Below, one piece after another: positions 1 to 64,000 of a stretch of 64,000 nt of DNA. A program made the position numbers and the translations under genes. The notes beneath the pieces were generated by a model. It worked only from the letters and a program-made list of their open reading frames with translations. It made no database searches and had not been told where the DNA came from. Source of the stretch: Candidatus Segetimicrobium genomatis (GTDB taxonomy: Bacteria > Sysuimicrobiota > Sysuimicrobiia > Sysuimicrobiales > Segetimicrobiaceae); NCBI GenBank assembly GCA_005882275.1, contig VBAK01000108.1, positions 3,317 to 67,316 on the forward strand. The letters run 5' to 3'. The number at the start of each line of letters is the position of its first letter. Within the stretch, counting starts at the first letter, position 1.

Positions 1-1
1 G

Positions 2-703
2 TTTGCCCTCGCCGACTCGGTGGCCGGGCTCTACGGAGCGATCGCCGCGCTGGCGGCCGTCGAGGAGCGCCGGCGGAGCGGGCGCGGGCAGGAGATCGAC
101 GTCGCCCTGACCGAGGCGACGTTCAGCCTGCTCGACGATCTGCTGCCGGCCTACCACACGCTGGGGATCATCGGACAGCGCCACGGGACGGGTCTTCCCG
201 GGGTCGCCCCCAGCAGCATCTATCCCACGCACGATGGTCAGTACGTGGTCATCGGCGCCAACAACAACAACGTCTTCCGCCGGCTCGCCACCCTGATGGG
301 CCGGACCGACTGGCTGGCCGATCCCGAGTTGAGCGACGATCGGGGCCGGGGGCGGCGGCAGGCCGAACTGGACGCCGCGGTCGCCGCCTGGACCGGGCAG
401 TTCACCCTGGCCGAGATCACCGGCCGCCTGGCGGAGGCCGGCGTTCCGGGGGGGCCCGTGTACGATATCGCCGGCATCTGCCGGGATCCGCAGTTCCAGG
501 CGCGCGAGATGATCGTCGAGATCGACGATCCGGATGTCGGCGCCCTGGCCCTCCCCGGAATCGTGCCGCGGTTCAGCCGGACCCCCGGGACGATCGCCTG
601 GGCAGGCCCGCGGATGGGAGAGCACAACGACGAGGTCTACGGCAGTCTGCTGGGGCTCTCCGGCGCGGAGATCGACGGCCTGCGCGAGCGTGGAGTGATC
701 TGA
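2..703 (+). CDS. Family III CoA-transferase (CaiB/BaiF type), C-terminal part; 5' end lies outside the window
   Basis: Frame is open to the window edge. Translation has the typical C-terminal half of family III CoA-transferases (SSIYPTHDGQYVVIGANNNNVFRRL, PRFSRTPG, GEHNDEVY). Confidence 0.8.
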   Translation, partial: FALADSVAGLYGAIAALAAVEERRRSGRGQEIDVALTEATFSLLDDLLPAYHTLGIIGQRHGTGLPGVAPSSIYPTHDGQYVVIGANNNNVFRRLATLMGRTDWLADPELSDDRGRGRRQAELDAAVAAWTGQFTLAEITGRLAEAGVPGGPVYDIAGICRDPQFQAREMIVEIDDPDVGALALPGIVPRFSRTPGTIAWAGPRMGEHNDEVYGSLLGLSGAEIDGLRERGVI

Positions 704-1612
704 GTGCGCCTTCCCGCGCGGGTCACCATCGAAGAGGTGGGGCTGCGCGACGGCCTTCAGTTGATCGGCTCCGTGGTCCCGGTGGAGGTGAAGCTGCGTC
801 TCCTCCGTGCCCTCTACGGCGCCGGGATCCGGGCGATGGAGGTGACCTCCTTTGTCTCCCCCAAGGCCGTGCCGCAGTTCTCCGACGCGGAGGCGGTCGC
901 CCGGGCGGCGCTGGCGCTCCCCCACCTCGACGTCTCGGCGTTGATTCCGAACCTCCGCGGGTTCGAGCGCGCGCGCGAGGCCGGGGTCCGGCGGTACACC
1001 GTGGTGATCGGCGCGACCGATCGCTTCAACGAGCGCAACGTCCGCATGACCGTGACAGAGTCGCTGGAGCAACTGGACGCCGTCGCCGCGGGCGTCCGGG
1101 CCGCGCCCGGGGCGGATCTCGCGGTCGGGATCGCCGTGGCGTTTGGCTGTCCGTACACCGGCCGCGTGCCGCTCGGGGCCGTCGTCCGGATCGTGGAGCA
1201 TGCTCGGGCCCTGGGCGTCCGCGCGATCAGCCTGGGGGACACCATCGGGGTGGCCACCCCCCTGCAGGTGGCCACCACGATCGCCCGCCTGATGGAGGCG
1301 CACCCGGACCTGTGCCTCGTACTGCACCTCCACGACACCCGGGGGATGGGGCTCGCCAACGTCCTGGCGGGGTGCGAGGCCGGCGTGACCCGCTTCGACA
1401 GCGCGGTGGGCGGTCTCGGCGGCTGCCCGTTTGCGCCGGGGGCGACGGGGAATATCGCGACCGAGGACGTCAATCACATGCTGCAGGCCATGGACATCGA
1501 GACCGGCATCGACCAGCAGGCGCTGCTCGAATGCGGCCGGCTGGTGCGGGACGTGATCACAGCCGAGCTCGCCAGCCACTCGCTGCGCGTCCACCTCGGA
1601 CGCGGCGCCTGA
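704..1612 (+). CDS. HMGL-like lyase (hydroxymethylglutaryl-CoA lyase family)
   Basis: GTG start overlaps the upstream stop (TGAGTG). N-terminus EEVGLRDGLQ and later DTIGVATP, HLHDTRGMGLANVLA, GGLGGCPFAPGATGN are HMGL-family signatures. Confidence 0.85.
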   Translation: MRLPARVTIEEVGLRDGLQLIGSVVPVEVKLRLLRALYGAGIRAMEVTSFVSPKAVPQFSDAEAVARAALALPHLDVSALIPNLRGFERAREAGVRRYTVVIGATDRFNERNVRMTVTESLEQLDAVAAGVRAAPGADLAVGIAVAFGCPYTGRVPLGAVVRIVEHARALGVRAISLGDTIGVATPLQVATTIARLMEAHPDLCLVLHLHDTRGMGLANVLAGCEAGVTRFDSAVGGLGGCPFAPGATGNIATEDVNHMLQAMDIETGIDQQALLECGRLVRDVITAELASHSLRVHLGRGA

Positions 1613-1818
1613 CCCGCCGCCCCGGCGCCCGCGGTGCAGGATTTTCTGGGCCGCGCGCGAAATGGCAGGAGGCACTGACACAACCGGACGCAGCACCGTC
1701 GGAGCATCGCATCCGTGAACACGCCGCAGCAGCGACACCGTGACACCCGGCCGCACCCGCCGCGGCCGTTCCCCGGTCTCTCCTCCTGCGCCCGGCGCTC
1801 GACGCATCGAGGTGTCGA

Positions 1819-2976
1819 CTGAACATCGGTCTGTTTACCGATTCGTACCTGCCGCGCAGCAGCGGCGTGGTCCGGGCCGTGGACATGGCCGCGCGAGGGC
1901 TGCGGTCGCGGGGCCATCGCGTCTACATCTTTGCCCCCTCGTACCCCGGGTACACCGACGCCGCCCAGGACATCTACCGGTTTCCCTCCATCGCGCCGCC
2001 GGGGCACGCGGATTTCCCCCTGGCGGTCCCGTACTCCGCGGCGCATCTGCGGACGCTCCGGGGCCTCCGGCTCGATCTCATCCACAGCCACTCGCCCTTC
2101 CTCCTCGGGGGGCTGGGGGCCTGGGTGGCGCACACGTTTCATCGGCCGCTCGTCTTCACCTACCATACCCTCTACGCCGAGTACGCGCACTACGCGCCCC
2201 TGGTGGGAGAATTGACCCGGCCGTTCATCATCGCCTACACGACCGCCTACTGCAACCGGTGCGACCGGGTGCTGGTGTCCGTCCCCGCCATGACCGGCAT
2301 CCTCCGCGCCTACGGGGTTCGCGCGCGCATCGAGGTCGTCCCCAGCGTGGGGATCGACCCCGCGGAGTTCGCGCACCCCTCCCCCCAGACCGTGCGCGAT
2401 TGGTATCACATCCCCGCGGACGCGTCCCTCCTGCTGTTCGTCGGCCGCCTGGCGCGCGAGAAGGGCGTCGCGCTGCTGCTGGAAGTCGCCGCCGCCCTGC
2501 CGGACGTTTGGCTCCTGCTCGTGGGCGATGGGCCCGAGCGGCAGGACCTGCAGGCGCAGGCGCAGCGCCTCGGCCTCGGGGAGCGGATCATCTTCGCCGG
2601 CGAGTTGGACCACGCCCACGTCGTCGATGCCCTGTATGCCTGCGATCTGTTCGTCTTTCCGTCCCAGACCGAGACCCTCGGGCTCGCGGTGCTCGAGGCG
2701 ATGGCGGCCGGCCGCGTGGTGGTGGCGGTCCAGGGCGGGGCGATGCCGGACATCGTCCGCGACGGCGAGACCGGCCGCGTCGTGCCGCCGGATCCCGAGG
2801 CCCTGCGCCGCGCGATCGCGGACCTGCTGGCCGCGCCGGGACAACGGCAGGCCTGGGGGGCGCGGGCGCAGGCCGCCGCCGCGGCCTACCGGCAGGACCG
2901 GGTCCTCGAGCAGGTGCTCGGCGTGTACGACGCGTTGCTGGAGAGCCGGCATGCCGTGGTCCGTCCGGCGCCATAG
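1819..2976 (+). CDS. GT4-family (GT-B) glycosyltransferase
   Basis: Conserved N-terminus NIGLFTDSYLPRSSGVVRAV lies upstream of the first GTG (1867). The frame is open from the TGA at 1741, with no ATG/GTG/TTG before 1867, so CTG 1819 is proposed as start. C-terminal EGFGLAVLEAMA-like motif present (ETLGLAVLEAMAAG). Confidence 0.8.
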   Translation: MNIGLFTDSYLPRSSGVVRAVDMAARGLRSRGHRVYIFAPSYPGYTDAAQDIYRFPSIAPPGHADFPLAVPYSAAHLRTLRGLRLDLIHSHSPFLLGGLGAWVAHTFHRPLVFTYHTLYAEYAHYAPLVGELTRPFIIAYTTAYCNRCDRVLVSVPAMTGILRAYGVRARIEVVPSVGIDPAEFAHPSPQTVRDWYHIPADASLLLFVGRLAREKGVALLLEVAAALPDVWLLLVGDGPERQDLQAQAQRLGLGERIIFAGELDHAHVVDALYACDLFVFPSQTETLGLAVLEAMAAGRVVVAVQGGAMPDIVRDGETGRVVPPDPEALRRAIADLLAAPGQRQAWGARAQAAAAAYRQDRVLEQVLGVYDALLESRHAVVRPAP

Positions 2977-3078
2977 GATCATGCGGAGGCACCCGCGCCG
3001 CCTGATGCGCGGGCGGTCGCCCGGTCGGGGCGAAGGCCCGGCCCGGGCCCGGGCGGGCGACCCGGGGGAGGAGCCGGC

Positions 3079-6000
3079 GTGCGCCTGAAGCGCCTGGAGC
3101 TGAGCGGGTTCAAGACCTTTGCCGAGCGGACCGCGATCGAGTTCGCCTCCCAGGTCACCGGCGTGGTGGGCCCAAACGGGAGCGGCAAGACCAACATCTT
3201 CGATGCGATCCGCTGGGCGCTCGGTGAGGGAAGCCTGCGGTCGCTGCGGGGCGTGCGCACCGAGGATATCATCTTCGCCGGCACGGAGCGGCGGCGCCCG
3301 CTGGGCCTGGCGGAAGTGACGCTCGTGCTGGACAACGAAGACGGCACGCTCGCCCTTCCAGCGGGGCCCAACGGCGACGCACCGCCGATGCCCCTGGCCT
3401 TCGCGGAGGTCACGGTGACCCGCCGCGCGATGCGCAACGCCGGGAGCGAGTACTTCATCAACGGGCTTCCCTGCCGGCTGCGGGACATCCAGACGATGTT
3501 CCTCGGGACGGGGCTCGGCGGGCATTCCTACGCGCTGGTCGCCCAGGGCGAGGTCGAGCAGATGCTGGACGCCTCGCCGGAGGAGCGGCGGATGATCCTC
3601 GAGGAAGCCGCCGGGCTGGCCAAGTACAAGCGGAGGCGTCACGACGCCGAGCGGCGGATGGCGGCCGCCGAATCGACGGCGCTGCGCGTGACCGACATCC
3701 TGGGAGAGCTCGACGCCCAGACGGCCCAGCTCGCGGCGCAGGCGGAGGCGGCGGAGCGGTACCAGGCGCAGACGCGCGAGCTGCGGACCCTCGAGCTCTC
3801 GCTCCAGGTGGAGGAGGTCCGGCGGTGCGTCCGGGCCCAGCGCCGCGTCCGCGAGCACCTGGAGGAGATCGCCGCGCGCCGCCGCGAGGCCGAAGAGGCG
3901 GTGCGGGCGCTCGCCGAGCAGTGCGCGGCGCTGGACCGGCGGGCCGTCGAGGCGGGCCGCGAGTGGGAAGAGATCCAGCGTTCGCAGATGACGCTGACCG
4001 AGCGCCGCGCCCACGCCGCCGCCGAGGTGGACCTGGCCGCCGAGCGCCTCCGCGGGGTGGAGGGGCAGCGCCAGCGGCTCGACCGGGAACTCGCCCGCGC
4101 CCGCGCGGAGGGCGATGCCCTCGAGCGCGAGCGCGCCGCCCTCGCGGACACCATGGGAGACCTTGCCGCCGGGGTGGACGGGGGGCGGGCAGAGCTCGAG
4201 GCCGCCGAAGCGAAGGTGCTTGAGCTGGACGCGGCGGCCGCCCACGGAGAGGAGCAGCTGGACGCCGGCCGCGCGGCCGCGCGCGCCATTGCGGAGCAGC
4301 GCGCGCACGCCGCCAACGAGGCGGCCGCCGTGGAAGCCCGCGAAGCGGCGCACCGGGATCGGGCGGCCGGACTGGGCGAACGGGTCCACTACTTGACGGA
4401 GCGGTTGAGCGCGGTGCGCGCCGACCTCGCGGCCCGCGCGGGCGAATCCGAGAAGGGGGAGGCGGACCTGGAAGAGGCGCGCCGCCGCCTCGCGGCGCTC
4501 CGCGCCGATCTCCAGGCCCACTCGGCCGTCCGTGAGGCGCTGCTGGCCGAAGAGCGGCAGCTCGAGATCGAACGGGAGGGGCTCGCTTCCCGCCTCCGCT
4601 ATCTCGAGGAGGCCCGGGCGCAGTTCCGAGGCTATGACGGCGGCGCGCGGGAGATCCTGCTGGCGTGGCGGAGCAACCCTGCTCGGGTTCCCGGTCTGGC
4701 GGGAACGGTGGCGGAGTTCCTCAGCGTGCCCCGGGAACTGCGGCGGGCGTGCGAGGCCGCGTTGGGTGCCGGGCTCTCCGCGCTCGTGGTGGCCACGGTC
4801 GAGGACGCGCGGGCGGCCCTCGCGCTGCTCGGCGGGGAGGAGCGCGGGGGGGTGATGTTCGTCCCGGCGGCGGAGGTCTTGTCCGACGCGCCGCCGGCCG
4901 CGCCGCCGCCGGCGGCCGCGGATCCCGCGATGCTGGGGCGCGCCGTCGATCTGGTCCAGGTGGTGGGTCCGCATGCCGCCGCGATCGGCGCGCTCCTCTC
5001 TGATGTCTTCATCGTCGCGGACCTGGACGCCGCGCTGAGGCTGCGCGCGGGCGGATACCGCGGGCGTGTGGCGACGCTCGCCGGCGAGGTCCTCACGCCC
5101 CAGGGGGTGCTGATCGCCGGCCGCGACGGCGGGGATCGCGGGAGCATCCTCGGGAGGTCGGAAGAGGTGGCCGAGGTCCGCAGCGCATTGGATCGTGCGG
5201 AGGCGTCGGCCGGCGGGCTCGGGCAGCGCCGCGAGGAGAGCGACCGCCGCATTCGCGAGGCCGAGGGTGCCGCCGCGGCGGCCGCGGCGGACGCCGACCG
5301 GCAGGCCGAGGCGCTGGCAGAGGCCCGCCGGCGCCTCACCATCGTCGAGGCGGAGGCGGCGCGGCTGGAGGACGAGATCGCCCAGGTGCGCGCCGATGCG
5401 GCCGCCGCCGACCACGAAGCCGCCGCCCTGGCCGCCGTCCGCGAACGCCTGCGCCGGGACGCGGAGAGCCTGGAGACCCGTCTTGCCGAGGTGGAGCGGC
5501 AGGGGGCGGCCATGGCCGCCGAGGTGCGCGGCCAGGCCGGCGCCCGGCGCGACGCCGCAGCCCGGGTGACCGAGCTCCGGATCGCGCTGACACAGCTGGG
5601 TGGCCGGGTCGATGCGGCGAAGGCCAGGATCGCGGAGGTCGAGCGCGGGCTCGTCCAGGTTGCCGGCCGGTGCGACGAACTCGCGGGCGAAGGCCGTGAT
5701 CTCGCCGCCGAGGCGGTCCGCCTCGATGCCGAGCGGACGGCCGCGCGGGCGCGCTGCGAGGCGCTCGACGCGGAGAGTGCCCTCCTTGCGGCGTCCCAGG
5801 CCGCGCTGGACGATGAGCGGGCCACCCTGGCCGCCCGCCGGACCGAAGCGGAAGCGGGGCACCGGGACGGCCTTGGCCGCGCCGCCGCGCTCGCCGACGA
5901 GGCGCACAAGGCGGAGGTCAAGCAGGCCCAGGTCGAGGCGGAGCTGGGCGGCGCGCGGCGGCGCCTGGAAGAGGAGTTCGGACTCCCCTTTGAACGGGCG

Positions 6001-6708
6001 GCCGGCGCCGTCCCCGACGGCGTCAACCGCGACGAGGCGCTGGGGCGGATCGAAGCGTTGCGCGGTCTGATCGCGGCGATGGGCCCGGTGAACCTCCTGG
6101 CGATCGAGGAACACCGGCAGGTCGCCGAGCGGGCCGAGACGCTCCGGACGCAGCTGGAGGATGTGCAGGGCACGATCGCCGCGCTGCGGACCCTCATCGC
6201 GCAGCTCGAGGACGTGATCCGCATTCAGTTCGACCAGACCTTCAGGGCGGTCCACGACGAGTTTGCCGCCCTGTTCGTCCGCCTCTTTTCCGGCGGCCGC
6301 GCGGGGCTCGAGCTCGTCCCCGGGGTCGACGGCGCCGAGCCGGGCATCGATATCATCGCCCGGCCGCCCGGGAAGAAGCTGCGCAGTCTCGGCGCCCTCT
6401 CCGGGGGGGAGCGCGTCATGGTGGCGCTGGCGCTCGTCTTCGCGATGCTCAAGGTCCGTCCGAGCCCCTTCTGCGTCTTCGACGAGATCGAAGCCGCTCT
6501 CGACGAGGCGAACACGCGCAAGGTGAGCGAGGTGCTGCGGGAGCTGGCCGTCCAATCGCAGATCATCGTCATCACCCACAACAAGGCGACGATGGAGGCC
6601 AGCGACGTGCTCTACGGGGTCACCATGGAGGAGCCGGGCGTCTCGCACATGATCTCCGTGCGCCTGGTGGCTCCGGACGAGCGGGGCGAGCCTCAGGCGG
6701 TTGGGTAG
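3079..6708 (+). CDS. smc: Chromosome segregation protein SMC
   Basis: 1209 aa. Walker [14 protein letters not shown], long Ala/Glu/Arg-rich coiled coils with a central hinge, signature [13 protein letters not shown], Walker [20 protein letters not shown] Shine-Dalgarno (SD) before the GTG start. Confidence 0.95.
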
Positions 6709-7723
6709 TCCGGGAGACCCGGCAGACGGCAGCCCGGCAGGGCCGGCAGGCGGCAGCCCGGCAGGGCCGGCAGGCGGCAGCCCGGCAGGGCCGGCAGGCG
6801 GCAGCCTCCCGGGGTGGCTCGGGCGCCTCCGCGCCGGGCTGGCCAGAACCCGCCAGTCGCTCACCGCCCGGGTCGATGATCTGCTCGGCCGGGGCGTCGA
6901 CGAACGCTTCTACGAGGAACTGGAAGAGACGCTCGTCCAGGCCGACCTCGGCGTCCGCACCGCCACCACCGTCATCGCCCGCCTTCGGGCGCGGGTCCGC
7001 AGCGGTGCCGTCAGCCCGGACGCCCTCCGGCTGGAGCTGAGAGCGATCGTGACCGCGGCGTTGGGCGAGCCGGCGGCCCTCGTCCTCACGCCCCCTCCGG
7101 CGGCGGTGATCCTCCTCGGCACCAACGGCAGCGGGAAGACGACCACGGCCGGCAAGCTGGCGGCGCGCCTGCGGGGAGAAGGGAGGAAGGTGCTGGTCGC
7201 GGCCGCGGACACGTTCCGCGCGGCGGCCATCGACCAGCTGGGGATCTGGGCCGCGCGCGCCGGCGTGGAGGTGATCCAGCACCAGGCCGGGGCGGACCCT
7301 GCCGCGGTCGTCTACGATGCGGCCCAGGCCGTGCGGGCCCGGCACATCGACGTGCTGATCGTGGACACCGCGGGCCGGCTGCACACGAAAACGAATCTCA
7401 TGGCGGAACTCACGAAGCTCGACCGCGTCCTGCGCCGCGAACTGCCCGCCGCTCCCGTGGAGGTCCTCCTCGTGCTCGATGCCAATACCGGGCAGAACGG
7501 CATCGCGCAGGCCCGGCAGTTCAAGGCCGCGCTTCCGGTCACCGGGATCGTCCTCACCAAACTTGACGGCACCGCGCGCGGGGGCGTGGTGGTGGCGATC
7601 GCCGAGGATCTCGGGCTGCCGGTGAAGCTGATCGGATTCGGCGAAGGCCCGGACGACCTCCAACCCTTTGACCCCCGGGCGTTTGCCGAGGCGCTGTTCG
7701 TCCCCGACGCGCGCCCGGCGTGA
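6701..7723 (+). CDS. ftsY: Signal recognition particle receptor FtsY
   Basis: NG domain motifs [32 protein letters not shown]. The only canonical in-frame start is TTG 6701, which overlaps the smc stop by 8 nt. The N-terminus is a Gly/Pro/Ala repeat. Confidence 0.92.
6716..6806 (+). repeat. 24-bp tandem repeat (about 3.3 copies of cggcagcccggcagggccggcagg) encoding (GSPAGPAG)n at the FtsY N-terminus
   Basis: Direct reading: identical units at 6727-6750, 6751-6774 and 6775-6798, with partial copies on both sides. Confidence 0.9.
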
Positions 7724-7749
7724 CCGCCGCCCCGCCCCTGTGATAGTAT
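7720..7749 (+). promoter_or_regulatory. Candidate sigma-70 promoter for ylxM-ffh (GTGACC-18-TGaTAGTAT, extended -10)
   Basis: AT-rich island in a 70% GC background, directly after the ftsY stop. -10 TAGTAT at 7744-7749 is preceded by TG at 7741-7742. Confidence 0.4.
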
Positions 7750-7759
7750 GTTAAGGGTA

Positions 7760-8164
7760 ATGCCTTTACAGCGTACCTTCAGCAGCCGGCTGCCGCGGGC
7801 CCTCGATGGGCGGATGGCGGTCGTGCGCCTCTTCGACGCCTACGCCGCGCTCCTCACCGAACGCCAGCGCGTGATGGTGCGCATGTACTACCACGACGAC
7901 CTGTCGCTGGGCGAGATCGCCTCCCGGTTCAACGTCACCCGGCAGGCGGTGTTCGACAGCCTGCGGCGATCGGTGAACGAGTTGGGGTCGCTCGAGGAGC
8001 GCCTCGGCCTGCTGGCCGCGCGCGACCGGCAGACGCGGGTGCGCGAGACGCTGGCGGCGCGGCTCGCAGAGGTGGAGGAGCGCCTCGCCCGCCTCGCCGA
8101 CCCGGACGGCGCGGATCTGGGGGGATTGCGGAGCGCCCTGCGCGCGCTGCGCGACGCGCTGTGA
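7760..8164 (+). CDS. ylxM: YlxM/UPF0122 family putative DNA-binding protein (sigma-70 region-4-like HTH)
   Basis: LFDAYAALLTERQRVMVRMYYHDDLSLGEIASRFNVTRQAVFDSLRR matches the YlxM pattern, and the gene sits directly upstream of ffh. Start is uncertain: ATG 7748 lies inside the putative -10, so ATG 7760 or ATG 7814 is possible. Confidence 0.75.
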   Translation: MPLQRTFSSRLPRALDGRMAVVRLFDAYAALLTERQRVMVRMYYHDDLSLGEIASRFNVTRQAVFDSLRRSVNELGSLEERLGLLAARDRQTRVRETLAARLAEVEERLARLADPDGADLGGLRSALRALRDAL

Positions 8165-8772
8165 CCGCGACGGCATCGCAGTACTTCACGCCCGCCCCGC
8201 CGTCGGCGCCGCGGCTCCGCACCATCGAGTTCCGCGACGGCGATCGGGTGTTCAGGTTCCGGACGGCGGCCGGCGTGTTCGCCCGCGCGGCGGTTGATCC
8301 CGGGAGCCGCCTGCTGCTCGAGGCGGTGGCCCGGCGCGACCGCGGCGGGCGCGTCCTCGATCTGGGGTGCGGGTACGGGGTGCTCGGGATTGTGGCTGCG
8401 GTGCGCGCCCCCGGCGCCCGCGTGATGCTCGTGGACGTCAATCCGCGCGCGGCCGCGCTGGCCGCGGAGAATGTCCGGCTCAACGAGGTGACCAACGCCG
8501 AGGTGCGGTGCGGGGATGGCTGCGCGCCCGTGGCCGACCGGCGGTTCGACCTGGTCCTGTTCAATCCTCCGATCCGGGCGGGCCGACGCGTGGTGGTCAG
8601 GCTGATGCACGAGGCGCACGCCTGCCTTGCGCCCGGCGGGCGGCTCTACATGGTCGTCCGGACCAGGCAGGGGGCGCGGACGCTCGCCCGGCTCCTGGGC
8701 GACATCTTCGCGCGGGTGACCGAGGTCGAGCGGGGGGGCGGATTCCGGGTGTACGAGGCGCGCGATGTTTGA
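8161..8772 (+). CDS. Class I SAM-dependent methyltransferase, RsmC/RlmG-like (MTS domain)
   Basis: GTGA overlap with the ylxM stop. Motif I VLDLGCGYGVLG, motif IV FNPPIR (NPPxH/R type) and a GVF..A..D.GS..LL N-terminal segment typical of small rRNA (guanine-N2) methyltransferases. Confidence 0.8.
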   Translation: MTATASQYFTPAPPSAPRLRTIEFRDGDRVFRFRTAAGVFARAAVDPGSRLLLEAVARRDRGGRVLDLGCGYGVLGIVAAVRAPGARVMLVDVNPRAAALAAENVRLNEVTNAEVRCGDGCAPVADRRFDLVLFNPPIRAGRRVVVRLMHEAHACLAPGGRLYMVVRTRQGARTLARLLGDIFARVTEVERGGGFRVYEARDV

Positions 8773-10093
8773 GCAGCTCCAGAGCCGGCTCGGCGAGATC
8801 TTCACACGCCTGCGGGGCCGGGGGACGCTCTCGCCCGACGATGTCGACGCGGCGCTGCGCGAGGTCCGGCTCGCCCTCCTCGAGGCCGACGTCAACTTCA
8901 AGGTGGCGCGCGACTTCGCGGCCCGCGTGCGCGAGGCCGCGGTCGGGCAGGAGATCTGGAAGAGCCTCACGCCCGGCCAGCAGGTCGTGCAGATCGTGTT
9001 CGCCGAACTGACCCGGGTCCTCGGCGCGACGCACCGTCCCCTGCAACTGGCCCCGACGCCGCCGACCGTGATCCTGCTGGTGGGGCTGCACGGCACCGGG
9101 AAGACGACGACGGCCGGAAAACTGGCGCTCCACCTCAAGAAGCAAGGCCGGACCCCGCTCCTGGCCGCCGCCGATGTCTACCGGCCGGCCGCGGTGGCCC
9201 AGCTCCAGGTCGTCGGACAGACCGCCGGTGTCCCGGTCTTCGCGCTCGAGGGCGCGGCCGATCCCGTGGAGGTGGCGCGCGCGGCGCTGGACCAGGCGCG
9301 CCGGACCGCCGACGTGCTGATCATCGACAGCGCCGGACGGCTGCACATCGACGACGGGCTGCTCGCCGAGCTGGCGAGGATCCGGGAAGCGACCGCGCCG
9401 CACAACACCCTGCTCGTCCTCGACGCCATGGCCGGGCAGGACGCGGTGCGGATGGCCGAGGGCTTCCGCGGCGCGGTCCCCATCGACGGGCTCATCCTGA
9501 CGAAACTCGACGGGGATGCCCGCGGCGGTGCCGCGCTGTCGGTCGTCGCCGCGCTCGACCGGCCGGTCCTCTTCGTCGGCACGGGCGAGCGGCTGGACGC
9601 GCTGGAGCCGTTTCACCCGGATCGGATCGCCTCGCGCATCCTGGGGATGGGGGACGTGCTCACCCTTGTCGAGCGGGCGCAGGAGCAGGTCTCGGCGGAG
9701 CAGGCGAGCGAGATGGAACGCCGGCTCAGGCGCGCCGAGATCACGCTCGAGGACTTCACCAGGCAGCTCCGGCAGATTCGGGCGATGGGTCCCCTGGACC
9801 AGGTGCTGGGGATGATCCCGGGCCTCGGCCCGCGCATGCGCGGAATGTCCGTCGACGAACGGGCCCTCGGACGCATCGAGGCGATGGTCAGCTCCATGAC
9901 CCCGGACGAGCGGCGGCGGCCCCAGGTCATCGATGGGAGCCGCCGGCGGCGGATTGCCCGGGGGAGCGGGACGTCGGTCCCCGAGGTGAACCGGTTCCTC
10001 CGCCAGTTCGAGGATGTCAAAAAGATGCTGCGGCAGATGGAGTCGCAGGGCCGCCGCAGAGGGAAGTTTCCCATGGCGTTTCCCCCCCGATGA
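8765..10093 (+). CDS. ffh: Signal recognition particle protein Ffh
   Basis: MFEQLQSRL...; [36 protein letters not shown]; Met-rich M domain (GMIPGLGPRMRGM). Confidence 0.95.
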   Translation: MFEQLQSRLGEIFTRLRGRGTLSPDDVDAALREVRLALLEADVNFKVARDFAARVREAAVGQEIWKSLTPGQQVVQIVFAELTRVLGATHRPLQLAPTPPTVILLVGLHGTGKTTTAGKLALHLKKQGRTPLLAAADVYRPAAVAQLQVVGQTAGVPVFALEGAADPVEVARAALDQARRTADVLIIDSAGRLHIDDGLLAELARIREATAPHNTLLVLDAMAGQDAVRMAEGFRGAVPIDGLILTKLDGDARGGAALSVVAALDRPVLFVGTGERLDALEPFHPDRIASRILGMGDVLTLVERAQEQVSAEQASEMERRLRRAEITLEDFTRQLRQIRAMGPLDQVLGMIPGLGPRMRGMSVDERALGRIEAMVSSMTPDERRRPQVIDGSRRRRIARGSGTSVPEVNRFLRQFEDVKKMLRQMESQGRRRGKFPMAFPPR

Positions 10094-10157
10094 GGCGAAC
10101 GGGCGGGTCGCCGGGGAAGGGGATCAGGCATCATACGCGTCAGAGGAGGGAGTGCGG

Positions 10158-10436
10158 ATGAGCGTCAAGATCCGGTTGATGCGTCGGGGCGCCAAGGGCC
10201 AGCCGTTTTACCGGCTGGTCATCGCGGACGTCCGGAGCCCCCGCAGCGGGAAATATATCGAAGCGGTGGGGTTCTACAATCCTCGGACCGAGCCTTCCAC
10301 GATGAAGGTGGACGAGGAAAAGGTCATTGCCTGGCTCCGCAAGGGCGCGCGGCCGTCCAATGCGGCGAGGGTGATTCTGCAAAAGACCGGGGTGCTCCAG
10401 CGGTGGGAGGAGACCCGGGCCAGGGTGGCGCGGTGA
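10158..10436 (+). CDS. rpsP: 30S ribosomal protein S16
   Basis: MSVKIRLMRRGAKGQPFYRLVIADVRSPRSGKYIE; GGAGGGAG SD 7 nt upstream of ATG 10158. Confidence 0.95.
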   Translation: MSVKIRLMRRGAKGQPFYRLVIADVRSPRSGKYIEAVGFYNPRTEPSTMKVDEEKVIAWLRKGARPSNAARVILQKTGVLQRWEETRARVAR

Positions 10437-10714
10437 AAGCCTTCATCGAGTTGGTCGCGCGGTCCCTGGTGGATCATCCCGAGGCGGTGGACGTCCGCGA
10501 GGTGGCGGGCCCCCATGCCACGGCCGTCGAGCTCCGCGTCCTCCCCGACGATCTGGGCAAGGTGATCGGCCGAGGCGGCAGGGTGATCAAGGCGATCCGG
10601 ACCCTCGCCCGGGCCGCCGCGACCCGAGGCGGCAAGCGGGTGACGGTGGAGATCGTCCGGCCGGAGGGCGCCGACCGCCCATCGGAGAGCCGGGATTCAG
10701 GAGGTGAGCCATGA
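10433..10714 (+). CDS. KH-domain RNA-binding protein (YlqC family)
   Basis: GTGA overlap with the rpsP stop. LVDHPEAV...GKVIGRGGRVIKAIRTL (GXXG KH motif). Position between rpsP and rimM is conserved. Confidence 0.85.
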   Translation: MKAFIELVARSLVDHPEAVDVREVAGPHATAVELRVLPDDLGKVIGRGGRVIKAIRTLARAAATRGGKRVTVEIVRPEGADRPSESRDSGGEP

Positions 10715-11151
10715 CATCGATTACCGTGCAGCGGCCGGTGGTGATCAAGGCCATTGTCACCGAGGCGTTCAAGCGCCTCTACATCGCGGATATCGAAGAC
10801 GCCATCAAACGCGTGGACGCGATCATGCAGCAAATCGACGTCCAGGCCCGCCGCTTCGAGCTGGAGCGGCAGGTCACCCCCCAAACCCGCGCCGTCCGTC
10901 AGCAGCTCGATCTGGAGCGCAGCCGGCAGGAAGCCACCCGCATGGAGCTGCAGGCCCGCCTGCGCGAAGCCCAGGACCTCGAGCTCAACTCGGAATATAC
11001 GCAGGGCACGATCGAGGGGACGGTCAGCGTCTCCGTGGGGGACAACCTCTTCGACAAGATCTCCCGGACCGAGATCCTTGTCAAGGACGGGATCATCCTC
11101 GAGATCCGGGAGGCCTCCGCCTCGCTCCTCATCACGCCCAGCGGCGGGTAA
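10711..11151 (+). CDS. ylqD: YlqD family protein
   Basis: ATGA overlap with the KH gene. 146 aa coiled-coil-rich protein in the ylqC-ylqD-rimM position known from Bacillus. Called on position plus general resemblance. Confidence 0.65.
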   Translation: MTSITVQRPVVIKAIVTEAFKRLYIADIEDAIKRVDAIMQQIDVQARRFELERQVTPQTRAVRQQLDLERSRQEATRMELQARLREAQDLELNSEYTQGTIEGTVSVSVGDNLFDKISRTEILVKDGIILEIREASASLLITPSGG

Positions 11152-11157
11152 CGGCCG

Positions 11158-11733
11158 GTGGTGGCGCCGGCGGGGCACCGAAGGAAACGCGTGGCCGGGG
11201 CGCAGCGCCCCCGGGGCTCCGGAGGCTCCGAGGATCGCATCATCGTCGGGGAGGTGGTGGGCGCCCACGGCGTGCGGGGAGACGTGCGGGTGGCGCCGGT
11301 GACCGATTTCCCCGACCGCCTGCTCGGCCTCGCCGACGCCGTGCTGGTGTCGGCCGGCGCGGCGCGGCCGGTGCGGGTGGAGCGGTCAGGCCGGTCGGGG
11401 CGGGTCGTGCTCATGAAATTTCAAGGCACCGGCACGCGCGGGGCGGCGGAGGCGCTGCGCGGAGCCACGGTCGAAATCCCGGCGCGCGACGCGCTCCCGC
11501 TGCCGCCCGGGCAGTTCTACACCTTCCAGGTGATCGGGCTGGAGGTCCGGACCCCGGAGGGCAAGGCGATCGGCCGGATCGTCGACATCCTCCGCACCGG
11601 AAGCAACGACGTCTACGTCGTGCGCCCTCCGGAGGGAGGCGAGATCTTGCTCCCCGCCGTCGACAGCGTCGTCCAGCGGATCGACATCGGCGCGGGGGAG
11701 CTCGTGGCGCGGCTGCCGGAGTGGACCTCGTGA
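11158..11733 (+). CDS. rimM: 16S rRNA processing protein RimM
   Basis: VGEVVGAHGVRGDVRV, FQVIGLEV, GSNDVYVV, LPAVDSVV motifs of the RimM/PRC barrel. The N-terminal 25 aa may be over-extended. Confidence 0.9.
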   Translation: MVAPAGHRRKRVAGAQRPRGSGGSEDRIIVGEVVGAHGVRGDVRVAPVTDFPDRLLGLADAVLVSAGAARPVRVERSGRSGRVVLMKFQGTGTRGAAEALRGATVEIPARDALPLPPGQFYTFQVIGLEVRTPEGKAIGRIVDILRTGSNDVYVVRPPEGGEILLPAVDSVVQRIDIGAGELVARLPEWTS

Positions 11734-12470
11734 GGGTCGACGTCGTCACGATCTTCCCGGAGGTGTTTCCGGGGCCGCTCGCCGTCGGCGTCCTCGGCCG
11801 GGCGCGGGAGCGAGGCATCCTCGACCTCAGGGTGTGGGATCTGCGGGACTTCACCGCGGACCGGCACCGCAGCGTGGACGACATTCCGTACGGGGGCGGG
11901 GCGGGGATGGTGATGAAGCCTGAGCCGTTCGTCCTCGCCGTAGAGGCGATTCGGGCGGCGGACCCCGGCGCGCCGCCGGCGGTGCTCCTGACCAGCCCGC
12001 AGGGCCGGCTCCTCACGCAGGCGCAGGCCCGCGCGCTCGCCGTCCGTCCGCACCTGGTCGTGCTGTGCGGCCGGTACGAAGGGGTCGACGAGCGGGTCGC
12101 CGAGCTGTTGGGGGCGGAAGAGATCAGCATCGGCGATTATGTCCTGCCCGGGGGCGAGGTCGCGGCGATGGTGCTGATCGAGGCCGTGGGCCGTCTCCTC
12201 CCCGGGGCCGTGGGAGACGCGGAGTCCGTCGCCCGCGACTCGTTCTCCGGGGACCTCCTGGACTACCCGCAGTACACGCGGCCCGCGGAATTTCGCGGGC
12301 GGGCGGTGCCCGAGGTCCTCCTCAGCGGCCACCACGACGCGATTCGCCGGTGGCGCGCCCGGGAGGCGCTCCGCCGGACCCTGCTGCGCCGCCCCGAGAT
12401 GATCGACGAAGCCAGGCTCGACGACGAAGCCCGGGAAATCCTCCGACAGTTGCGGCAGGGGAGCGCCTGA
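11730..12470 (+). CDS. trmD: tRNA (guanine37-N1)-methyltransferase TrmD
   Basis: GTGA overlap with the rimM stop. VDVVTIFPEVF, DDIPYGGGAGMVMKPEP, LVVLCGRYEGVDERV, SIGDYVLPGGE. Confidence 0.93.
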   Translation: MRVDVVTIFPEVFPGPLAVGVLGRARERGILDLRVWDLRDFTADRHRSVDDIPYGGGAGMVMKPEPFVLAVEAIRAADPGAPPAVLLTSPQGRLLTQAQARALAVRPHLVVLCGRYEGVDERVAELLGAEEISIGDYVLPGGEVAAMVLIEAVGRLLPGAVGDAESVARDSFSGDLLDYPQYTRPAEFRGRAVPEVLLSGHHDAIRRWRAREALRRTLLRRPEMIDEARLDDEAREILRQLRQGSA

Positions 12471-12493
12471 GCGGGACCGGTTTCGCGGGGTGG

Positions 12494-12523
12494 TTGTGAG
12501 GGCGGCGGAGGCCATGCTATAAT
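12494..12523 (+). promoter_or_regulatory. Candidate promoter for rplS (TTGTGA-18-TGcTATAAT, extended consensus -10)
   Basis: Lies in the trmD-rplS spacer. TATAAT at 12518-12523 is preceded by TG at 12515-12516. Confidence 0.5.
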
Positions 12524-12551
12524 GGGCAATCGCTGACATTGGGGGGGCGTG

Positions 12552-12893
12552 ATGGACCGGGTCACCGCCGTCGAGCAGACGCAGATCAAGCCCAATATGC
12601 CGCCGTTTCGGGCGGGGGACACCGTGCGGGTGCATATCAAAGTCGCCGAAGGCGGGCGCGACCGGCTCCAGGCGTTCGAGGGCGTTGTGGTCGGGCGCCG
12701 CGGCGGGGGGACGCGCGAGGCCTTCACCGTCAGGCGAATTTCCCATGGGGTGGGGGTGGAGCGAACGTTTCCTCTCCACTCCCCCCGGGTCGAGAAGATC
12801 GAGATCTTGCGGACGGGGCGGGTGCGCCGGGCCAAGCTCTATTATCTCCGTGAAAAGATAGGGAAGGAGACCCGCGTCAAGGAGAAACGGTAG
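12552..12893 (+). CDS. rplS: 50S ribosomal protein L19
   Basis: [29 protein letters not shown]...[18 protein letters not shown]. The G-run SD favours ATG 12552 over GTG 12549. Confidence 0.95.
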
Positions 12894-12901
12894 GCCAGCC
12901 G

Positions 12902-13510
12902 TTGAGCTCACTCAGCATTCCCACGGTCATCCTGAGCGTGTCCGCATTTCTCCTGGCGTCTCGCATCGTCGTCAAGCGCGCGGCGCAGATCCCCGCGGCG
13001 GTGCGGACGGCCATCGTCGAGACGCTGGACGCGTGCCTGTTTGCCGCGCTGCTCAGCCTGGTCATCATCACGTTCGTCGTCCAGGCCTTCTATATCCCCT
13101 CGGGCTCGATGGAACCGACGCTGATGGTGGACGACCGGATCCTGGTGGCCAAATTCATGTATCGGTTTGAGCCGGTGCATCGCGGCGACGTCATCGTCTT
13201 CCGGTATCCCCTCAACCCGCAGCGCGATTTCGTCAAACGGGTGGTCGGGCTGCCCGGAGACCGCGTGCAACTGAAGGACGGGGTCGTGCACCTGGACGGC
13301 ACCGTGCTGTCCGAGAAGGGGTACACGATCAAACCCGATTTCGGCAACTACGGCCCGGTCACCGTGCCGGCGAGCCAGTTTTTCGTGCTCGGCGACAACC
13401 GCAACAACAGCGAGGACAGCCGGTTCTTTGGCTACGTGCCTCGAGGGAATGTCATCGGGAAGGCGATCTTCATTTACTGGCCGCTGCCCCGGATCGGCTT
13501 CGTCCACTGA
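12902..13510 (+). CDS. lepB: Signal peptidase I
   Basis: N-terminal TM segment, catalytic SGSMEPTL, KRVVGLPGD, GDNRNNSEDSR boxes. Confidence 0.9.
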   Translation: MSSLSIPTVILSVSAFLLASRIVVKRAAQIPAAVRTAIVETLDACLFAALLSLVIITFVVQAFYIPSGSMEPTLMVDDRILVAKFMYRFEPVHRGDVIVFRYPLNPQRDFVKRVVGLPGDRVQLKDGVVHLDGTVLSEKGYTIKPDFGNYGPVTVPASQFFVLGDNRNNSEDSRFFGYVPRGNVIGKAIFIYWPLPRIGFVH

Positions 13511-13629
13511 CCGGGGCCCGGCCGCGCCTGCGGTGTAGGCCAGCCTGAGCCGGGGCCGGCGTCCGGAAGGCCAATCGAGGCGAGGAGTAGAACAAAGGTA
13601 AGACGTCCCGGTCCGCGGGGAGCGAGGCG

Positions 13630-14415
13630 ATGGACCCGCGCACGTTGACCGCTGCGCAGATCGGCGAGCACCTGGCACGCATGACGCGCCCCCGCAAGGC
13701 GTGGCTCCGTCTCCTGGCCGGCGATGCCCGCGTGACGGTGCGGGAGCTGGCGGCGCGGTACCAGGCCAGGCGGAACGCGGCACGGGCCGAGGCCCGGCGC
13801 CTGCGGGACCTGTACCGGGAGGAGCGCGCCCGGCGCCGCACCGGCCTGGTCGTCGCGGGGATCGATGAGGTGGGTCGGGGTTCGCTGGCCGGCCCGGTGC
13901 TGGCCGCCGCGGTGATCCTCCCGCCTCGCGCGCCCATCACCGGTCTCGACGACAGCAAGCGCCTCACCCCGGCGGCGCGGGAACGCCTCGATCGGGAGAT
14001 CCGGGCGCGGGCGCTCGGGCTCGCGATCGGAGCGGCATCCGTGGAGGAGATCGACCGCCTGAATATCCATGGGGCCTCCCGGTTGGCGATGGCGAGGGCG
14101 GTGGAGGCGTTGACCCCCGCTCCGGATTTCCTCCTGATCGACGGGCGGGACCGCCTTCCGCTGCGCTGCGCCCAGGCGGCGGTGGTCGACGGCGACGCGT
14201 CTCATGCCTGCATCGCCGCCGCCTCGATCGTCGCCAAAGTGGCCCGAGACCGGCTGATGCGCGACCTGGATGAGGCGTTTCCCGGGTACGGCTTCGCCGA
14301 GCACAAGGGGTACGGCACGGCCGAGCACCTCGACGCGCTCGCCCGCCGCGGCCCGTCCCCGGAGCACCGGAGGGCGTTCCTCCCCGTCATCCAGATGGGC
14401 CTGTTGCTGCTGTAA
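13630..14415 (+). CDS. rnhB: Ribonuclease HII (with about 75 aa N-terminal extension)
   Basis: GIDEVGRGSLAGPV, DDSKRLT, DGDASHACIAAASIVAKV, GYGFAEHKGYGT. Confidence 0.9.
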   Translation: MDPRTLTAAQIGEHLARMTRPRKAWLRLLAGDARVTVRELAARYQARRNAARAEARRLRDLYREERARRRTGLVVAGIDEVGRGSLAGPVLAAAVILPPRAPITGLDDSKRLTPAARERLDREIRARALGLAIGAASVEEIDRLNIHGASRLAMARAVEALTPAPDFLLIDGRDRLPLRCAQAAVVDGDASHACIAAASIVAKVARDRLMRDLDEAFPGYGFAEHKGYGTAEHLDALARRGPSPEHRRAFLPVIQMGLLLL

Positions 14416-14850
14416 ATGCCTCCCGGCCCCGCCCGCGGCGCCGTCGGCCGGCACACCTCCGGGCATCCGGCGTCGGAGGGAGCGCCGGCCCGCAGGCAGC
14501 GGCTCGGCCGGCTGGGGGAAGAGGCCGCGGTCGCCGTCCTCCGCTCGCGCGGGTACCGGATCCTCGAGCGCAACGTCCGCCTTCGGCGGGGGGAGGTGGA
14601 TGTGATCGCGGAGGAGCATGGGAATCTCGTGTTTGTGGAAGTCAAAGCCCGCCGGTCCGAGGTCTACGGAACGCCGGCCGAGGCCGTGGGCCCGCGCAAG
14701 CAGCGCGCTCTGGCGGCGCTCGCCGCCGCGTACTGCAGCCGGCGGGGGCTCGGCGAGCGCGCCTGCCGGTTCGACGTCGTCGAGGTGCGGCTCGATCGCG
14801 GAGGCCGCCCCATCCGTGTGGACGTCCTGCGCGACGCGTTTCGGCCCTAG
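14416..14850 (+). CDS. YraN family endonuclease-like protein (UPF0102)
   Basis: GEEAAVAVLRSRGYRILERNVR...GEVDVIAEE...LVFVEVKAR. Adjacent to rnhB, as in many bacteria. Confidence 0.85.
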   Translation: MPPGPARGAVGRHTSGHPASEGAPARRQRLGRLGEEAAVAVLRSRGYRILERNVRLRRGEVDVIAEEHGNLVFVEVKARRSEVYGTPAEAVGPRKQRALAALAAAYCSRRGLGERACRFDVVEVRLDRGGRPIRVDVLRDAFRP

Positions 14851-14968
14851 CAGGAGTCTCCCGCGTGAGCCGAGAACCATCAGAACCCAGCGGCGTGTCC
14901 ACCCAAGCCATCAACCGCCTTGCATCGAAGCACAGCATCGGACGATGAGACGCACCCTTGGAGGCCCT

Positions 14969-15196
14969 ATGAGCCGCGACGAGATTCTGACCCGGTTGTA
15001 CTCTCTCGGCGCCATCTCCCTCGTGCGAGATATCCAGGAGATTGAAGCGGGACGGGTCCGCCGGATTGCGCTTCCGCAGATCCCCGGCGGCCCGGAATTT
15101 TCACGGGAGGTCATGAACCTGCTGCGCTGCCTGGGGGCGGAGGTCGACCTGGTCGGCGAGCGGACCGGCGCAGGCCGTTTGCGGCGGCCCGGGTAG
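14969..15196 (+). CDS. Hypothetical small protein (75 aa)
   Basis: ORF with GC-rich third codon positions and GGAGG 4 nt before the ATG. No recognisable motif. Confidence 0.35.
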   Translation: MSRDEILTRLYSLGAISLVRDIQEIEAGRVRRIALPQIPGGPEFSREVMNLLRCLGAEVDLVGERTGAGRLRRPG

Positions 15197-15214
15197 GCCA
15201 CGTCCTGCCCGTCG

Positions 15215-15427
15215 ATGCGCGACGAACTGATCCGGCGCGAGACACCCCGCGGCACCGTTCGGGTGCTCGTCGCGTTCGCCCGGGTCCGCGGGGGCGGCTG
15301 GCTCTGGATCGCGCGCCGGTCCATGGCCGGCCCGATCCTCGGCGAAGGCCGGGGGACCACGTACGAGATCGTTCGCGCCGCCGTCGAGGAGTGGATGGAG
15401 CAGGAGGCTGAGCGCCTCACGCGGTGA
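15215..15427 (+). CDS. Hypothetical small protein (70 aa)
   Basis: ORF 18 nt after the previous one. No recognisable motif. Confidence 0.35.
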   Translation: MRDELIRRETPRGTVRVLVAFARVRGGGWLWIARRSMAGPILGEGRGTTYEIVRAAVEEWMEQEAERLTR

Positions 15428-15440
15428 CTCCCCGCTTGCG

Positions 15441-15977
15441 TCAGCCGATCGGCGTCCGCTCGAACAGCAGCACCGAGTAGTCCAGGTTCTCCGCGGCGAC
15501 CCCGGCCTGCCGGAGCATCGCCATCACCTGCGCCCGGTGATGCACCTCGTGGAAGAGCAGCTGGCCGGCGATGCCCCCCGCGGTGGTCCGCACCCGCATC
15601 GCCTTCGGCCCCATCCGCGACGTGAACTCGATGGGACGCGCGGGATCGCCGAGGGCGGCCAGCGCCTGCCGGGTCAGCGGCGCCCGGCGCTCCCATGCCG
15701 CCGCGAACGGCTCGAACTCGGGCTGGCGCTCAACGGTGAACGGGGAGTCGCCGATGCTGACGTCCTTGCCCGTCAGCCGCTCGACGTATGCCCACTCGGC
15801 TCCGGCCGTGTGCACCAGCGTCGCGCGGATGGATCCCATGCCCATCGGATACGTTCGCGTATACACGGCCGCGGGCTGCGCGCGGACCCAGTCCAGGAGG
15901 CGTCCGCGGGCCTTGAGCAGGTAATCGAAGAAGTGCGCGAAGTTCACGTCCGAGGTGTGCATAGGCGGGTATTCCAT
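15441..15977 (-). CDS. DinB-family (DinB/YfiT-like) metal-dependent protein
   Basis: Four-helix-bundle pattern with His triad candidates (LVHTAGAEW, HEVHHRAQ). Confidence 0.8.
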   Translation of the reverse strand: MEYPPMHTSDVNFAHFFDYLLKARGRLLDWVRAQPAAVYTRTYPMGMGSIRATLVHTAGAEWAYVERLTGKDVSIGDSPFTVERQPEFEPFAAAWERRAPLTRQALAALGDPARPIEFTSRMGPKAMRVRTTAGGIAGQLLFHEVHHRAQVMAMLRQAGVAAENLDYSVLLFERTPIG

Positions 15978-16009
15978 CAGGGCGCGGGCTCCCCCTGCGC
16001 GCGTGCGCC

Positions 16010-16651
16010 ATGGCGCTCGTGACCGTCCTGTTCGACCTCGACGGCACCCTGATCGACTCGTACGCGCTGATCGCCGCGGCCTTCCGGCACGCCGCCCGCG
16101 TGGTGGTGGGCCGGGACCTGGACGACGACCAGGTGGCGGTGAAGTGGGGCGAGCCCCTGCCGGCGCGGTTTGCCCACGTGGCGCCCACCCGGGTCGCCGC
16201 GCTCGTGGAGGCCTACACCGCCTACTACGACGCGCATCACGCCCGTCTGTGCGCGCCCTTCCCGGGAGTGCCGGCGATGCTGGCCGCGCTCGGCTCGCGC
16301 GGGTGCCGGCTCGGGGTCGTCACCAGCAAGCGGCGGCGGTCCACCGCCCAGGCGCTGGAGGGGTTCGGCCTGACCGCGTGGATCCGCGCGGCGGTCACCG
16401 CGGAAGATGTCCCGGCCCCCAAGCCGGCTCCCGATCCGGTGCTCGAGGCGCTCCGGCGTCTCGGGTCGCTCCCTGGGGAGGCGCTGGTCGTCGGCGACGG
16501 CGTCTTCGACATCCGGGCCGCCCGAGCGGCGGAAGTGCTGAGCGCGGCGGCCACGTGGGGGACACGCGAGGGCCCGGCGCTGCTCGCGGCGGGGCCCGAC
16601 TACGTGGTGGCCACGCCCCAGGAGGTCGTGTCGCTCGTCGCGTCCCGGTAG
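16010..16651 (+). CDS. HAD-superfamily hydrolase (phosphoglycolate phosphatase/PpaX-like)
   Basis: Motif I FDLDGTLIDS, motif II VVTSK, motif III/IV KPAPDP...VGDGVFDI. Confidence 0.85.
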   Translation: MALVTVLFDLDGTLIDSYALIAAAFRHAARVVVGRDLDDDQVAVKWGEPLPARFAHVAPTRVAALVEAYTAYYDAHHARLCAPFPGVPAMLAALGSRGCRLGVVTSKRRRSTAQALEGFGLTAWIRAAVTAEDVPAPKPAPDPVLEALRRLGSLPGEALVVGDGVFDIRAARAAEVLSAAATWGTREGPALLAAGPDYVVATPQEVVSLVASR

Positions 16652-16667
16652 GCGCCCGGCCGAACGA

Positions 16668-17885
16668 TCACCGCGGGGGGAACGACGCGACCACACCCCT
16701 CACCGCCGTCGACTCCCGCCACAGCTCCTCGAAGCGCCCCTTGTTCCACCGCACCAGGTCGGTGCCGGCTTCGATCGAAAACCCCTCGAGGGCGATCGCC
16801 CCGCGATAGTCGCGCAGCGCTCCCAGCAGGCGCACCAGATCGCGCCCGCCCTGTCCCAGCGGGAGATGGAGGCGCGACTCGTCCGCGTCGCTGAGGTGGA
16901 CGTGGATGATGTGCTCCAGGCCGGCGATAAACGCGGTTTCGTCCTCTCCCCACGGGATGTGCGCGGTATCGAGGACCGTGCCGACGTTCGGGCGGCCCAC
17001 CGCGCGGATGAGGCGATTCGCCTGCTCCGGGGTCACGACATACTCGCCCTGGCGCGGTTCCATGTGCTCGACCCCCACGCGGAGGCCGCGGGCGGCCGCG
17101 TCGTCGGCCAGTTCCCGGAGGCTCGCGACCAGCCGGGGCCAGTACGCTTCCGCGTCATCGAAGGGCACGGTGATCCGCCCCGGATGGATCACGACGAGCC
17201 GAGCGCCCAGCCGCTCGGCGAGATCGAGGGAGGCGTGGGTGGCGTCGAGGGACGCCGAGCGGATCGGGTCGAGACGCGAGGAAAGGTTCAGGTCCCAGCT
17301 CTGCGCGTGGAGCGTGAGCAGGAGGCCCCGCTGCTGCGCCCGGGCCTTGACCGCCGCGGGGTCGGCGGCGCCCCAGGACAAGAGGTAGGCCCACATCTCC
17401 ACCCCGTCGTACCCGAGGTCGTCGGCGGCGTCGATGATCTCCTCCGCGCTGTGCGCCCACATCAGCGGGGCGCTGAGCAGGACCTTGCAGCGCCGCTCGA
17501 CGGCGGGAAGTTCCCCGGGGGCGGCGGGCATCGCCGGCGGGGTCGGGGGAGGGGTCCGGCGGCGGAGGCGGACGATGTCCATCGTCGTCCGCAGTTCGGC
17601 CGCGACCCGGAACGGTTTGGTGAGCACCCGGCTCGGCAGCGAGGTGATGAACTCCCGCGGGCTGCGCGTAAACTCCGTGGTGATCTCGAACGGCTTCGCC
17701 ATCAGCCGGCGCATGACGCTGTCGACGTACTGCTCCATGAACTGCAGCGTGTCCACGGCGACGGCCCGGCCGCAGGGAATGCAGATGACGCGCGAGAGGG
17801 ACCGGTCGCCGACGGCGACCAGGTGGACGGTGGTCCGGCGGCAGCGACCGCAGTGCAGTTCGACCTCGTACCGTTCGTGGGCCAT
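16668..17885 (-). CDS. Zinc-ribbon domain fused to a xylose-isomerase-like TIM-barrel (sugar phosphate isomerase/epimerase family)
   Basis: N-terminus MAHERYEVELHCGRCRR...VICIPCGR (CxxC...CxxC). C-terminal about 270 aa have AP_endonuc_2/TIM-barrel features (GYDGVEMW, LVVIHPG, VGVEHME, LDTAHI, HVHLSD). ATG 17885 preferred over the longer ORF to 18095. Confidence 0.75.
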   Translation of the reverse strand: MAHERYEVELHCGRCRRTTVHLVAVGDRSLSRVICIPCGRAVAVDTLQFMEQYVDSVMRRLMAKPFEITTEFTRSPREFITSLPSRVLTKPFRVAAELRTTMDIVRLRRRTPPPTPPAMPAAPGELPAVERRCKVLLSAPLMWAHSAEEIIDAADDLGYDGVEMWAYLLSWGAADPAAVKARAQQRGLLLTLHAQSWDLNLSSRLDPIRSASLDATHASLDLAERLGARLVVIHPGRITVPFDDAEAYWPRLVASLRELADDAAARGLRVGVEHMEPRQGEYVVTPEQANRLIRAVGRPNVGTVLDTAHIPWGEDETAFIAGLEHIIHVHLSDADESRLHLPLGQGGRDLVRLLGALRDYRGAIALEGFSIEAGTDLVRWNKGRFEELWRESTAVRGVVASFPPR

Positions 17886-18088
17886 GGGCACGGTGCGTCC
17901 CTCGCGGTCACTGGCGCGTCGCGCGCCCCCCCGGTACGCGAGCGAACTCATCGGGCGCTTCATCGGGGAACGGAGGACTTCCTGCCGGCCGGGCGCCGCG
18001 GGCACCCACCGCCGGGCATCGCGCTCCGGCAGGATAACCTGTCCAAGAATCGGAACTACTACCGATCGCATCCGGACGATCGGCATCC

Positions 18089-19357
18089 ATGCCATCGGAC
18101 AACCGGCTCACGTCCACGAGGGCGCGGGGGAAGGGAACCACGTTGCCTGTCTACCAGGCGAAGGTCCCGTACGGGAGCGAAGATCGGCGGCCGTGGATGA
18201 CGCTGCCGTTCCCGCAGGCGGAATACGACCGCCGGATCGCCGCGGTGCGCGGCCGCATGCGGGCCGAAGATCTCGCCGCCCTCGTCGCGTTCTCGAGCAA
18301 CGCGGATCCGGGACACGCGCGGTATCTCGCCAACTTCGAGGCGGGGGCGGGCGAAACGTTCGTCGTGGTCCCGCTCGACCGCGGGCCGATGCTCACGACC
18401 AACTGGCTGATGCACGGCGAGCCGATGCATACCTCCATCTGGACGACGTGGCTCGAGGACGTCCGCCCGGCGGAGCGCCCGGGGTTCGCCCGGGCGCCCG
18501 AGACCAGCGCGGCCGGCCAGGTGGCCGACATGCTGCGGGAGGCCGGGGCGGACGCGGAGCGCATTGGGATCGCCGGCACGGCGATCCTGCCCCACCGCGT
18601 CTTCGGCGAGCTTCGCGAGCGGCTGCCCCGCGCCGAGTTCGTGGCGGCCGACGATCTCCTGCTCGGCGTCCGGGCGCGCAAGTCTCCGCTTGAGATCGAG
18701 ATGATGCGCCGCGCGGCGACCCTCTCCGGCCGCATGCACCAGGCGGCGATCGCCATGATTGCCCCGGGCGTCAGCGAGCGCGCCGTCGCCGCCCGGGCTC
18801 ACGAGGCGGCGTACGCCGGAGGCGCCGACGCGCTCGCCTTTTCGAGCGCGGTGGTGGGAGGGGAGCGCGCGGGGCTGAAACACTGCGCGCCGTCCGACCG
18901 GCTGTTTCAGGCGGGCGACATGGTGTTCCTCGACATGGGCGCCGTCTGCTCGGGATACTGCGCGGATGTGTCGAGGAGCCTCGTCGTCGGCCGGCCCAGC
19001 GCAGAGCAGCGGCGCTTCCTCGACACCGGGCTGGCCATGTTTGAGAGCGTGCTGGCGCAGGCCCGGCCTGGGGCCGCCGTGCGCGGCCTCATCGAGGTCG
19101 CGCGGGGCATCGCCGAGCGGGCGGGATTCGACGACGAGTACATGCCCAAGGGGTTCGGCCACGGGGTGGGCTGCTCGCTCTTCGAGCAGCCGTCGCTTCG
19201 CCCGGCCACGGAGGCGATCCTGGAACCGGGGCACATCTTTGCCCTGGAGCCGATGCTGATCCGCATGCGCTTCGGCACCGCGTGCGTCGAAGAGACGGTC
19301 CTCATCACCCCCGGCGGAGCCGAACCGCTGTCGGGTTGTCCGTTCCGGTTCTGGTAG
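18089..19357 (+). CDS. M24-family metallopeptidase (Xaa-Pro peptidase/creatinase-like), paralog 1
   Basis: Creatinase-type N-domain plus pita-bread domain with metal ligands in FLDMGAVCSGYCADVSRS, HGVGCSLFE, FALEPM, CVEETVLIT. Confidence 0.85.
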   Translation: MPSDNRLTSTRARGKGTTLPVYQAKVPYGSEDRRPWMTLPFPQAEYDRRIAAVRGRMRAEDLAALVAFSSNADPGHARYLANFEAGAGETFVVVPLDRGPMLTTNWLMHGEPMHTSIWTTWLEDVRPAERPGFARAPETSAAGQVADMLREAGADAERIGIAGTAILPHRVFGELRERLPRAEFVAADDLLLGVRARKSPLEIEMMRRAATLSGRMHQAAIAMIAPGVSERAVAARAHEAAYAGGADALAFSSAVVGGERAGLKHCAPSDRLFQAGDMVFLDMGAVCSGYCADVSRSLVVGRPSAEQRRFLDTGLAMFESVLAQARPGAAVRGLIEVARGIAERAGFDDEYMPKGFGHGVGCSLFEQPSLRPATEAILEPGHIFALEPMLIRMRFGTACVEETVLITPGGAEPLSGCPFRFW

Positions 19358-19364
19358 CGCGGGC

Positions 19365-19700
19365 ATGACGTCGGAGGCGTCCATGATCCTGGTGCATCAA
19401 CGCTATTTTGCTCAGCCGGGGCTGCGGGACCGCGTGCTCGACACCCGCATCGAGGCGTCCCGGCGCCTGGGGGAGCTGGGCGTCCCCCGGGGACGGATCT
19501 GGGTGCCGGTCGGCGGGGAACCCGGAATCGATCCGGCGGGCCTGCCGGATGTCATCTGGGAGTGCACCTATCCCGATCTCGCGGAGCGCGAGCGCGCGCG
19601 GGCCTTCCAGGAAGGGGACCAGGCCTTCGCCGCGATCCGGGCCAGGCAGGGCACCCAACTCGCGCGCTGGGTGCGCGAGCACTATCGCCTCGTGGAATAG
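19365..19700 (+). CDS. Hypothetical protein (about 105-111 aa), wedged between the two M24 paralogs
   Basis: ORF with coding-like codon usage. Start is ATG 19365 or ATG 19383 (MILVHQRYF). Function not recognisable. Confidence 0.5.
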   Translation: MTSEASMILVHQRYFAQPGLRDRVLDTRIEASRRLGELGVPRGRIWVPVGGEPGIDPAGLPDVIWECTYPDLAERERARAFQEGDQAFAAIRARQGTQLARWVREHYRLVE

Positions 19701-19742
19701 TCCGATGATGCGGCGGGACTCCCCGATCGGTCGAGGTCGATC

Positions 19743-20978
19743 GTGAGCGCCAAGGGACGCCCGGCGATGCCGTACGGGTGGGGCCGCGTGCCGTATGCCT
19801 ACTCGGACCGCCTCCCGTGGATGAACCTCCCGTTCCCGATCGAGGAATATCGCGAGCGGCTGCGCCGCCTGGGGACGCGCATGGCCCGGGACGGCCTCGA
19901 CTGTCTCGTCGTGCTCGGCAATCCCGCCGACGGCACCAACATCAGGTACCTGACGAACTTCGAAGATTTCTACGGCGGGGACAGCCTGCTCGTCGTGCCG
20001 CGGGACGGCCCGCCCGGCTTCACCACCAACGCCGTGATGCACGGCGAGCCGATGCACTCCGGCATCCAGGACTGCTGGGTCGAAGACGTGCGCTGCGCCG
20101 CGGCGCCCCGCACGGTGACCGGGGCGGCGAGCCCGGCCACCGTCTACGATCACGTCGAGGACTTCATCGTCGAACGGGGGTGCGGCGGGGGGACCATCGG
20201 GGTCGCCGGCGTCTCCACCGACCGGCTCGAGCGGTTTCTCGGCGAGACCTTTCCCGACGCGCGGGTCGCCCAGGCCGCCGGCCTGCTGCGCGAGATGCGG
20301 ACGATCAAGAGCCACCGCGAGGTCGAGGTGATCCGCCGGGCCTGTCATCTGGCGGACGAGGCGCTGGAGGCCGCGATGGACGCGGTGCGCCCCGGCATCA
20401 CGGAGTTCGAGCTCGCCGCGGAGGCGTACCGCGCAATGTTCGCCGCCGGCGCGGAGCATCCGGCCTTCGCGATTTCCGTGTGCGCCGGCGCCCGCGCGGG
20501 ATTCAAGCACATGGCCCCCACGGCGTACCGCGTGCAGGCCGGAGATATGGTCTATATGGACGTGGGGGCCCGGTACATGGGCTACCACAGCGACGCGTCG
20601 CGGCAGCGCGTGTGCGGCTCGCCGACGGCCGAGCAGCGGCGGTTCATGGAGACCCAGATCGCGATCGTGGAGGACGTGATGGAGGCGGCGCGCCCGGGGG
20701 CCGTCATCGGTGCCCTGGCCGACATCGCCGCGGCCCGAGCCGGGGAGGCGGGATACGCCGACGACCTCTATTTCCGCGGCCACGGGATCGGCGCGGCCGT
20801 GCAGGACCTGCCGGCGTTCGCGCCCGGCAACCCCGCGGTCCTGGAAGAGAACATGGTCTTCGCGTTCGAGCCGATGCTGGTTCGCGCGGGGTTCGGGACC
20901 GCGTGCTGGGAGGACGACTGGCGCGTGACCGCGTCGGGGGTCGAACGTCTGAACCAGTGCCGCATCCGGTGGTGGTGA
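19743..20978 (+). CDS. M24-family metallopeptidase (Xaa-Pro peptidase/creatinase-like), paralog 2
   Basis: Shares the N-terminal pattern VPY...DR.PWM.LPFP..EY and NxxMHGEPMH with paralog 1. Metal-ligand boxes YMDVGARYMGYHSDASR, HGIGAAV, FAFEPM, CWEDDW. Confidence 0.85.
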   Translation: MSAKGRPAMPYGWGRVPYAYSDRLPWMNLPFPIEEYRERLRRLGTRMARDGLDCLVVLGNPADGTNIRYLTNFEDFYGGDSLLVVPRDGPPGFTTNAVMHGEPMHSGIQDCWVEDVRCAAAPRTVTGAASPATVYDHVEDFIVERGCGGGTIGVAGVSTDRLERFLGETFPDARVAQAAGLLREMRTIKSHREVEVIRRACHLADEALEAAMDAVRPGITEFELAAEAYRAMFAAGAEHPAFAISVCAGARAGFKHMAPTAYRVQAGDMVYMDVGARYMGYHSDASRQRVCGSPTAEQRRFMETQIAIVEDVMEAARPGAVIGALADIAAARAGEAGYADDLYFRGHGIGAAVQDLPAFAPGNPAVLEENMVFAFEPMLVRAGFGTACWEDDWRVTASGVERLNQCRIRWW

Positions 20979-20999
20979 CGGGCGTCCGGGAGGTGGAGC

Positions 21000-21689
21000 A
21001 TGGCCATCTGGGATGACGTGATCCCAAAGGAAGAGCGGGAGTTGTACGAACGCGGGGGATGGGGCGGGACCGTCGGCTTCGGCCGCCGGCCGGCGCTGCT
21101 GGTGGTGGACATGTACGCGGCCTTCGTGGACCCCAAGTACCCGTTCGCCAGCCCCGCGGCTCCGGCGACGGTCCGGGCGATCCAGCCGCTGCTGGCGGCC
21201 GCCCGCGGCGCCGGATGTCCGGTGTTCTTTTCGAGAGCGCGGGCGCGGTCGATTCCGGCAGAGCGCGGTCGATGGAAGACGGCGGCCAGCCGCCGGCCGG
21301 TGATGGCCGACGCCGCCGCGTACGAGATCGTCCCCGAACTGCGGCCGCTCGAGCACGAGTCGGTGGTGGTGAAGTCCGCGCCGAGCGCCTTTTTCGGCAC
21401 CGACCTCGTGAGCTACCTGGTGTTTCACAACGTCGACACCGTGATCGTGACGGGCACCGTGACGAGCGGATGCGTGCGGGATACGGTCCTGGACGCATTC
21501 AACTACAACTACCGCGTGATCGTGCCGGTCGAGGGCGTCTGCGACCGCGGGATGACCTCACACAAGGTCGCGCTGTTCGATATCCACATGAAGTACGGCG
21601 ATGTGGTCCCGATGGCGGAGGTGCTGGCGTACCTCAAGACGGTCCACCACGGGGAGCAGGAGTTGGTGGCGGGCGCGCGGCCGTCGTGA
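21000..21689 (+). CDS. Isochorismatase-family cysteine hydrolase (N-carbamoylsarcosine-amidase-like)
   Basis: Asp-Lys-Cys triad context: PALLVVDMY, VVVKSAPSAFFGT, VTGTVTSGCVRDT. N- and C-terminal layout resembles CSHase-type members (from memory, not searched). Confidence 0.85.
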   Translation: MAIWDDVIPKEERELYERGGWGGTVGFGRRPALLVVDMYAAFVDPKYPFASPAAPATVRAIQPLLAAARGAGCPVFFSRARARSIPAERGRWKTAASRRPVMADAAAYEIVPELRPLEHESVVVKSAPSAFFGTDLVSYLVFHNVDTVIVTGTVTSGCVRDTVLDAFNYNYRVIVPVEGVCDRGMTSHKVALFDIHMKYGDVVPMAEVLAYLKTVHHGEQELVAGARPS

Positions 21690-21735
21690 CCGAGGCGGCC
21701 AGATCATCAGGCAGCATCATGAGGAGGGGATGTTC

Positions 21736-23334
21736 GTGAATCGACAGGTGATGGCGTTGATCGTCGCGGCCGCGCTGTGCGGCGCGCTCGCGGGCGTGGG
21801 CGGACCTTCGCCGGCCACGGGGCAGGGTGCCGGGGTCTTCCGGACGCCGCTCGGGGGCGAGCCGCCGACCATCGACCCGTACTTCGCGACGGACTTCGCC
21901 TCCGGCGACCTGACGTTTCTGATGTACACGACGCTGGTCGGCTTCGACAGCAGCGGCCGGCTCGTGCCCGAGGGCGCCCGGAGCTGGGACGTTTCCCCCA
22001 ACGGGCTCGTGTACACCTTCCACCTGCGCGACAACGTGGCGTTCCACAGCGGCCGCAAGGTCACGGCGGCGGACTGGAAGTGGTCGTTCGAGCGCATGGG
22101 GGACCCGGCCCTCAAGACGTCCGTGGCGGACGTCGTCCTGGCCGGGGTCGGCGGGTTCGACGCCCAGCAGAAGGGCGCCGGCGGGCTCGCCGGCATCAAC
22201 GTCATTGATCCGGCGACGCTCCAGTTCGTCCTGAACCCAGAGGCGCGGGGCGGTTTCCTGAACCGTCTCGCCTACTACGCCGCGGTGGTCCTCGACCGAG
22301 ACGTGGTGGAGCGCGGCGGCCAGGGCTGGTACGAGAAACGCGACGCCGGATCGGGACCGTTCATGCTGCGCGAGTGGGTCCACAATGACCACGTCACGCT
22401 CACGGCCGACCCGCGGTACTTCCTTGGGGCCCCGAACCTCGCGCGCGTCGAGCTGCCGATCGTCACCCAGGCGGCCACGCGGCTGGCGGAGTATCAGGCC
22501 GGCCAGCTCGATCTCGTGCAGGTCCCGCTCGCCGATTTCCAGCGGATCCAGGCCGACCCGGCGCTGGGGAAGCAGCTGATCGTCTTCCCACGCGCGCAGT
22601 TCATCTGGCTGGGACCGAACCCGCGCGTGTACGAACCGTTCAGGGACGCCCGGGTGCGCCGCGCCTTCGCGCTCGCCATCGACAAGGCGAAGATCGCCCG
22701 GACGGTGTTCTTCGGGTTCTACCAGCCCGCCGCATCGATCGTGCCGCCCGGCATTCCGGGATTCTACAGCGGCTACAAGGGACTGTCGTACGATCCCGCG
22801 CAGGCCAAGAAGCTCCTGGCGGAGGCGGGAATGGACGGCAGGCTGCCGCCGCTCGTGATCGCGATGAACCCCATCGCCCAGGACTACCAGATGGCGGCCG
22901 AAGCCGCGGCCGCGATGCTCAAGGAGAATCTCGGTGTCGACGTGAGCCTCCAGCGCACCGAGTTTGCGAACTTCCAGCAGGGGATGAACCGGCGAACCGT
23001 CTTCCAGGCGTTCATGACCGGCTGGGCGGCGGACTACCTCGACTACAGCGACTACCTCGATCTGCTCCTGTACAGCAAGTCGCCGCTCGACCGGGTCAGT
23101 TACGCGAGCCCCGCCTTCGACCGCTTCGTGGACGAGGCCAACGCAGCGCCCACGGAGAGCGCCCGGACGACGCTCTACCACAAGGCGGAGGCCCTGGCGG
23201 TGGAGGACGCCGCCATGGTGCCGATCGTGTTCACGCAGTTCGCGCTGCTCAAGAAGCCATACGTGCGGGGGCTGCAAACCACGCCGGCGCTGTCCGGGTG
23301 GCTGAGGTTCAACACGGTCAGCGTCGAGCGCTGA
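21736..23334 (+). CDS. ABC transporter substrate-binding protein, family 5 (peptide/nickel/opine type)
   Basis: Signal peptide (NRQVMALIVAAALCGALAG), then the family-5 SBP pattern (TIDPYFA, LVGFD, WHSG-like FHSGRKVTAAD, W..DY.D...YL). GTG 21736 has GGAGG 8 nt upstream; ATG 21730 is also possible. Confidence 0.88.
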   Translation: MNRQVMALIVAAALCGALAGVGGPSPATGQGAGVFRTPLGGEPPTIDPYFATDFASGDLTFLMYTTLVGFDSSGRLVPEGARSWDVSPNGLVYTFHLRDNVAFHSGRKVTAADWKWSFERMGDPALKTSVADVVLAGVGGFDAQQKGAGGLAGINVIDPATLQFVLNPEARGGFLNRLAYYAAVVLDRDVVERGGQGWYEKRDAGSGPFMLREWVHNDHVTLTADPRYFLGAPNLARVELPIVTQAATRLAEYQAGQLDLVQVPLADFQRIQADPALGKQLIVFPRAQFIWLGPNPRVYEPFRDARVRRAFALAIDKAKIARTVFFGFYQPAASIVPPGIPGFYSGYKGLSYDPAQAKKLLAEAGMDGRLPPLVIAMNPIAQDYQMAAEAAAAMLKENLGVDVSLQRTEFANFQQGMNRRTVFQAFMTGWAADYLDYSDYLDLLLYSKSPLDRVSYASPAFDRFVDEANAAPTESARTTLYHKAEALAVEDAAMVPIVFTQFALLKKPYVRGLQTTPALSGWLRFNTVSVER

Positions 23335-23356
23335 CAGACCGACCGGACGTCCCCCG

Positions 23357-24277
23357 GTGATCCGGTATCTCGCCTACCGCGTCGGGTTGCTCATCCCCCT
23401 GCTCCTCGGGGCGGCGCTGCTGATCTTTCTCGCCGGGCACTACGCGCCCGGCGACCCGGTCCAGGTGCTGCTGGGCGACCACTACAATCCGGAGGTCGCC
23501 GCCCACAAGCGCCACGAGCTCGGTCTGGACCGCCCGCTGGTCGTGCAGTTCACGGCGTACGTGGCCCGGGCGGCGACGCTCGATTTCGGGATTTCGTACG
23601 TGAACCCGGCCCGCCGCGTCGGCGACGTCGTCCGGGAGACGCTGCCCATCAGCCTGCGTCTGGCCGCGCTGGCCGTGGCAGCCGCGGCGGTCGTGGGCGT
23701 GCTGCTCGGTGTCTGGGCCGCGGTGCTCCGGCGCTCAATCGTCGACCGCCTCATCCAGTTGGGCGTCATCGCCGGGCTGTCCGTGCCCAACTTCGTCGTG
23801 GCCGCCGTCCTCGTGCTGTGGTTCGCCCTGCGCTGGCGTCTGTTCCCCGTCGCCGGATGGGGCGCGCCGGCGAACTATGTCCTCCCCGTGGCGGTCCTCG
23901 CGGCGGCGCCGATCGCGTACATCACGCGCATCAGCCGCGCCAGCGTGCAGCAGGTGCTCACCGAGGACTATGTGCGCACCGCGAGGAGCAAAGGGCTCCC
24001 GGGCCGCGCGATCCTGGCGCGCCATGTGCTGCGCAACGCCGCGCTCCCCATTGTGACGACGATCGGCATGGCGTTCGGCTATGCGATCACAGGGGCCTTT
24101 GTCGTAGAGGTCATCTTCAATATTCCGGGGATGGCGCGCGTGGCCATCGATGCGATCCTGCAGCGCGACTACACGGTGATCCAGACGGCCGTGCTCGTCT
24201 ATACGGCGCTGTTCACCCTCATCAACCTGGCCGTCGACGTCTCCTACGCGGCCCTCAATCCCCGCATCCGGTACTGA
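23357..24277 (+). CDS. ABC transporter permease (DppB/OppB type)
   Basis: MIRYLAYRV...; EAA loop EDYVRTARSKGLPGRAILARHVLRNA; six hydrophobic segments. Confidence 0.9.
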   Translation: MIRYLAYRVGLLIPLLLGAALLIFLAGHYAPGDPVQVLLGDHYNPEVAAHKRHELGLDRPLVVQFTAYVARAATLDFGISYVNPARRVGDVVRETLPISLRLAALAVAAAAVVGVLLGVWAAVLRRSIVDRLIQLGVIAGLSVPNFVVAAVLVLWFALRWRLFPVAGWGAPANYVLPVAVLAAAPIAYITRISRASVQQVLTEDYVRTARSKGLPGRAILARHVLRNAALPIVTTIGMAFGYAITGAFVVEVIFNIPGMARVAIDAILQRDYTVIQTAVLVYTALFTLINLAVDVSYAALNPRIRY

Positions 24278-24329
24278 CCTGCCGGCCGGGCCTGAGGCGC
24301 AAAGCCGAAACGTCCGGGGCGGGGTAACG

Positions 24330-25175
24330 ATGCCGCGCGCACCGGGGCTGCTGCGGGCGGCCCGGCGGGACTGGCCGGCCGCGGCCGCCGCGACGCTGCT
24401 GGTGTGCGTGGTCGTCCTTGCGCTCGGCGCGCCGTGGGTCACCGGATACACGTACGACCGGCAGGACCTGGACCATTCCTTCCATGGCCCCGAGCGCGCG
24501 CACTGGCTCGGCACCGACCAGTACGGGCGCGACCTGCTCGCCCGGCTGCTGCACGGGGCGCGGGTGTCGTTGGCCGTCGGCGGCTCCGCGGTGGCGGCGG
24601 AGTCGGTCTTGGGCGTGACCTGGGGGACCGTGGCCGGTTTCTACGGGGGCCGCCTCGACGCGGGATTGATGCGGATCGTCGACCTTCTGATCGCCTTTCC
24701 GTCGCTCCTGCTCGCGGTCCTCGTGACCGGCATCTTCGGCTCCAGCCTGCTGAACATCGTGCTCGCGCTGACCATGACCGCGTGGCCCGGGATGGCGCGC
24801 ACGATCCGGAGCGAGGTGGTGGCGCTGCGGGAGCGCGACTACATCGAGGCGGCGCGGGCCGTCGGGGCCCGGGCGGGCCGCGTGCTCCTCCGGCATCTGG
24901 TCCCCAACGCGGTGCACCTGCTCGCGGCCCGGGCCACGCTCGATGTGAGCGCGCTGGTCCTCACGGAGGCGACGCTGAGCTTCATCGGCATCGGCGTCCA
25001 GCCGCCCCGCCCCAGCTGGGGACTCATGATCAACGAAAGTTTTCAGTACCTGCAGAGTCATCCGTCCCTGGTCATCATTCCCGCCACCGCGCTGTCCCTG
25101 ACCGTGGTCTCGTTCAACGTCGTCGGCGAGTCGCTCGCCGAGCGGCTCGATCCCCGGCAGCGCCGGCGGGGATAA
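24330..25175 (+). CDS. ABC transporter permease (DppC/OppC type)
   Basis: HWLGTDQYGRDLLARLLHG, EAA loop RDYIEAARAVGARAGRVLLRHLVPNA. Confidence 0.9.
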   Translation: MPRAPGLLRAARRDWPAAAAATLLVCVVVLALGAPWVTGYTYDRQDLDHSFHGPERAHWLGTDQYGRDLLARLLHGARVSLAVGGSAVAAESVLGVTWGTVAGFYGGRLDAGLMRIVDLLIAFPSLLLAVLVTGIFGSSLLNIVLALTMTAWPGMARTIRSEVVALRERDYIEAARAVGARAGRVLLRHLVPNAVHLLAARATLDVSALVLTEATLSFIGIGVQPPRPSWGLMINESFQYLQSHPSLVIIPATALSLTVVSFNVVGESLAERLDPRQRRRG

Positions 25176-25221
25176 GCCCGGACCCTGCGGGGTTCGCGGC
25201 GCCGGCCGCCCCCTCTGAGGC

Positions 25222-25251
25222 TGGACATCTAAACATCTTTCCATCTATAAT
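25222..25251 (+). promoter_or_regulatory. Candidate promoter for comM (TGGACA-18-TATAAT)
   Basis: AT-rich island between the permease stop and the comM start. Consensus -10 at 25246-25251. Confidence 0.5.
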
Positions 25252-25270
25252 ACCCACGGGTGACCGCGGA

Positions 25271-26824
25271 GTGCTGGCACAGATCCAGAGCGCGTCGGTG
25301 GTGGGACTGGAGGCGTCCATGGTGGGGGTGGAACTGGACGTCAGCCCCGGGCTCCCCACCTTCTCGATCGTTGGGCTTCCGGACACCGCAGTGCGGGAAG
25401 CCCGGGAGCGGGTGCGCGCGGCGGTGCGGAACTCCGGCTTCGAGATGCCCGTGCGGCGGATCACCGTGAACCTGGCCCCGGCCGACACGCGGAAGGCGGG
25501 CCCGGTCTTCGATCTGCCCATCGCGCTGGGGATCCTGACCGCCACCCGGCAGATCCCCCCGGACGCGCTGCGCGGGTACATCGTCATCGGCGAGCTCTCG
25601 CTGGATGGGGCCGTGCGCCCCGTCCCAGGGGTGCTGAGCATCGCGCTCGCCGCGCGCGATCCCGGCCTGCGGGGGTTGGTCGTCCCCGCGGCCAACGCCG
25701 GCGAAGCCGCGGTGATCGACGGGATCGCCGTCCACCCCGTCCGTCATCTGTCGGAGGTCGGCCGGGCGCTCCGCGGCCAGGTCCCCTTTACCCCGTTCGC
25801 ACCCTCGACGCGCCCCGCGCCCGCCCCGCCGGACGGCACGGTGGACTTCGCCGAGGTGCGCGGACAGGCGCATGCCCGGCGCGCCCTCGAGATCGCGGCG
25901 GCCGGCGCGCACAACGTCCTCATGATCGGTCCGCCGGGCGCCGGCAAGACCATGCTCGCCCGCCGCCTCCCGACGATCCTTCCGCCGTTGACCCGGGAGG
26001 AGGCGATCGAAGTCACCCGCATCTACAGCGTCATCGGCCGGCTGCGGCCGCAAGATCCGTTGATCACCGTCCGCCCGTTTCGCGCTCCACACCACTCCGC
26101 CAGCCTGCAGGCGCTGGTCGGCGGAGGCCTGCTGCCGCGCCCCGGGGAAGCGAGCCTGGCCCATCTCGGGGTGTTATTCCTGGACGAGCTCCCGGAGTTC
26201 CGGCGCGATGTCCTCGAGGCGCTGCGGCAGCCGCTGGAAGAAGGGCAGATCGCGGTCGCGCGGGTCCACGGCGCCGCCGTGTTCCCGGCGCGCTGCATGC
26301 TCGTCGCCGCGATGAACCCGTGCCCGTGCGGCCGCCGCGGGGATCCCGGCCGGGTGTGCGCGTGCTCTCCGGCGCAGCAGGGCCGGTACCTCAGGCGCCT
26401 CTCCGGTCCGCTCATCGACCGGGTGGATCTGCACGTGGAGGTGCCGCGGGTCGGCGGCGCGGACGTCGTGGCGCTCGCCCCGGGCGAGTCCTCGGCCGAT
26501 GTTCGCGCTCGGGTCGTACGCGCCCGCGCGATCCAGGCCGCGCGCGGCGCCGGCCTGGGAACGACCGCGCTGGCGAACGCGACGGTTCCCCTGGCCGCCG
26601 TGCGCGAGACCTGGGGACTCGACGGCGACGGGCGGAGGTTCCTCAGCCGGGCGATCGATCGGTTGTGCCTCAGCCCGCGGGCCTACGAGCGCATCGTCAG
26701 GGTGGCCCGGACGATCGCCGACCTGGACGGCGCCGGCGACATCCGCGTCCCCCACCTCGCCGAGGCCCTCGGGTACCGGTCCCTGGACCGCCCGGCTGAA
26801 TCCGGCGGGACCGGGGAGCCGTGA
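25271..26824 (+). CDS. comM: YifB/ComM-family Mg-chelatase-like AAA+ protein
   Basis: LAQIQSASVVGLEA...VELDVSPGLPTFSIVGLPD (Lon-like N-domain), Walker A GPPGAGKTMLARRL, Walker B VLFLDELPEF. GTG 25271 chosen; the longer ORF from 24404 overlaps the permease in another frame. Confidence 0.9.
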   Translation: MLAQIQSASVVGLEASMVGVELDVSPGLPTFSIVGLPDTAVREARERVRAAVRNSGFEMPVRRITVNLAPADTRKAGPVFDLPIALGILTATRQIPPDALRGYIVIGELSLDGAVRPVPGVLSIALAARDPGLRGLVVPAANAGEAAVIDGIAVHPVRHLSEVGRALRGQVPFTPFAPSTRPAPAPPDGTVDFAEVRGQAHARRALEIAAAGAHNVLMIGPPGAGKTMLARRLPTILPPLTREEAIEVTRIYSVIGRLRPQDPLITVRPFRAPHHSASLQALVGGGLLPRPGEASLAHLGVLFLDELPEFRRDVLEALRQPLEEGQIAVARVHGAAVFPARCMLVAAMNPCPCGRRGDPGRVCACSPAQQGRYLRRLSGPLIDRVDLHVEVPRVGGADVVALAPGESSADVRARVVRARAIQAARGAGLGTTALANATVPLAAVRETWGLDGDGRRFLSRAIDRLCLSPRAYERIVRVARTIADLDGAGDIRVPHLAEALGYRSLDRPAESGGTGEP

Positions 26825-27591
26825 TCGCGCGCCCGCCCTCGCTCTGGGAGGCCCTGCGCCGCCATCGCGGCTGCCGGACATGCGGCGGCTACCCGATCTG
26901 CCCCAGCTGTCTCGCGCAGAGCCTCGATCCGATTCCCCCCGATGCCTGTCCCCGCTGCGCGCAGCGGTACCTGGGCGGCCGCTGCGCGAGTCTCGGGTGC
27001 CGGCGCGGATGGCTTCGCATCGGGAGAACCTATGCGGCCCTCGGCTACAAGCGGGGGGACGCACAGCGCCTGCTGCTCGCCGCCAAAGACGCCGCCCAGC
27101 CGGGGGCGATCACCCTGCTCGGCCGGCTCCTCGCGGGATTCCTGCTCCGGCACGAGGCGCGGAGCTCGTACGACGTCATTCTGCCGGTGCCGTTTCACCC
27201 CCGGTGTCTCCGGGGACGGCCGGTCCATCCGTTGACCGCGGTCTATTTGGATGCCGCGCCGGCGCTGCGGCCGATCGTGCCGGCGGACGATCTCGCCCCA
27301 CCGTTCCTGGTGCAGGTGCGCGTGATTCCATCGCTGCGGGGGCGGCGCGAAGTGGATCGCTGGCAGGCCGTCCGGGGCGCGTTCGCCCTCGGGTTCGCCA
27401 CGCGCATGCTCCGCGGGGCGCGGATCGCCGTGATCGACGATGTGATGACGACCGGCGCGACGCTGAACGAGTGCGCGCGCGTGCTGTGCGAGGCAGGGGG
27501 AGCCGCGTCGGTCGACGCGGTGGTGTTGGTGCGCCAGCCGTGGGTCAGAGATGCGCGCAGGGGCGTCCCAAGTGCGATGCGCGGCTCGTAA
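26821..27591 (+). CDS. comFC: ComF-family protein (ComFC-like; zinc finger plus phosphoribosyltransferase domain)
   Basis: GTGA overlap with the comM stop. N-terminal Cys clusters (CRTCGG...CPSC, CPRC). PRT motif IAVIDDVMTTGATL. Confidence 0.8.
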   Translation: MIARPPSLWEALRRHRGCRTCGGYPICPSCLAQSLDPIPPDACPRCAQRYLGGRCASLGCRRGWLRIGRTYAALGYKRGDAQRLLLAAKDAAQPGAITLLGRLLAGFLLRHEARSSYDVILPVPFHPRCLRGRPVHPLTAVYLDAAPALRPIVPADDLAPPFLVQVRVIPSLRGRREVDRWQAVRGAFALGFATRMLRGARIAVIDDVMTTGATLNECARVLCEAGGAASVDAVVLVRQPWVRDARRGVPSAMRGS

Positions 27592-27592
27592 T

Positions 27593-27620
27593 TTGACAAT
27601 CTGCGGAGGCCAGGTATAAA
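27593..27620 (+). promoter_or_regulatory. Candidate promoter for dprA-topA (TTGACA-16-TATAAA)
   Basis: Consensus -35 at 27593-27598 starts 2 nt after the comFC stop. -10 TATAAA at 27615-27620. Confidence 0.55.
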
Positions 27621-27672
27621 ATCGCCGGGATACGGGTATAGAGGTAACGACGATCCGGGCGAGCGACGGTGC

Positions 27673-28800
27673 GTGATCGCGCTCCATCTGGTGCCGCTGC
27701 TCGGTCCGGTGCGGATCGCGCGGCTCGTGAGCACATTCGGATCCGCGCGCGGCGCCTGGCACGCGGGCGAAACGGCGCTGGCGGCGGTTCCGGGGATCGG
27801 GCCCCGCCTCGCGTCCCACATCGTCCGGTCGCGCCCGGCGGTGGACGTCGACGTCGCCCTGCGGCGCGCGGGTGAGGCGGGGGCTCGGGTCGCGACCTGG
27901 TGGGACTCGGGGTACCCGGAGCGGTTGCGCGAACTCGACGACGCTCCCCCGGTCGTCTACCTGCGCGGCCGGTGGGAGGGAACGGCGGGACCGGCGGCGG
28001 CGATCGTGGGAACACGGCGGCCGTCGCCGTACGGGGTGAACGTCGCACGCACGCTCGGCGAAGCGCTGGGCAGGGCCGGCGCCGTGGTGGTCAGCGGATT
28101 GGCCCGGGGGATCGACCGGGCGGCGCACGAGGGGGCCCTTCGGGAGGACGGGATGACGGTGGCGGTGCTGGGATGCGGGATCGACGTAGTGTACCCGCCC
28201 GAACACCGCTCTTTAATAGAAGCGATGCTGGCGCGGGGAGGAGTCGTGTCGGAGGTGCCCATCGGGATGCGGCCCCGGCCGCAGCAGTTTCCCCCTCGGA
28301 ACCGCCTGATCAGCGCGCTGGCGCAGGCGGTGGTGGTGGTCGAGGGAGGCGTGGACAGCGGCTCGCTGATCACGGCCCGGCATGCCGCCGTCCAGGGGCG
28401 GCCGGTGTACGCCGTCCCGGGCAGCGTCTTTTCGGCGGCCAGCCGGGGGCCGCACCATCTGCTGGTCCGGGGGGCCCGGCTGCTTCAGGACCCCGGGCCC
28501 CTGCTGGAGGCGGTCGGACTGGCGTGGCGGCCGGGAACAAGCGGCCCCGCCGCCGGGTTAACTGATACCGAGACGCGGGTGTTCGCCGTCCTGGACGAAC
28601 AGCCCGAGCAGATTGACCGGATCATTGCACGGGCCGCGCTGGACGCCGGGTGTGTGGCGGCCGCGCTCGCGACCCTGGAACTCCGGGGGCTGGTCCGGCA
28701 GTGCCCCGGGAAGCGGTTTGCCCGGTGGTCCGTTTTTGAAGGAAGCAACCGGCCGCACCGGGCAGGAGGCGTTCCGTGGTCAAATCACTCGTTGTCGTAG
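27673..28800 (+). CDS. dprA: DNA processing protein DprA (Smf)
   Basis: AIVGTRRPSPYG, VVSGLARGIDRAAHEGAL, TVAVLGCGIDVVYPPEH, FPPRNRLISAL, C-terminal winged-helix-like tail. Confidence 0.9.
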   Translation: MIALHLVPLLGPVRIARLVSTFGSARGAWHAGETALAAVPGIGPRLASHIVRSRPAVDVDVALRRAGEAGARVATWWDSGYPERLRELDDAPPVVYLRGRWEGTAGPAAAIVGTRRPSPYGVNVARTLGEALGRAGAVVVSGLARGIDRAAHEGALREDGMTVAVLGCGIDVVYPPEHRSLIEAMLARGGVVSEVPIGMRPRPQQFPPRNRLISALAQAVVVVEGGVDSGSLITARHAAVQGRPVYAVPGSVFSAASRGPHHLLVRGARLLQDPGPLLEAVGLAWRPGTSGPAAGLTDTETRVFAVLDEQPEQIDRIIARAALDAGCVAAALATLELRGLVRQCPGKRFARWSVFEGSNRPHRAGGVPWSNHSLS

Positions 28801-30923
28801 AGTCGCCCACCAAGGCGCGGACGGTCAAGAAGCTGCTGGACCGGAAATACGAGGTCATGGCGTCCATGGGGCACGTCAAGGACCTCCCGCGCAGCCAGCT
28901 CGGGGTGGACGTCGAGCACGAGTTTACCCCGAAGTACGTCGTCCCCAAGGGGAAGGGGCCCATTATCAAGGAGCTGAAGGCCGCGGCCAAGAAGGCCTCG
29001 GCCGTCTACCTGGCCACCGACCCGGACCGCGAAGGCGAAGCGATCTCCTGGCACCTGGCGACCATCCTCACCCCGGTCAACCCCAAGATCAAGCGGATCG
29101 AGTTTCACGAGGTGACGAAGGACGCCGTTCGGAAGGCGCTCCAATCTCCCCGCGATATCAATGCCAGCCTGGTGAACGCGCAGCAGGCGCGCCGGATCCT
29201 GGACCGCCTGGTGGGGTACAAGATCAGCCCGCTGCTCTGGCGGAAGATCCGCGGCGGGTTGAGCGCAGGCCGGGTGCAGTCGGTGGCCGTGCGGCTCATC
29301 TGCGAGCGGGAGCAGGAGATCGAAGCCTTCGTGCCTCAGGAGTACTGGTCGATCGCCGCGCGGCTGGCGCGGGAAGGCGATACGGCGGCCTTCGTCGCCC
29401 GGCTCGTCGGCAGGACGAAGGACAGCGTCGCCGCCGACGGCAAGGGCGGAGAGAAGATCGAGATCCCGAACGAGGCGGCCGCCAAGGCGATCGTGCAGGA
29501 ACTGGAGCAGGTGCCGTTCAGCGTCTCGGAGATCCGCCGCAAAGATCAGCAGCGCCACCCGGCCGCGCCGTTCACGACGAGCACCCTCCAGCAGGAGGCG
29601 AACCGGAAGCTGGGCTACTCGGCGGCGCGCACGATGGTGGTGGCGCAGCAGCTCTACGAAGGCATGGACGTCGGGGCGGAAGGCACCGTGGGATTGATCA
29701 CCTACATGCGCACCGACGCCGTCCGGGTCGCCGACGAAGCCCAGGGGCAGGCCCGTGACTACATCGGGCAGACGTTCGGCGCGCCCTACGTCCCCGCGCA
29801 GCCGCGCCAGTATACGTCCCGCCGGAACGCGCAGGGGGCCCACGAGGCCATCCGGCCGACGTCGGTCCTGCGGACCCCGGAGGTCATGAAGCCGTTCCTC
29901 AAGGCCGACCAGCACAAGGTCTACCGGTTGATCTGGGAGCGCTTCGTCGCCAGCCAGATGGCCTCGGCGGTGCTCGACACGCTCGCCGTGGACATCACCG
30001 CCGGCCCCTACCTCTTCCGGGCCACGGGGTCGCGCGTGAAGTTCCCGGGATTCCTGCGCGTCTACATGGAGGGGCGCGACACCGACGAGGAGGACGCGCC
30101 CGAGGGCTGGCTGCCCGATGTGCAGGAGCAGGAGCGCCTGCGCCTGCTCGGTCTCGATCCGGCCCAGCACTTCACCCAGCCGCCGCCCCGCTACACGGAG
30201 GCGACGCTGGTGCGCGCGCTGGAAGAGCGCGGGATCGGCCGGCCCAGCACCTACGCGCCCATCATCGAGACGGTCAAGCACCGCGGCTACGTGGAGGTGG
30301 AGGACCGGCGGATGTACCCGACGGAGCTCGGTATCCTGGTCAACTCCCTGCTGGTCGAGCACTTCGCCAAGGTGGTCGATGTCGATTTCACCGCCCACAT
30401 GGAGGAGGATCTCGATCGGGTGGAGGAAGGGCAGGAGGACTGGGTGCGGCTGCTCCGCGGGTTCTACGGGCCCTTTGCCGAGGTGTTGCACAAGGCGGAG
30501 CAGAACATCGAAGAGGTCGAGATGGCGCCCGAGGAGATCGGGGAGCCGTGTCCGCGGTGCGGCAAGGCGCTCGTCAAGCGGCGCGGCCGCTTCGGCCTGT
30601 TCATCGCCTGCTCCGGGTACCCGGAGTGCTCGTACACGCGGCCGGTCGGCATCGGCGTCCGGTGCCCGACCGACGGCGGCGAGATCGTGGAGCGGCGCAC
30701 CAGGAAGGGACGGATGTTCTTCGGATGCGCCAATTATCCGGCGTGCACGTTTACCTCGTGGGACCGGCCGACCGGCCGGACCTGCCCCGTTTGCGGCCAG
30801 ATGCTGGTCGCCAAGCGGGCCAGGCGGGGCGCGCCCACGCCGGTGGTCTGCAGCAACAAGACGTGCGAATACAAAGAAGCCCCGAAGCCTCGGGAGGTCG
30901 AGCAGGTCGGGGCTCCGTCCTGA
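28776..30923 (+). CDS. topA: DNA topoisomerase I
   Basis: Toprim VVVESPTKA and [13 protein letters not shown], active-site region [10 protein letters not shown], three C-terminal zinc ribbons (CPRCG..., CPTDGG..., CPVCG...). Confidence 0.95.
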
Positions 30924-30967
30924 CGTCTGCCGCGGGACGCGGCGTCCGCGGGGCAGGGGCGGCGCGG

Positions 30968-31495
30968 ATGCGGTCGACGACCATCCTCGCCGTGCGGCGC
31001 GATGGGGTGGTCGCCGTGGCCGGCGACGGCCAGGTGAGCGCCGGGAACACCGTGCTCAAGCAGGGCGCGAAGAAGGTGCGGCGCGTCGCCGATGGGGTGC
31101 TCCTTGGGTTCGCCGGCTCGGCCGCCGACGGGCTCACCCTCTTCGAAAAGCTCGAGCAGAAGCTGACCGCCTATCACGGGAACCTCCCCCGGGCGGCGGT
31201 CGAACTGGCCAAGGACTGGCGGACCGACCGGATCCTCCGGAGGCTGGAAGCCCTCATGGTCGTTGCGGACCGGGAGCATATTTTTGTGCTGTCGGGGGGC
31301 GGCGACATCGTGGAGCCTGACGACGGCGTGGCCGCCGTCGGGTCGGGCGGCCCGTACGCCCTGGCGGCCGCCCGCGCGCTGCTGCGGCACTCGACCCTGT
31401 CCGCGGAGGAGATCGCCCGCGAGGCGCTGCGCCTCGCCGGGGAGATCGACGTCTTCACCAACGACCGCCTCACCGTCGAGGTCCTCCGCCCATGA
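30968..31495 (+). CDS. hslV: ATP-dependent protease subunit HslV
   Basis: [10 protein letters not shown]...[29 protein letters not shown]. Confidence 0.92.
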
Positions 31496-32919
31496 CCCCC
31501 GATCCCCGCCGCGATCCGCCCCTGTCGATGGACGCGCTGACGCCGCGCCGGATCGTCGCCGAGCTCGATAAGTACATCGTCGGGCAGGCGGCGGCGAAGC
31601 GTTCGGTGGCCATCGCCCTGCGCAACCGCTACCGGCGGAGCCGCATCACGCCGGACCTGCGGGACGAGATCATCCCCAAGAACATCCTGATGATCGGGCC
31701 GACGGGGGTCGGCAAGACCGAGATCGCCCGGCGGCTGGCCCGGCTCGCCGCCGCGCCGTTCGTCAAGGTGGAGGCGACCAAGTTCACCGAGGTCGGATAC
31801 GTCGGGCGGGACGTCGACTCGATGGTACGCGACCTCGCGGAGGCCGCGGTCCAGATGGTGCGGGCCGAGCGCATGCGCGCCGTCGAGGCGAGAGCCGCCG
31901 CCCAGGCCCGCGAGCGCCTCATCGAGCTCCTGGCGCCGTCCCCCCGGCGGGACGCCACGTTCGCCAATCCGCTGGAGGCGTTGTTCGGCGGCCGGTCCGC
32001 CGCCCCGGCGCCGCCGCCGGTCGAGGGGACCCCGGCGGACGTTCTGGAGCGGCGGGCGACCCTGCGGGAGCGGCTGGAGCGGGGTGAGCTCGACCAGGAG
32101 ATGGTGGAGATCGAAGTGGAGGAGGCCGGGTCCCCGATGATCGAGGTGTTCTCGGGCCACGGGGCGGAGGAGATGGGGATCAACCTCCAGGATCTGTTCG
32201 GCACCGTCCTGCCCCGGCGGCGCAAGCGCCGGCGCATGACGGTGCCGGACGCGCTCCGGGTGCTGACGGGCGAAGAGGCGCAGAAGCTGATCGATCCGGA
32301 CGAAGCGGTCCGCGAGGGCGTCCGCCGGGCGGAAGAGTCCGGCATCATCTTCATTGACGAGCTGGACAAGATCGCCGGGCCGGCCGGGGGGGCCGGGCCG
32401 GACGTCTCGCGCGAAGGCGTCCAGCGCGACATCCTCCCGATCCTGGAAGGATCGACGGTGACGACGAAGCACGGGCCGGTGCGGACCGACCACGTCCTCT
32501 TCATCGCGGCGGGGGCGTTCCACGTCGCGAAGCCGTCGGACCTGATCCCGGAGCTCCAGGGGCGCCTGCCCATCCGCGTCGAGCTCGAGCCGCTGACCGA
32601 AGACGATTTCGTCCGGATTCTCGTCGATCCCGAGAACGCACTCACCAAGCAGTACACCGCGCTGCTCTCGACGGAAGGGGTCCGGGCGGAGTTTACCCCC
32701 GACGGCATCCGCGAACTGGCGAGCATCGCCCGTCGGGTCAACGCCGAGACCGAGGATATTGGCGCCCGGCGCCTCCACACCATTCTGGAGCGGGTGACCG
32801 AGGAGATCTCGTTCGCCGCTCCCGAATCCGCCGCCCGCGTGGTGATCGACGCGGCCTACGTGCGCGATCGCCTGAGCGGCATCCTCGCCGACCGCGACCT
32901 CAGCCGCTACATCCTCTAG
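31492..32919 (+). CDS. hslU: ATP-dependent protease ATPase subunit HslU
   Basis: ATGA overlap with the hslV stop. [43 protein letters not shown]-terminal LSRYIL. Confidence 0.95.
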
Positions 32920-32974
32920 GTCCGCCCTGCGCCTCGCGCGTGACCCGCGCGGCGTGCATTTGAGGGGGGGCCTA

Positions 32975-32983
32975 TGTTATACT
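32975..32983 (+). promoter_or_regulatory. Candidate extended -10 promoter element for rpsB-tsf (TGtTATACT)
   Basis: AT-rich island in the hslU-rpsB spacer. No convincing -35. Implies a leader of about 135 nt. Confidence 0.4.
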
Positions 32984-33122
32984 ACGGCAGGACTTTCAGC
33001 ACGCCCCATGACGGCGTCGGCGGTGCCCGGGACCTGTGCCTCTGGCGAGAGCCGGGACGTCCCCCGGGTTCCGGCGCGGGATGAGGGGGGCGGAGGCGAA
33101 CCGGAAAGGAGATGGAACGCGA

Positions 33123-35860
<2,738 letters not shown>

Positions 35861-35861
<1 letters not shown>

Positions 35862-36106
35862 TGCCGGGCCCGCGGCATGCGCCGGAGCGGCCTGCCGGTC
35901 GTCCTCCCGACGTTGTGGGGTATACATTGGAAGATGCGCAGCGCGCGGCCGACGGCGCGGGATGGACGGTGGGCGCGGTCGTGGAGACCCGCCCGCCCCG
36001 CCGGGGCCTCCGGGATCCCCGGCGGGTCGTCCGGCAGCGTGTGGACGCGGACGGACGGCTGATCCTTGTCGTGTGCGGCGAGCGCTCGGACGACGCGCGG
36101 GTGTGA
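35861..36106 (+). CDS. Hypothetical small protein with PASTA-like fold signature (81 aa)
   Basis: TGATG overlap with the frr stop. PDVVGYTLEDAQRAADGAGWTVGAVVE...RVVRQRVDADGRLILVV resembles a single PASTA repeat. Confidence 0.45.
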
Positions 36107-36208
36107 TCGGCCCCCCGGATTCCGGCTTGGCTGGCATGGGGAGCACGGCCGGCCCCCTCGGTTGAGGGGGCCTCGATGCATCAGACGCCGCCCATAGGGA
36201 GCGACTGA

Positions 36209-36991
36209 GTGGGCAGGATCCAGGACCGCACGGTAGCCGACCTGGCGGGGCGCGAGGAGACGCTCCGCGCCGCCCTCGATCCGTCGCGGATGCCGCGGCA
36301 CATTGCCGTGATCATGGACGGCAACGGCCGGTGGGCGGAGCTGCGGGGCCTCCCCCGGCTGGAAGGACACCGCGTGGGGCGCGAAGCGCTGCGGCGCGCC
36401 CTCGAGGGGGCCCGGGAGTGCGGGGTGGAGGTGCTGACCCTCTACGCCTTCAGCACCGAGAACTGGCGGAGGCCCCGCGATGAAGTCGAGGCGCTGATGA
36501 CCCTGATGGTCGAGGCGGCGAAGGAGGAGGCGCTGGACCTGCAGCAGAACGGCGTGCGATTTCGGGCGTCCGGCCTGCTCGACGCGATGCCCCCGGGCGT
36601 GCAGGCGGCCATCGCGCAGGTCGTCGCGCTCACCCAGCGCAACACGCAGATCACCTTGAACCTGGCGCTCAACTACGGCGGCCGCAGCGAGATCACCGAA
36701 GCGGCCCGGCGGCTGGCGCGGGACGTCGTGGAGGGCCGGCTCACGGTCGCGGACATCGACGAGCGCGCGTTTGAGCGCCGCCTGTTCGCGCCCGACCTGC
36801 CCGATCCGGATCTGCTGATCCGCACCGGGGGAGAGCACCGGCTCAGCAATTTCCTCCTGTGGCAGGCCGCCTACGCCGAGCTCTATTTCACCGACATCCA
36901 CTGGCCGGACTTTCGGAAGCTGGATCTCTTCGAAGCGATCCGGCGCTTCCAGACCCGCACCCGGCGGTTTGGCGGGGTGGATCTTGGATAG
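36209..36991 (+). CDS. uppS: Isoprenyl transferase (undecaprenyl diphosphate synthase)
   Basis: PRHIAVIMDGNGRWA, LTLYAFSTENWRRP, RTGGEHRLSNFLLWQAAYAELYF. Confidence 0.92.
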   Translation: MGRIQDRTVADLAGREETLRAALDPSRMPRHIAVIMDGNGRWAELRGLPRLEGHRVGREALRRALEGARECGVEVLTLYAFSTENWRRPRDEVEALMTLMVEAAKEEALDLQQNGVRFRASGLLDAMPPGVQAAIAQVVALTQRNTQITLNLALNYGGRSEITEAARRLARDVVEGRLTVADIDERAFERRLFAPDLPDPDLLIRTGGEHRLSNFLLWQAAYAELYFTDIHWPDFRKLDLFEAIRRFQTRTRRFGGVDLG

Positions 36992-37874
36992 CCTGTTCCA
37001 GGCGACGGGCCTCTCCGAGCACACCGGCGCCTCGCGCGACCATCCGGCCGCCGGGGCGGGATCCCACAGGCTGGCGACCCGGCTGGCCACCGCGGCGATC
37101 GGGATGCCCCTGACCCTCCTGGCGGTTGTCCTGGGGACCCCGTGGCTGGTCCTGGGCACCGCCGGGCTGATCGTGATCGGCCTCAACGAATTTTACCGGA
37201 TGGCCGAGCGCGCCGGGTACCGGCCGGTCCGCGCGGCCGGGATGATCGCCGGAGTGCTCTTTGCCGTCGCGGCGGCATGGCCCCAGACGTGGGAATCGCT
37301 GATCCTGCCCGCGCTGCTCGTCTCGACGGTCGCGGCGCAGCTCCCGCGGGGCCGGCCCGACCGCGTGCTGGCGAACACCGGGCTCACGGTGCTCGGCGCG
37401 CTCTACGTCGGCTATCTGTTCAGCTATATCCTCAGGCTTCGGGCGCTCCCGATCGGCCCGGGCCACACCGGCGGCCCCGCCCCGGCGCTGCTCGTCATCC
37501 TGGTGGTCTGGGCCGCCGACAGCGCCGCGTATTTCGTCGGCCTGGCCGCGGGCCGGCACAAGCTGCTCCCCCTGGTCAGCCCGAACAAGTCCCTGGAGGG
37601 CGCGGCCGGCGGCGTGCTGGCCGGGGTGGCCGGGGGGATGCTGTGCGGCGCGTTGTTCCGGATGCCGCTCCCCATGGCGGCCACCGTGGGCGGATTGTGC
37701 GCGGGCGCGAGCATCTTGGGCGATCTCTGGGAGTCGGCGATCAAGCGGGAGGTCGGGGTGAAAGATGCCGGGCGGATTCTCCCGGGACACGGCGGGATCC
37801 TGGACCGCTTCGACGGCCTTCTGTTTGCGATGGTCGTGGGGTACGTGACGATGCTGTGGTGGCCGAACGCATGA
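36969..37874 (+). CDS. cdsA: Phosphatidate cytidylyltransferase
   Basis: Multi-TM protein with the C-terminal CdsA signature SAIKREVGVKDAGRILPGHGGILDRFDG. TTG start overlaps the uppS end. Confidence 0.88.
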   Translation: MAGWILDSLFQATGLSEHTGASRDHPAAGAGSHRLATRLATAAIGMPLTLLAVVLGTPWLVLGTAGLIVIGLNEFYRMAERAGYRPVRAAGMIAGVLFAVAAAWPQTWESLILPALLVSTVAAQLPRGRPDRVLANTGLTVLGALYVGYLFSYILRLRALPIGPGHTGGPAPALLVILVVWAADSAAYFVGLAAGRHKLLPLVSPNKSLEGAAGGVLAGVAGGMLCGALFRMPLPMAATVGGLCAGASILGDLWESAIKREVGVKDAGRILPGHGGILDRFDGLLFAMVVGYVTMLWWPNA

Positions 37875-39037
37875 CGCGCCGTCTCGCCATCCTGGGCTCG
37901 ACCGGCTCCGTCGGCCGCACCGCGCTCGACGTGGTCCGGCACCTCCAAGGGCGTCCCGGCGAGGTGCAGGTGGTGGCGCTGGCGGGGCGCGCCAACATTC
38001 CGCGCCTGATCGAGCAGGTGCGCGAGCACAGACCGGCGGCGGTCGCGGTCGGGACCGCGGACGGGGCCGCCCGGCTGCGCACCGGCACGCCCGGCTGGCG
38101 CGGGGAGATCCTCGTGGGTTCCCAGGGGCTCGCCACCCTGGCGGCCGAAGCGGGCGCCGATCTGGTCCTGGTGGCGGTGGCGGGAGCGGCGGGGCTCGCG
38201 CCCACCGTGGCCGCGCTCAGCGGGGGAACGGATGTGGCCCTGGCGACCAAGGAAGCGCTGGTCGCCGGGGGAGCGCTCGTGACGGCCGCGGCGCAGCGGA
38301 CCCGCGCCCGTCTGCTGCCGGTCGACAGCGAGCATTCGGCGATCTTCCAGTGCCTCGACGGCCGCGCCCGCCACGATGTCGCGCGCCTGTGGCTGACGGC
38401 ATCCGGGGGCCCGTTCCTGCGCCTGCCGGCCGACGCCCTCGACACCGTCGGCCCCGCGGAGGCCCTCCGCCATCCCACGTGGGCGATGGGCCCAAAGGTG
38501 ACGATCGACTCGGCGACGCTCATGAACAAGGGACTGGAGGTCATCGAGGCCCATTGGCTGTTCGGCGTCGCCCCGGAGGCGATCGAGGTCGTGGTCCATC
38601 CGCAGAGCATCGTGCACTCGCTGGTCGAGTTCGTGGACGGGTCGTTCCTGGGCCAACTCGGCCCCACGGACATGCGGGTGCCGGTGCAGTACGCGCTGAC
38701 CTACCCCGAGCGCCGCCCGAGCCCGGTGACGCGGCTCGACATCCGGACGCTGACGGCGCTGAGCTTCGAGGCGCCGGACCCCGTCCGGTTTCCCTGCCTC
38801 ACCCTGGCGCGCGAGGCGCTGCTGCGCGGAGGGACCGCGCCGGCGGTGCTCAACGCCGCGAACGAGGTGGCGGTGCGCCTGTTCCTCGAGCAGCGAATCC
38901 GCTTCCCCGACATCGCGCGGCTGGTGCGCAGGGTGCTCGACAGCCACCGGCTGGTCCCGGCGTCTTCGTTGGACGCGGTGCTGGGGGCGGATCGGGACGC
39001 GCGCGAAGCGGCCGAGGCGGCGGCGCAGGTCGCGTGA
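37871..39037 (+). CDS. dxr: 1-deoxy-D-xylulose-5-phosphate reductoisomerase
   Basis: ATGA overlap with the cdsA stop. LAILGSTGSVGRTALDV, LATKEALV, PVDSEHSAIFQCL, MGPKVTIDSATLMNKGLEVIEA. Confidence 0.93.
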   Translation: MTRRLAILGSTGSVGRTALDVVRHLQGRPGEVQVVALAGRANIPRLIEQVREHRPAAVAVGTADGAARLRTGTPGWRGEILVGSQGLATLAAEAGADLVLVAVAGAAGLAPTVAALSGGTDVALATKEALVAGGALVTAAAQRTRARLLPVDSEHSAIFQCLDGRARHDVARLWLTASGGPFLRLPADALDTVGPAEALRHPTWAMGPKVTIDSATLMNKGLEVIEAHWLFGVAPEAIEVVVHPQSIVHSLVEFVDGSFLGQLGPTDMRVPVQYALTYPERRPSPVTRLDIRTLTALSFEAPDPVRFPCLTLAREALLRGGTAPAVLNAANEVAVRLFLEQRIRFPDIARLVRRVLDSHRLVPASSLDAVLGADRDAREAAEAAAQVA

Positions 39038-39123
39038 CCGGCCGTGGGGACCAAACGGAGCGAAAAGAGGGAACAATAGGGACAATGGCCGGTGCCCACT
39101 CCGTGAGTTTGGGAGGAGCCTGA

Positions 39124-40215
39124 GTGTCCACAGTCGTTCTCGCCATCCTGGCGCTGGAATTGATGATTCTCGTCCACGAGCTGGGCCACCTGATCGTCGC
39201 GAAACGCGTGGGGATTATCGTGCATACCTTTGCCATCGGGTTCGGGCCGCGCCTCTGGGCGGTCACCCGAGGGGAGACGACCTACGCGCTCAACCTCCTG
39301 CCGGTCGGCGGCTACGTGAACATGGCCGGGGAGGATCTCGACGTCCGACAGCCCGAGGTGGCTCCCGATCGCTCGTTCCGCACGAAATCCGTGGGGGCGC
39401 GCCTGGCGGTCGTCTGCGCGGGGCCCGTCATGAACTTCCTGCTCGCGGTGCTGCTCCTGGGGATCGTGGCGGTGTCGTTTGGGGTGCCGATCGGGGTCAG
39501 CACCCGGGTCGGGACGCTGCTTCCCGGTTACCCCGCCGAGCGGGCCGGCCTGCGGCCGGGCGACGTCATCATCGCGATCGACGGCCGGCCGATGCGGGAC
39601 GGGGAAGAGATCGTCCGCACGATTCATTCGAGCAACCCCACGCCTCCGGCGCAGCCTCCTTCGGGTCAGGCCGCGCTGGGCCGGACGCTCACCGTCCTCG
39701 TCCGGCGGGATGGCTCCCGGTTGGAGATCCACGTCCCCACCCAGTACGATGCGCGGCAGCGCGTGTGGTTGACGGGGTTCTCGCCGTCCGTCATCCGGGA
39801 GCATCTCGACCCCGTGCGCGCGCTCGGATGGGGGGCCGTGACCACGGGCCGCGATATCGCCTCGTACCTGGCGGCGATCGGCGGGCTGGCGATGTCCGGC
39901 CGGTTGATCGGCGAGCTGAGCGGCCCGTACACCGCGGTCAAGGTGCTCGGCCAGGCGGCCCAATCCGGAGCCGAGACCTTTTTGTATATCACCGCGTTTT
40001 TCAGCATCATCATCGGGCTCTTCAACCTGTTCCCCCTGCCGGCGCTCGACGGGGGGCGGGCGGCCTTTCTGATCGTGGAAGGGCTGAGGAGGCGTCCGGT
40101 CGATCCTCGCCGCGAGGGGTACATCCACCTGGTCGGCCTGGCGCTGCTGTTGTGCCTGATCATCGCCCTGACCGTCCGGGACATCATCCATCCGGTTCAC
40201 ATTCCCCTGCCCTGA
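39124..40215 (+). CDS. rseP: Site-2 (M50) zinc metalloprotease RseP/RasP
   Basis: HELGHLIVAK, PDZ segment (GLRPGDVIIAIDG), LNLFPLPALDGG-type motif (FNLFPLPALDGG). Confidence 0.9.
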   Translation: MSTVVLAILALELMILVHELGHLIVAKRVGIIVHTFAIGFGPRLWAVTRGETTYALNLLPVGGYVNMAGEDLDVRQPEVAPDRSFRTKSVGARLAVVCAGPVMNFLLAVLLLGIVAVSFGVPIGVSTRVGTLLPGYPAERAGLRPGDVIIAIDGRPMRDGEEIVRTIHSSNPTPPAQPPSGQAALGRTLTVLVRRDGSRLEIHVPTQYDARQRVWLTGFSPSVIREHLDPVRALGWGAVTTGRDIASYLAAIGGLAMSGRLIGELSGPYTAVKVLGQAAQSGAETFLYITAFFSIIIGLFNLFPLPALDGGRAAFLIVEGLRRRPVDPRREGYIHLVGLALLLCLIIALTVRDIIHPVHIPLP

Positions 40216-40289
40216 CGCGGGCCGGCGGCGTGAGGCCCGTCCGCGTGCGCGGCGGGACGTCGCGGGTCATGACTGGGCGGGCGGCGTGA

Positions 40290-40298
40290 TGTTACAAT
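40290..40298 (+). promoter_or_regulatory. Candidate extended -10 promoter element for ispG (TGtTACAAT)
   Basis: AT-rich island in the rseP-ispG spacer, about 30 nt upstream of the ispG ATG. Confidence 0.4.
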
Positions 40299-40328
40299 GA
40301 GGAAGCCGAACACGACTCGGGGTGGGGG

Positions 40329-41411
40329 ATGGATCGCACACACACGCGGCGCGTGAAGGTCGGACAGGTCGCGATCGGCGGCGGGGCGCCGGTCTCCGTC
40401 CAGTCGATGACCACCACCGACACCCGCGATGTCGAGGCCACCGTCGCGCAGATCGAGGCCCTCGAGGCGGCCGGGTGCGAGATCGTCCGCGTCGCCGTGC
40501 CGGACAAGGCGGCCGCCGCATCCCTCGGCCGGATCAAGTCCCGGATCCGGCTGCCCCTGGTCGCGGACATCCACTTCGACTACCGTCTGGCGCTGGGCGC
40601 CCTGGAAGCCGGGGTCGACAAGCTGCGCCTCAACCCCGGCAACATCGGGGCCGCGGATCGAGTGCGCACCGTCGCCCGCGAAGCGAAGAGCCGGGGCGTG
40701 CCGATCCGGGTTGGCGCGAACATCGGATCCCTGTCGAAGGAGATGCTCCGCAAGTACGGGGAGCCGTGCGCCGACGCGCTGGTCGAGAGCGCCCTGGACG
40801 AGATCAAGATCCTCGAGGACCTCGACTTCCACGACATCGTCATCTCCGTGAAGGCCAGCGATGTGGAGATGGCGGTCGCCGCCTACGTGAAGATCGCCGC
40901 GGCGGCCCCGTATCCGCTCCACGTGGGCATCACCGAGGCCGGGACGGTGTGGGCCGGGACGGTGAAATCCGCCGTCGGGTTGGGCGCCATCCTCTCCCGG
41001 GGCCTCGGCGATACGATTCGGGTGTCGCTGGCCGCCGACCCGGTCGAGGAAGTGAAGGCCGGCTTCGAGGTGCTGAAGTCGCTCGGCCTGCGCCTCCGGG
41101 GGCCGATCCTCGTGGCCTGTCCCTCGTGCGGGCGGGCCGATGTCGACATCATCGCGCTGGCCGAGGAGGTGGAGCGCCGCCTCCGGGAGTACCCGGTCCC
41201 CGTGAAGGTGGCGGTGATGGGGTGCGCCGTCAACGGACCCGGGGAGGCGCGGATGGCCGACCTGGGGGTCGCCGCCGGCAAGGGGATGGGGCTCATCTTC
41301 AGGAAGGGCAAGATCGTCGCCAGCCTCCCGGAGGACCGGCTCCTCGAGGGGTTGATGAAGGAAGTCGAAGCCGTGGTGCGCGAGAAGCAGGCGGCCCAGG
41401 CCGCGCGGTGA
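40329..41411 (+). CDS. ispG: 4-hydroxy-3-methylbut-2-enyl diphosphate synthase (IspG/GcpE)
   Basis: VSVQSMTTTDT, LVADIHFDYRLAL, LRLNPGNIG, CPSCGR...GCAVNGPGEA iron-sulfur ligand context. Confidence 0.95.
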   Translation: MDRTHTRRVKVGQVAIGGGAPVSVQSMTTTDTRDVEATVAQIEALEAAGCEIVRVAVPDKAAAASLGRIKSRIRLPLVADIHFDYRLALGALEAGVDKLRLNPGNIGAADRVRTVAREAKSRGVPIRVGANIGSLSKEMLRKYGEPCADALVESALDEIKILEDLDFHDIVISVKASDVEMAVAAYVKIAAAAPYPLHVGITEAGTVWAGTVKSAVGLGAILSRGLGDTIRVSLAADPVEEVKAGFEVLKSLGLRLRGPILVACPSCGRADVDIIALAEEVERRLREYPVPVKVAVMGCAVNGPGEARMADLGVAAGKGMGLIFRKGKIVASLPEDRLLEGLMKEVEAVVREKQAAQAAR

Positions 41412-41448
41412 GCCCGTCCCCGTCGGGATCCTCCCCTGATCCGCGTCG

Positions 41449-42126
41449 GTGATCTTCCCCCTCCGCGACGACATCCCATCCCGCACCTTTCCTGTCGCGA
41501 TGTCCCTGGTGATGGGCGCGTGCGCGGCGGCGTTTTATTATACGCTGGCGCTCCCGTCGCCGGTCGAGGTGAAGCGGTTGTTTACGACGTTCGGGGTGAT
41601 TCCGGCGCAGGTCACCGGGGTCGCGGTCCCCACGCCCGCGGCGTTCCCGGTCCGGCTGGGGGCGAGCCTGTTCCTGCACGGAGGCTGGACGCACCTCCTC
41701 GGCAACATGCTGTTCCTGTGGATCTTCGCGGACAACGTCGAGGATGCGATGGGGCACGGCCCGTTCCTCGTTTTCTACCTCATCTGCGGCGCGATCGCGA
41801 ACCTCGTCCATGTGCTCGCCAATCCGCTGTCGACCGAGCCGACGATCGGCGCCAGCGGCGCGATCGCCGGGGTCCTCGGCGCCTACCTGCTGCTGTACCC
41901 GAGAGCGCGGGTGCAGCTGCTCGTCTGGCTGTTGTTCGTGTTCGTGCGGTTCGTGTGGGTGCCCGCGGTGCTGTTTCTGCCGGTGTGGGTGTTCCTGCAG
42001 CTGGCCTCGGGGCTGGCCACGCTCGGGGTTCCCACGGCGGGCGGCGTCGCCTGGTGGGCGCACGTTGGCGGGTTCGCGAGCGGCATGGCGCTGGCCGGGG
42101 TCTTCGCCGGCGGGCAGCGGCGGTGA
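41449..42126 (+). CDS. Rhomboid-family intramembrane serine protease
   Basis: HGGWTHLLGNMLFLW, catalytic GASGAIAGVLGAY, later H in WWAHVGGF; six TM segments. Confidence 0.88.
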   Translation: MIFPLRDDIPSRTFPVAMSLVMGACAAAFYYTLALPSPVEVKRLFTTFGVIPAQVTGVAVPTPAAFPVRLGASLFLHGGWTHLLGNMLFLWIFADNVEDAMGHGPFLVFYLICGAIANLVHVLANPLSTEPTIGASGAIAGVLGAYLLLYPRARVQLLVWLLFVFVRFVWVPAVLFLPVWVFLQLASGLATLGVPTAGGVAWWAHVGGFASGMALAGVFAGGQRR

Positions 42127-42191
42127 CAGGCGTCCCCTCCGCGGCCCGGGCAGGAAATTTTCACCTCGTCCCGAACGCCACACCTCCGGGG

Positions 42192-42313
42192 ACGGCAGGC
42201 AGAGGTTGCCCCCTCCGGGGACTCCAAACCGACGTAGAGATGACGGCAAGCAGAGGTTGCCCCCTGCGGGGACTCCAAACCGACGTAGAGATGACGGCAA
42301 GCAGAGGTTGCCC
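42192..42313 (+). repeat. 51-bp tandem repeat, 2.4 copies (locus R1 of a dispersed element family)
   Basis: Units at 42192-42242 and 42243-42293 differ at 2 positions. A 20-nt partial third unit runs to 42313. Unit: acggcaagcagaggttgccccctgcggggactccaaaccgacgtagagatg. Confidence 0.9.
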
Positions 42314-42376
42314 ACCGGAATCAGGCAGCGGCGGACACACGTTATCGTGTACAGAGAGAACACGGGGGAGAACCAT

Positions 42377-43597
42377 ATGTGCAGCATCCGGGTAGAAACC
42401 CTGCAGGGGATGCCGGTGAGTGAATTGCAGGTCGAGATGGTGGAGCGCAAGGGGATCGGCCACCCCGACTCGATCTGCGATGCCATTATGGACCGCGTGT
42501 CGATCGAGCTCAGCAAAGAATACGTGAGCCAGTTTGGCCGGATCCTCCACCACAACATCGACAAGGCCTTTCTCGTGGCGGGGGACGCCGAGGTCCGGTT
42601 CGGCGGCGGTATCGTCCGCGAGCCGATGAAGCTCATCTTTGGCGATCGGGCCACCGATGGGCTCAACGGCCGGGAGGTGCCGATTCGGGAGATCGCGATC
42701 CGGACGGCGAAGAACTGGCTGCGCGAGAATCTCCGGTTCGTGGATCCGGGCGGACCCGACACGATGGACGGTCCACATATGACGTACCAGTTGGAGATCA
42801 AGCCGGGGTCGGCCGAGCTCGTGGACATCTTCAGCCGGTCGACCATTGGCGCCAACGACACGTCCGCGGCGGTCGGGTATTGGCCGATGACCGAGACGGA
42901 GCGCCTGGTTCGCGAGACGGAGCAGTTCATCAATTCCCGGACCTTCAAAGAGGAGTTCCCGGAGGCCGGCGAGGACGTCAAAGTGATGGGCGTCCGGCTG
43001 GGACGCGAACTCCGTCTCACCTCGGCTGTGGCGTTCGTGGACCGCTTCATCGAGAGCGAGGCCCAGTATTTCCGCCGCAAGCAGCAGATCTACGAAGCCG
43101 TGATGGCGTTCCTCTCGAAGCGGACGACGATGGACAAGATCATCTTCGACCTGAACACCCTCGACGAGCCGGGACGGGGCGTCGGCGGCATCTACCTCTC
43201 GGTGCTGGGGACCTCCGCGGAATCCGGGGACAGCGGTCAGATCGGCCGGGGCAACAAGGTCAACGGCGTCATCTCGATCAACCGCCCGATGGGGACCGAG
43301 GCGGCCGCCGGCAAGAACCCGGTGTCGCACGTGGGCAAGATCTACTCGGTGTTCACCCACCAGGTCGCGCAGAAGGTGGCCGAGGAGGTCCCGGGCGTCC
43401 GCGAAGTGTACATCTGGATGGTCAGCCAGATCGGCAAGCCGATCAATGAACCCGTGACGGCCGCCCAGGTCATTGTCGCGAAGGGGGCCCGGAAGAGCGC
43501 GGTGGAGCGGCACGTCCACGAGGTCGTGGAGCGCGAGCTGGCCGGGATCCAGGTGTTCTGCCGGGACCTCGCCGCGGGCAAGTACAGCATCTGCTGA
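42377..43597 (+). CDS. Archaeal-type S-adenosylmethionine synthetase (methionine adenosyltransferase, PF01941-like)
   Basis: VERKGIGHPDSICDAI, ILHHNIDKA, ANDTSAAVGYWPMTETERLV, GTSAESGDSGQIGRGNKVNG, AAGKNPVSHVGKIY, SQIGKPINEP match the archaeal MAT family, not bacterial MetK. GGGGGAG SD 6 nt before the ATG. Confidence 0.88.
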   Translation: MCSIRVETLQGMPVSELQVEMVERKGIGHPDSICDAIMDRVSIELSKEYVSQFGRILHHNIDKAFLVAGDAEVRFGGGIVREPMKLIFGDRATDGLNGREVPIREIAIRTAKNWLRENLRFVDPGGPDTMDGPHMTYQLEIKPGSAELVDIFSRSTIGANDTSAAVGYWPMTETERLVRETEQFINSRTFKEEFPEAGEDVKVMGVRLGRELRLTSAVAFVDRFIESEAQYFRRKQQIYEAVMAFLSKRTTMDKIIFDLNTLDEPGRGVGGIYLSVLGTSAESGDSGQIGRGNKVNGVISINRPMGTEAAAGKNPVSHVGKIYSVFTHQVAQKVAEEVPGVREVYIWMVSQIGKPINEPVTAAQVIVAKGARKSAVERHVHEVVERELAGIQVFCRDLAAGKYSIC

Positions 43598-43737
43598 CAC
43601 GGCCGGGGTCATTCCCGGCGATTCGCGAAGCGCCCGCGGCGCTCCGGGGTGCCTGTTCCCTATTTCCCGTGCGGACGTCCTGATCGCGCCGGCCCTCTCC
43701 TGGCGTTCAGTGGCGCATGACCCGCGCCGCAGGTGAC

Positions 43738-43767
43738 TTGACAGGCGCGCGGGGTGGAGACAACAAT
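43738..43767 (+). promoter_or_regulatory. Candidate promoter for the FmdB-MoxR-vWA operon (TTGACA-18-AACAAT)
   Basis: Consensus -35 at 43738-43743. Weak -10. About 50 nt upstream of the TTG start at 43816. Confidence 0.35.
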
Positions 43768-43815
43768 AAGGTAGCGGCACAAGTGAGCAGTGACGCAGAG
43801 GTCAGGTGAGGTGGT

Positions 43816-44166
43816 TTGCCAACATACGAATATCGCTGTACACGATGCAAGCATCAGTTTGAGGTGGTGCACGCGGTGGGCGACACGGTCGATCGCTGCG
43901 AACGGTGCGGGGGTCCGGCGCGCCGGGTGTTTTCCGCGCCCGCCTTGATCTTCAAGGGGCCCGGATTCCACATCAACGATTACCGCAAGACTCCCCGGCC
44001 GTCCGACGGAGACGGCAAGGCGTCGGCCAAGACGTCCACGGACACGGACAAGAGCGCATCCTCGGCGACGTCCACCGGCAAAGGCGCGTCGAAAAGCTCC
44101 TCGAAAGGCTCCTCCAAGGATTCCTCCCCAGCCTCCGGGTCGGGAGGCGACACCAAGGCCTCATAA
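43816..44166 (+). CDS. FmdB-family zinc-ribbon protein with Ser/Lys/Gly-rich tail
   Basis: (M)PTYEYRCTRCKHQFEV...DRCERCGGPARRVFSAP is the CxxC-CxxC FmdB signature. The C-terminal about 55 aa are low complexity. Confidence 0.8.
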   Translation: MPTYEYRCTRCKHQFEVVHAVGDTVDRCERCGGPARRVFSAPALIFKGPGFHINDYRKTPRPSDGDGKASAKTSTDTDKSASSATSTGKGASKSSSKGSSKDSSPASGSGGDTKAS

Positions 44167-44167
44167 C

Positions 44168-46090
44168 TTGATGCGGCGGGCGAGGGCGTGGCGGTCCGGC
44201 CATGCCCTCCTCGTGCTTTGCGGGCTCGCGTTGCTCTACCGGCCCGCGGTGTTCTTCCCTCCTCCGCCGCTTGCCCACGCCCGGGCGGCGTCCTCCTCCG
44301 GAGCGGACCGACGGCTCGATGTCCGGCTGGGTTTTGGCGGAATCGTGAAGATCGGTGTGCCGCTTCCCCTCGAGGTCGTGCTGCCTCCGCTGCCTGCCTC
44401 GGGCCCCGCGGAGATGGTCGTCGACGCGCCGGCCCTCGGCCCCCAGGCGGGACAGGTCGTGACCACGACCGCCGTCCCGTTCGAGTCGGTGGCGGACACG
44501 GTCCGGGTGGTTGAGGCGCCGGTCGTGATCAGTGACCCCCGGCGCCCATTGAAGGTCCGGGTGACGGTGCGCGGGCAGCAGGTGCTCGGGACCTCCGCGG
44601 CCGTCTCGCCCGAGCACGTCGGCGGCCGCCTGGTGGTGGCGGTCTCCGACGACCCCACGGGACTTGCGGCGCTGCACCGGCTTCCCGGGCGCGTGGCGGT
44701 CGCCTACGTCACCGCGGAGGCGCTGCCGCGGCGCTGGCAGGAGTACGCCGCGGTGGATCTCCTCGTGATCCGGGACCTCGATCCGGCGGCCCTCGATGCC
44801 GCCCAACAACAGGCGCTCCTCCGATGGGTGCGCCTGGGCGGGCGCCTCCTGGTGGTTGCGCGATCCGCGGCGGCCGCGCAGAGCGCGGAGACGGCAGGAT
44901 CGCCGGGCGGGCGCGGGCCGGCCTTGCCCGCGGCCCTCGATCCTCTCCTCCCGGCGGATGTCGGGCCCGTTCGGGCGCTGCCATCGGCCGCCGGGCTTGC
45001 CGGGCACTACGGGGGCACCATGCCCTCCGGCCCGCTGACGGTCGCGACGCTGCGGCCCCGAGCGGGGGCGGGGCACGTCGATCTGAGCGGCGTCCCGGTG
45101 ATCGCGTCCGCAGGCCCGGGACCGGGGGTGGGGCAGGTGATCATCTGGGGCTTCGATCCGTGGCGGCCGCCGCTCGCGGAGTGGAGCGGCCGCCTGCGGC
45201 TGTGGGAGGAGGCGCTGGGGAGCGAGCCCGCGCCGCGCGTCGATGCGGAGGGGCTGGCCGCGCGTCTGGCGGCAGGCACGCCGCTCGATCCCGCGGTGCA
45301 CGCGCAGGTCCTCGGCGCGATCCTCCTCTACGTCGCGCTGCTGCTGGGCCTGCGCCGTTGGAAACCGACGGTCGCAGGGGCGGCGGCTGCGCTGCTCATC
45401 GTGCTCGCCGCGCTGGGGGCGTTTCCGGTCCTCGCCGGGATGGTCCGCGACCGTTCGGCAACGCTGGCGCAGGTGACCATCATCGAGCCCGGGGGTGGGG
45501 CAGGGAGCGCGCGCGCCACGACCGTCGCCGCGGTCGCGGTGCCGTACGGCGGCCGTTACCGTGTCACGGCCGCCCCCGCGGAGATGCTCGCCGAACCGCT
45601 GACTCCGGCGAGCGACCTGCGGGTCGTTCTCGGCCGCGCCGGCTCTGAGCTCACGGGGGTGCTGCGCTCCGGCGATCCGCCGCGCCCGTTTCTGGCGGTC
45701 GGCGCGATCCCTCTGTCCGCCTCCGCGGTGCTCTCCCGTGACGGGCGCAGCCTCGCGGTGGATCTGGGACCCCTCCGCGCCAGCCGTGTGGAGCTCCGAT
45801 GGCGCGACCGGCTCTACCCGCTGGCCGATCTTCCCGCCGGCCGCACCCTGCGCGACCTCCGGCCCGACGGATGGATCGCCGCTGCCTCAGACGGGCGGCC
45901 GTCGTCGGATTGGTCGGCGCGCGTGCGGGACGTGATCTTTGAGGGGGCTGGGGCCGATGCTATACTGAAAGGCGCAACACCGGTGCTGGCCGGTGAGCTC
46001 GACGGCATCGCGCCGGTGTTCACGCTCGGAGGCGCGGGAGCGCCGGGCCAGCGGCTGACCGTCCTGCTGGTACCCCTGGAGCGGAGGTAG
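44168..46090 (+). CDS. Hypothetical membrane-anchored protein (640 aa), first large gene of the MoxR operon
   Basis: Starts 1 nt after the FmdB stop. N-terminal signal/TM segment and central TM pair (AILLYVALLLGL, ALLIVLAALGAFPVLAG). The segment DLLVIRDLD...LLRWVRLGGRLLVVA resembles GATase1-like DUF4350/GldG-type domains (inference). Confidence 0.65.
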   Translation: MMRRARAWRSGHALLVLCGLALLYRPAVFFPPPPLAHARAASSSGADRRLDVRLGFGGIVKIGVPLPLEVVLPPLPASGPAEMVVDAPALGPQAGQVVTTTAVPFESVADTVRVVEAPVVISDPRRPLKVRVTVRGQQVLGTSAAVSPEHVGGRLVVAVSDDPTGLAALHRLPGRVAVAYVTAEALPRRWQEYAAVDLLVIRDLDPAALDAAQQQALLRWVRLGGRLLVVARSAAAAQSAETAGSPGGRGPALPAALDPLLPADVGPVRALPSAAGLAGHYGGTMPSGPLTVATLRPRAGAGHVDLSGVPVIASAGPGPGVGQVIIWGFDPWRPPLAEWSGRLRLWEEALGSEPAPRVDAEGLAARLAAGTPLDPAVHAQVLGAILLYVALLLGLRRWKPTVAGAAAALLIVLAALGAFPVLAGMVRDRSATLAQVTIIEPGGGAGSARATTVAAVAVPYGGRYRVTAAPAEMLAEPLTPASDLRVVLGRAGSELTGVLRSGDPPRPFLAVGAIPLSASAVLSRDGRSLAVDLGPLRASRVELRWRDRLYPLADLPAGRTLRDLRPDGWIAAASDGRPSSDWSARVRDVIFEGAGADAILKGATPVLAGELDGIAPVFTLGGAGAPGQRLTVLLVPLERR

Positions 46091-46103
46091 GCAGGAGGGC
46101 GCC

Positions 46104-46808
46104 GTGGGGAATCCGGTGTTGCGTGGGGATCTCCGGGCCCGAAGCCGAAGCCCCAAAGTCTGGGTCCTCGAGGCCGTCTACCTCGGCGTCCTCGGGGCCC
46201 TGGTGTTCCTGGGTCTCCCGCCGGAACTCGGACGGCTCGCGGGATCGCGCGACCCCAGCCTGTCCGTGGCGGTGCTCTGGGTCCAGATCGTGCTCCTCAC
46301 CTATTACGCGTCCGCGTGTCTCGCCCAGGAGATCCTGGTGGAAGGCGAGAAGGCGGCGGTCGATCTCGTCTTCGCGCCGTTCCCGGCCGCAGTGATCGTC
46401 GGCGGCAAGAGTCTGTCGTCCCTCGTCACGATCCTCTACTGGCTGCTGCTCGGGGCTCCGCTGCTCGTCCTGACCGCGGCGATCCGGCAGATCCCGATCG
46501 GCTCGCTGCTCTCCGCGGCGGGGCTGATCGCCGTGGTCGCCTGGGGCATCGGGCAGATGGGCCTCCTGTACAGCGTGCTCTTCGAGGCGGAGTTTTCGCG
46601 GACGGTGGCCCACTGGATGACGCTGCTGGCGATCTTTGCCGGCACCACCCTTCTTCCATCTTCGCTGCGGTCGCTGAATCCGGTCGAGGCCACCACGGCG
46701 GCGGCGGGCGGGTTCCCGCCGGCCATCGCGGTCGCGGCGTATGCGGGGCTGGGGGCGTTCTGCGGGCTCTGGACCTGGGGGCGACTGCGGAGGCTGGCGG
46801 CGGCATGA
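46104..46808 (+). CDS. Polytopic membrane protein, ABC-2/GldF-like permease resemblance
   Basis: AGGAGGG SD before GTG 46104. About 6 hydrophobic segments. N-terminus NPVLRGDLRARSRS resembles ABC-2 type permeases (weak, from memory). Confidence 0.6.
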   Translation: MGNPVLRGDLRARSRSPKVWVLEAVYLGVLGALVFLGLPPELGRLAGSRDPSLSVAVLWVQIVLLTYYASACLAQEILVEGEKAAVDLVFAPFPAAVIVGGKSLSSLVTILYWLLLGAPLLVLTAAIRQIPIGSLLSAAGLIAVVAWGIGQMGLLYSVLFEAEFSRTVAHWMTLLAIFAGTTLLPSSLRSLNPVEATTAAAGGFPPAIAVAAYAGLGAFCGLWTWGRLRRLAAA

Positions 46809-48379
46809 CGCGCGAAGCCGAACTCCTCGGGCGCCTGCTCGGCCGCGTGCAGCGGCGGTTGGCCGTCGACCGCGCGCTCCGCTGGGTCGCGCGGACCGCC
46901 GCCGTGACGGCGTGGTCGACCCTGGGGTGGGCGCTGGCCACGATGGCCGTGCCGATACGGTTTCCCATTCGCGCGGTGGTGGCGGTGGAAGCGGCGGGCC
47001 TCGTCGCCGGCCTGGCGCTGCTGGTCCGGCTGCGCCGTCCCGGGATGCTTGCGGCGGCTCGATGGACGGACCGGCGGCTCGGGCTGGCAGACCGCCTGAG
47101 CACGGCCGTGGAGCTCCTTGCCGCCGCTCCGGCGGCCGCGGGGCCCGGCGGGATGGCGCGCCTCCAGATCGCTGATGCCGCGGAGGTCGCGCAGGGGATC
47201 GTCCCGCGCGCGGCCGCGCCGGTTGCGGTCCCGAAGGAGAGCTGGATGATCGTGGCGTGCGCGGTCGGTCTCGTCCTGTGGGCGCAGTTCCTCCAGGGCT
47301 GGACGATTCCCGGCTGGCCGGCCGCCCGCACTGCCGCGGTGATCCACAGCGAAGGCCGCGCGCTCGTGACGATCGCCCGGCAGCTCGACGCGGCGGCGCA
47401 AACACGCGGGCTTCCGGAGGCCCGCCGGACCGCACCGCAGCTCCGGGACCTCGGACGGAGGTTCCTGGGCGCGCGCATCTCCCGCGAGGAGGCGTTGGGT
47501 CTCCTCGGGGAGGCGACCCGCCGGCTCGAGACGGCGCAGAACCGGATCGAGCGCCGCATCGCGGCCGCAGGGTCCCGGGGAACATCCGGCGCGCGCGATG
47601 CGCGCGCGCCGGCGATTCCCGCCGGGCCCGAGCGTTTCCAGCAGGCGATACGCGAATTGGAAACGCTGGCGGACGCGCTCCAAAGCCGGAGCGCGCCGGA
47701 AGCCCGCGAAGACCTCTCGCGGCGCTTGAGCCGGTTGTCCGAGTCGCTGGACGACATGAACGCGCCCGCCTCTTCCCGGCGCAGTCTCGAGGCGGCGCGC
47801 CGCGACGTGGAGCTCGGCCGGCTGCCGGCGGGGGCCACGGCGCTCGGCGACGCCGCTGCGGATCTTCGGAGTCTCGAGCGGATGCTGGGGGATGCGCAGG
47901 CGCTCGGCGAGGCGCAGCGGCAGGTGCAGACCTCCGCGGACCGGATCGCCCGAGGAGGGCCGCTCGGCGGCAGCGCCGCGACGACAGAACCATCTCCGGC
48001 GGAGCCCGTGACGGCGCCGGCCGCGGCGGGCCCCAACCCCGTGACGCCGGGTGCGGAGGCCGGCGCGCCTCCGCCGCCCGGGCCCAACCAGGGGAGCCTG
48101 CCGGGCGAGGGGCGCGGACCGGCTCCGGGCGCGCCGACCCGGCGGCCCGGGGTGACCCCAATCGAGAAGCACCTGACCGGCAGGCAAGGCGAGGGACCGG
48201 CGGCGGCGCGAGACCTGCTGGCGCCCGGGCGGATGGGATCCCCGCGCATCCCGGCGGCTCCGGTGCCGGCGGATGTGGCGCACGAGAACGATCGCGCGCT
48301 CGGCCAGGAGCCCATTCCGCCCGCCTACCTGACCATGATTCGCCGGTACTTCGAAACCTTGGGGACCGCCGCCCCATGA
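46805..48379 (+). CDS. Hypothetical membrane protein (524 aa) with coiled-coil and Pro/Ala-rich regions
   Basis: ATGA overlap with the upstream stop. Two N-terminal TM segments plus a third. C-terminal motif IPPAYLTMIRRYFETL. The upstream part of the 46316 ORF overlaps the previous gene in another frame. Confidence 0.6.
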   Translation: MTREAELLGRLLGRVQRRLAVDRALRWVARTAAVTAWSTLGWALATMAVPIRFPIRAVVAVEAAGLVAGLALLVRLRRPGMLAAARWTDRRLGLADRLSTAVELLAAAPAAAGPGGMARLQIADAAEVAQGIVPRAAAPVAVPKESWMIVACAVGLVLWAQFLQGWTIPGWPAARTAAVIHSEGRALVTIARQLDAAAQTRGLPEARRTAPQLRDLGRRFLGARISREEALGLLGEATRRLETAQNRIERRIAAAGSRGTSGARDARAPAIPAGPERFQQAIRELETLADALQSRSAPEAREDLSRRLSRLSESLDDMNAPASSRRSLEAARRDVELGRLPAGATALGDAAADLRSLERMLGDAQALGEAQRQVQTSADRIARGGPLGGSAATTEPSPAEPVTAPAAAGPNPVTPGAEAGAPPPPGPNQGSLPGEGRGPAPGAPTRRPGVTPIEKHLTGRQGEGPAAARDLLAPGRMGSPRIPAAPVPADVAHENDRALGQEPIPPAYLTMIRRYFETLGTAAP

Positions 48380-49395
48380 ACGATCCCGTCTCCCGCGAGG
48401 TCGAGGATCTTCGTTCCGCGTGCGAGGCGCTTCGCGGGGAACTCGCCCGGGTCATCGTCGGCCAGCGGGAAGCGCTCGACCTCGTCATCACGGCGCTGCT
48501 GGCCGGGGGGCATGTGCTCCTGGAGGGGGTCCCGGGGCTCGGGAAGACCCTTCTCGTCCGGACCCTCGCCCAGACGCTGGACCTGCGGTTCTCCCGCATC
48601 CAGTTCACGCCCGACCTCATGCCCGCCGACATCCTCGGCACCAACCTGGTCGTGCAGGACGACGCCGGCCGCCGGCGGTTCGAGTTTCAGCCCGGGCCCA
48701 TCTTCGCCCAGATCGTGCTGGCAGACGAGGTCAATCGCGCGACCCCGAAGACGCAGTCGGCGCTCCTCGAGGCGATGCAGGAACACGCCGTCACGGTCGC
48801 CGGCGAGTCGCGCCGGCTCGAGGAGCCCTTCTTCGTTCTGGCGACCCAGAACCCGATCGAGATGGAGGGCACCTATCCACTGCCGGAAGCCCAGCTCGAT
48901 CGATTCCTGCTGAAGCTTCGCGTGCCGTTCCCCGGCCTGGAGGATCTGCAGGCGATCATCGATCGGACGACGGGGCCCGACGAGCCCGCGGTGCGGCGGG
49001 TCGCCGACGGCGCGGCCGTGCGGCGGCTGCAGTTGCTGGTCCGCCAGGTCCCCGTCGCCGGCCACGTGCGCGAGTACGCGGCGCGGCTGGTGCTGGCGAC
49101 GCATCCTGAGTCGGACGGCGCCTGCGCGCTGGCCCGCCGTTTCGTCCGCCACGGAGCGAGCCCGCGCGGGATGCAGGCGTTGATCCTCGCCGGGAAAGTT
49201 CGCGCCCTCGCCCTCGGGCGGTTCAACGTCGCGATCGAAGATGTCCGCGCCCTCGCGCTGCCGGCGCTGCGCCACCGCATCATTCTGAACTTCGAGGGTG
49301 AGGCGGAGGGGGTGGATGCCGACGATGTGCTCCGGGCGGCCATGCAGGAGGTCGAGGCCCCGGATCTCCCGGCCGGGCCGCGCGAGGCGCGATGA
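48376..49395 (+). CDS. MoxR-family AAA+ ATPase
   Basis: ATGA overlap with the upstream stop. Walker A GVPGLGKT, Walker B LADEVNRATPKTQSALLEAM, ATQNPIEMEGTYPLPEAQLDRF. Confidence 0.93.
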   Translation: MNDPVSREVEDLRSACEALRGELARVIVGQREALDLVITALLAGGHVLLEGVPGLGKTLLVRTLAQTLDLRFSRIQFTPDLMPADILGTNLVVQDDAGRRRFEFQPGPIFAQIVLADEVNRATPKTQSALLEAMQEHAVTVAGESRRLEEPFFVLATQNPIEMEGTYPLPEAQLDRFLLKLRVPFPGLEDLQAIIDRTTGPDEPAVRRVADGAAVRRLQLLVRQVPVAGHVREYAARLVLATHPESDGACALARRFVRHGASPRGMQALILAGKVRALALGRFNVAIEDVRALALPALRHRIILNFEGEAEGVDADDVLRAAMQEVEAPDLPAGPREAR

Positions 49396-50477
49396 CGGTA
49401 TCGTTGCCCCCTGCGGGGACGCCAAACCAGAGTGGAGCCAGCAGCAAGCAGAGGTTGCCCCCTGCGGGGACGCCAAACCAGAGTGGAGCCAGCAGCAAGC
49501 AGAGGTTGCCCCCTGCGGGGACGCCAAACCAGAGTGGAGCCAGCAGCAAGCAGAGGTTGCCCCCTGCGGGGACGCCAAACCAGAGTGGAGCCAGCAGCAA
49601 GCAGAGGCTGCTTGATCCGGGCTTTCTCCAGAAGCTCGAGGCGCTGAGCCTGCTGAGCCGGAAGCGGGTCTGCGGCGTGCAGCGCGGGGAGCGACGCAGC
49701 ACCGCCCGCGGACGCGGCGTGGAGTTCGACGATTACCGGGCGTACCAGCCCGGCGACGACTACCGGTATATTGACTGGAACGTCGTCTCGCGCCTCGACC
49801 GCCTCTTCATCAAGCTCTTCTCCGAAGAAGAGGATCTCGACGTCCTCCTCATGGTCGATACCAGCGCGTCGATGGCGGCGGGTCATCCGAGCAAGCTGCT
49901 GCTCGCCAAGCACCTGGCCGCCGCCGTGGGCTACATCGGCCTCGCCAACCTCGACCGGGTGGGCGTCAGCGCCTTCGCCTCGACGGCCGGGGCCCGCCTG
50001 GAGCGTCTGCGGGGCCGCGCGCGGGCCGGGGACCTGCTCGGGTTCCTCGAGAAGCTCGAACCCTCCGGGGAGACCGACCTCCTGGCGGCGATGCGCCGGC
50101 AGTTGGCCGCGTCCCGCCGCCGCGGGCTGCTGGTCCTCCTGACGGATCTGTTCGATCCCCGGGGCTACGAGCGCGCGCTGCTGCTGGCCCGCGCCCGCCG
50201 GTTTCAGACGTTCCTGATCCACCTGCTGGCCGACGAAGAACTGGCTCCGCGTCTCGCCGGTGACCTCCGGCTGGTGGATGCCGAGACGGGGCGCGCGGTC
50301 GAGGTGACGGTGGATGCCGAGGCGCTGCGGGCGTACGCGGCGGCGCGCGACGCGTTCTTCCACGGCATCGAGCGGTTCTGCTTCCACCACGGCATCGACT
50401 ATCTGCGCACCACGACATCGGTCTCCGTGGAATCACTGGTCCTGCGGTGGCTGCGTCAGGGAGGGCTCGTCCGGTGA
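49392..50477 (+). CDS. DUF58-domain protein (vWA-like fold) with repeat-encoded N-terminal extension
   Basis: ATGA overlap with the MoxR stop. GVEFDDYRAYQPGDDYRYIDWNVVSR and MIDAS-like VDTSASM are DUF58 hallmarks. Residues 5-72 are (LPPAGTPNQSGASSKQR)x4. Confidence 0.85.
   Translation: MTVSLPPAGTPNQSGASSKQRLPPAGTPNQSGASSKQRLPPAGTPNQSGASSKQRLPPAGTPNQSGASSKQRLLDPGFLQKLEALSLLSRKRVCGVQRGERRSTARGRGVEFDDYRAYQPGDDYRYIDWNVVSRLDRLFIKLFSEEEDLDVLLMVDTSASMAAGHPSKLLLAKHLAAAVGYIGLANLDRVGVSAFASTAGARLERLRGRARAGDLLGFLEKLEPSGETDLLAAMRRQLAASRRRGLLVLLTDLFDPRGYERALLLARARRFQTFLIHLLADEELAPRLAGDLRLVDAETGRAVEVTVDAEALRAYAAARDAFFHGIERFCFHHGIDYLRTTTSVSVESLVLRWLRQGGLVR
49403..49606 (+). repeat. 51-bp tandem repeat, 4 perfect copies (locus R2 of the dispersed element family), in frame within the DUF58 ORF
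   Basis: Units 49403-49453, 49454-49504, 49505-49555 and 49556-49606 are identical: gttgccccctgcggggacgccaaaccagagtggagccagcagcaagcagag. Confidence 0.95.
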
Positions 50478-52258
50478 CCCTGGGCGCGCCGGCCGCGCTG
50501 TGGGGCCTGCTGGCCGTCCCGTTTCTCATCCTCCTCTACCTGCTGCGCGTCCGGCGCAGGGACCATCCCGTCAGCAGCGTGCTCCTGTGGCAGCGATCCG
50601 CGGCGACCCTGGCCGCCTACCGCCCGTCGCGGCGAATCGAACGCAGCCTGCTGCTCCTGCTCCAGATCCTCGCGACGGCGGCCCTGGTGACCGGCCTTGC
50701 CCGGCCCGCGGTGATCTCCCCGTACGCGCCCGGCGATCTCCTCCTGGTGCTCGACCTCTCCCTGTCCATGCGGGCGCGCGATGTCTCGCCGACCCGCTTC
50801 GATCGCGCCCGCAGAGAGGCGCTCGAGGCCGCCTCGCGCCTGCGGGCGGGCCAGCGCGCGGGCGTGGTGATCGCCGGCGCCCGCCCCGAACTGCTCGTCC
50901 CGCTGACCTTCGATCGCGCCAGGATCGCGGCCGCGCTGCGGGGGCTCGAGCCCCAGGACGCGTCGGGCGACGTCTCAGGCGCGGTGGCGCTGGCCGCCGA
51001 ACACCCCCTCGGGCCTGGGGGACGGATCCTGGTCTGGACCGACGCCGCGCGCGGCCCGCTCCCCGCGCTGCCGCAGGAGGTCTACCGGATCCTTGGCACC
51101 TCCGACGACAACGCGGGGATCACGATGTTCCGCGCCGCGCACGGTCCGGACGGCGCCGAGGCGCTGCTCCGCGTCGACAACTTCAGCGGGCGCCCCCGGC
51201 GGATCCCGGTCGACGTCACCCACGAACGGACCGAGGTGTACCGCGGCACGCTGGACCTGCCGGGCGGCGGCTCCCGGACTGTCGTCTTCCCGGTCCCCGC
51301 CTCCGGCGTGTTTCAGGCCCGGCTCGTCGCGCACGACCTGCTGCCGGACGACGATGTCGCCTCGGCGGTGCTCGACCCTGCGCCGCTGCCCGCGGTGCTC
51401 CTGGTGAGCCAGGGGAATCCCTACCTCGAACGGCTCCTCCAGGTCCTCCCCGTCGCCCGCGCCGTCGAGACGCGCACCGCGGATCCACGGACCTGGGGCG
51501 CCTTCGGAGTCGTGATCCTGGATCGCACGGATCCGGGACCCGTTCCGCCCGGCGACTACCTCATGATCGACGCCGTCGCCCCCAACATCCCGGCGGCCGC
51601 GGCGGGCGAGGTCGGCGGTCCCCGCTTCGCGACGTGGGACCGGACCGATCCCATCTTGCACTACGTCGACCTGAGCGGCGTGCGGGTTGCGCGCGCGCTC
51701 GCGCTCGCCCCGCAGGGCGGCCGCGTGCTGGCCGGTGGGGACGTCCCCCTCCTGTGGGCGTACGAAGGCGGGGGGATCCGCGCGCTCGTGCTCGGGTTTG
51801 CGCTTCAGGATTCCGATCTTCCACAGCGCGTGGCCTTTCCGATTCTCATGGCCAACAGCCTGGCCTGGCTCGGCGGAGGGGGGCTGGAAGTCCGGGCGGG
51901 AGAGGCCCTCCAGGTTCCCGCCGGCGGCGCCGCCGCGGCAGACCTCATCCATCCCGACGGGCGCCGCCAGGTCGTGCGGGCGGCAGAGGGGATGTTGCTC
52001 CTCCCACCGTTGACCCGCGCCGGCGTCTACCGCCTGCGGGGGCCGGGGGGGGACCGCGAGATCACCGTGCTCAGCGCCGACCGGCGCGCCGGACTCATCC
52101 GGCCCGGGACGGCCCCGGCCACGGCCCGCCCCGCCGGGCCGGGCGGGGGACTGCTCTCGAGTCAGGTGCCCCTGTGGCCCTGGTTCCTCCTGGGCGCCGT
52201 GGGCGTCGCCGTGGGGGAGTGGGTCCTCGCCACCCGGCGCCCGGGAGGCGAAGCATGA
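50474..52258 (+). CDS. BatA-like protein: N-terminal double-TM domain plus vWA domain
   Basis: GTGA overlap with the DUF58 stop. PAALWGLLAVPFLILLYLLR (Bat N-terminal type), MIDAS LVLDLSLSM, C-terminal TM. Confidence 0.8.
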   Translation: MTLGAPAALWGLLAVPFLILLYLLRVRRRDHPVSSVLLWQRSAATLAAYRPSRRIERSLLLLLQILATAALVTGLARPAVISPYAPGDLLLVLDLSLSMRARDVSPTRFDRARREALEAASRLRAGQRAGVVIAGARPELLVPLTFDRARIAAALRGLEPQDASGDVSGAVALAAEHPLGPGGRILVWTDAARGPLPALPQEVYRILGTSDDNAGITMFRAAHGPDGAEALLRVDNFSGRPRRIPVDVTHERTEVYRGTLDLPGGGSRTVVFPVPASGVFQARLVAHDLLPDDDVASAVLDPAPLPAVLLVSQGNPYLERLLQVLPVARAVETRTADPRTWGAFGVVILDRTDPGPVPPGDYLMIDAVAPNIPAAAAGEVGGPRFATWDRTDPILHYVDLSGVRVARALALAPQGGRVLAGGDVPLLWAYEGGGIRALVLGFALQDSDLPQRVAFPILMANSLAWLGGGGLEVRAGEALQVPAGGAAAADLIHPDGRRQVVRAAEGMLLLPPLTRAGVYRLRGPGGDREITVLSADRRAGLIRPGTAPATARPAGPGGGLLSSQVPLWPWFLLGAVGVAVGEWVLATRRPGGEA

Positions 52259-55005
52259 CCGCCCCGGTCGCGTTCACGCACCCGGCGGCCCTCCTGCTGC
52301 TCCCTCTGGTGCTGCTGGCGGTGCGGCTGGGCCGGCGCCGTTCCGGATGGCGCTGGCGTGCGGCGACCGCCCTGCGCGCCGCGACCCTGGGGCTGCTCAT
52401 CGTCGCGCTCGGCGGTCCGCTGCTGCGCGCTCCGCTGGCCGGGGTCGCCGTGGTCTTCGCCGTAGACCGCTCGCTCAGCATCACCCCCGAGGGGCAGCGC
52501 GCCGAGGCCGCCTTCGTCCGCGAGGCGCTCTCGCGGATGCGGCGCGACGACCGGGCGGGGGTGATCGCGTTCGCCGGGAGTCCGCTGCTGCAGGTACCGG
52601 TGGAGGCGCACCCGGCGGTCGAGGACCTGGGCCGTCCGATCGATCCGGACGCGACCGACATCGGCGCGGCGCTCGGCCTTGGGCAGCGGATGCTGGGCGA
52701 GGCCGGCGCGCGGCGCATCGTCCTCCTCAGCGACGGCGCCGAAAACCGCGGGGATGCCGCCGCGGCCGCGCGCGTGGCCCGCGCCGCCGGGGTGGCCGTG
52801 GACGTGGTGCCGATTGCCGCCGGCCGGCCCGACGAGGTGCTGGTTGAGGCGTTGACGGCGCCGCAGGACGTCCGCGCGGGGGAAGCCTACGAGATCCGGG
52901 CCGTGGTCCGCTCCACGGTCCCTGGGGAGGCCGCCGTGACGCTCTCGCGCAACGGCGACCCCGTAGAGGTGCGGCGCGTTCGGCTCGCGCCCGGGCAGAC
53001 GGCGGTCCCGTTTTCCGACATCGCCCGGCGGGAGGGAGCGGTCCGGTATCGTGTCGACGTCGCCGCGTCCCCCGACACGATTTCGGAAAACAATCACGGA
53101 GACGCCATCGTGGTGGTGCGGGGCCGGCCCCGCGTGCTCTTCGTCACGGCGAGCCCCACGCGCCTGCCCGCGTGGCTCAGCGGCCAGGGACTGCGCGTCG
53201 ACGTGCGGCTTCCCGAGGAGGTGCCGGCGCAGGCGACCGGCTTCGTCCCCTATGGAAGCCTTGTGCTGAACGATGTGCCGGCGCTCGACCTCACCCAGGC
53301 GCAGCAGGAGGCCATCCGCGCGTTCGTCGGCACGGCCGGCGGCGGCCTCGTCGCCATCGGCGGGGGCCACAGCTACGGCGTCGGGGGGTACGCCGGCACC
53401 CCGCTCGAGGAGATCCTTCCCGTCACGATGGACGTCCGGCAGACGGTGGCGGTGCCCACCGTGGCCATCGTCCTGATGATCGATACGTCGGGGAGCATGG
53501 ACGCCTTCGGCACCGAGGTCGCCAAAGAGGAGCTGGCGAAAGAGATCGCGTCTTCGGTGATCGACCTGCTGGGAGCGCACGACCTGATCGGGGTCATCAC
53601 CTTCGACCAGGAGTACCGCTGGCTTGTGCCGCCGACCGAGGCCCGGAACCGGTCGCGGGTGTTGGAGCAGATCGCCCGGCTCAAGGCGGGCGGCGGCACG
53701 GTGATGGCCCCGCCTCTGCGGGCCGCCCGGGAGTACCTTCGCGCCACCCCCGCCAGGATCCGGCACGTCATCGTGTTGAGCGACGGCCTCACCGACCCCG
53801 GGGACTTTCCCGGGATCGTCGCCGCGATGACCCGCGACAAGATCACGCTGAGCTCGGTCGCGATCGGCCGGGATGCCGACACCGAGTTCATGCGCAACCT
53901 CGCCCGGTGGGGCGGGGGACGCGCCTACGTCGCCAAGGATCTGTACAGCGTGCCCAAGATCTTTACCGCCGAGGCGTTGATGGCGGTGCGGGCGTTCATC
54001 GTCGAGGAGCCGGTCGTGCCCGCGCCGGTCGGCGCGGGACCGACCCTGGCGGGGCTCACCCCCCCGCCGGCGCTCCGCGGATATGTGGCCACGGTCGCGA
54101 AGCCCCTGGCGGATGTCGCCCTCGTGACCCCTCGGCGAGATCCTCTCCTTGCCACCTGGCGATACGGGCTGGGGCGCACCGTGGCGTTCACCTCAGACGA
54201 CGGGCTGCGGTGGACCGCCCCCTGGGGGTCCTGGCCCGACGTCGCGCGGTTCTGGTCGCAGGCGATCCGCTGGACCCTGCCGGTTGATGCGGCGGGCCTG
54301 CACCTCGCGGCGGCGGTCGGCGCGGGCGGGAGCGAAGCGCGCGCCGTCCTCGATGCCCGCCGGCCCGGCGGCGCGCCCTGGGATGGGCTCGATGTCAACG
54401 GGGACGTCACGGGCCCGGGCGGCGAGCGCCGATCGATCGTCCTGGAGCAGACCGGCCCCGGCCGCTATGAGAGCACGTGGCCGGCGCCCCGGCCCGGCAC
54501 GTACACCCTCACGCTGGCCGCCCACGACGCCCGGCGCCTCGCGGCCACCCGCACCGTCGGGCTCGTCGTGCCCTATTCCGCCGAGTACCGCCTCCCGGAC
54601 GGGAACCCGGCGCTGCTCTCCCGGTTGGTCGAGACGACCGGGGGCGCGTTCCTCGCCCGGCCGGAGGACGCCTTCCGGCCTGGGCGGGGAACCGGCGAGC
54701 GCGAGGCGTGGCCCGCGCTCACCGGCGCGGCGCTGGGGTTGTGGCTCGCGGAAATCACCCTCCGGCGCCTGCCGGCGCTGGGCCAGCGCCTGGTCGCCTT
54801 CGCCGGCGCCGCCGCGCACTGGGCCGGCCGGAGGGAGGCGGCGTCGCGTACGGCCCGGGCCGAGGCGGATGCGTCCTACGATACCGCGGATCGCTGGGCG
54901 GTCGAGGAGGCGCGGTTTGCGGAGGAAGAAACGCTGCGCGCCGCGTCGATGGAGCAGGCGGCCCGCCTCTTCATCGCGCGCCTGCGGGGAACAAAGCGGC
55001 GCTAG
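52255..55005 (+). CDS. Large vWA-domain membrane protein (916 aa; two vWA/MIDAS modules plus GATase1-like middle region)
   Basis: ATGA overlap with the upstream stop. Same N-terminal double-TM pattern (FTHPAALLLLPLVLL). MIDAS FAVDRSLS and MIDTSGSM. LVLNDVPALDLT...FVGTAGGGLVAIGG. C-terminal TM. The six-frame ORF from 50314 is an out-of-frame upstream extension. Confidence 0.8.
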   Translation: MTAPVAFTHPAALLLLPLVLLAVRLGRRRSGWRWRAATALRAATLGLLIVALGGPLLRAPLAGVAVVFAVDRSLSITPEGQRAEAAFVREALSRMRRDDRAGVIAFAGSPLLQVPVEAHPAVEDLGRPIDPDATDIGAALGLGQRMLGEAGARRIVLLSDGAENRGDAAAAARVARAAGVAVDVVPIAAGRPDEVLVEALTAPQDVRAGEAYEIRAVVRSTVPGEAAVTLSRNGDPVEVRRVRLAPGQTAVPFSDIARREGAVRYRVDVAASPDTISENNHGDAIVVVRGRPRVLFVTASPTRLPAWLSGQGLRVDVRLPEEVPAQATGFVPYGSLVLNDVPALDLTQAQQEAIRAFVGTAGGGLVAIGGGHSYGVGGYAGTPLEEILPVTMDVRQTVAVPTVAIVLMIDTSGSMDAFGTEVAKEELAKEIASSVIDLLGAHDLIGVITFDQEYRWLVPPTEARNRSRVLEQIARLKAGGGTVMAPPLRAAREYLRATPARIRHVIVLSDGLTDPGDFPGIVAAMTRDKITLSSVAIGRDADTEFMRNLARWGGGRAYVAKDLYSVPKIFTAEALMAVRAFIVEEPVVPAPVGAGPTLAGLTPPPALRGYVATVAKPLADVALVTPRRDPLLATWRYGLGRTVAFTSDDGLRWTAPWGSWPDVARFWSQAIRWTLPVDAAGLHLAAAVGAGGSEARAVLDARRPGGAPWDGLDVNGDVTGPGGERRSIVLEQTGPGRYESTWPAPRPGTYTLTLAAHDARRLAATRTVGLVVPYSAEYRLPDGNPALLSRLVETTGGAFLARPEDAFRPGRGTGEREAWPALTGAALGLWLAEITLRRLPALGQRLVAFAGAAAHWAGRREAASRTARAEADASYDTADRWAVEEARFAEEETLRAASMEQAARLFIARLRGTKRR

Positions 55006-55083
55006 TCGCCAGGAACGCGGCGGTGGGGCGCACGCCGCCCCGCCCTCACGCCGCTCCAGCCGCGCAGCTGCTCGGCCGGCGGG

Positions 55084-55113
55084 TTGACCCGTTGTTCACC
55101 CAGATGATACCAT
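55084..55113 (+). promoter_or_regulatory. Candidate promoter for the LarA-like/Sir2 pair (TTGACC-18-TGaTACCAT)
   Basis: Lies in the spacer after the vWA operon. Extended -10 at 55105-55113. Confidence 0.45.
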
Positions 55114-55161
55114 CGGGGCTGTTCGACGCGGAATCTTGTTCGTGCCCTCTGGAGCACCGCA

Positions 55162-56451
55162 TTGGCGATCGGTGTCGAGCGCGTTCCCGTCGGGATTCGC
55201 CTGCCCTCCGCCATGCCCCGCATGGTCCGGGTGCACCAGCGATTCCCCCGGCCCCGCCTCGACGACATCCCGGCCGCCGTCCGGACCGAATTGCGCCGGC
55301 TCGATCTCCGAACGCGGCTTCGCCCGCGGGCGCGTATCGCGGTAACCGCGGGGAGCCGGGGGATCCGCGACATCGTGCCGATCTTGCGCACCGTGGTGGA
55401 CGAGCTGCGGACCGCGGGGGCCGACCCCCTGCTCATCGCCGCGATGGGCAGCCACGGCGGCGGCACCGACGAGGGGCAGCGGCGTCTCCTCGAGCACCTG
55501 GGGATCACGCCGGCGGCCGTGGGGGCGCCCCTCAGCACGTCCATGGACACGGTCGAATTGGGGAGGACACCGAGCGGATTCGTGGCCTACTGCGACCGGG
55601 TGGCGGCGGGCTGCGACGGGATCCTGGCCGTGAACCGGATCAAACCCCATACCGGGTTCAGCCATCCGTTCGGCAGCGGGGTGATGAAGATGCTCGGCGT
55701 CGGGTTGGGCAAGGCCCCGGGCGCCGCGCAGATTCATCAGCAGGGCCCGGGGCAGATGGCGGGCGCGATCCGGGAGATCGCCGAGTGCGTGATCGGGAGC
55801 GGCCGCGTCCTGGGCGGCCTCGCCATCCTCGAGAACGCGTACGATGAGACCGCCCGGGTGGTGGGGATCGCCCCCGATCGCATCCCGGCCGAGGAGGTGG
55901 CGTTGTTCCCTGAGGCGCGCGCGGCGATGCCCCGACTGCCGGTGGATCGCATGGACCTCCTGATTGTCGACGAAGTCGGCAAGAACTTCAGCGGCACCGG
56001 CATGGACGTCAACGTCATCGGGCGCTGGCGAATCGCCGGGCTCGCGGAGCCGGAGACGCCCCACGCGGAGCGGATCGTGGCGCTGCGGCTGTCCGACGCC
56101 TCCGAGGGCAACGCTCAGGGGATCGGCCTGGCCGACTTCACCACCCGGGCGGTGGTCGACCGCATCGACTTTACCGCGACCTACCTGAACTGTATCGTCA
56201 GCACGTACGTTCAAAGAGCGATGCTCCCGATCGTCATGGCCACCGAGCGGGACACCATCCTGGCCGCGTTTGGGAGCCTCGGGCTGCCCGATCCGCTTCG
56301 GGCGCGGATCGTGCGGGCGCCGAATACGCTCCACCTGGAGGACGTGTGGGTGTCGGAGCCCCTGGTGCGTGAACTGGAGGGACGGCCGCACATCGCTTCG
56401 GTGGAATCGCCCGAGCCGATGCGGTTCGACGACGGCGGGCGCCTGTGCTGA
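55162..56451 (+). CDS. Lactate-racemase-domain (LarA N-terminal/DUF2088-like) protein
   Basis: MVRVHQRF.RPRLDD...IAVTAGSRGI...AAMGSHGGGT.EGQ...NRIKPHT pattern as I remember it for DUF2088/LarA-like proteins. TTG 55162 has GGAG 7 nt upstream; ATG 55213 is the alternative. Confidence 0.65.
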   Translation: MAIGVERVPVGIRLPSAMPRMVRVHQRFPRPRLDDIPAAVRTELRRLDLRTRLRPRARIAVTAGSRGIRDIVPILRTVVDELRTAGADPLLIAAMGSHGGGTDEGQRRLLEHLGITPAAVGAPLSTSMDTVELGRTPSGFVAYCDRVAAGCDGILAVNRIKPHTGFSHPFGSGVMKMLGVGLGKAPGAAQIHQQGPGQMAGAIREIAECVIGSGRVLGGLAILENAYDETARVVGIAPDRIPAEEVALFPEARAAMPRLPVDRMDLLIVDEVGKNFSGTGMDVNVIGRWRIAGLAEPETPHAERIVALRLSDASEGNAQGIGLADFTTRAVVDRIDFTATYLNCIVSTYVQRAMLPIVMATERDTILAAFGSLGLPDPLRARIVRAPNTLHLEDVWVSEPLVRELEGRPHIASVESPEPMRFDDGGRLC

Positions 56452-57254
56452 CCCGGCGCGCGCCGCGGGCGCGCTCCGCTGGGGAGCGGCCGGTCGAATC
56501 GCCCGCCGCGGTCCGGCGCATCGCGGCGCTGCTCCGCCGCGGGACGTTCAACGTCGTGCTGACCGGCGCGGGGGTCAGCACCGAGTCGGGGCTTCCGGAC
56601 TTCCGGTCCAACGCCGGGCTGTGGCGCGGCATCGACCCTGCGCGGGTCGCCTCCCTGAGCGCGTTCCACCGGGACCCGCAGGCGTTCTACGCGTTCTACC
56701 AGACCCGCCTCGCGGCGCTGGCCGGCGCCGCCCCGAACGCCGCGCACCGGGCGATCGCCGGGCTCGAAGCGCTCGGCGCCGTCCACCTCGTGGTGACGCA
56801 AAACGTCGACGGCCTGCATCAGCGGGCCGGATCGCGCGACGTGGTGGAGGTGCACGGCAACCTGCGCGAGGCCCGCTGCGCCGGGTGCGGGTCCCTCCGG
56901 CCGATCGCGGAGATGGCCGGGCCGCTGCGGTCGGGGACGCTTCCTCGATGCGCGGCGTGCGGCGGCCTGCTGCGCCCCAACGTCGTGCTGTTCGAAGAGC
57001 TCCTGCCCGCGGCGGCCTACGACCGGGCGGCCTCGGCGTGTGGAACGTGTCGGGTTCTGCTGGTGGTCGGGTCGTCGCTAGCGGTCTATCCGGTGGCCGG
57101 GCTCCCCGCGCTCGCCGCCCGGCGGGGGGCGAGCCTGGTGATTGTCAACCGTGAGCCCACGCCGCTCGACGGACAGGCCGAGGTCGTGGTGCGGGACGAT
57201 GCCGGAGCGGCGCTGTCTCGGATCGCCGACGAGGTCGCATCCGAACCGAACTAA
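56445..57254 (+). CDS. cobB: NAD-dependent protein deacylase (Sir2/CobB family)
   Basis: GAGVSTESGLPDFRS, TQNVDGLH, catalytic VEVHGNL, zinc CAGCG...CAACGG, VVGSSLAVYP. Overlaps the upstream gene by 7 nt. Confidence 0.9.
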   Translation: MLTRRAPRARSAGERPVESPAAVRRIAALLRRGTFNVVLTGAGVSTESGLPDFRSNAGLWRGIDPARVASLSAFHRDPQAFYAFYQTRLAALAGAAPNAAHRAIAGLEALGAVHLVVTQNVDGLHQRAGSRDVVEVHGNLREARCAGCGSLRPIAEMAGPLRSGTLPRCAACGGLLRPNVVLFEELLPAAAYDRAASACGTCRVLLVVGSSLAVYPVAGLPALAARRGASLVIVNREPTPLDGQAEVVVRDDAGAALSRIADEVASEPN

Positions 57255-57274
57255 CGCAGGAGGGAAGCCCAGCC

Positions 57275-58075
57275 GTGCAACGGGCCGAGGTGGGGGTCTT
57301 TGGGGGGTCGGGATTCTACTCGCTGCTCGAGGGCGCCCGCGAGGTGAAGGTGGATACGCCGTACGGAGAGCCCAGCGATGCCGTGATGCTCGGCGAGATC
57401 GCCGGCCGCAAGGTGGGGTTTCTCCCCCGACACGGCCGGACCCACCGCCTTCCGCCCCACCGGATCAACTACCGGGCCAACGCCTGGGCGCTGCATTCCC
57501 TCGGCGTGGAATGGGTGTTCGGGCCGTGCGCGGCCGGCAGCCTGCAGCCCAACGTCCGCCCGGGCGAGTTTGTGATCTGCGACCAGTTCGTCGACCGGAC
57601 CTGGGGGCGGATGGACACCTTCGCCGACGGGCCGATCGTCACCCATGTCTCGGCCGCCGATCCGTACTGTCCCACGCTGCGGCCGCTGGCCGTGGAGACG
57701 GCCCGCCGTCTCGACATTCCCGTGCACGACCGCGGAACCGTGGTGGTGATCCAGGGCCCCCGGTTCAGCACCCGCGCGGAGAGCCGGTGGTTCCGCGGCC
57801 AGGGCTGGGAAGTCATCAACATGACCAACTACCCCGAATCCATCCTGGCCCGAGAACTGCAGATGTGTTACGTGAACATCTCCCTGATCACCGACTACGA
57901 CGTCGGGGTGGAAGGGGATCCCGGCGTCGAGCCGGTCACCCACACGGCGGTGCTTCGGGTGATGCAGCAGAACAACGAGCGGCTCCGCCGCCTGCTCCTC
58001 GCCATGATCGAGCGGCTGCCACGCAAGCGGGAGTGCTCGTGTGCGACCGCGCTGGCCCACGCTCGCGTGGAGTGA
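57275..58075 (+). CDS. mtnP: S-methyl-5'-thioadenosine phosphorylase
   Basis: VGVFGGSGFY, FLPRHGRTHRLPPHRINYRAN, GPRFSTRAES, INMTNYPE. Confidence 0.92.
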   Translation: MQRAEVGVFGGSGFYSLLEGAREVKVDTPYGEPSDAVMLGEIAGRKVGFLPRHGRTHRLPPHRINYRANAWALHSLGVEWVFGPCAAGSLQPNVRPGEFVICDQFVDRTWGRMDTFADGPIVTHVSAADPYCPTLRPLAVETARRLDIPVHDRGTVVVIQGPRFSTRAESRWFRGQGWEVINMTNYPESILARELQMCYVNISLITDYDVGVEGDPGVEPVTHTAVLRVMQQNNERLRRLLLAMIERLPRKRECSCATALAHARVE

Positions 58076-58105
58076 GCCGGGAAGACGGTCAGGTGGGGGT
58101 GCGCG

Positions 58106-58399
58106 ATGCGGATGGGAACGGACCGGGGAGGGGGCGTGCTCGCGGGAGCCCTGGGGATCGCCGTCTTCCTCATTGGAGCCCTTCTGCTCCTGGCCGTCTT
58201 CTACTTCGCCTACACCGAGTTGATCGCCTCCGGCGCGCTGTCGTCCTCGTCGGGCGCCTCATCGCCGTCGGGCGGCCTGGCGCTGCTGGTGGCGACGAAG
58301 GGGCTGTTCCTGTTCATCATGGGGTTCGCGGCCTCGGCCATCGCGAACAAGGGCATCGGCCTCTACCAGGTGGCGCTGCATGCCGAGCGGGAACCGTGA
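58106..58399 (+). CDS. Hypothetical small membrane protein (97 aa, two TM segments)
   Basis: ORF with two clear hydrophobic spans (GALGIAVFLIGALLLLAVFYFAY; LFLFIMGFAASAIA) separated by a Ser-rich loop. Confidence 0.5.
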   Translation: MRMGTDRGGGVLAGALGIAVFLIGALLLLAVFYFAYTELIASGALSSSSGASSPSGGLALLVATKGLFLFIMGFAASAIANKGIGLYQVALHAEREP

Positions 58400-58427
58400 C
58401 GCGCCGCCGCGTTCCGGGCTGCCTTGG

Positions 58428-58487
58428 CTCCGACTTCTGCTTGCTGTTTGCTCCATTTCGGTTTGGAGTCCCCGCAGGGGGACTTCT
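58428..58487 (-). repeat. Solitary inverted copy of the 51-bp element family (locus R3)
   Basis: The reverse complement reads gagaagtccccctgcggggactccaaaccgaaatggagcaaacagcaagcagaagtc. The 25-nt core tccccctgcggggactccaaacc matches R1 exactly. Confidence 0.85.
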
Positions 58488-58587
58488 CGCATCGATCGGC
58501 GTTCGCGCCGCAGGCAGGGACGCCTTCGAGGCGGAACTATAGACAGGCAGGTGTTCCAGTCCACCCCAATGTGAGGGAAGGTGCGCT

Positions 58588-58950
58588 GTGGAGCTGAAGA
58601 TTGGTGTCCGCAACGTGGGGGAAACGACGATCCTGGATGTCGCCGGAGAACTGGACCTCTATACCGTCCCGCGCCTGGATGAGGGGTTGCGCACGGCCGC
58701 GAGCGCGGCCCGGCCGCTGCTGGTGGTGAACCTGGCCGGCGTCGCCTATATCGACAGCACGGCCCTCAAGATCCTGACCGACCACCAGAAGCGGGTTCGG
58801 GCGCTCCACGGAGAGCTCGCCGTCGTCGCCGGCCAGCCGGCGATCGCCAAGATCTTCAAGATCACCGGGCTCGACAAGGTCATGTACGTCGTCGCCACCG
58901 AGCGCGAGGCCCTCGAGAAAGTCAACGTCGATCGCCCGGCAAAGTCGTGA
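58588..58950 (+). CDS. STAS-domain anti-sigma-factor antagonist (SpoIIAA/RsbV type)
   Basis: ILDVAGELDLYT...L, phosphorylatable-serine context [30 protein letters not shown] before the GTG. Confidence 0.88.
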   Translation: MELKIGVRNVGETTILDVAGELDLYTVPRLDEGLRTAASAARPLLVVNLAGVAYIDSTALKILTDHQKRVRALHGELAVVAGQPAIAKIFKITGLDKVMYVVATEREALEKVNVDRPAKS

Positions 58951-58987
58951 GGCGGACGGCCGTGCGGGCCCGCGCCGCCCGCAGGGG

Positions 58988-61231
58988 TTGAACGTGCGCC
59001 TTCACCTGGGCATCCGCGGCAAGATCGCCGCAGTCATCCTGATCTGCATGATTCCGGTCCTCATCCTGGGGGGCCTGCTGTTCCAGTCGCGGAACCAGGG
59101 ACGGCTGGAGATCGTGCAGCGCGGCCACCGGGACCTGGCGCGGGCCATGGCCGCCGATGTCCAGATGTTCCTCGCCGGCGCGGTCGAGGCCGAGCGCACC
59201 GCCGGCGCGGCCGTGACGAGCCAGCCCTACCCGGTCTCGGGGATCATCCAGCTGTTCACCGCCATCCGGGCGAAGAATCCCTCCTTCCTCTCGCTGATGC
59301 TGATCGATGCCGCCGGCACCGAAGTCGCCGCCAGCCCTCCGCAGCCGTTTACCCTGAACCTTGCGGACAATCCCGCGGTGGGCCCGGTGCGGAACGGGAA
59401 GGAGTGGGCGGCCGGGCCCCCGGACTGGGTCGGCGGCCACCCCACCCTCGAGGTGGCGACCGCGATCCGCGATAAGGAGAAGCTCGCCGCGGTGGTGCTC
59501 GGCCGGCTCGACCTCGGGGGGCTTCGAACGGTGCTGCCGCGCGGGCTCGGGCGCGCCGCCGACGGCATCATCGTCGACACCACCGGCCGGCTGATCATCG
59601 ATATCCGCCAGCCCGCGCGGGCCCCGGAGGCGCTGAAGGGGCTGAGCGCGGTCCGGACGGCGCTGGCCGGCCTCGAAGCCACGATCGAGGGATACAGCGA
59701 CGGCCGCACCGGGTATCTGGGGGCCGCCGCCCCCGTCGCCGGATTGGGATGGGCGGCCATCGTGGTGGAGCCGGAATCGTCGGCGCTCGAATCCGCCCGC
59801 CGGGCGGCCGCCCAGGAGATGATCACGGTGCTGACCGCCGTCGGGGTGGGCCTGTTTTTGGCCTGGGTCCTCGGCGCCGAGCTGAGCGCCCCGATCCTCG
59901 CCCTGGTCCGCGGGGCGCGGGCGCTCGGGAGGGGCAACCTGGGCACGCGGGTGGCCCTGCGCCGCAGCGACGAACTGGGGGAGTTGGGGAACGCGTTCAA
60001 CGAGATGAGCGAGCGCCTGTCGCGCTACGTCACCGAGATGAACGCGCTGCAGGCGGTCAGCGACGCCGCCCTTTCCACCGTTCGCCTGGGTGAGCTGCTC
60101 CCGCCGCTCGTCCAGCGGGTGGGCGCGGCCCTCCACGCCGATGCGGGGTTGATTTGGTTCGTCGAGGAAGGCACCGGCGATCTGGTGGTGCCGGCCGGGT
60201 TCAACGGCGCGCTGGCGGCCAAAGGCCGGCGCCTCCGGCGGGGACAGGGCGTGGCGGGCCGTGTGGCGCACGATACCCGGCCGCTCGTCGTGTCGGATCC
60301 GGCCCGGCTCGGAACGCTGGATCCCGCCCTCCGGCGGGAAGGCGCCTATTCGACCATGGCCGTCCCCCTGCGTGTCGGCGGGCGGGTGATCGGGGTCGTC
60401 CAGGTCCTCTCCCAGCGCCCGCGCGAGTTCACGCCGCACGAGGTTCGTCTCCTGGAGACCTTCGCCGACCGCGTCGCGCTGGCGGTCGACAACGCCAGGG
60501 CGTACGAGCGAGAGCGCGAGATCGCCGGGATCATTCAACAGACGCTCCTGCCGCCTCGGCGCGTCGAACTGCCGGGCCTCGCGGTCGCGGGACGGTACCT
60601 GCCGAGCCGGGAGGTGGGGGGAGATTTCTACGCCGTCCTGCCGCTCGAGCACGGCCAGGTCGGCCTGGCGATCGCGGATGTGTCCGGGAAGGGCATCCCG
60701 GCGGCGACCTTGTCCGCCCGAGCGCGCTACCTCCTGGAGGCGTTCTCCCAGGACGGGCGGCGGCCCGAGGTCGTGCTCAGCCGGCTCAATCACGCGCTGG
60801 CGGCGGACGCCGAGTCCAAGTTTGTCAGCCTGTTCTACGGAATCCTGAGCCCGCGGGACGGGACGCTCCTGTTCGCCAGCGCCGGCCATCTCCCGCCGCT
60901 GATCGTGCGGGCGCCGGAGGGCGCGCCGCGCCTCCTCGAGGCGTCCGGTCTGCTGCTGGGCGTGGAACCCGGGACGACCTACACGATGGCGGAGACCCGC
61001 ATCGGCCCCGGGGATCTGCTGGTGCTCTTCACGGACGGGATCACCGAAGCGCGGAACGCCGCGGGAGAGCAGTTCGGGGAGCAGCGGATCTCCGCGCTGC
61101 TGGCCACCTTGCGGGACGCGCCGCTCGACGAGGTGGCCGACCGGGTGATGGACGCGGTCGCGTCGTGGAGCGGAAACGGCCCCGCCGACGACCAGACGGT
61201 GGTCGCGGCCCGCATCACGTCACTGCTGTAG
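58988..61231 (+). CDS. Sensor PP2C (SpoIIE/RsbU-type) serine phosphatase: TM-periplasmic sensor-TM-HAMP-GAF-PP2C
   Basis: HAMP (LGELGNAFNEMSERL), GAF (VAGRVAHDTRPLVV...), PP2C (GGDFYAV, IADVSGKGIPAA, FTDGITEA, DDQTVV). Confidence 0.88.
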   Translation: MNVRLHLGIRGKIAAVILICMIPVLILGGLLFQSRNQGRLEIVQRGHRDLARAMAADVQMFLAGAVEAERTAGAAVTSQPYPVSGIIQLFTAIRAKNPSFLSLMLIDAAGTEVAASPPQPFTLNLADNPAVGPVRNGKEWAAGPPDWVGGHPTLEVATAIRDKEKLAAVVLGRLDLGGLRTVLPRGLGRAADGIIVDTTGRLIIDIRQPARAPEALKGLSAVRTALAGLEATIEGYSDGRTGYLGAAAPVAGLGWAAIVVEPESSALESARRAAAQEMITVLTAVGVGLFLAWVLGAELSAPILALVRGARALGRGNLGTRVALRRSDELGELGNAFNEMSERLSRYVTEMNALQAVSDAALSTVRLGELLPPLVQRVGAALHADAGLIWFVEEGTGDLVVPAGFNGALAAKGRRLRRGQGVAGRVAHDTRPLVVSDPARLGTLDPALRREGAYSTMAVPLRVGGRVIGVVQVLSQRPREFTPHEVRLLETFADRVALAVDNARAYEREREIAGIIQQTLLPPRRVELPGLAVAGRYLPSREVGGDFYAVLPLEHGQVGLAIADVSGKGIPAATLSARARYLLEAFSQDGRRPEVVLSRLNHALAADAESKFVSLFYGILSPRDGTLLFASAGHLPPLIVRAPEGAPRLLEASGLLLGVEPGTTYTMAETRIGPGDLLVLFTDGITEARNAAGEQFGEQRISALLATLRDAPLDEVADRVMDAVASWSGNGPADDQTVVAARITSLL

Positions 61232-62758
61232 CGCGGTCCCGCCGGCCTTGCTGTAGAGCACCACGACGATCCCATAGAATGGTTTCTGCTTCGCGGCAGG
61301 ATAGCGCTTGAGCAGCTGCGCGTGGACGGCCTGGCCGGCCCGGGATCCCTCCGGGGTCGACAGCTGGTCCCGGCCGAGGATCAGCCAGACCCGCGGGTAA
61401 CGGGCCGGGAGGCGATCGAGCAGGGCCTCGCCGGGATCGGCGGCGATGGGGATCCCCCGGGCGATCGCGGACACGTACGGCTGCTCCGGGAAGACCACCG
61501 CCGGAGCGGCCCCTCCCAGGCGATCGCGGTAGTAATCGAACGGCTGGCGGTCATACGGGGGATAGAAGAGCAACGCGTCGCCCGGACGTCCCTGCGAGAT
61601 GACGAACCGGGTCGCGCCCCTCCAGTCCTCTTTCGGGAAATAGACAAAGTACCCGACCATTCCGTGGATGGCGAGCGCGCCGACCACCGCCACGGCTCCA
61701 AACGAGGCCCACCGAGGCCGGAGCGACGCCAGCCCGGTGGCCGCGAGCAGGCTGAGCGGCGGGAGGCAGACCACCAGATACCGCGCGCTCAGGATCGGCG
61801 TGATGAAGGAGACGCCGAGCGCCAGGACGATGGGCGTCACGAGCCAGGCGACGATGAGCCCGAACCGCCATGCCTCGACGGAGGCCTTGGCGGACGTCCG
61901 CGTTCTCCCGATCGCGGGCGCTGCGGCGAGGCACGCGAGCGCGTAGGCGACCAGCAGCCAGACCCCGCCGGCTCCCGTGATCGCCATGAGCGTGTAGTAG
62001 ACGCCGGGCAGGCTCGGCGCAGGCAGCGCGGGGACGCTCCGCACGGCGTCCCACGCGGCAATGACCAGGGGCAGCACCAGGGCCGCAATGCCGGCGAGGC
62101 CGGCGGCGAGGGCGCGCGCCGGGATGTCCCGGGCGCGCAGGCCCGCGAGGGAGACCAGGTGCGCCGCGATCACGAAGCCGGCAAAGAAATGGGTGTAGAA
62201 TGCCAGCGCCGCGGTCGCCGCGTACCCTGCCCAGAGGCCCCGCGAGGGCCGCTCGATCCCCTTGATGAACAGGAAGGTGGCGAGGGTCGTGAGGAAGATC
62301 AGGAGGCTGTAGCCGCGCGCCTCCTGAGCGTACCGGATGTCCAGGGCGTTGAGCGCGAGGAGGAGGGCGGCGAGCAGCCCGACCGCCGCCCCGGCCGTGC
62401 GCTTCCCGATGAGGTGCACGAGGGGTAGCGTCGCCACGGCCGGGAGGACCGACAGAGCCCTGAGGGCCGCCTCGCTCTCCCCCAGCCGCCGCCAGACGTG
62501 CAGGATCGCGTAATAGAGGCTCATGCCGGGTTCCCGGTGGGTGACGATCGCGAGGAAGGACCTCCAATCCAGCCTCGCGATCGCGAGGCTCGTGGCTTCG
62601 TCGAGCCAGAAGCTCTTCTCGCCGAGCGACAATACCCTGAGGAACGCCGCCAGGTAGACGATGCCGGCGATGAGCAGCAGCTCACGGTGCATGGGGGTGA
62701 CGGCGCTCGCCCGCCGCGGCACCGCCGGATGGGTTACCGCCATCGCTCCCACCGCCAA
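61220..62758 (-). CDS. GT39/ArnT-like membrane glycosyltransferase (PMT_2-type)
   Basis: About 11 TM segments. N-terminal loop SFWLDEATSL (DE motif) and YYAILHVW. C-terminal soluble domain. Start is ATG 62758 or ATG 62692. Its 3' end overlaps the phosphatase gene convergently by 12 nt. Confidence 0.8.
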   Translation of the reverse strand: MAVGAMAVTHPAVPRRASAVTPMHRELLLIAGIVYLAAFLRVLSLGEKSFWLDEATSLAIARLDWRSFLAIVTHREPGMSLYYAILHVWRRLGESEAALRALSVLPAVATLPLVHLIGKRTAGAAVGLLAALLLALNALDIRYAQEARGYSLLIFLTTLATFLFIKGIERPSRGLWAGYAATAALAFYTHFFAGFVIAAHLVSLAGLRARDIPARALAAGLAGIAALVLPLVIAAWDAVRSVPALPAPSLPGVYYTLMAITGAGGVWLLVAYALACLAAAPAIGRTRTSAKASVEAWRFGLIVAWLVTPIVLALGVSFITPILSARYLVVCLPPLSLLAATGLASLRPRWASFGAVAVVGALAIHGMVGYFVYFPKEDWRGATRFVISQGRPGDALLFYPPYDRQPFDYYRDRLGGAAPAVVFPEQPYVSAIARGIPIAADPGEALLDRLPARYPRVWLILGRDQLSTPEGSRAGQAVHAQLLKRYPAAKQKPFYGIVVVLYSKAGGTALQQ

Positions 62759-62903
62759 GACGCCATAGGACCCGGGTCACCCTCCTTGTGGCAAGCCGCC
62801 GAGTGCAGGTGACGGTTCGTTAATGCCCCGCCGGGTCCCCCCGGAGACGGCGGGTCCACGATCGGCGCCCCATGCCCCCGCAGGCCCCCGCGTGCGCCTT
62901 CGA

Positions 62904-62932
62904 TTGACGCTCCAAAACGCCTATGCTATACT
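62904..62932 (+). promoter_or_regulatory. Candidate promoter for infC-rpmI-rplT (TTGACG-17-TGcTATACT)
   Basis: Near-consensus -35 at 62904-62909, 17-nt spacer, extended -10 at 62924-62932. Confidence 0.6.
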
Positions 62933-63036
62933 CAGTGCCGCTCAAGTAGAAGCCATCTGCTTCTCACCCGGCGGCGCCGGCGCTCGTACCGTCCGCGCGG
63001 CTGCCAGCCGGGTTACGGCTCGGAAACGATCCGGAG

Positions 63037-63065
63037 GGGATGGCGTCTGCGCCATCCCTTCGTTG
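63037..63065 (+). terminator. Terminator-like hairpin in the infC leader (possible L20-responsive attenuator)
   Basis: GGGATGGCG-tctg-CGCCATCCC (9 bp, 63037-63058) followed by TTCGTTG. It lies between the promoter and the AAAGGAGG SD at 63072-63079. Confidence 0.4.
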
Positions 63066-63090
63066 CATCAAAAAGGAGGCCAGGAAGTCT

Positions 63091-63603
63091 ATCGACCGCG
63101 GACCACGCATCAACGACCGGATCCGGGCCCGTGAGGTCCGGCTGATCGGAGGCAAGGGGGAGCAGCTCGGCGTGATGCCGGTTGCGGAGGCCCTCGCCAA
63201 AGCGGAGGAGGCCAACCTGGACCTTGTCGAGGTGGCCCCGACCGCGAATCCGCCGGTGTGCCGCATCGTCGACTTCGGAAAGTACAAGTACGAGCAGGCC
63301 AAGAAGGAGCGCGAGGCGCACAAGAAATCCAAGACGTCCGACCTCAAGGGCATGCGGCTCAGCCCGAAGATCGGCATCCACGATTTGCAGGTCAAGATCC
63401 GCGCCGTCAGCGGATTTCTGAAGAGCGGGGACAAGGTGCGGGTGTCGATGTGGTTCCGGGGCCGGGAGATGGCGCACCCGCAGGTGGGCGAGCAGATTCT
63501 GCGCCGCATGGCCCAGGATCTCGCCGACGTGGCGGTCGTCGAGCGGGTCCCGTTGATGGAAGGCCGGAACATGATCATGATCCTCGCTCCGAAGAAGAAC
63601 TGA
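63091..63603 (+). CDS. infC: Translation initiation factor IF-3 (probable non-canonical ATC start)
   Basis: INDRIRAREVRLIG, NLDLVEVAP.ANPPVCRIVDFGKYKYE, FRGREMAHPQ.G, MIMILAPK. The ORF-track start ATG 63040 sits inside the leader hairpin and upstream of the SD. In-frame ATC 63091 follows the SD by 11 nt. Confidence 0.9.
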   Translation: MDRGPRINDRIRAREVRLIGGKGEQLGVMPVAEALAKAEEANLDLVEVAPTANPPVCRIVDFGKYKYEQAKKEREAHKKSKTSDLKGMRLSPKIGIHDLQVKIRAVSGFLKSGDKVRVSMWFRGREMAHPQVGEQILRRMAQDLADVAVVERVPLMEGRNMIMILAPKKN

Positions 63604-63638
63604 GGGCGGATCAGGCGGAGAAAAGGTAGGGCGAGGGC

Positions 63639-63836
63639 ATGGGGAAGCTGAAAACGCACCAGGGGTCGGCAAAGCGCATTCGGGTCACAGGGCGCAAGCG
63701 GCTGCTGCGCGGACGCCAGCTAGGAGGGCATCTGATGGTCCACAAGAGCGCCAAGCGGAAGCGCTCGCTGCGGCAGAATCCGGCCGTCGAGGCCGTGGAT
63801 ATCGCCCGGATCGGGCGCCTCCTTCCGTACCGATAA
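63639..63836 (+). CDS. rpmI: 50S ribosomal protein L35
   Basis: MGKLKTHQGSAKRIRVTG..., 65 aa, basic. Confidence 0.93.
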   Translation: MGKLKTHQGSAKRIRVTGRKRLLRGRQLGGHLMVHKSAKRKRSLRQNPAVEAVDIARIGRLLPYR

Positions 63837-63874
63837 TGCGCGCCGGGCTCCGCGGCGTTTGGGAGTGATCGTCC

Positions 63875-64000
63875 ATGACACGCGTCAAACGGGGAGTGGT
63901 CGTTCGGCGGCGGCACCACAAGGTGCTGAAGCTGGCGAAGGGATACTGGGGCAAGAAGAGCCGCTGGTTCAAGCTGGCCAACCAGACGGTGAAGCGGGCG
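63875..64000 (+). CDS. rplT: 50S ribosomal protein L20, N-terminal part (3' end beyond the window)
   Basis: [49 protein letters not shown] 9 nt upstream. Absent from the ORF track because there is no stop codon in the window. Confidence 0.9.

Follow-up and report, generated by a model that had tools for sequence, protein, structure and literature searches.

The question raised by this locus is what kind of element the 51-nt sequence is that recurs in tandem upstream of an S-adenosylmethionine (SAM) synthetase gene, metK, and what, if anything, it does there. The window, i.e., the whole stretch of 64,000 nucleotides of Candidatus Segetimicrobium genomatis contig VBAK01000108.1 that was analysed, contains the sequence in more than one place, and the first-pass annotation of the window considered a REP/MIRU-like interspersed repeat, an operator array and a small structured RNA module as its possible identities. 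The reading we prefer, to which we give a probability of about 70%, is that the repeats are a lineage-specific, non-autonomous small interspersed module of 51 nt, which is mobile, changes its unit number and is tolerated in the sense orientation. The family is previously undescribed: its members are small interspersed mosaic repeats that resemble REP/BIME, MIRU and RPE elements and belong to none of these groups. The family adds a new example to a familiar class of bacterial "junk/mobile" repeats instead of representing a new regulatory device, and of the three identities proposed earlier the interspersed repeat is the one backed by the evidence.

Tandem Repeats Finder reports two repeats with a period of 51 in the window, one at 42191-42313 (2.4 copies, 97% matches) and the other at 49403-49611 (4.1 copies, 99%), in agreement with the 2.4 and 4 units initially counted for the arrays R1 and R2. 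The 36-nt core occurs five times at two mismatches or fewer (0.00 expected by chance), and its 22-nt part, CCCCCTSCGGGGACKCCAAACC, occurs seven times (0.01 expected), six times on the forward strand and once on the reverse strand, at 58460-58481. Array R1 spans 42183-42344, upstream of the archaeal-type SAM synthetase gene, and R2 spans 49407-49610, at the 5' end of a DUF58 ORF. The third, inverted copy noticed earlier is indeed present as a single 51-nt unit on the reverse strand at 58431-58481, and a profile of the units finds no additional copies in the window. The features are as follows:

13569-13602, forward strand: solo B module, no unit nested in it (GGCCAATCGAGGCGAGGAGTAGAACAAAGGTAAG), intergenic, 28 nt before an ATG
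42183-42208, forward strand: truncated leftmost unit of R1 (CCTCCGGGGAC joined to GGCAGGCAGAGGTTG, internal part absent), placed by the sequence, by alignment with relatives and by a weak profile match at 42191-42208
42209-42259, forward strand: R1 unit 1, 51 nt, hairpin loop CTCC
42260-42310, forward strand: R1 unit 2, 51 nt, hairpin loop CTGC
42311-42344, forward strand: decayed R1 unit with a 13-nt internal deletion (CCC-ACCGGAATCAGGCAGCGGCGGACACACGTTA), placed by alignment with L074
42377-43597, forward strand: archaeal-type S-adenosylmethionine synthetase gene (PF01941), 3' of R1
49392-49406, forward strand: ATG and first codons (MTVSL) of the DUF58 ORF
49407-49610, forward strand: R2, four in-frame 51-nt units in the 5' end of the DUF58 ORF
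58419-58500, reverse strand: R3, a composite of a B module (GCCGATCGATGCGAGAAGT ... GAGCCAAGGCAG) with one nested 51-nt unit (58431-58481)

The metK leader consists mostly of the intact R1 units and the decayed unit; the leftmost partial copy has, besides the loop change, a second difference in the core (GCAGGC for GCAAGC). The SAM synthetase ATG at 42377 is preceded by its own Shine-Dalgarno motif, GGGGGAGA, at 42364-42371, and a scan for sigma-70 promoters and terminators around R1 returned nothing. Unit 2 of R1 is missing from one contig of the same species (L003), and L074 retains a fuller copy at the position of the decayed unit. The DUF58 ATG overlaps the bpMoxR stop codon as ATGA, and R2 is inserted after TCGTTG; without it the gene would start ATG ACG GTA TCG TTG CTT GAT CCG, or MTVSLLDP. 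Same-species contigs carry one unit (L001, L003) or two units (L004) at this site. R3 is antisense to both flanking genes and is found in every same-species contig examined, and the solo B module at 13569-13602 is the uninterrupted form of the module that hosts the R3 unit, comparable to the uninterrupted copies in L094 and L095.

The natural boundaries of the 51-nt unit are CCCCC at the start and GAGGTTG at the end, and the unit is made up of a CCCC-loop-GGGG hairpin (4-6 bp, GC), ACKCCAAACC, a purine-rich stretch and GCAAGCAGAGGTTG. The unit starts with CCCCCTGCGG and ends with CAGAGGTTG (reverse complement CAACCTCTG); its ends are not complementary and, read directly, contain none of the terminal inverted repeats by which MITEs are recognized. 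The CCCC/GGGG stem is the only part that is consistently paired (4 bp, and as many as 6 bp in units of the GGGGGC subtype), dyad symmetry of the core is confined to this 4-bp stem, and the remainder of the unit is purine-rich and predicted to be unstructured. Among 112 distinct units the 3' 29 nt are 73% purine, and 71% of these units, versus 25% of shuffled sequences, are free of stop codons in every sense frame. From site to site and between species the 22-nt core hardly varies, and it is far better conserved than the purine-rich segment, with the conservation of GGGGNCNCCAAACC and AGAGGTTG being inflated because the metagenome scan demanded those bases; this difference could reflect host-level selection rather than selection for mobility. 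The anatomy proposed earlier, a 36-nt core followed by a 15-nt variable segment, survives as far as recurrence of the core is concerned, and direct reading reproduces the 6/15 identity between the segments of R1 and R2. The 15 nt are, however, a moderately conserved purine-rich stretch and not a free spacer.

Copies of the module are inserted at many genomic places of one uncultured soil lineage. In a scan of public genomes the core was matched exactly 11 times, on 10 contigs that belong to two related MAGs, and a scan of soil metagenomes gave 92 stretches. By profile search we counted 197 units, grouped in 132 arrays, which correspond, after merging by flanks, to about 56 distinct sites, all of them in this lineage (ANGP1-related MAGs). 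The repeats are thus a dispersed element family, as was first suspected. Single units make up 82 of the 132 arrays; within the arrays, units always follow one another head to tail, repeating directly every 51 nt, and higher-order repeats are direct too. Viral contigs gave 0 matches. Genome matches in Lentisphaeria, Cloacimonadaceae, Spirochaetota and Anaerolinea cover the 22-nt core and leave the rest of the unit unmatched; we judged them unrelated, and by a rough estimate their number is about what chance would give for a 19-base pattern in 596 Gb.

With gene starts taken from our own crude codon-based gene caller, the copies are mostly intergenic: their usual positions are 5' leaders and the gaps that separate co-directional genes, and now and then a copy lies in frame within a gene. 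Between co-directional genes 33 copies are sense and 6 antisense (p = 1.4e-5), and at 46 of 54 sites the downstream gene is on the same strand as the unit (p = 1.4e-7); about 15% of copies, R3 among them, are antisense. A part of this orientation bias could be replication-strand bias, which is inseparable from gene orientation here. Several units end 2-8 nt before a start codon (..AGAGGTTGccgATG, ..AGAGGTTGtcATG and ..AGAGGTTGaaatcGTG are examples), and at these sites the terminal GAGG, which lies 5-11 nt ahead of several start codons, is the sole Shine-Dalgarno-like motif. For the majority of sense copies the downstream gene retains a Shine-Dalgarno motif of its own. The neighbouring genes (metK, DUF58, rplE, L25, glgA, and genes for a methyltransferase, a permease, Usp and a STAS-domain protein) have no common functional theme, units are present inside a ribosomal-protein operon, and no regulator gene consistently adjoins the units. 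Beside and between the arrays there is no transposase, only ordinary housekeeping genes.

Mobility is indicated by three clean pairs of filled and empty sites, in all of which the insertion is in frame within a gene. A histidine kinase contains a unit in L075 and L106 and none in L123 and L124, whose proteins are 94-95% identical to the former and shorter by exactly 17 amino acids (51 nt); the insert has TG on both sides. An S9 peptidase (L054 versus L015) contains an in-frame composite of 75 nt, and miaA (L043 versus L063, 91% identical) one of 117 nt. In the kinase and the peptidase the insertion is read as APSGxSKP..QRQAEVA, in miaA as CPLRGLHTGVEQPACRGW, so that three different frames are in use. 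The flanks of B-module insertions also fit TG, and R2 shares GTTG. A long flanking direct repeat (12-13 nt) is found at one site only (L015/L054), most sites having nothing beyond chance length, and therefore no known transposition chemistry is established.

Once at a site, the module shifts in unit number, and units are duplicated, lost or left to decay. Unit number varies between contigs at 8 of the 27 sites covered more than once, with the copy-number differences coming from short-read metagenome assemblies, where 51-bp tandem repeats can collapse. At the metK site three lineages retain different subsets or duplicates of the units, together with decayed copies; decayed and internally deleted copies are found at orthologous sites. 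Hypermutation of the variable segment was considered for the metK site (window versus L020) and rejected, because the three-lineage alignment shows that distinct units have been lost or duplicated differently in each lineage. Mosaics join the unit with at least three other short modules: a GAGCGC-NNN-GCGCTC hairpin, CGGCAGGATCG... and the purine-rich B module GCCGATCGAAGCGWGGAGT/GGAGCAAAGGTAAG. In the rplX-rplE spacer the unit is part of a 121-nt higher-order repeat.

These observations can be accommodated by a simple scheme. An activity acting in trans would make new copies and place them next to TG, and replication slippage or unequal recombination would then expand or contract them locally. 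In the sense orientation the element may be "translation-neutral": copies would survive because their length is a multiple of three, stop codons are few, there is very little RNA structure and the unit ends with GAGG(TTG), which may be able to replace the Shine-Dalgarno sequence of the next gene. Such neutrality would explain both the strong sense-strand bias and the tolerance of units within operons, that of ribosomal proteins included. The likely effect of R1 is a longer metK leader, and that of R2 a strain-variable N-terminal extension of DUF58 by 17, 34 or 68 residues. We saw no evidence of a dedicated regulatory role. In a bolder version of the scheme, which we regard as doubtful, the module is a "translation-compatible" mobile micro-element, a 51-nt cassette with its own ribosome-binding site and unstructured leader that would be inserted next to TG by a single-strand- or RNA-based mechanism, oriented by transcription and without inverted repeats or regular target duplication; its unit number would serve the host as a contingency switch, acting on translation in the case of the metK leader or on the protein N-terminus in that of DUF58.

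As a small interspersed mobile module, the 51-nt unit is best understood against the described classes of bacterial repeats. Like REP/BIME/REPIN elements (PMC2817692, PMC3116915) it is short, GC-rich, hairpin-bearing, non-autonomous and present in many copies between operon genes, and like them it forms mosaics with other short motifs, being nested in the B module or flanked by GAGCGC-N3-GCGCTC or CGGCAGGATCG. The REP unit, however, is an imperfect palindrome of ~20-40 nt with a stem-loop over most of its length, and REPINs go with RAYT transposases (PMC2817692, PMC3116915), whereas the 51-nt unit has a stem of 4-6 bp only, is mostly non-palindromic and lacks a conserved GTAG-type 5' tetranucleotide. 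No RAYT (Y1 transposase) gene, which REP repeats typically flank, was found at the loci around the repeats. REP copies are arranged in inverted pairs or alternate in orientation and are strictly extragenic; the 51-nt units are arranged head to tail, are strongly biased to the sense strand and are found in frame in the histidine kinase, S9 peptidase and miaA genes and in the 5' end of DUF58.

The resemblance to MIRUs (mycobacterial interspersed repetitive units, summarised in PMC12548453) lies in direct tandem repeats of ~50 bp that are located in operon intergenic regions and at gene starts, are oriented with the genes and vary in unit number between strains (VNTR), the counts for the 51-nt unit being taken from short-read assemblies; in both families insertions look as if made to leave expression of the gene that follows intact. 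MIRUs contain a small ORF that overlaps the genes on either side and is coupled with a -4 overlap to the one that follows (PMC12548453). The 51-nt family differs in having no conserved unit-internal ORF: continuity at tight sites such as that in L013 (TGAgc-unit-ccgATG), where the unit has no start codon, comes from the terminal GAGG, and R2, which begins at the ATGA overlap and continues into DUF58 without a stop, is fused, not coupled, to its gene. It also belongs to an unrelated lineage and has no known sequence relationship to MIRUs. RPEs (Rickettsia palindromic elements; PMC10969869) are similar in being small repeats found in frame in unrelated housekeeping genes, between domains or in loops, where they are presumably translated, but they are ~100-150 bp long, palindromic and read in one conserved peptide frame (PMC10969869), unlike the non-palindromic units of 51 nt (or composites of 75-117 nt) that are read in any of three frames and are mostly intergenic. 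MITEs such as Correia/NEMIS, ERIC and RUP (PMC10969869, PMC3184786) share with the family small size, non-autonomy, dispersal, presence/absence polymorphism and the ability to supply expression signals to neighbouring genes. The 51-nt unit differs from them in being much shorter than typical MITEs, in forming tandem arrays, in lacking terminal inverted repeats and, apparently, in having no regular target-site duplication past the 2-nt TG ambiguity.

The module may instead have been domesticated by the host as a cis-acting RNA element. It would then be either an unstructured purine-rich leader or standby site that brings its own Shine-Dalgarno sequence along with a small 5' hairpin, or a place where an RNA-binding protein attaches, and through its unit number it would adjust how well the downstream gene is translated or how stable the mRNA of that gene is. 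The sense-strand bias, the closeness to start codons, the terminal GAGG at several of them, the high conservation of the core relative to the rest of the unit and the presence of units inside a ribosomal-protein operon all agree with this proposal, as does the RNA itself, which is significantly less structured than shuffled sequences. The metK leader has a folding z of +1.77, with 196 of 200 shuffles folding at least as well, and the units of both window arrays have z of about +0.8. We nevertheless consider it unlikely: in-frame copies within three unrelated genes, antisense copies including R3, most sense copies preceding a gene with its own Shine-Dalgarno motif and the lack of a functional theme among the genes all speak against it, and the decayed or internally deleted copies at orthologous sites point to weak site-level constraint. 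There is no covariation either, the sole conserved stem being the invariant 4-bp GC hairpin. For a small structured RNA module, as opposed to an unstructured leader, the same data are unfavourable: the stem does not covary, shuffled sequences fold better than either the units or the metK leader, and Rfam, SAM riboswitches included, gave no match for the whole window at gathering thresholds and, for 42100-42420 at E up to 10, a single spurious miRNA at E = 9.9. A second stem, CTCC/GGRG, was rejected; it pairs no more often than column shuffling predicts and is broken by K=G variants. Quite improbable is recognition at the DNA level, with the hairpin or core bound by the regulator of an operator array or by a nucleoid-associated protein, gyrase or IHF. 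The near-invariant 22-nt core and the tandem layout, which would give cooperative sites, are in its favour, and REP/BIME elements are reported to bind several host proteins (PMC2817692). A site on double-stranded DNA, however, should be indifferent to orientation, yet the bias is 46:8, and the core has no dyad symmetry past the 4-bp stem. The idea of an operator array also fails to fit copies within coding sequences, strain-variable unit number and unrelated neighbouring genes with no regulator consistently adjacent.

That the 17-codon unit encodes a conserved, selected peptide (LPPAGTPNQSGASSKQR) is suggested by the period (51 = 3 x 17) and by the frame QRLPPAGTPN, which, as originally described, is open in the window and in phase with the two genes that follow the arrays. 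Translation of R2 as part of DUF58 is very probable, because no start codon separates the array from the conserved LLDP N-terminus; our gene caller, however, places the DUF58 start at 49557, in the last R2 unit, which leaves most of the array upstream of the coding region that it predicts. A meaningful shared frame is not supported by other copies. TAG is in frame in the units of L012 and L014, a TAA separates the unit from the metK ATG in the relative L020, copies within genes use three different frames, and most copies are intergenic, so that we find a selected peptide very hard to credit. A hairpin followed by ...AAACC recalls type I-E CRISPR repeats, and a conserved 36-nt repeat with 15 variable nucleotides has a superficial likeness to a degenerate or orphan CRISPR-like array with short spacers. 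This is just as far-fetched, given that CRISPR spacers are unique and of similar length whereas the "spacers" here are identical within each window array, only 15 nt long and variants of a conserved purine-rich consensus, that 82 of 132 loci have single units, that units lie within genes, that viral contigs have no matches and that there is no cas gene among the neighbours examined. Integron attC sites were dismissed as well, the sequence having no R''/R' core sites (RYYYAAC/GTTRRRY) and the neighbours being housekeeping genes and not cassettes.

The interspersed 51-nt module is of interest beyond this locus. Its unusually clean filled and empty pairs, including the exact 51-nt insertion in the kinase, together with the sense bias, make it a good system for studying how tiny repeats without inverted ends spread and how repeats avoid harming operon expression. 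If unit number truly varies by strain, typing of strains in an uncultured soil lineage has two natural VNTR markers in the metK leader and the DUF58 N-terminus. Assemblies break or collapse at these repeats, and gene callers applied to the lineage will set starts wrongly, merge adjacent genes or predict strange low-complexity insertions at the units; DUF58 is called at 310, 327 or 361 amino acids, and there is an artificial fusion of HAD and creatininase.

The 51-nt repeat belongs to a family whose dispersed copies are found in a single lineage only. Its arrays before metK, the archaeal-type SAM synthetase gene (R1), and in the 5' end of the DUF58 gene (R2) lie where the first-pass annotation had placed them, as Tandem Repeats Finder and a core scan agree. 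In the window, whose G+C content is about 71%, the 36-nt conserved core occurs five times at no more than two mismatches against 0.00 expected, and its most conserved 22-nt part (CCCCCTSCGGGGACKCCAAACC) seven times against 0.01 expected, six times on the + strand and once on the - strand (58460-58481); a unit-derived profile found no additional unit copies across the 64 kb. When many copies are compared, the repeat proves to have a natural unit of 51 nt, running from the start of a C-run to the end of GAGGTTG and composed of CCCC(C)-loop-GGGG, R-C-K-CCAAACC, a purine-rich stretch (consensus GGAGTGGGGCCAACG) and then GCAAGCAGAGGTTG, with a purine share of 73% over its 3' 29 nt. The segment described earlier as 15 variable nucleotides is only the less conserved part of the unit and still follows a purine-rich consensus. 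The repeat features of the window, including a second, purine-rich module (B module) that hosts nested units, are the following:

13569-13602, + strand: solo B module, uninterrupted (GGCCAATCGAGGCGAGGAGTAGAACAAAGGTAAG), 28 nt before the ATG at 13630
42191-42313: R1 tandem repeat, period 51, 2.4 copies, 97% matches (Tandem Repeats Finder)
42183-42208: R1, truncated unit
42209-42310: R1, two intact units
42311-42344: R1, decayed unit with a 13-nt deletion
49403-49611: R2 tandem repeat, period 51, 4.1 copies, 99% matches (Tandem Repeats Finder)
49407-49610: R2, four units
58431-58481, - strand: R3, one unit nested in a B module (58419-58500)

R1 sits within the 250-nt spacer between a rhomboid gene (end 42126) and metK (PF01941, ATG 42377), and since it is made of a truncated, two intact and a decayed unit, the metK leader is mostly repeat-derived. 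R2 begins 12 nt past the ATG of the DUF58 ORF (49392), which overlaps the stop codon of the bpMoxR ATPase gene as ATGA. A sigma-70-like promoter match (TGGACT-16-TATAGT, 58536-58563, - strand, 9/12, none in shuffles) faces R3, which lies about 50 nt downstream of it; going by this consensus match, an antisense or short RNA might be read from R3 in the sense orientation of the repeat itself. The archaeal-type SAM synthetase (42377-43597) stands in an otherwise bacterial neighbourhood (rpsB-tsf-pyrH-frr-uppS-cdsA-dxr-rseP-ispG-rhomboid), and no SAM riboswitch was detected upstream of it. The window also contains, at 6719-6806, a 24-bp tandem repeat of 3.7 copies (CCGGCAGGCGGCAGCCCGGCAGGG, 98% matches, TRF score 169) that has no sequence relationship with the 51-nt family.

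Soil-metagenome contigs with an identical metK protein (L001-L006) contain both loci with differing unit numbers: two units in R1, except for one in L003, and one (L001, L003), two (L004) or, in the window, four in R2. When one genome per species was scanned for the core, 10 of the 14 loci fell in two related MAGs, "Bacillati bacterium ANGP1 NP_6" (VBAN01) and "bacterium SMAG_U12602" (DATHLI01), the orthologous metK and DUF58 sites included; the other four, in other phyla, were treated as unrelated because the 22-nt core alone matched, the remainder of the unit being absent, and because their number is, by a rough estimate, about that expected by chance. A metagenome scan for GGGGNCNCCAAACC-N21-AGAGGTTG returned 92 stretches, all 92 from soil, and the viral contigs scanned gave no match. 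The suggestion of a dispersed family is borne out by a profile over 113 sequences (950 kb): its 197 units form 132 arrays (82 of one unit, 41 of two, the longest of six) that merge by flanking sequence into about 56 distinct sites; these come from a few related species and were drawn via a pattern fixing part of the core, so that conservation of those bases is overstated and divergent subfamilies are missed. In Anaerolinea thermolimosa (NZ_DF967967.1, L010:3217-3500), a 68-bp tandem repeat of 4.1 copies lies immediately 3' of tRNA-Lys(CTT) (3164-3236), each unit copying the final 20 nt of that tRNA (TTCGAGTCCCCGGTGGATCA). Read on its other strand, this odd repeat has a hairpin, CCCCCTGCGGGGAC[GC]CC[GA]AACC, near-identical to the core; the likeness is probably coincidental, since the rest of the 51-nt unit is not shared.

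Insertion/absence polymorphism of the family is real and includes exact 51-nt as well as composite insertions. A GAF-HisKA_3-HATPase_c kinase (L075, L106) contains APSGGSKPERGQRQAEV between its two catalytic domains, and its orthologues P0002 and P0003 (94-95% identical) are without exactly those 17 residues; the empty site reads CGCCGGCC-TG-CGGCCGC and the filled site CGCCGGCC-TG-[CCCCC...CAGAGGT]-TG-CGGGCGC, i.e., an insertion of 51 nt with TG on both sides. An S9 peptidase (L054) has, between its propeller and catalytic domain, a 75-nt composite (GGAGCGCAAGGCGCTCAAG hairpin, unit and CGGCA) that is absent from its orthologue in L015, and miaA of L043 contains a composite of 117 nt, made up of two AAAGCCGATCG, one plain B module and another with a unit nested in it, that miaA of L063 (91% identical) lacks. 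Removal of R2 in silico gives ATG ACG GTA TCG TTG CTT GAT CCG (MTVSLLDP...), the usual DUF58 N-terminus, and there is no alternative start codon between the R2 array and LLDP; judged from the sequence, R2 is the same kind of event as these three insertions. All in-gene units are in frame and in sense orientation, and these insertions together with R2 use all three frames of the unit.

This use of every frame deprives the reading frame shared by the arrays and their downstream genes of the meaning once attached to it, as does interruption of the PPAGTPN frame by TAG in some units and by TAA ahead of the metK ATG in L020. Stop codons are depleted in all frames, the three sense frames being open in 71% of units versus 25% of shuffles; a repeat maintained as coding sequence is nevertheless contradicted. 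Since a unit can be read through in any frame, ORF-based calling joins a HAD/Cof-type phosphatase with a creatininase-family gene across a unit (L048:1759-3696), which illustrates the errors that the repeats introduce into gene calls for this lineage.

The proposal of a structured RNA module fared no better. The Rfam search gave no match, and the CCCC/GGGG stem, paired in 98% of 112 distinct units yet invariant, yields no covariation evidence because it never varies. For a candidate second stem, CTCC/GGRG, pairing is seen in 77% of cells versus 76% in column shuffles, and the K=G variants, R2 among them, disrupt it without compensation; column mutual information mirrors subfamilies, not base pairs. 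Of 200 shuffles of the metK leader, 196 fold no worse than the leader itself (z = +1.77), and the units of both window arrays have z of about +0.8.

The sense-strand bias of the family is strong. With genes called by a codon log-odds model trained on the long, high-GC3 ORFs of these loci, which places gene starts crudely, 33 sites between co-directional genes are sense versus 6 antisense (p = 1.4e-5), and the downstream gene shares the strand of the unit at 46 of 54 sites (p = 1.4e-7). At many sites units occupy the whole operon spacer between two genes: in L013/L018 the unit is separated by 2 nt from the TGA upstream and by 3 nt from the ATG that follows (..CAGAGGTTGccgATG), and spacing is comparably tight in L014/L092 (tcATG), L022 (aaatcGTG), L051 and L016/L029/L052. 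The terminal GAGG of the unit is the sole Shine-Dalgarno-like motif at a workable distance at such tight sites; at others, metK among them, the gene retains its own motif further downstream. No common functional theme was found among the neighbours (metK, DUF58, rplE, L25, glycogen synthase, methyltransferase, permease, Usp, HAD hydrolase, STAS-domain gene).

The sites are mosaics in which units turn over. In the ribosomal-protein operon of relatives, the gap between rplX and rplE, which usually measures some tens of bases, reaches about 400 nt (L032:5230-5690, L078:4290-4680), all of it mosaic repeats, with the unit and a 70-nt spacer module forming a 121-nt higher-order repeat. The B module occurs in relatives in tandem copies and as host of nested units, which interrupt it at GGAGTG|GAGCAAAGG at nine sites; frequent neighbours of the unit are CGGCAGGATCG... 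after it and a GAGCGC-N3-GCGCTC hairpin before it. At the metK site, three lineages with flanks about 92% identical have different subsets of units: unit a twice in the window, b, a and a fuller third unit in L074, and b alone in L020/L056. The "variable" segment thus differs between relatives because whole units were gained, lost or duplicated, not because of hypermutation. Decayed or internally deleted units are found at window 42311-42344 and in L017/L069, and of 27 sites with multiple coverage 8 differ in unit number from contig to contig, with the caveat that short-read assemblies can collapse such arrays. Only at the L015 site is the unit flanked by a direct repeat of 12-13 nt (CTCCCTCTGACC(G)); there, ARAGORN calls a 96-nt "tRNA-Val(GAC)" (L015:6275-6370, - strand) that overlaps the unit and an adjacent CTGACCG/CGGTCAG palindrome and is almost certainly spurious.

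The element resembles REP/BIME (PMC2817692, PMC3116915) in its GC hairpin, mosaics and location within operons but lacks their unit-wide palindrome, alternating orientation and extragenic-only location. The likeness to MIRU (PMC12548453) lies in direct repeats of about 50 bp at gene starts and operon spacers, in variable number and with downstream expression spared, whereas the coupled internal ORF of MIRU is absent. Like RPE (PMC10969869), it is inserted in frame into housekeeping genes, but it is three times shorter, non-palindromic and uses any frame; having no terminal inverted repeats, it is not a MITE. Since the features of these families are each only partly matched or missing, we file it as a new family of a known kind, small non-autonomous interspersed bacterial repeats, and as a member of no named family.

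We favor, with a probability of roughly 0.7, a non-autonomous repeat that would be spread by a putative activity joining it next to TG. Evidence for this target comes from the kinase site, the B-module sites and R2; in addition, the first hairpin follows a TG at 33 of 76 sites, in many of which that TG simply belongs to the GGTTG tail of a partial unit lying in front. Arrays would grow and shrink via slippage or unequal recombination, and copies would persist mainly in sense, where they may be harmless to expression because their length is a multiple of three, they are poor in stop codons, they lack RNA structure and their end can serve as a Shine-Dalgarno sequence. That same end, and the sense bias, could also be expected if the module served the host to tune translation, in the role of a leader or standby element; this main rival we consider unlikely. 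A binding site in double-stranded DNA is less probable still, fitting the orientation bias poorly, and a CRISPR-derived array is contradicted. At L081:11161-11335 (- strand), two units lie immediately 3' of the end of a tRNA gene (..GGTTCGAATCCTGGCCCCCCAGCCA), and L083 and L086 have another short sequence in their place.

Follow-up and report, generated by a model that had tools for sequence, protein, structure and literature searches.

The tandem array at the junction of the MoxR and DUF58 genes of Candidatus Segetimicrobium genomatis ('Bacillati bacterium ANGP1'; phylum Candidatus Sysuimicrobiota) is very probably one locus of a lineage-specific interspersed minisatellite (VNTR) family with a 51-bp unit, analogous to the MIRUs of mycobacteria and carried by Candidatus Segetimicrobium-like soil bacteria; at this locus, the repeat lies in frame in the leader of the DUF58 gene. 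The DNA that was analysed (hereafter, the window) is a contiguous stretch of 64,000 nucleotides. The 51-bp family is apparently undescribed so far, and its candidate phylum is represented by metagenomes alone: Rfam contains no match for it, and full-text literature searches on ANGP1 and Segetimicrobium gave nothing relevant.

The array (Table 1) consists of four identical units of sequence GTTGCCCCCTGCGGGGACGCCAAACCAGAGTGGAGCCAGCAGCAAGCAGAG, each of them 17 codons long. The original prediction of four perfect units was confirmed both in the sequence itself and by TRF, which calls positions 49403-49611 with a period of 51, 4.1 copies, 99% matches and a score of 411. Furthermore, a 28-nt core pattern has five matches in the window, against 0.00 expected from 100 shuffles. 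The exact number of four copies in the window comes from the assembly and not from reads; the array itself is present in many independent assemblies.

Table 1. Positions of the junction array, of the neighbouring genes and of other copies of the 51-bp family (window coordinates, except for the contigs named in the first column).
Feature	Positions	Strand	Remarks
MoxR-type AAA+ ATPase gene	48376-49395	+	directly upstream of DUF58
ATGA	49392-49395	+	DUF58 ATG overlapping the MoxR TGA stop
DUF58/VWA gene	49392-50477	+	361 aa; residues 1-72, start and repeat-encoded tail; conserved core from residue 73
Four 51-bp units of the dispersed family	49403-49606	+	nhmmer 50.7 bits each, E ~1e-14
Partial fifth unit, GCTGC	49607-49611	+	GTTGC at the same place in other alleles
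Second array, spacer from rhomboid to archaeal-type AdoMet synthetase	42183-42345	+	partial unit, two full units, degenerate third
Solo unit	58436-58481	-	slightly degenerate; 44.6 bits; antisense to flanking genes (+)
Promoter-linked copy, contig L031	5028-5246	-	
Promoter-linked copy, contig L009	2367-2450		
Promoter-linked copy, contig L035	1130-1200		
Promoter-linked copy, contig L039	12348-12440		

The genes at the junction belong to a seven-gene operon (44168-55005, plus strand) with five 4-nt start/stop overlaps. It comprises three upstream genes without a significant Pfam match (one with a weak DUF4350 match), followed by MoxR (AAA_3, 2e-64), DUF58 (1e-37, the domain starting at residue 114 of the 361-aa protein), a BatA-VWA gene and a gene for a 916-aa VWA/GATase1-like protein; the BatA and VWA assignments are likewise from Pfam. 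This order is kept in three related contigs (L046, L047 and L050). Just as predicted, the unit continues the frame of ATG 49392. This ATG, with a GAGG 4 nt upstream, shares an ATGA with the MoxR stop, and the same 4-nt coupling recurs at four other junctions of the operon, three times as ATGA (46808, 48379, 52258) and once as GTGA (50477). The product of the ORF 49392-50477 reads MTVS(LPPAGTPNQSGASSKQR)x4 LLDPGFLQKLEAL. Of the tandem and intercistronic architecture originally proposed, the tandem part stands; the array is not strictly intercistronic, being located inside the variable N-terminal leader of DUF58 and fused to it in frame. Promoter and terminator predictions at the DUF58 junction gave none.

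Several codons could, in principle, start the DUF58 protein in this frame: (i) ATG 49392; (ii) TTG 49404, 49455, 49506 and 49557; (iii) CTG 49608; and (iv) the next canonical one, GTG 49677, which falls within the conserved DUF58 core. The claim that no in-frame ATG, GTG or TTG lies between TTG 49557 and GTG 49677 proved correct, as did the other factual statements of the original prediction. Its corollary, namely, that the options are translation of the repeat or the use of a non-canonical start, is supported; the conserved Leu73 codon after the array is CTG here. This codon (49608-49610) encodes the first residue of the conserved core (LLDP), a leucine which is nearly invariant and internal among 120 DUF58 homologues. 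Window-type alleles have this CTG where other alleles have TTG, the only alternative start beside the core, and at that TTG the GAGG abuts the codon with zero spacing.

The ATGA-coupled ATG is in frame with DUF58, and the frame is free of stops, in every allele examined; hence, translation of the repeat into an N-terminal tail of variable length is probable. The frame is kept despite a 12-nt difference in the left border between allele types, and also in those alleles that PGAP or the JGI caller annotates from a later TTG. Actually, the annotated lengths of this same DUF58 gene are 289, 306, 310, 323, 327 and 361 aa: PGAP and JGI give 289 aa, counted from the TTG that follows the array (L001/P0125, L055-L057), and 306-361 aa result where other callers choose the ATGA-coupled ATG (L046/P0001). 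Out-of-frame alleles were considered and rejected, the three 289-aa calls being the gene caller's choice of start: in L056 and L057 the upstream DNA is present and the ATG is still in frame, and contig L055 ends inside the array. Translation most probably begins at ATG 49392 and reads through the array, and on balance it is likely that the array is expressed as a tolerated, disordered N-terminal tail. In an AlphaFold2 model (42 homologues), no secondary structure is predicted for residues 1-72 (pLDDT 32-42); helices begin at residue 76, and pLDDT rises to about 90 in the core. Pfam finds no match within residues 1-72. The differences among alleles are mostly non-synonymous (T/A, S/T/D, K/R, Q/R, P/S).

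The comparison of the MoxR-DUF58 junction in related genomes (soil contigs of Candidatus Segetimicrobium/ANGP1), recommended in the original prediction, revealed from none to two units depending on the relative, against four in the window. Three groups can be differentiated: (i) relatives with about 84% nucleotide identity (L047, L049) have the MoxR TAG stop, 4-6 nt, an ATG and a leader of 7-16 codons with no repeat, and their MAT spacer (that of the second array) is also empty; (ii) relatives with about 92% identity (L001/L027, L046, L056, L057) carry 0.8, 1 or 1.8 diverged units; and (iii) contigs with 99.6-100% identity to the window across 7-17 kb carry one unit (L050, L051) or two (L052, L053, L054), the second unit of L053 and L054 having the same G to T change. 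This last group bears out the claim that the expansion is recent. The array of the MAT spacer is unchanged in L050 and L052, the near-identical contigs that cover it. The four-copy state is seen in the window only and is the most expanded allele found. Most of the contigs compared are megahit (k141) or JGI assemblies of short reads, in which the size of a perfect 204-bp repeat can come out wrong.

Across the whole family, mean identity is 99% between units of the same array and 74% between units of different sites (at positions free of search-pattern bias), and therefore the dispersal of the unit is old and its local amplification or homogenisation recent and ongoing. As for the DUF58 locus, the ancestral unit would have inserted into the short leader, whose codons are not conserved, that separates the DUF58 start from the LLDP motif. 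Since the unit is 17 codons long and free of stops, it stayed in frame with DUF58. Slippage or unequal recombination between identical units may then have changed the copy number, giving rise to 1, 2 and 4 copies, and read-through of the array would add to the protein a disordered tail of variable length, rich in Pro, Ala, Gly, Ser and Gln, which the protein tolerates. The repeat tail is probably near-neutral rather than of designed function.

The 51-bp unit is by no means restricted to this junction. A search for the unit and its core in other places, as had been suggested, revealed two further sites in the window; in related soil contigs, the unit occurs at some 22 distinct sites. The second array of the window, also detected by TRF (51-bp period, 42191-42313), has its full units at 42205-42306, a third unit that is degenerate and carries a deletion, and degenerate partial units on both sides; the neighbouring AdoMet synthetase gene belongs to PF01941 (1e-152). 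Both arrays have the core GCAAGCAGAGGTTGCCCCCTSCGGGGAC in common and differ in their variable segments; the guess of a shared 36-nt core holds for this second array. Its unit count differs in L046 and L027, and it is absent in L047. The third site is a solo unit between a 107-aa ORF (58076-58396) and a gene for a STAS-domain protein (58543-58947), both on the plus strand. In addition, a small inverted repeat (ACACG-TTAT-CGTGT) with a purine-rich stretch occurs at 42330-42376, between the second array and the AdoMet synthetase start; it has no Rfam match and, in consequence, is no known SAM riboswitch.

The exact core pattern was found at 45 loci, that is, six in two soil MAGs and 39 in metagenomes, and an nhmmer census with a profile of the unit gave 46 arrays at about 22 distinct sites, with 1 to 5.9 units each. 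The consensus can be written as GTTGCCCCC-NN-CGGGGACTCCAAACC-(variable 8-15 nt)-AAC-N-GCA-N-GCAGAG. Arrays start at a small hairpin, (T)CCCC-loop-GGGGAC, whose CCCC/GGGG stem is invariant and whose loop varies, and finish at ...GCAGAGGTTG. Outside the search pattern, the GCAGAGGTTG block (at least 92%) and the AAC and GCA blocks are highly conserved. In the assemblies, copy number varies at other sites too (1.9, 3.9 and 5.9 units; 2, 3 and at least 3.9; 1 and 2).

According to Pfam and GC3-filtered ORFs, on which the gene contexts outside the window are based, the units are flanked by mutually unrelated housekeeping genes, which encode MetE, Mrp, PepX, TrkA, ribosomal protein L25, PGI, RarA/MgsA, PBP1, glycogen synthase, ABC transporter components and a class II aminoacyl-tRNA synthetase. 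They occupy operon junctions, divergent and convergent spacers, the inside of an ORF and antisense positions; one site lies 2 nt after tRNA-His and another directly upstream of the tRNA-Ala promoter. Where flanking genes are co-directional, about nine sites are in sense and two in antisense orientation, a modest bias. The unit is coding at one of the approximately 22 sites (DUF58) and non-coding at almost all others, and the next start codon lies some 9-70 nt from the array. With regard to reading frames, the LPPAG frame is free of stops in 30 of 34 units, and two other frames in all 34. The conserved blocks (GCAGAGGTTG and the hairpin), together with the sense bias of about 9:2, hint at some constraint beyond that of pure junk.

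A number of element classes were considered for the unit and rejected: (i) a structured RNA, with a covariation of 0.073 versus 0.073 in shuffles (a value reached in 223 of 500 of them), an RNAalifold consensus reduced to the invariant 4-bp stem, unremarkable single-sequence fold z-scores (+0.9 to -1.7) and no Rfam hit for the unit at the gathering threshold or at E up to 10; (ii) a CRISPR array, given that the variable 15-nt segment is identical within an array and that no Rfam CRISPR-DR matched at E up to 10; (iii) a REP/RAYT element, the hairpin being of only 4-5 bp and the arrays strictly direct; (iv) a MITE, as the two ends of the unit (GTTGCCCCC... and ...GCAGAGGTTG) do not form terminal inverted repeats; (v) a unit-borne ORF conserved throughout the family, following the MIRU coupling model, because LPPAG is not the best-preserved frame and the spacing to the next start is variable; and (vi) a conserved DUF58 protein domain, excluded by the N-termini of homologues. 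Among the 29 ORFs that flank units in these genome fragments, there is neither a transposase or RAYT gene nor a recurrent neighbour. All arrays end with the tetranucleotide GTTG, which also stands before some of them; the left border is variable (GTTG|CCCCC versus T|CCCC), so that a clean target duplication is not apparent.

At three sites, the terminal GGTTGC of the unit forms a -35 hexamer located 17-18 nt before TATAAT or TATAGT, and two of these sites precede the genes for tRNA-Ala(CGC) and ribosomal protein L25. The L25 promoter of a second genome keeps a degenerate remnant of the unit. Old copies of the unit seem to have been built into strong promoters.

Other explanations of the junction array can be weighed against the translated minisatellite. 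It is possible, but rather doubtful, that the array is largely untranslated, in which case DUF58 would start at TTG 49557 or CTG 49608, leaving the larger part of the array as a spacer between cistrons, and the ORF from ATG 49392 would be at most a coupling upstream ORF, accidentally fused. There is an in-frame TTG in each unit, and both PGAP and JGI start several alleles (P0125, P0124, P0126, P0132) at the TTG before LDP. Nevertheless, a GAGG with zero spacing makes these TTGs poorly served by Shine-Dalgarno pairing, while ATG 49392 has its GAGG at 4 nt and an ATGA coupling of the kind found at four other junctions; moreover, the TTG is mutated to CTG in window-type alleles, the candidate start codon encodes a nearly invariant internal Leu in homologues, and the ATG is in frame in all alleles. 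At the opposite extreme, the 17-aa repeat could be a selected, functional N-terminal repeat domain of the DUF58 protein, as the constant frame and a unit that is a multiple of three might suggest, yet this is highly improbable. The core of 120 homologues starts at LLDPxFLQKLExLSL, preceded by unconserved leaders of 0-42 aa, and among these 120 best DUF58 homologues the 17-aa repeat occurs only in alleles with about 94% identity or more, which answers in favour of a DNA element the question, raised in the original prediction, of whether unrelated DUF58 proteins share it. The DNA unit is also non-coding at almost all its other sites, the LPPAG frame is not the best preserved, the changes among alleles are mostly non-synonymous, and the region is predicted to be disordered.

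The count of four copies, or the copy differences between contigs, might instead be an assembly artefact of a perfect repeat exceeding the read length. A perfect repeat of 204 bp, comparison contigs that come mostly from short-read megahit (k141) or JGI assemblies, and a four-copy state confined to the window are all compatible with this explanation, which is nonetheless unlikely: one unit was recovered in two independent assemblies and two units in three, the G to T change marks the second unit of L053 and L054, and 4-6 units were assembled at other sites. Besides, the assembly of a one-unit contig at k=141 should require 141-mers reaching from one flank to the other, and a genome with four units could not provide them. 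An equally small probability is attached to the view that the units are cis elements (binding sites of a regulator or nucleoid protein, promoters or RNA motifs) whose copy number tunes the expression of downstream genes. The conservation of the GCAGAGGTTG, AAC and GCA blocks, an invariant hairpin stem with a varying loop, the bias towards sense orientation and the GGTTGC hexamers at three sites (tRNA-Ala and L25 included) are in line with it, and in M. tuberculosis the copy number of promoter tandem repeats affects adaptation (PMC12817950). But no helix covaries, no Rfam family matches at E up to 10, neither a promoter nor a terminator is predicted at the DUF58 junction, the contexts are mixed (from a position behind a tRNA gene and a spacer of convergent genes to antisense and intra-ORF copies) with unrelated neighbours, and the spacing to the next start varies from about 9 to 70 nt. 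A bolder and still less probable proposal is that the unit, with its 17 codons and almost no frame containing a stop, is an active, frame-neutral mobile module which inserts at gene boundaries of Sysuimicrobiota, donates -35 hexamers to strong promoters (those of tRNA-Ala and L25) and acts as a contingency locus that, through changes in copy number, tunes translational coupling or the length of the N-terminal linker of the MoxR-associated DUF58/VWA protein; if true, this would represent a new system of mobilisation and regulation in an uncultured phylum.

Among known repeats, the closest parallel of this minisatellite family is with MIRUs. As summarised in PMC3184786 and PMC12548453, MIRUs are elements of 40-100 bp, present at some 40-50 loci, co-transcribed in operons and variable in copy number (Supply et al., 1997). 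The same two summaries describe sites that are filled or empty, and ORFs whose stop overlaps the next start (coupling at -4). The 51-bp family resembles them in (i) a unit length within the 40-100 bp range; (ii) direct tandem arrays at many dispersed intergenic sites, often within operons and co-oriented with the genes; (iii) a GC-rich internal inverted repeat; (iv) filled and empty sites between relatives and a strain-variable copy number, here taken from short-read assemblies; and (v) at the DUF58 locus, a repeat ORF joined to the upstream stop by a 4-nt overlap. In contrast to the MIRU ORF, which stops at the next start (-4), the array here is fused in frame to DUF58 and, in consequence, has no stop overlapping that start. 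The 51-bp family has no specifically kept frame and its next start lies at a variable distance; hence, the MIRU parallel is one of analogy, not of membership. The host phylum is also a different one (Sysuimicrobiota), and the likeness is of architecture, with no known sequence relationship. In short, the 51-bp family shares with MIRUs the tandem architecture, the dispersal, the VNTR behaviour and, at this locus, the upstream ATGA overlap, whereas the originally proposed overlap with the downstream start and a coupled ORF throughout the family do not hold.

Other families share single traits with these repeats. REP/BIME elements are sequences of about 35 bp, typically arranged in inverted pairs and mobilised by RAYT transposases. 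Both they and the 51-bp unit are abundant, intergenic, and have a small GC-rich hairpin after a conserved tetranucleotide (GTAG in REP, GTTG here), but the arrays described here are head-to-tail with a 51-bp period, and there is no RAYT gene in the available DNA. BOX elements of Streptococcus pneumoniae contain a boxB module of about 45 bp in tandem, within a boxA-boxB(n)-boxC arrangement whose terminal modules pair; they can affect the expression of neighbouring genes and occasionally overlap ORFs (PMC3184786). A short module in variable number at dispersed intergenic sites is common to both, but no terminal modules were seen in the 51-bp family. Rickettsia RPEs, described as palindromic elements of 105-146 bp, not in tandem and many of them inside ORFs (Ogata et al., 2000, cited in PMC3184786), are another case of a selfish repeat tolerated in frame in a coding gene, to which it adds a peptide segment; the 51-bp family differs in being coding at a single site. 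Finally, the tandem repeats of M. tuberculosis promoters vary in copy number within near-isogenic populations (PMC12817950), and some arrays of the 51-bp family likewise abut promoters, although the DUF58 array has no promoter-like site.

The 51-bp loci could serve as strain markers, akin to the MIRU-VNTR typing loci of mycobacteria, and they are likely spots of misassembly and of systematic inconsistency in the annotation of starts. The DUF58 locus is a clear case, found in nature, of an intergenic repeat that became part of a coding region, since the length of its unit is divisible by three and the unit contains no stop; the understanding of MoxR/DUF58 systems is left unchanged by the repeat.

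The window also contains an unrelated tandem repeat at 6719-6806, with 3.7 copies of a 24-bp unit (CCGGCAGGCGGCAGCCCGGCAGGG), 98% identity and a TRF score of 169.
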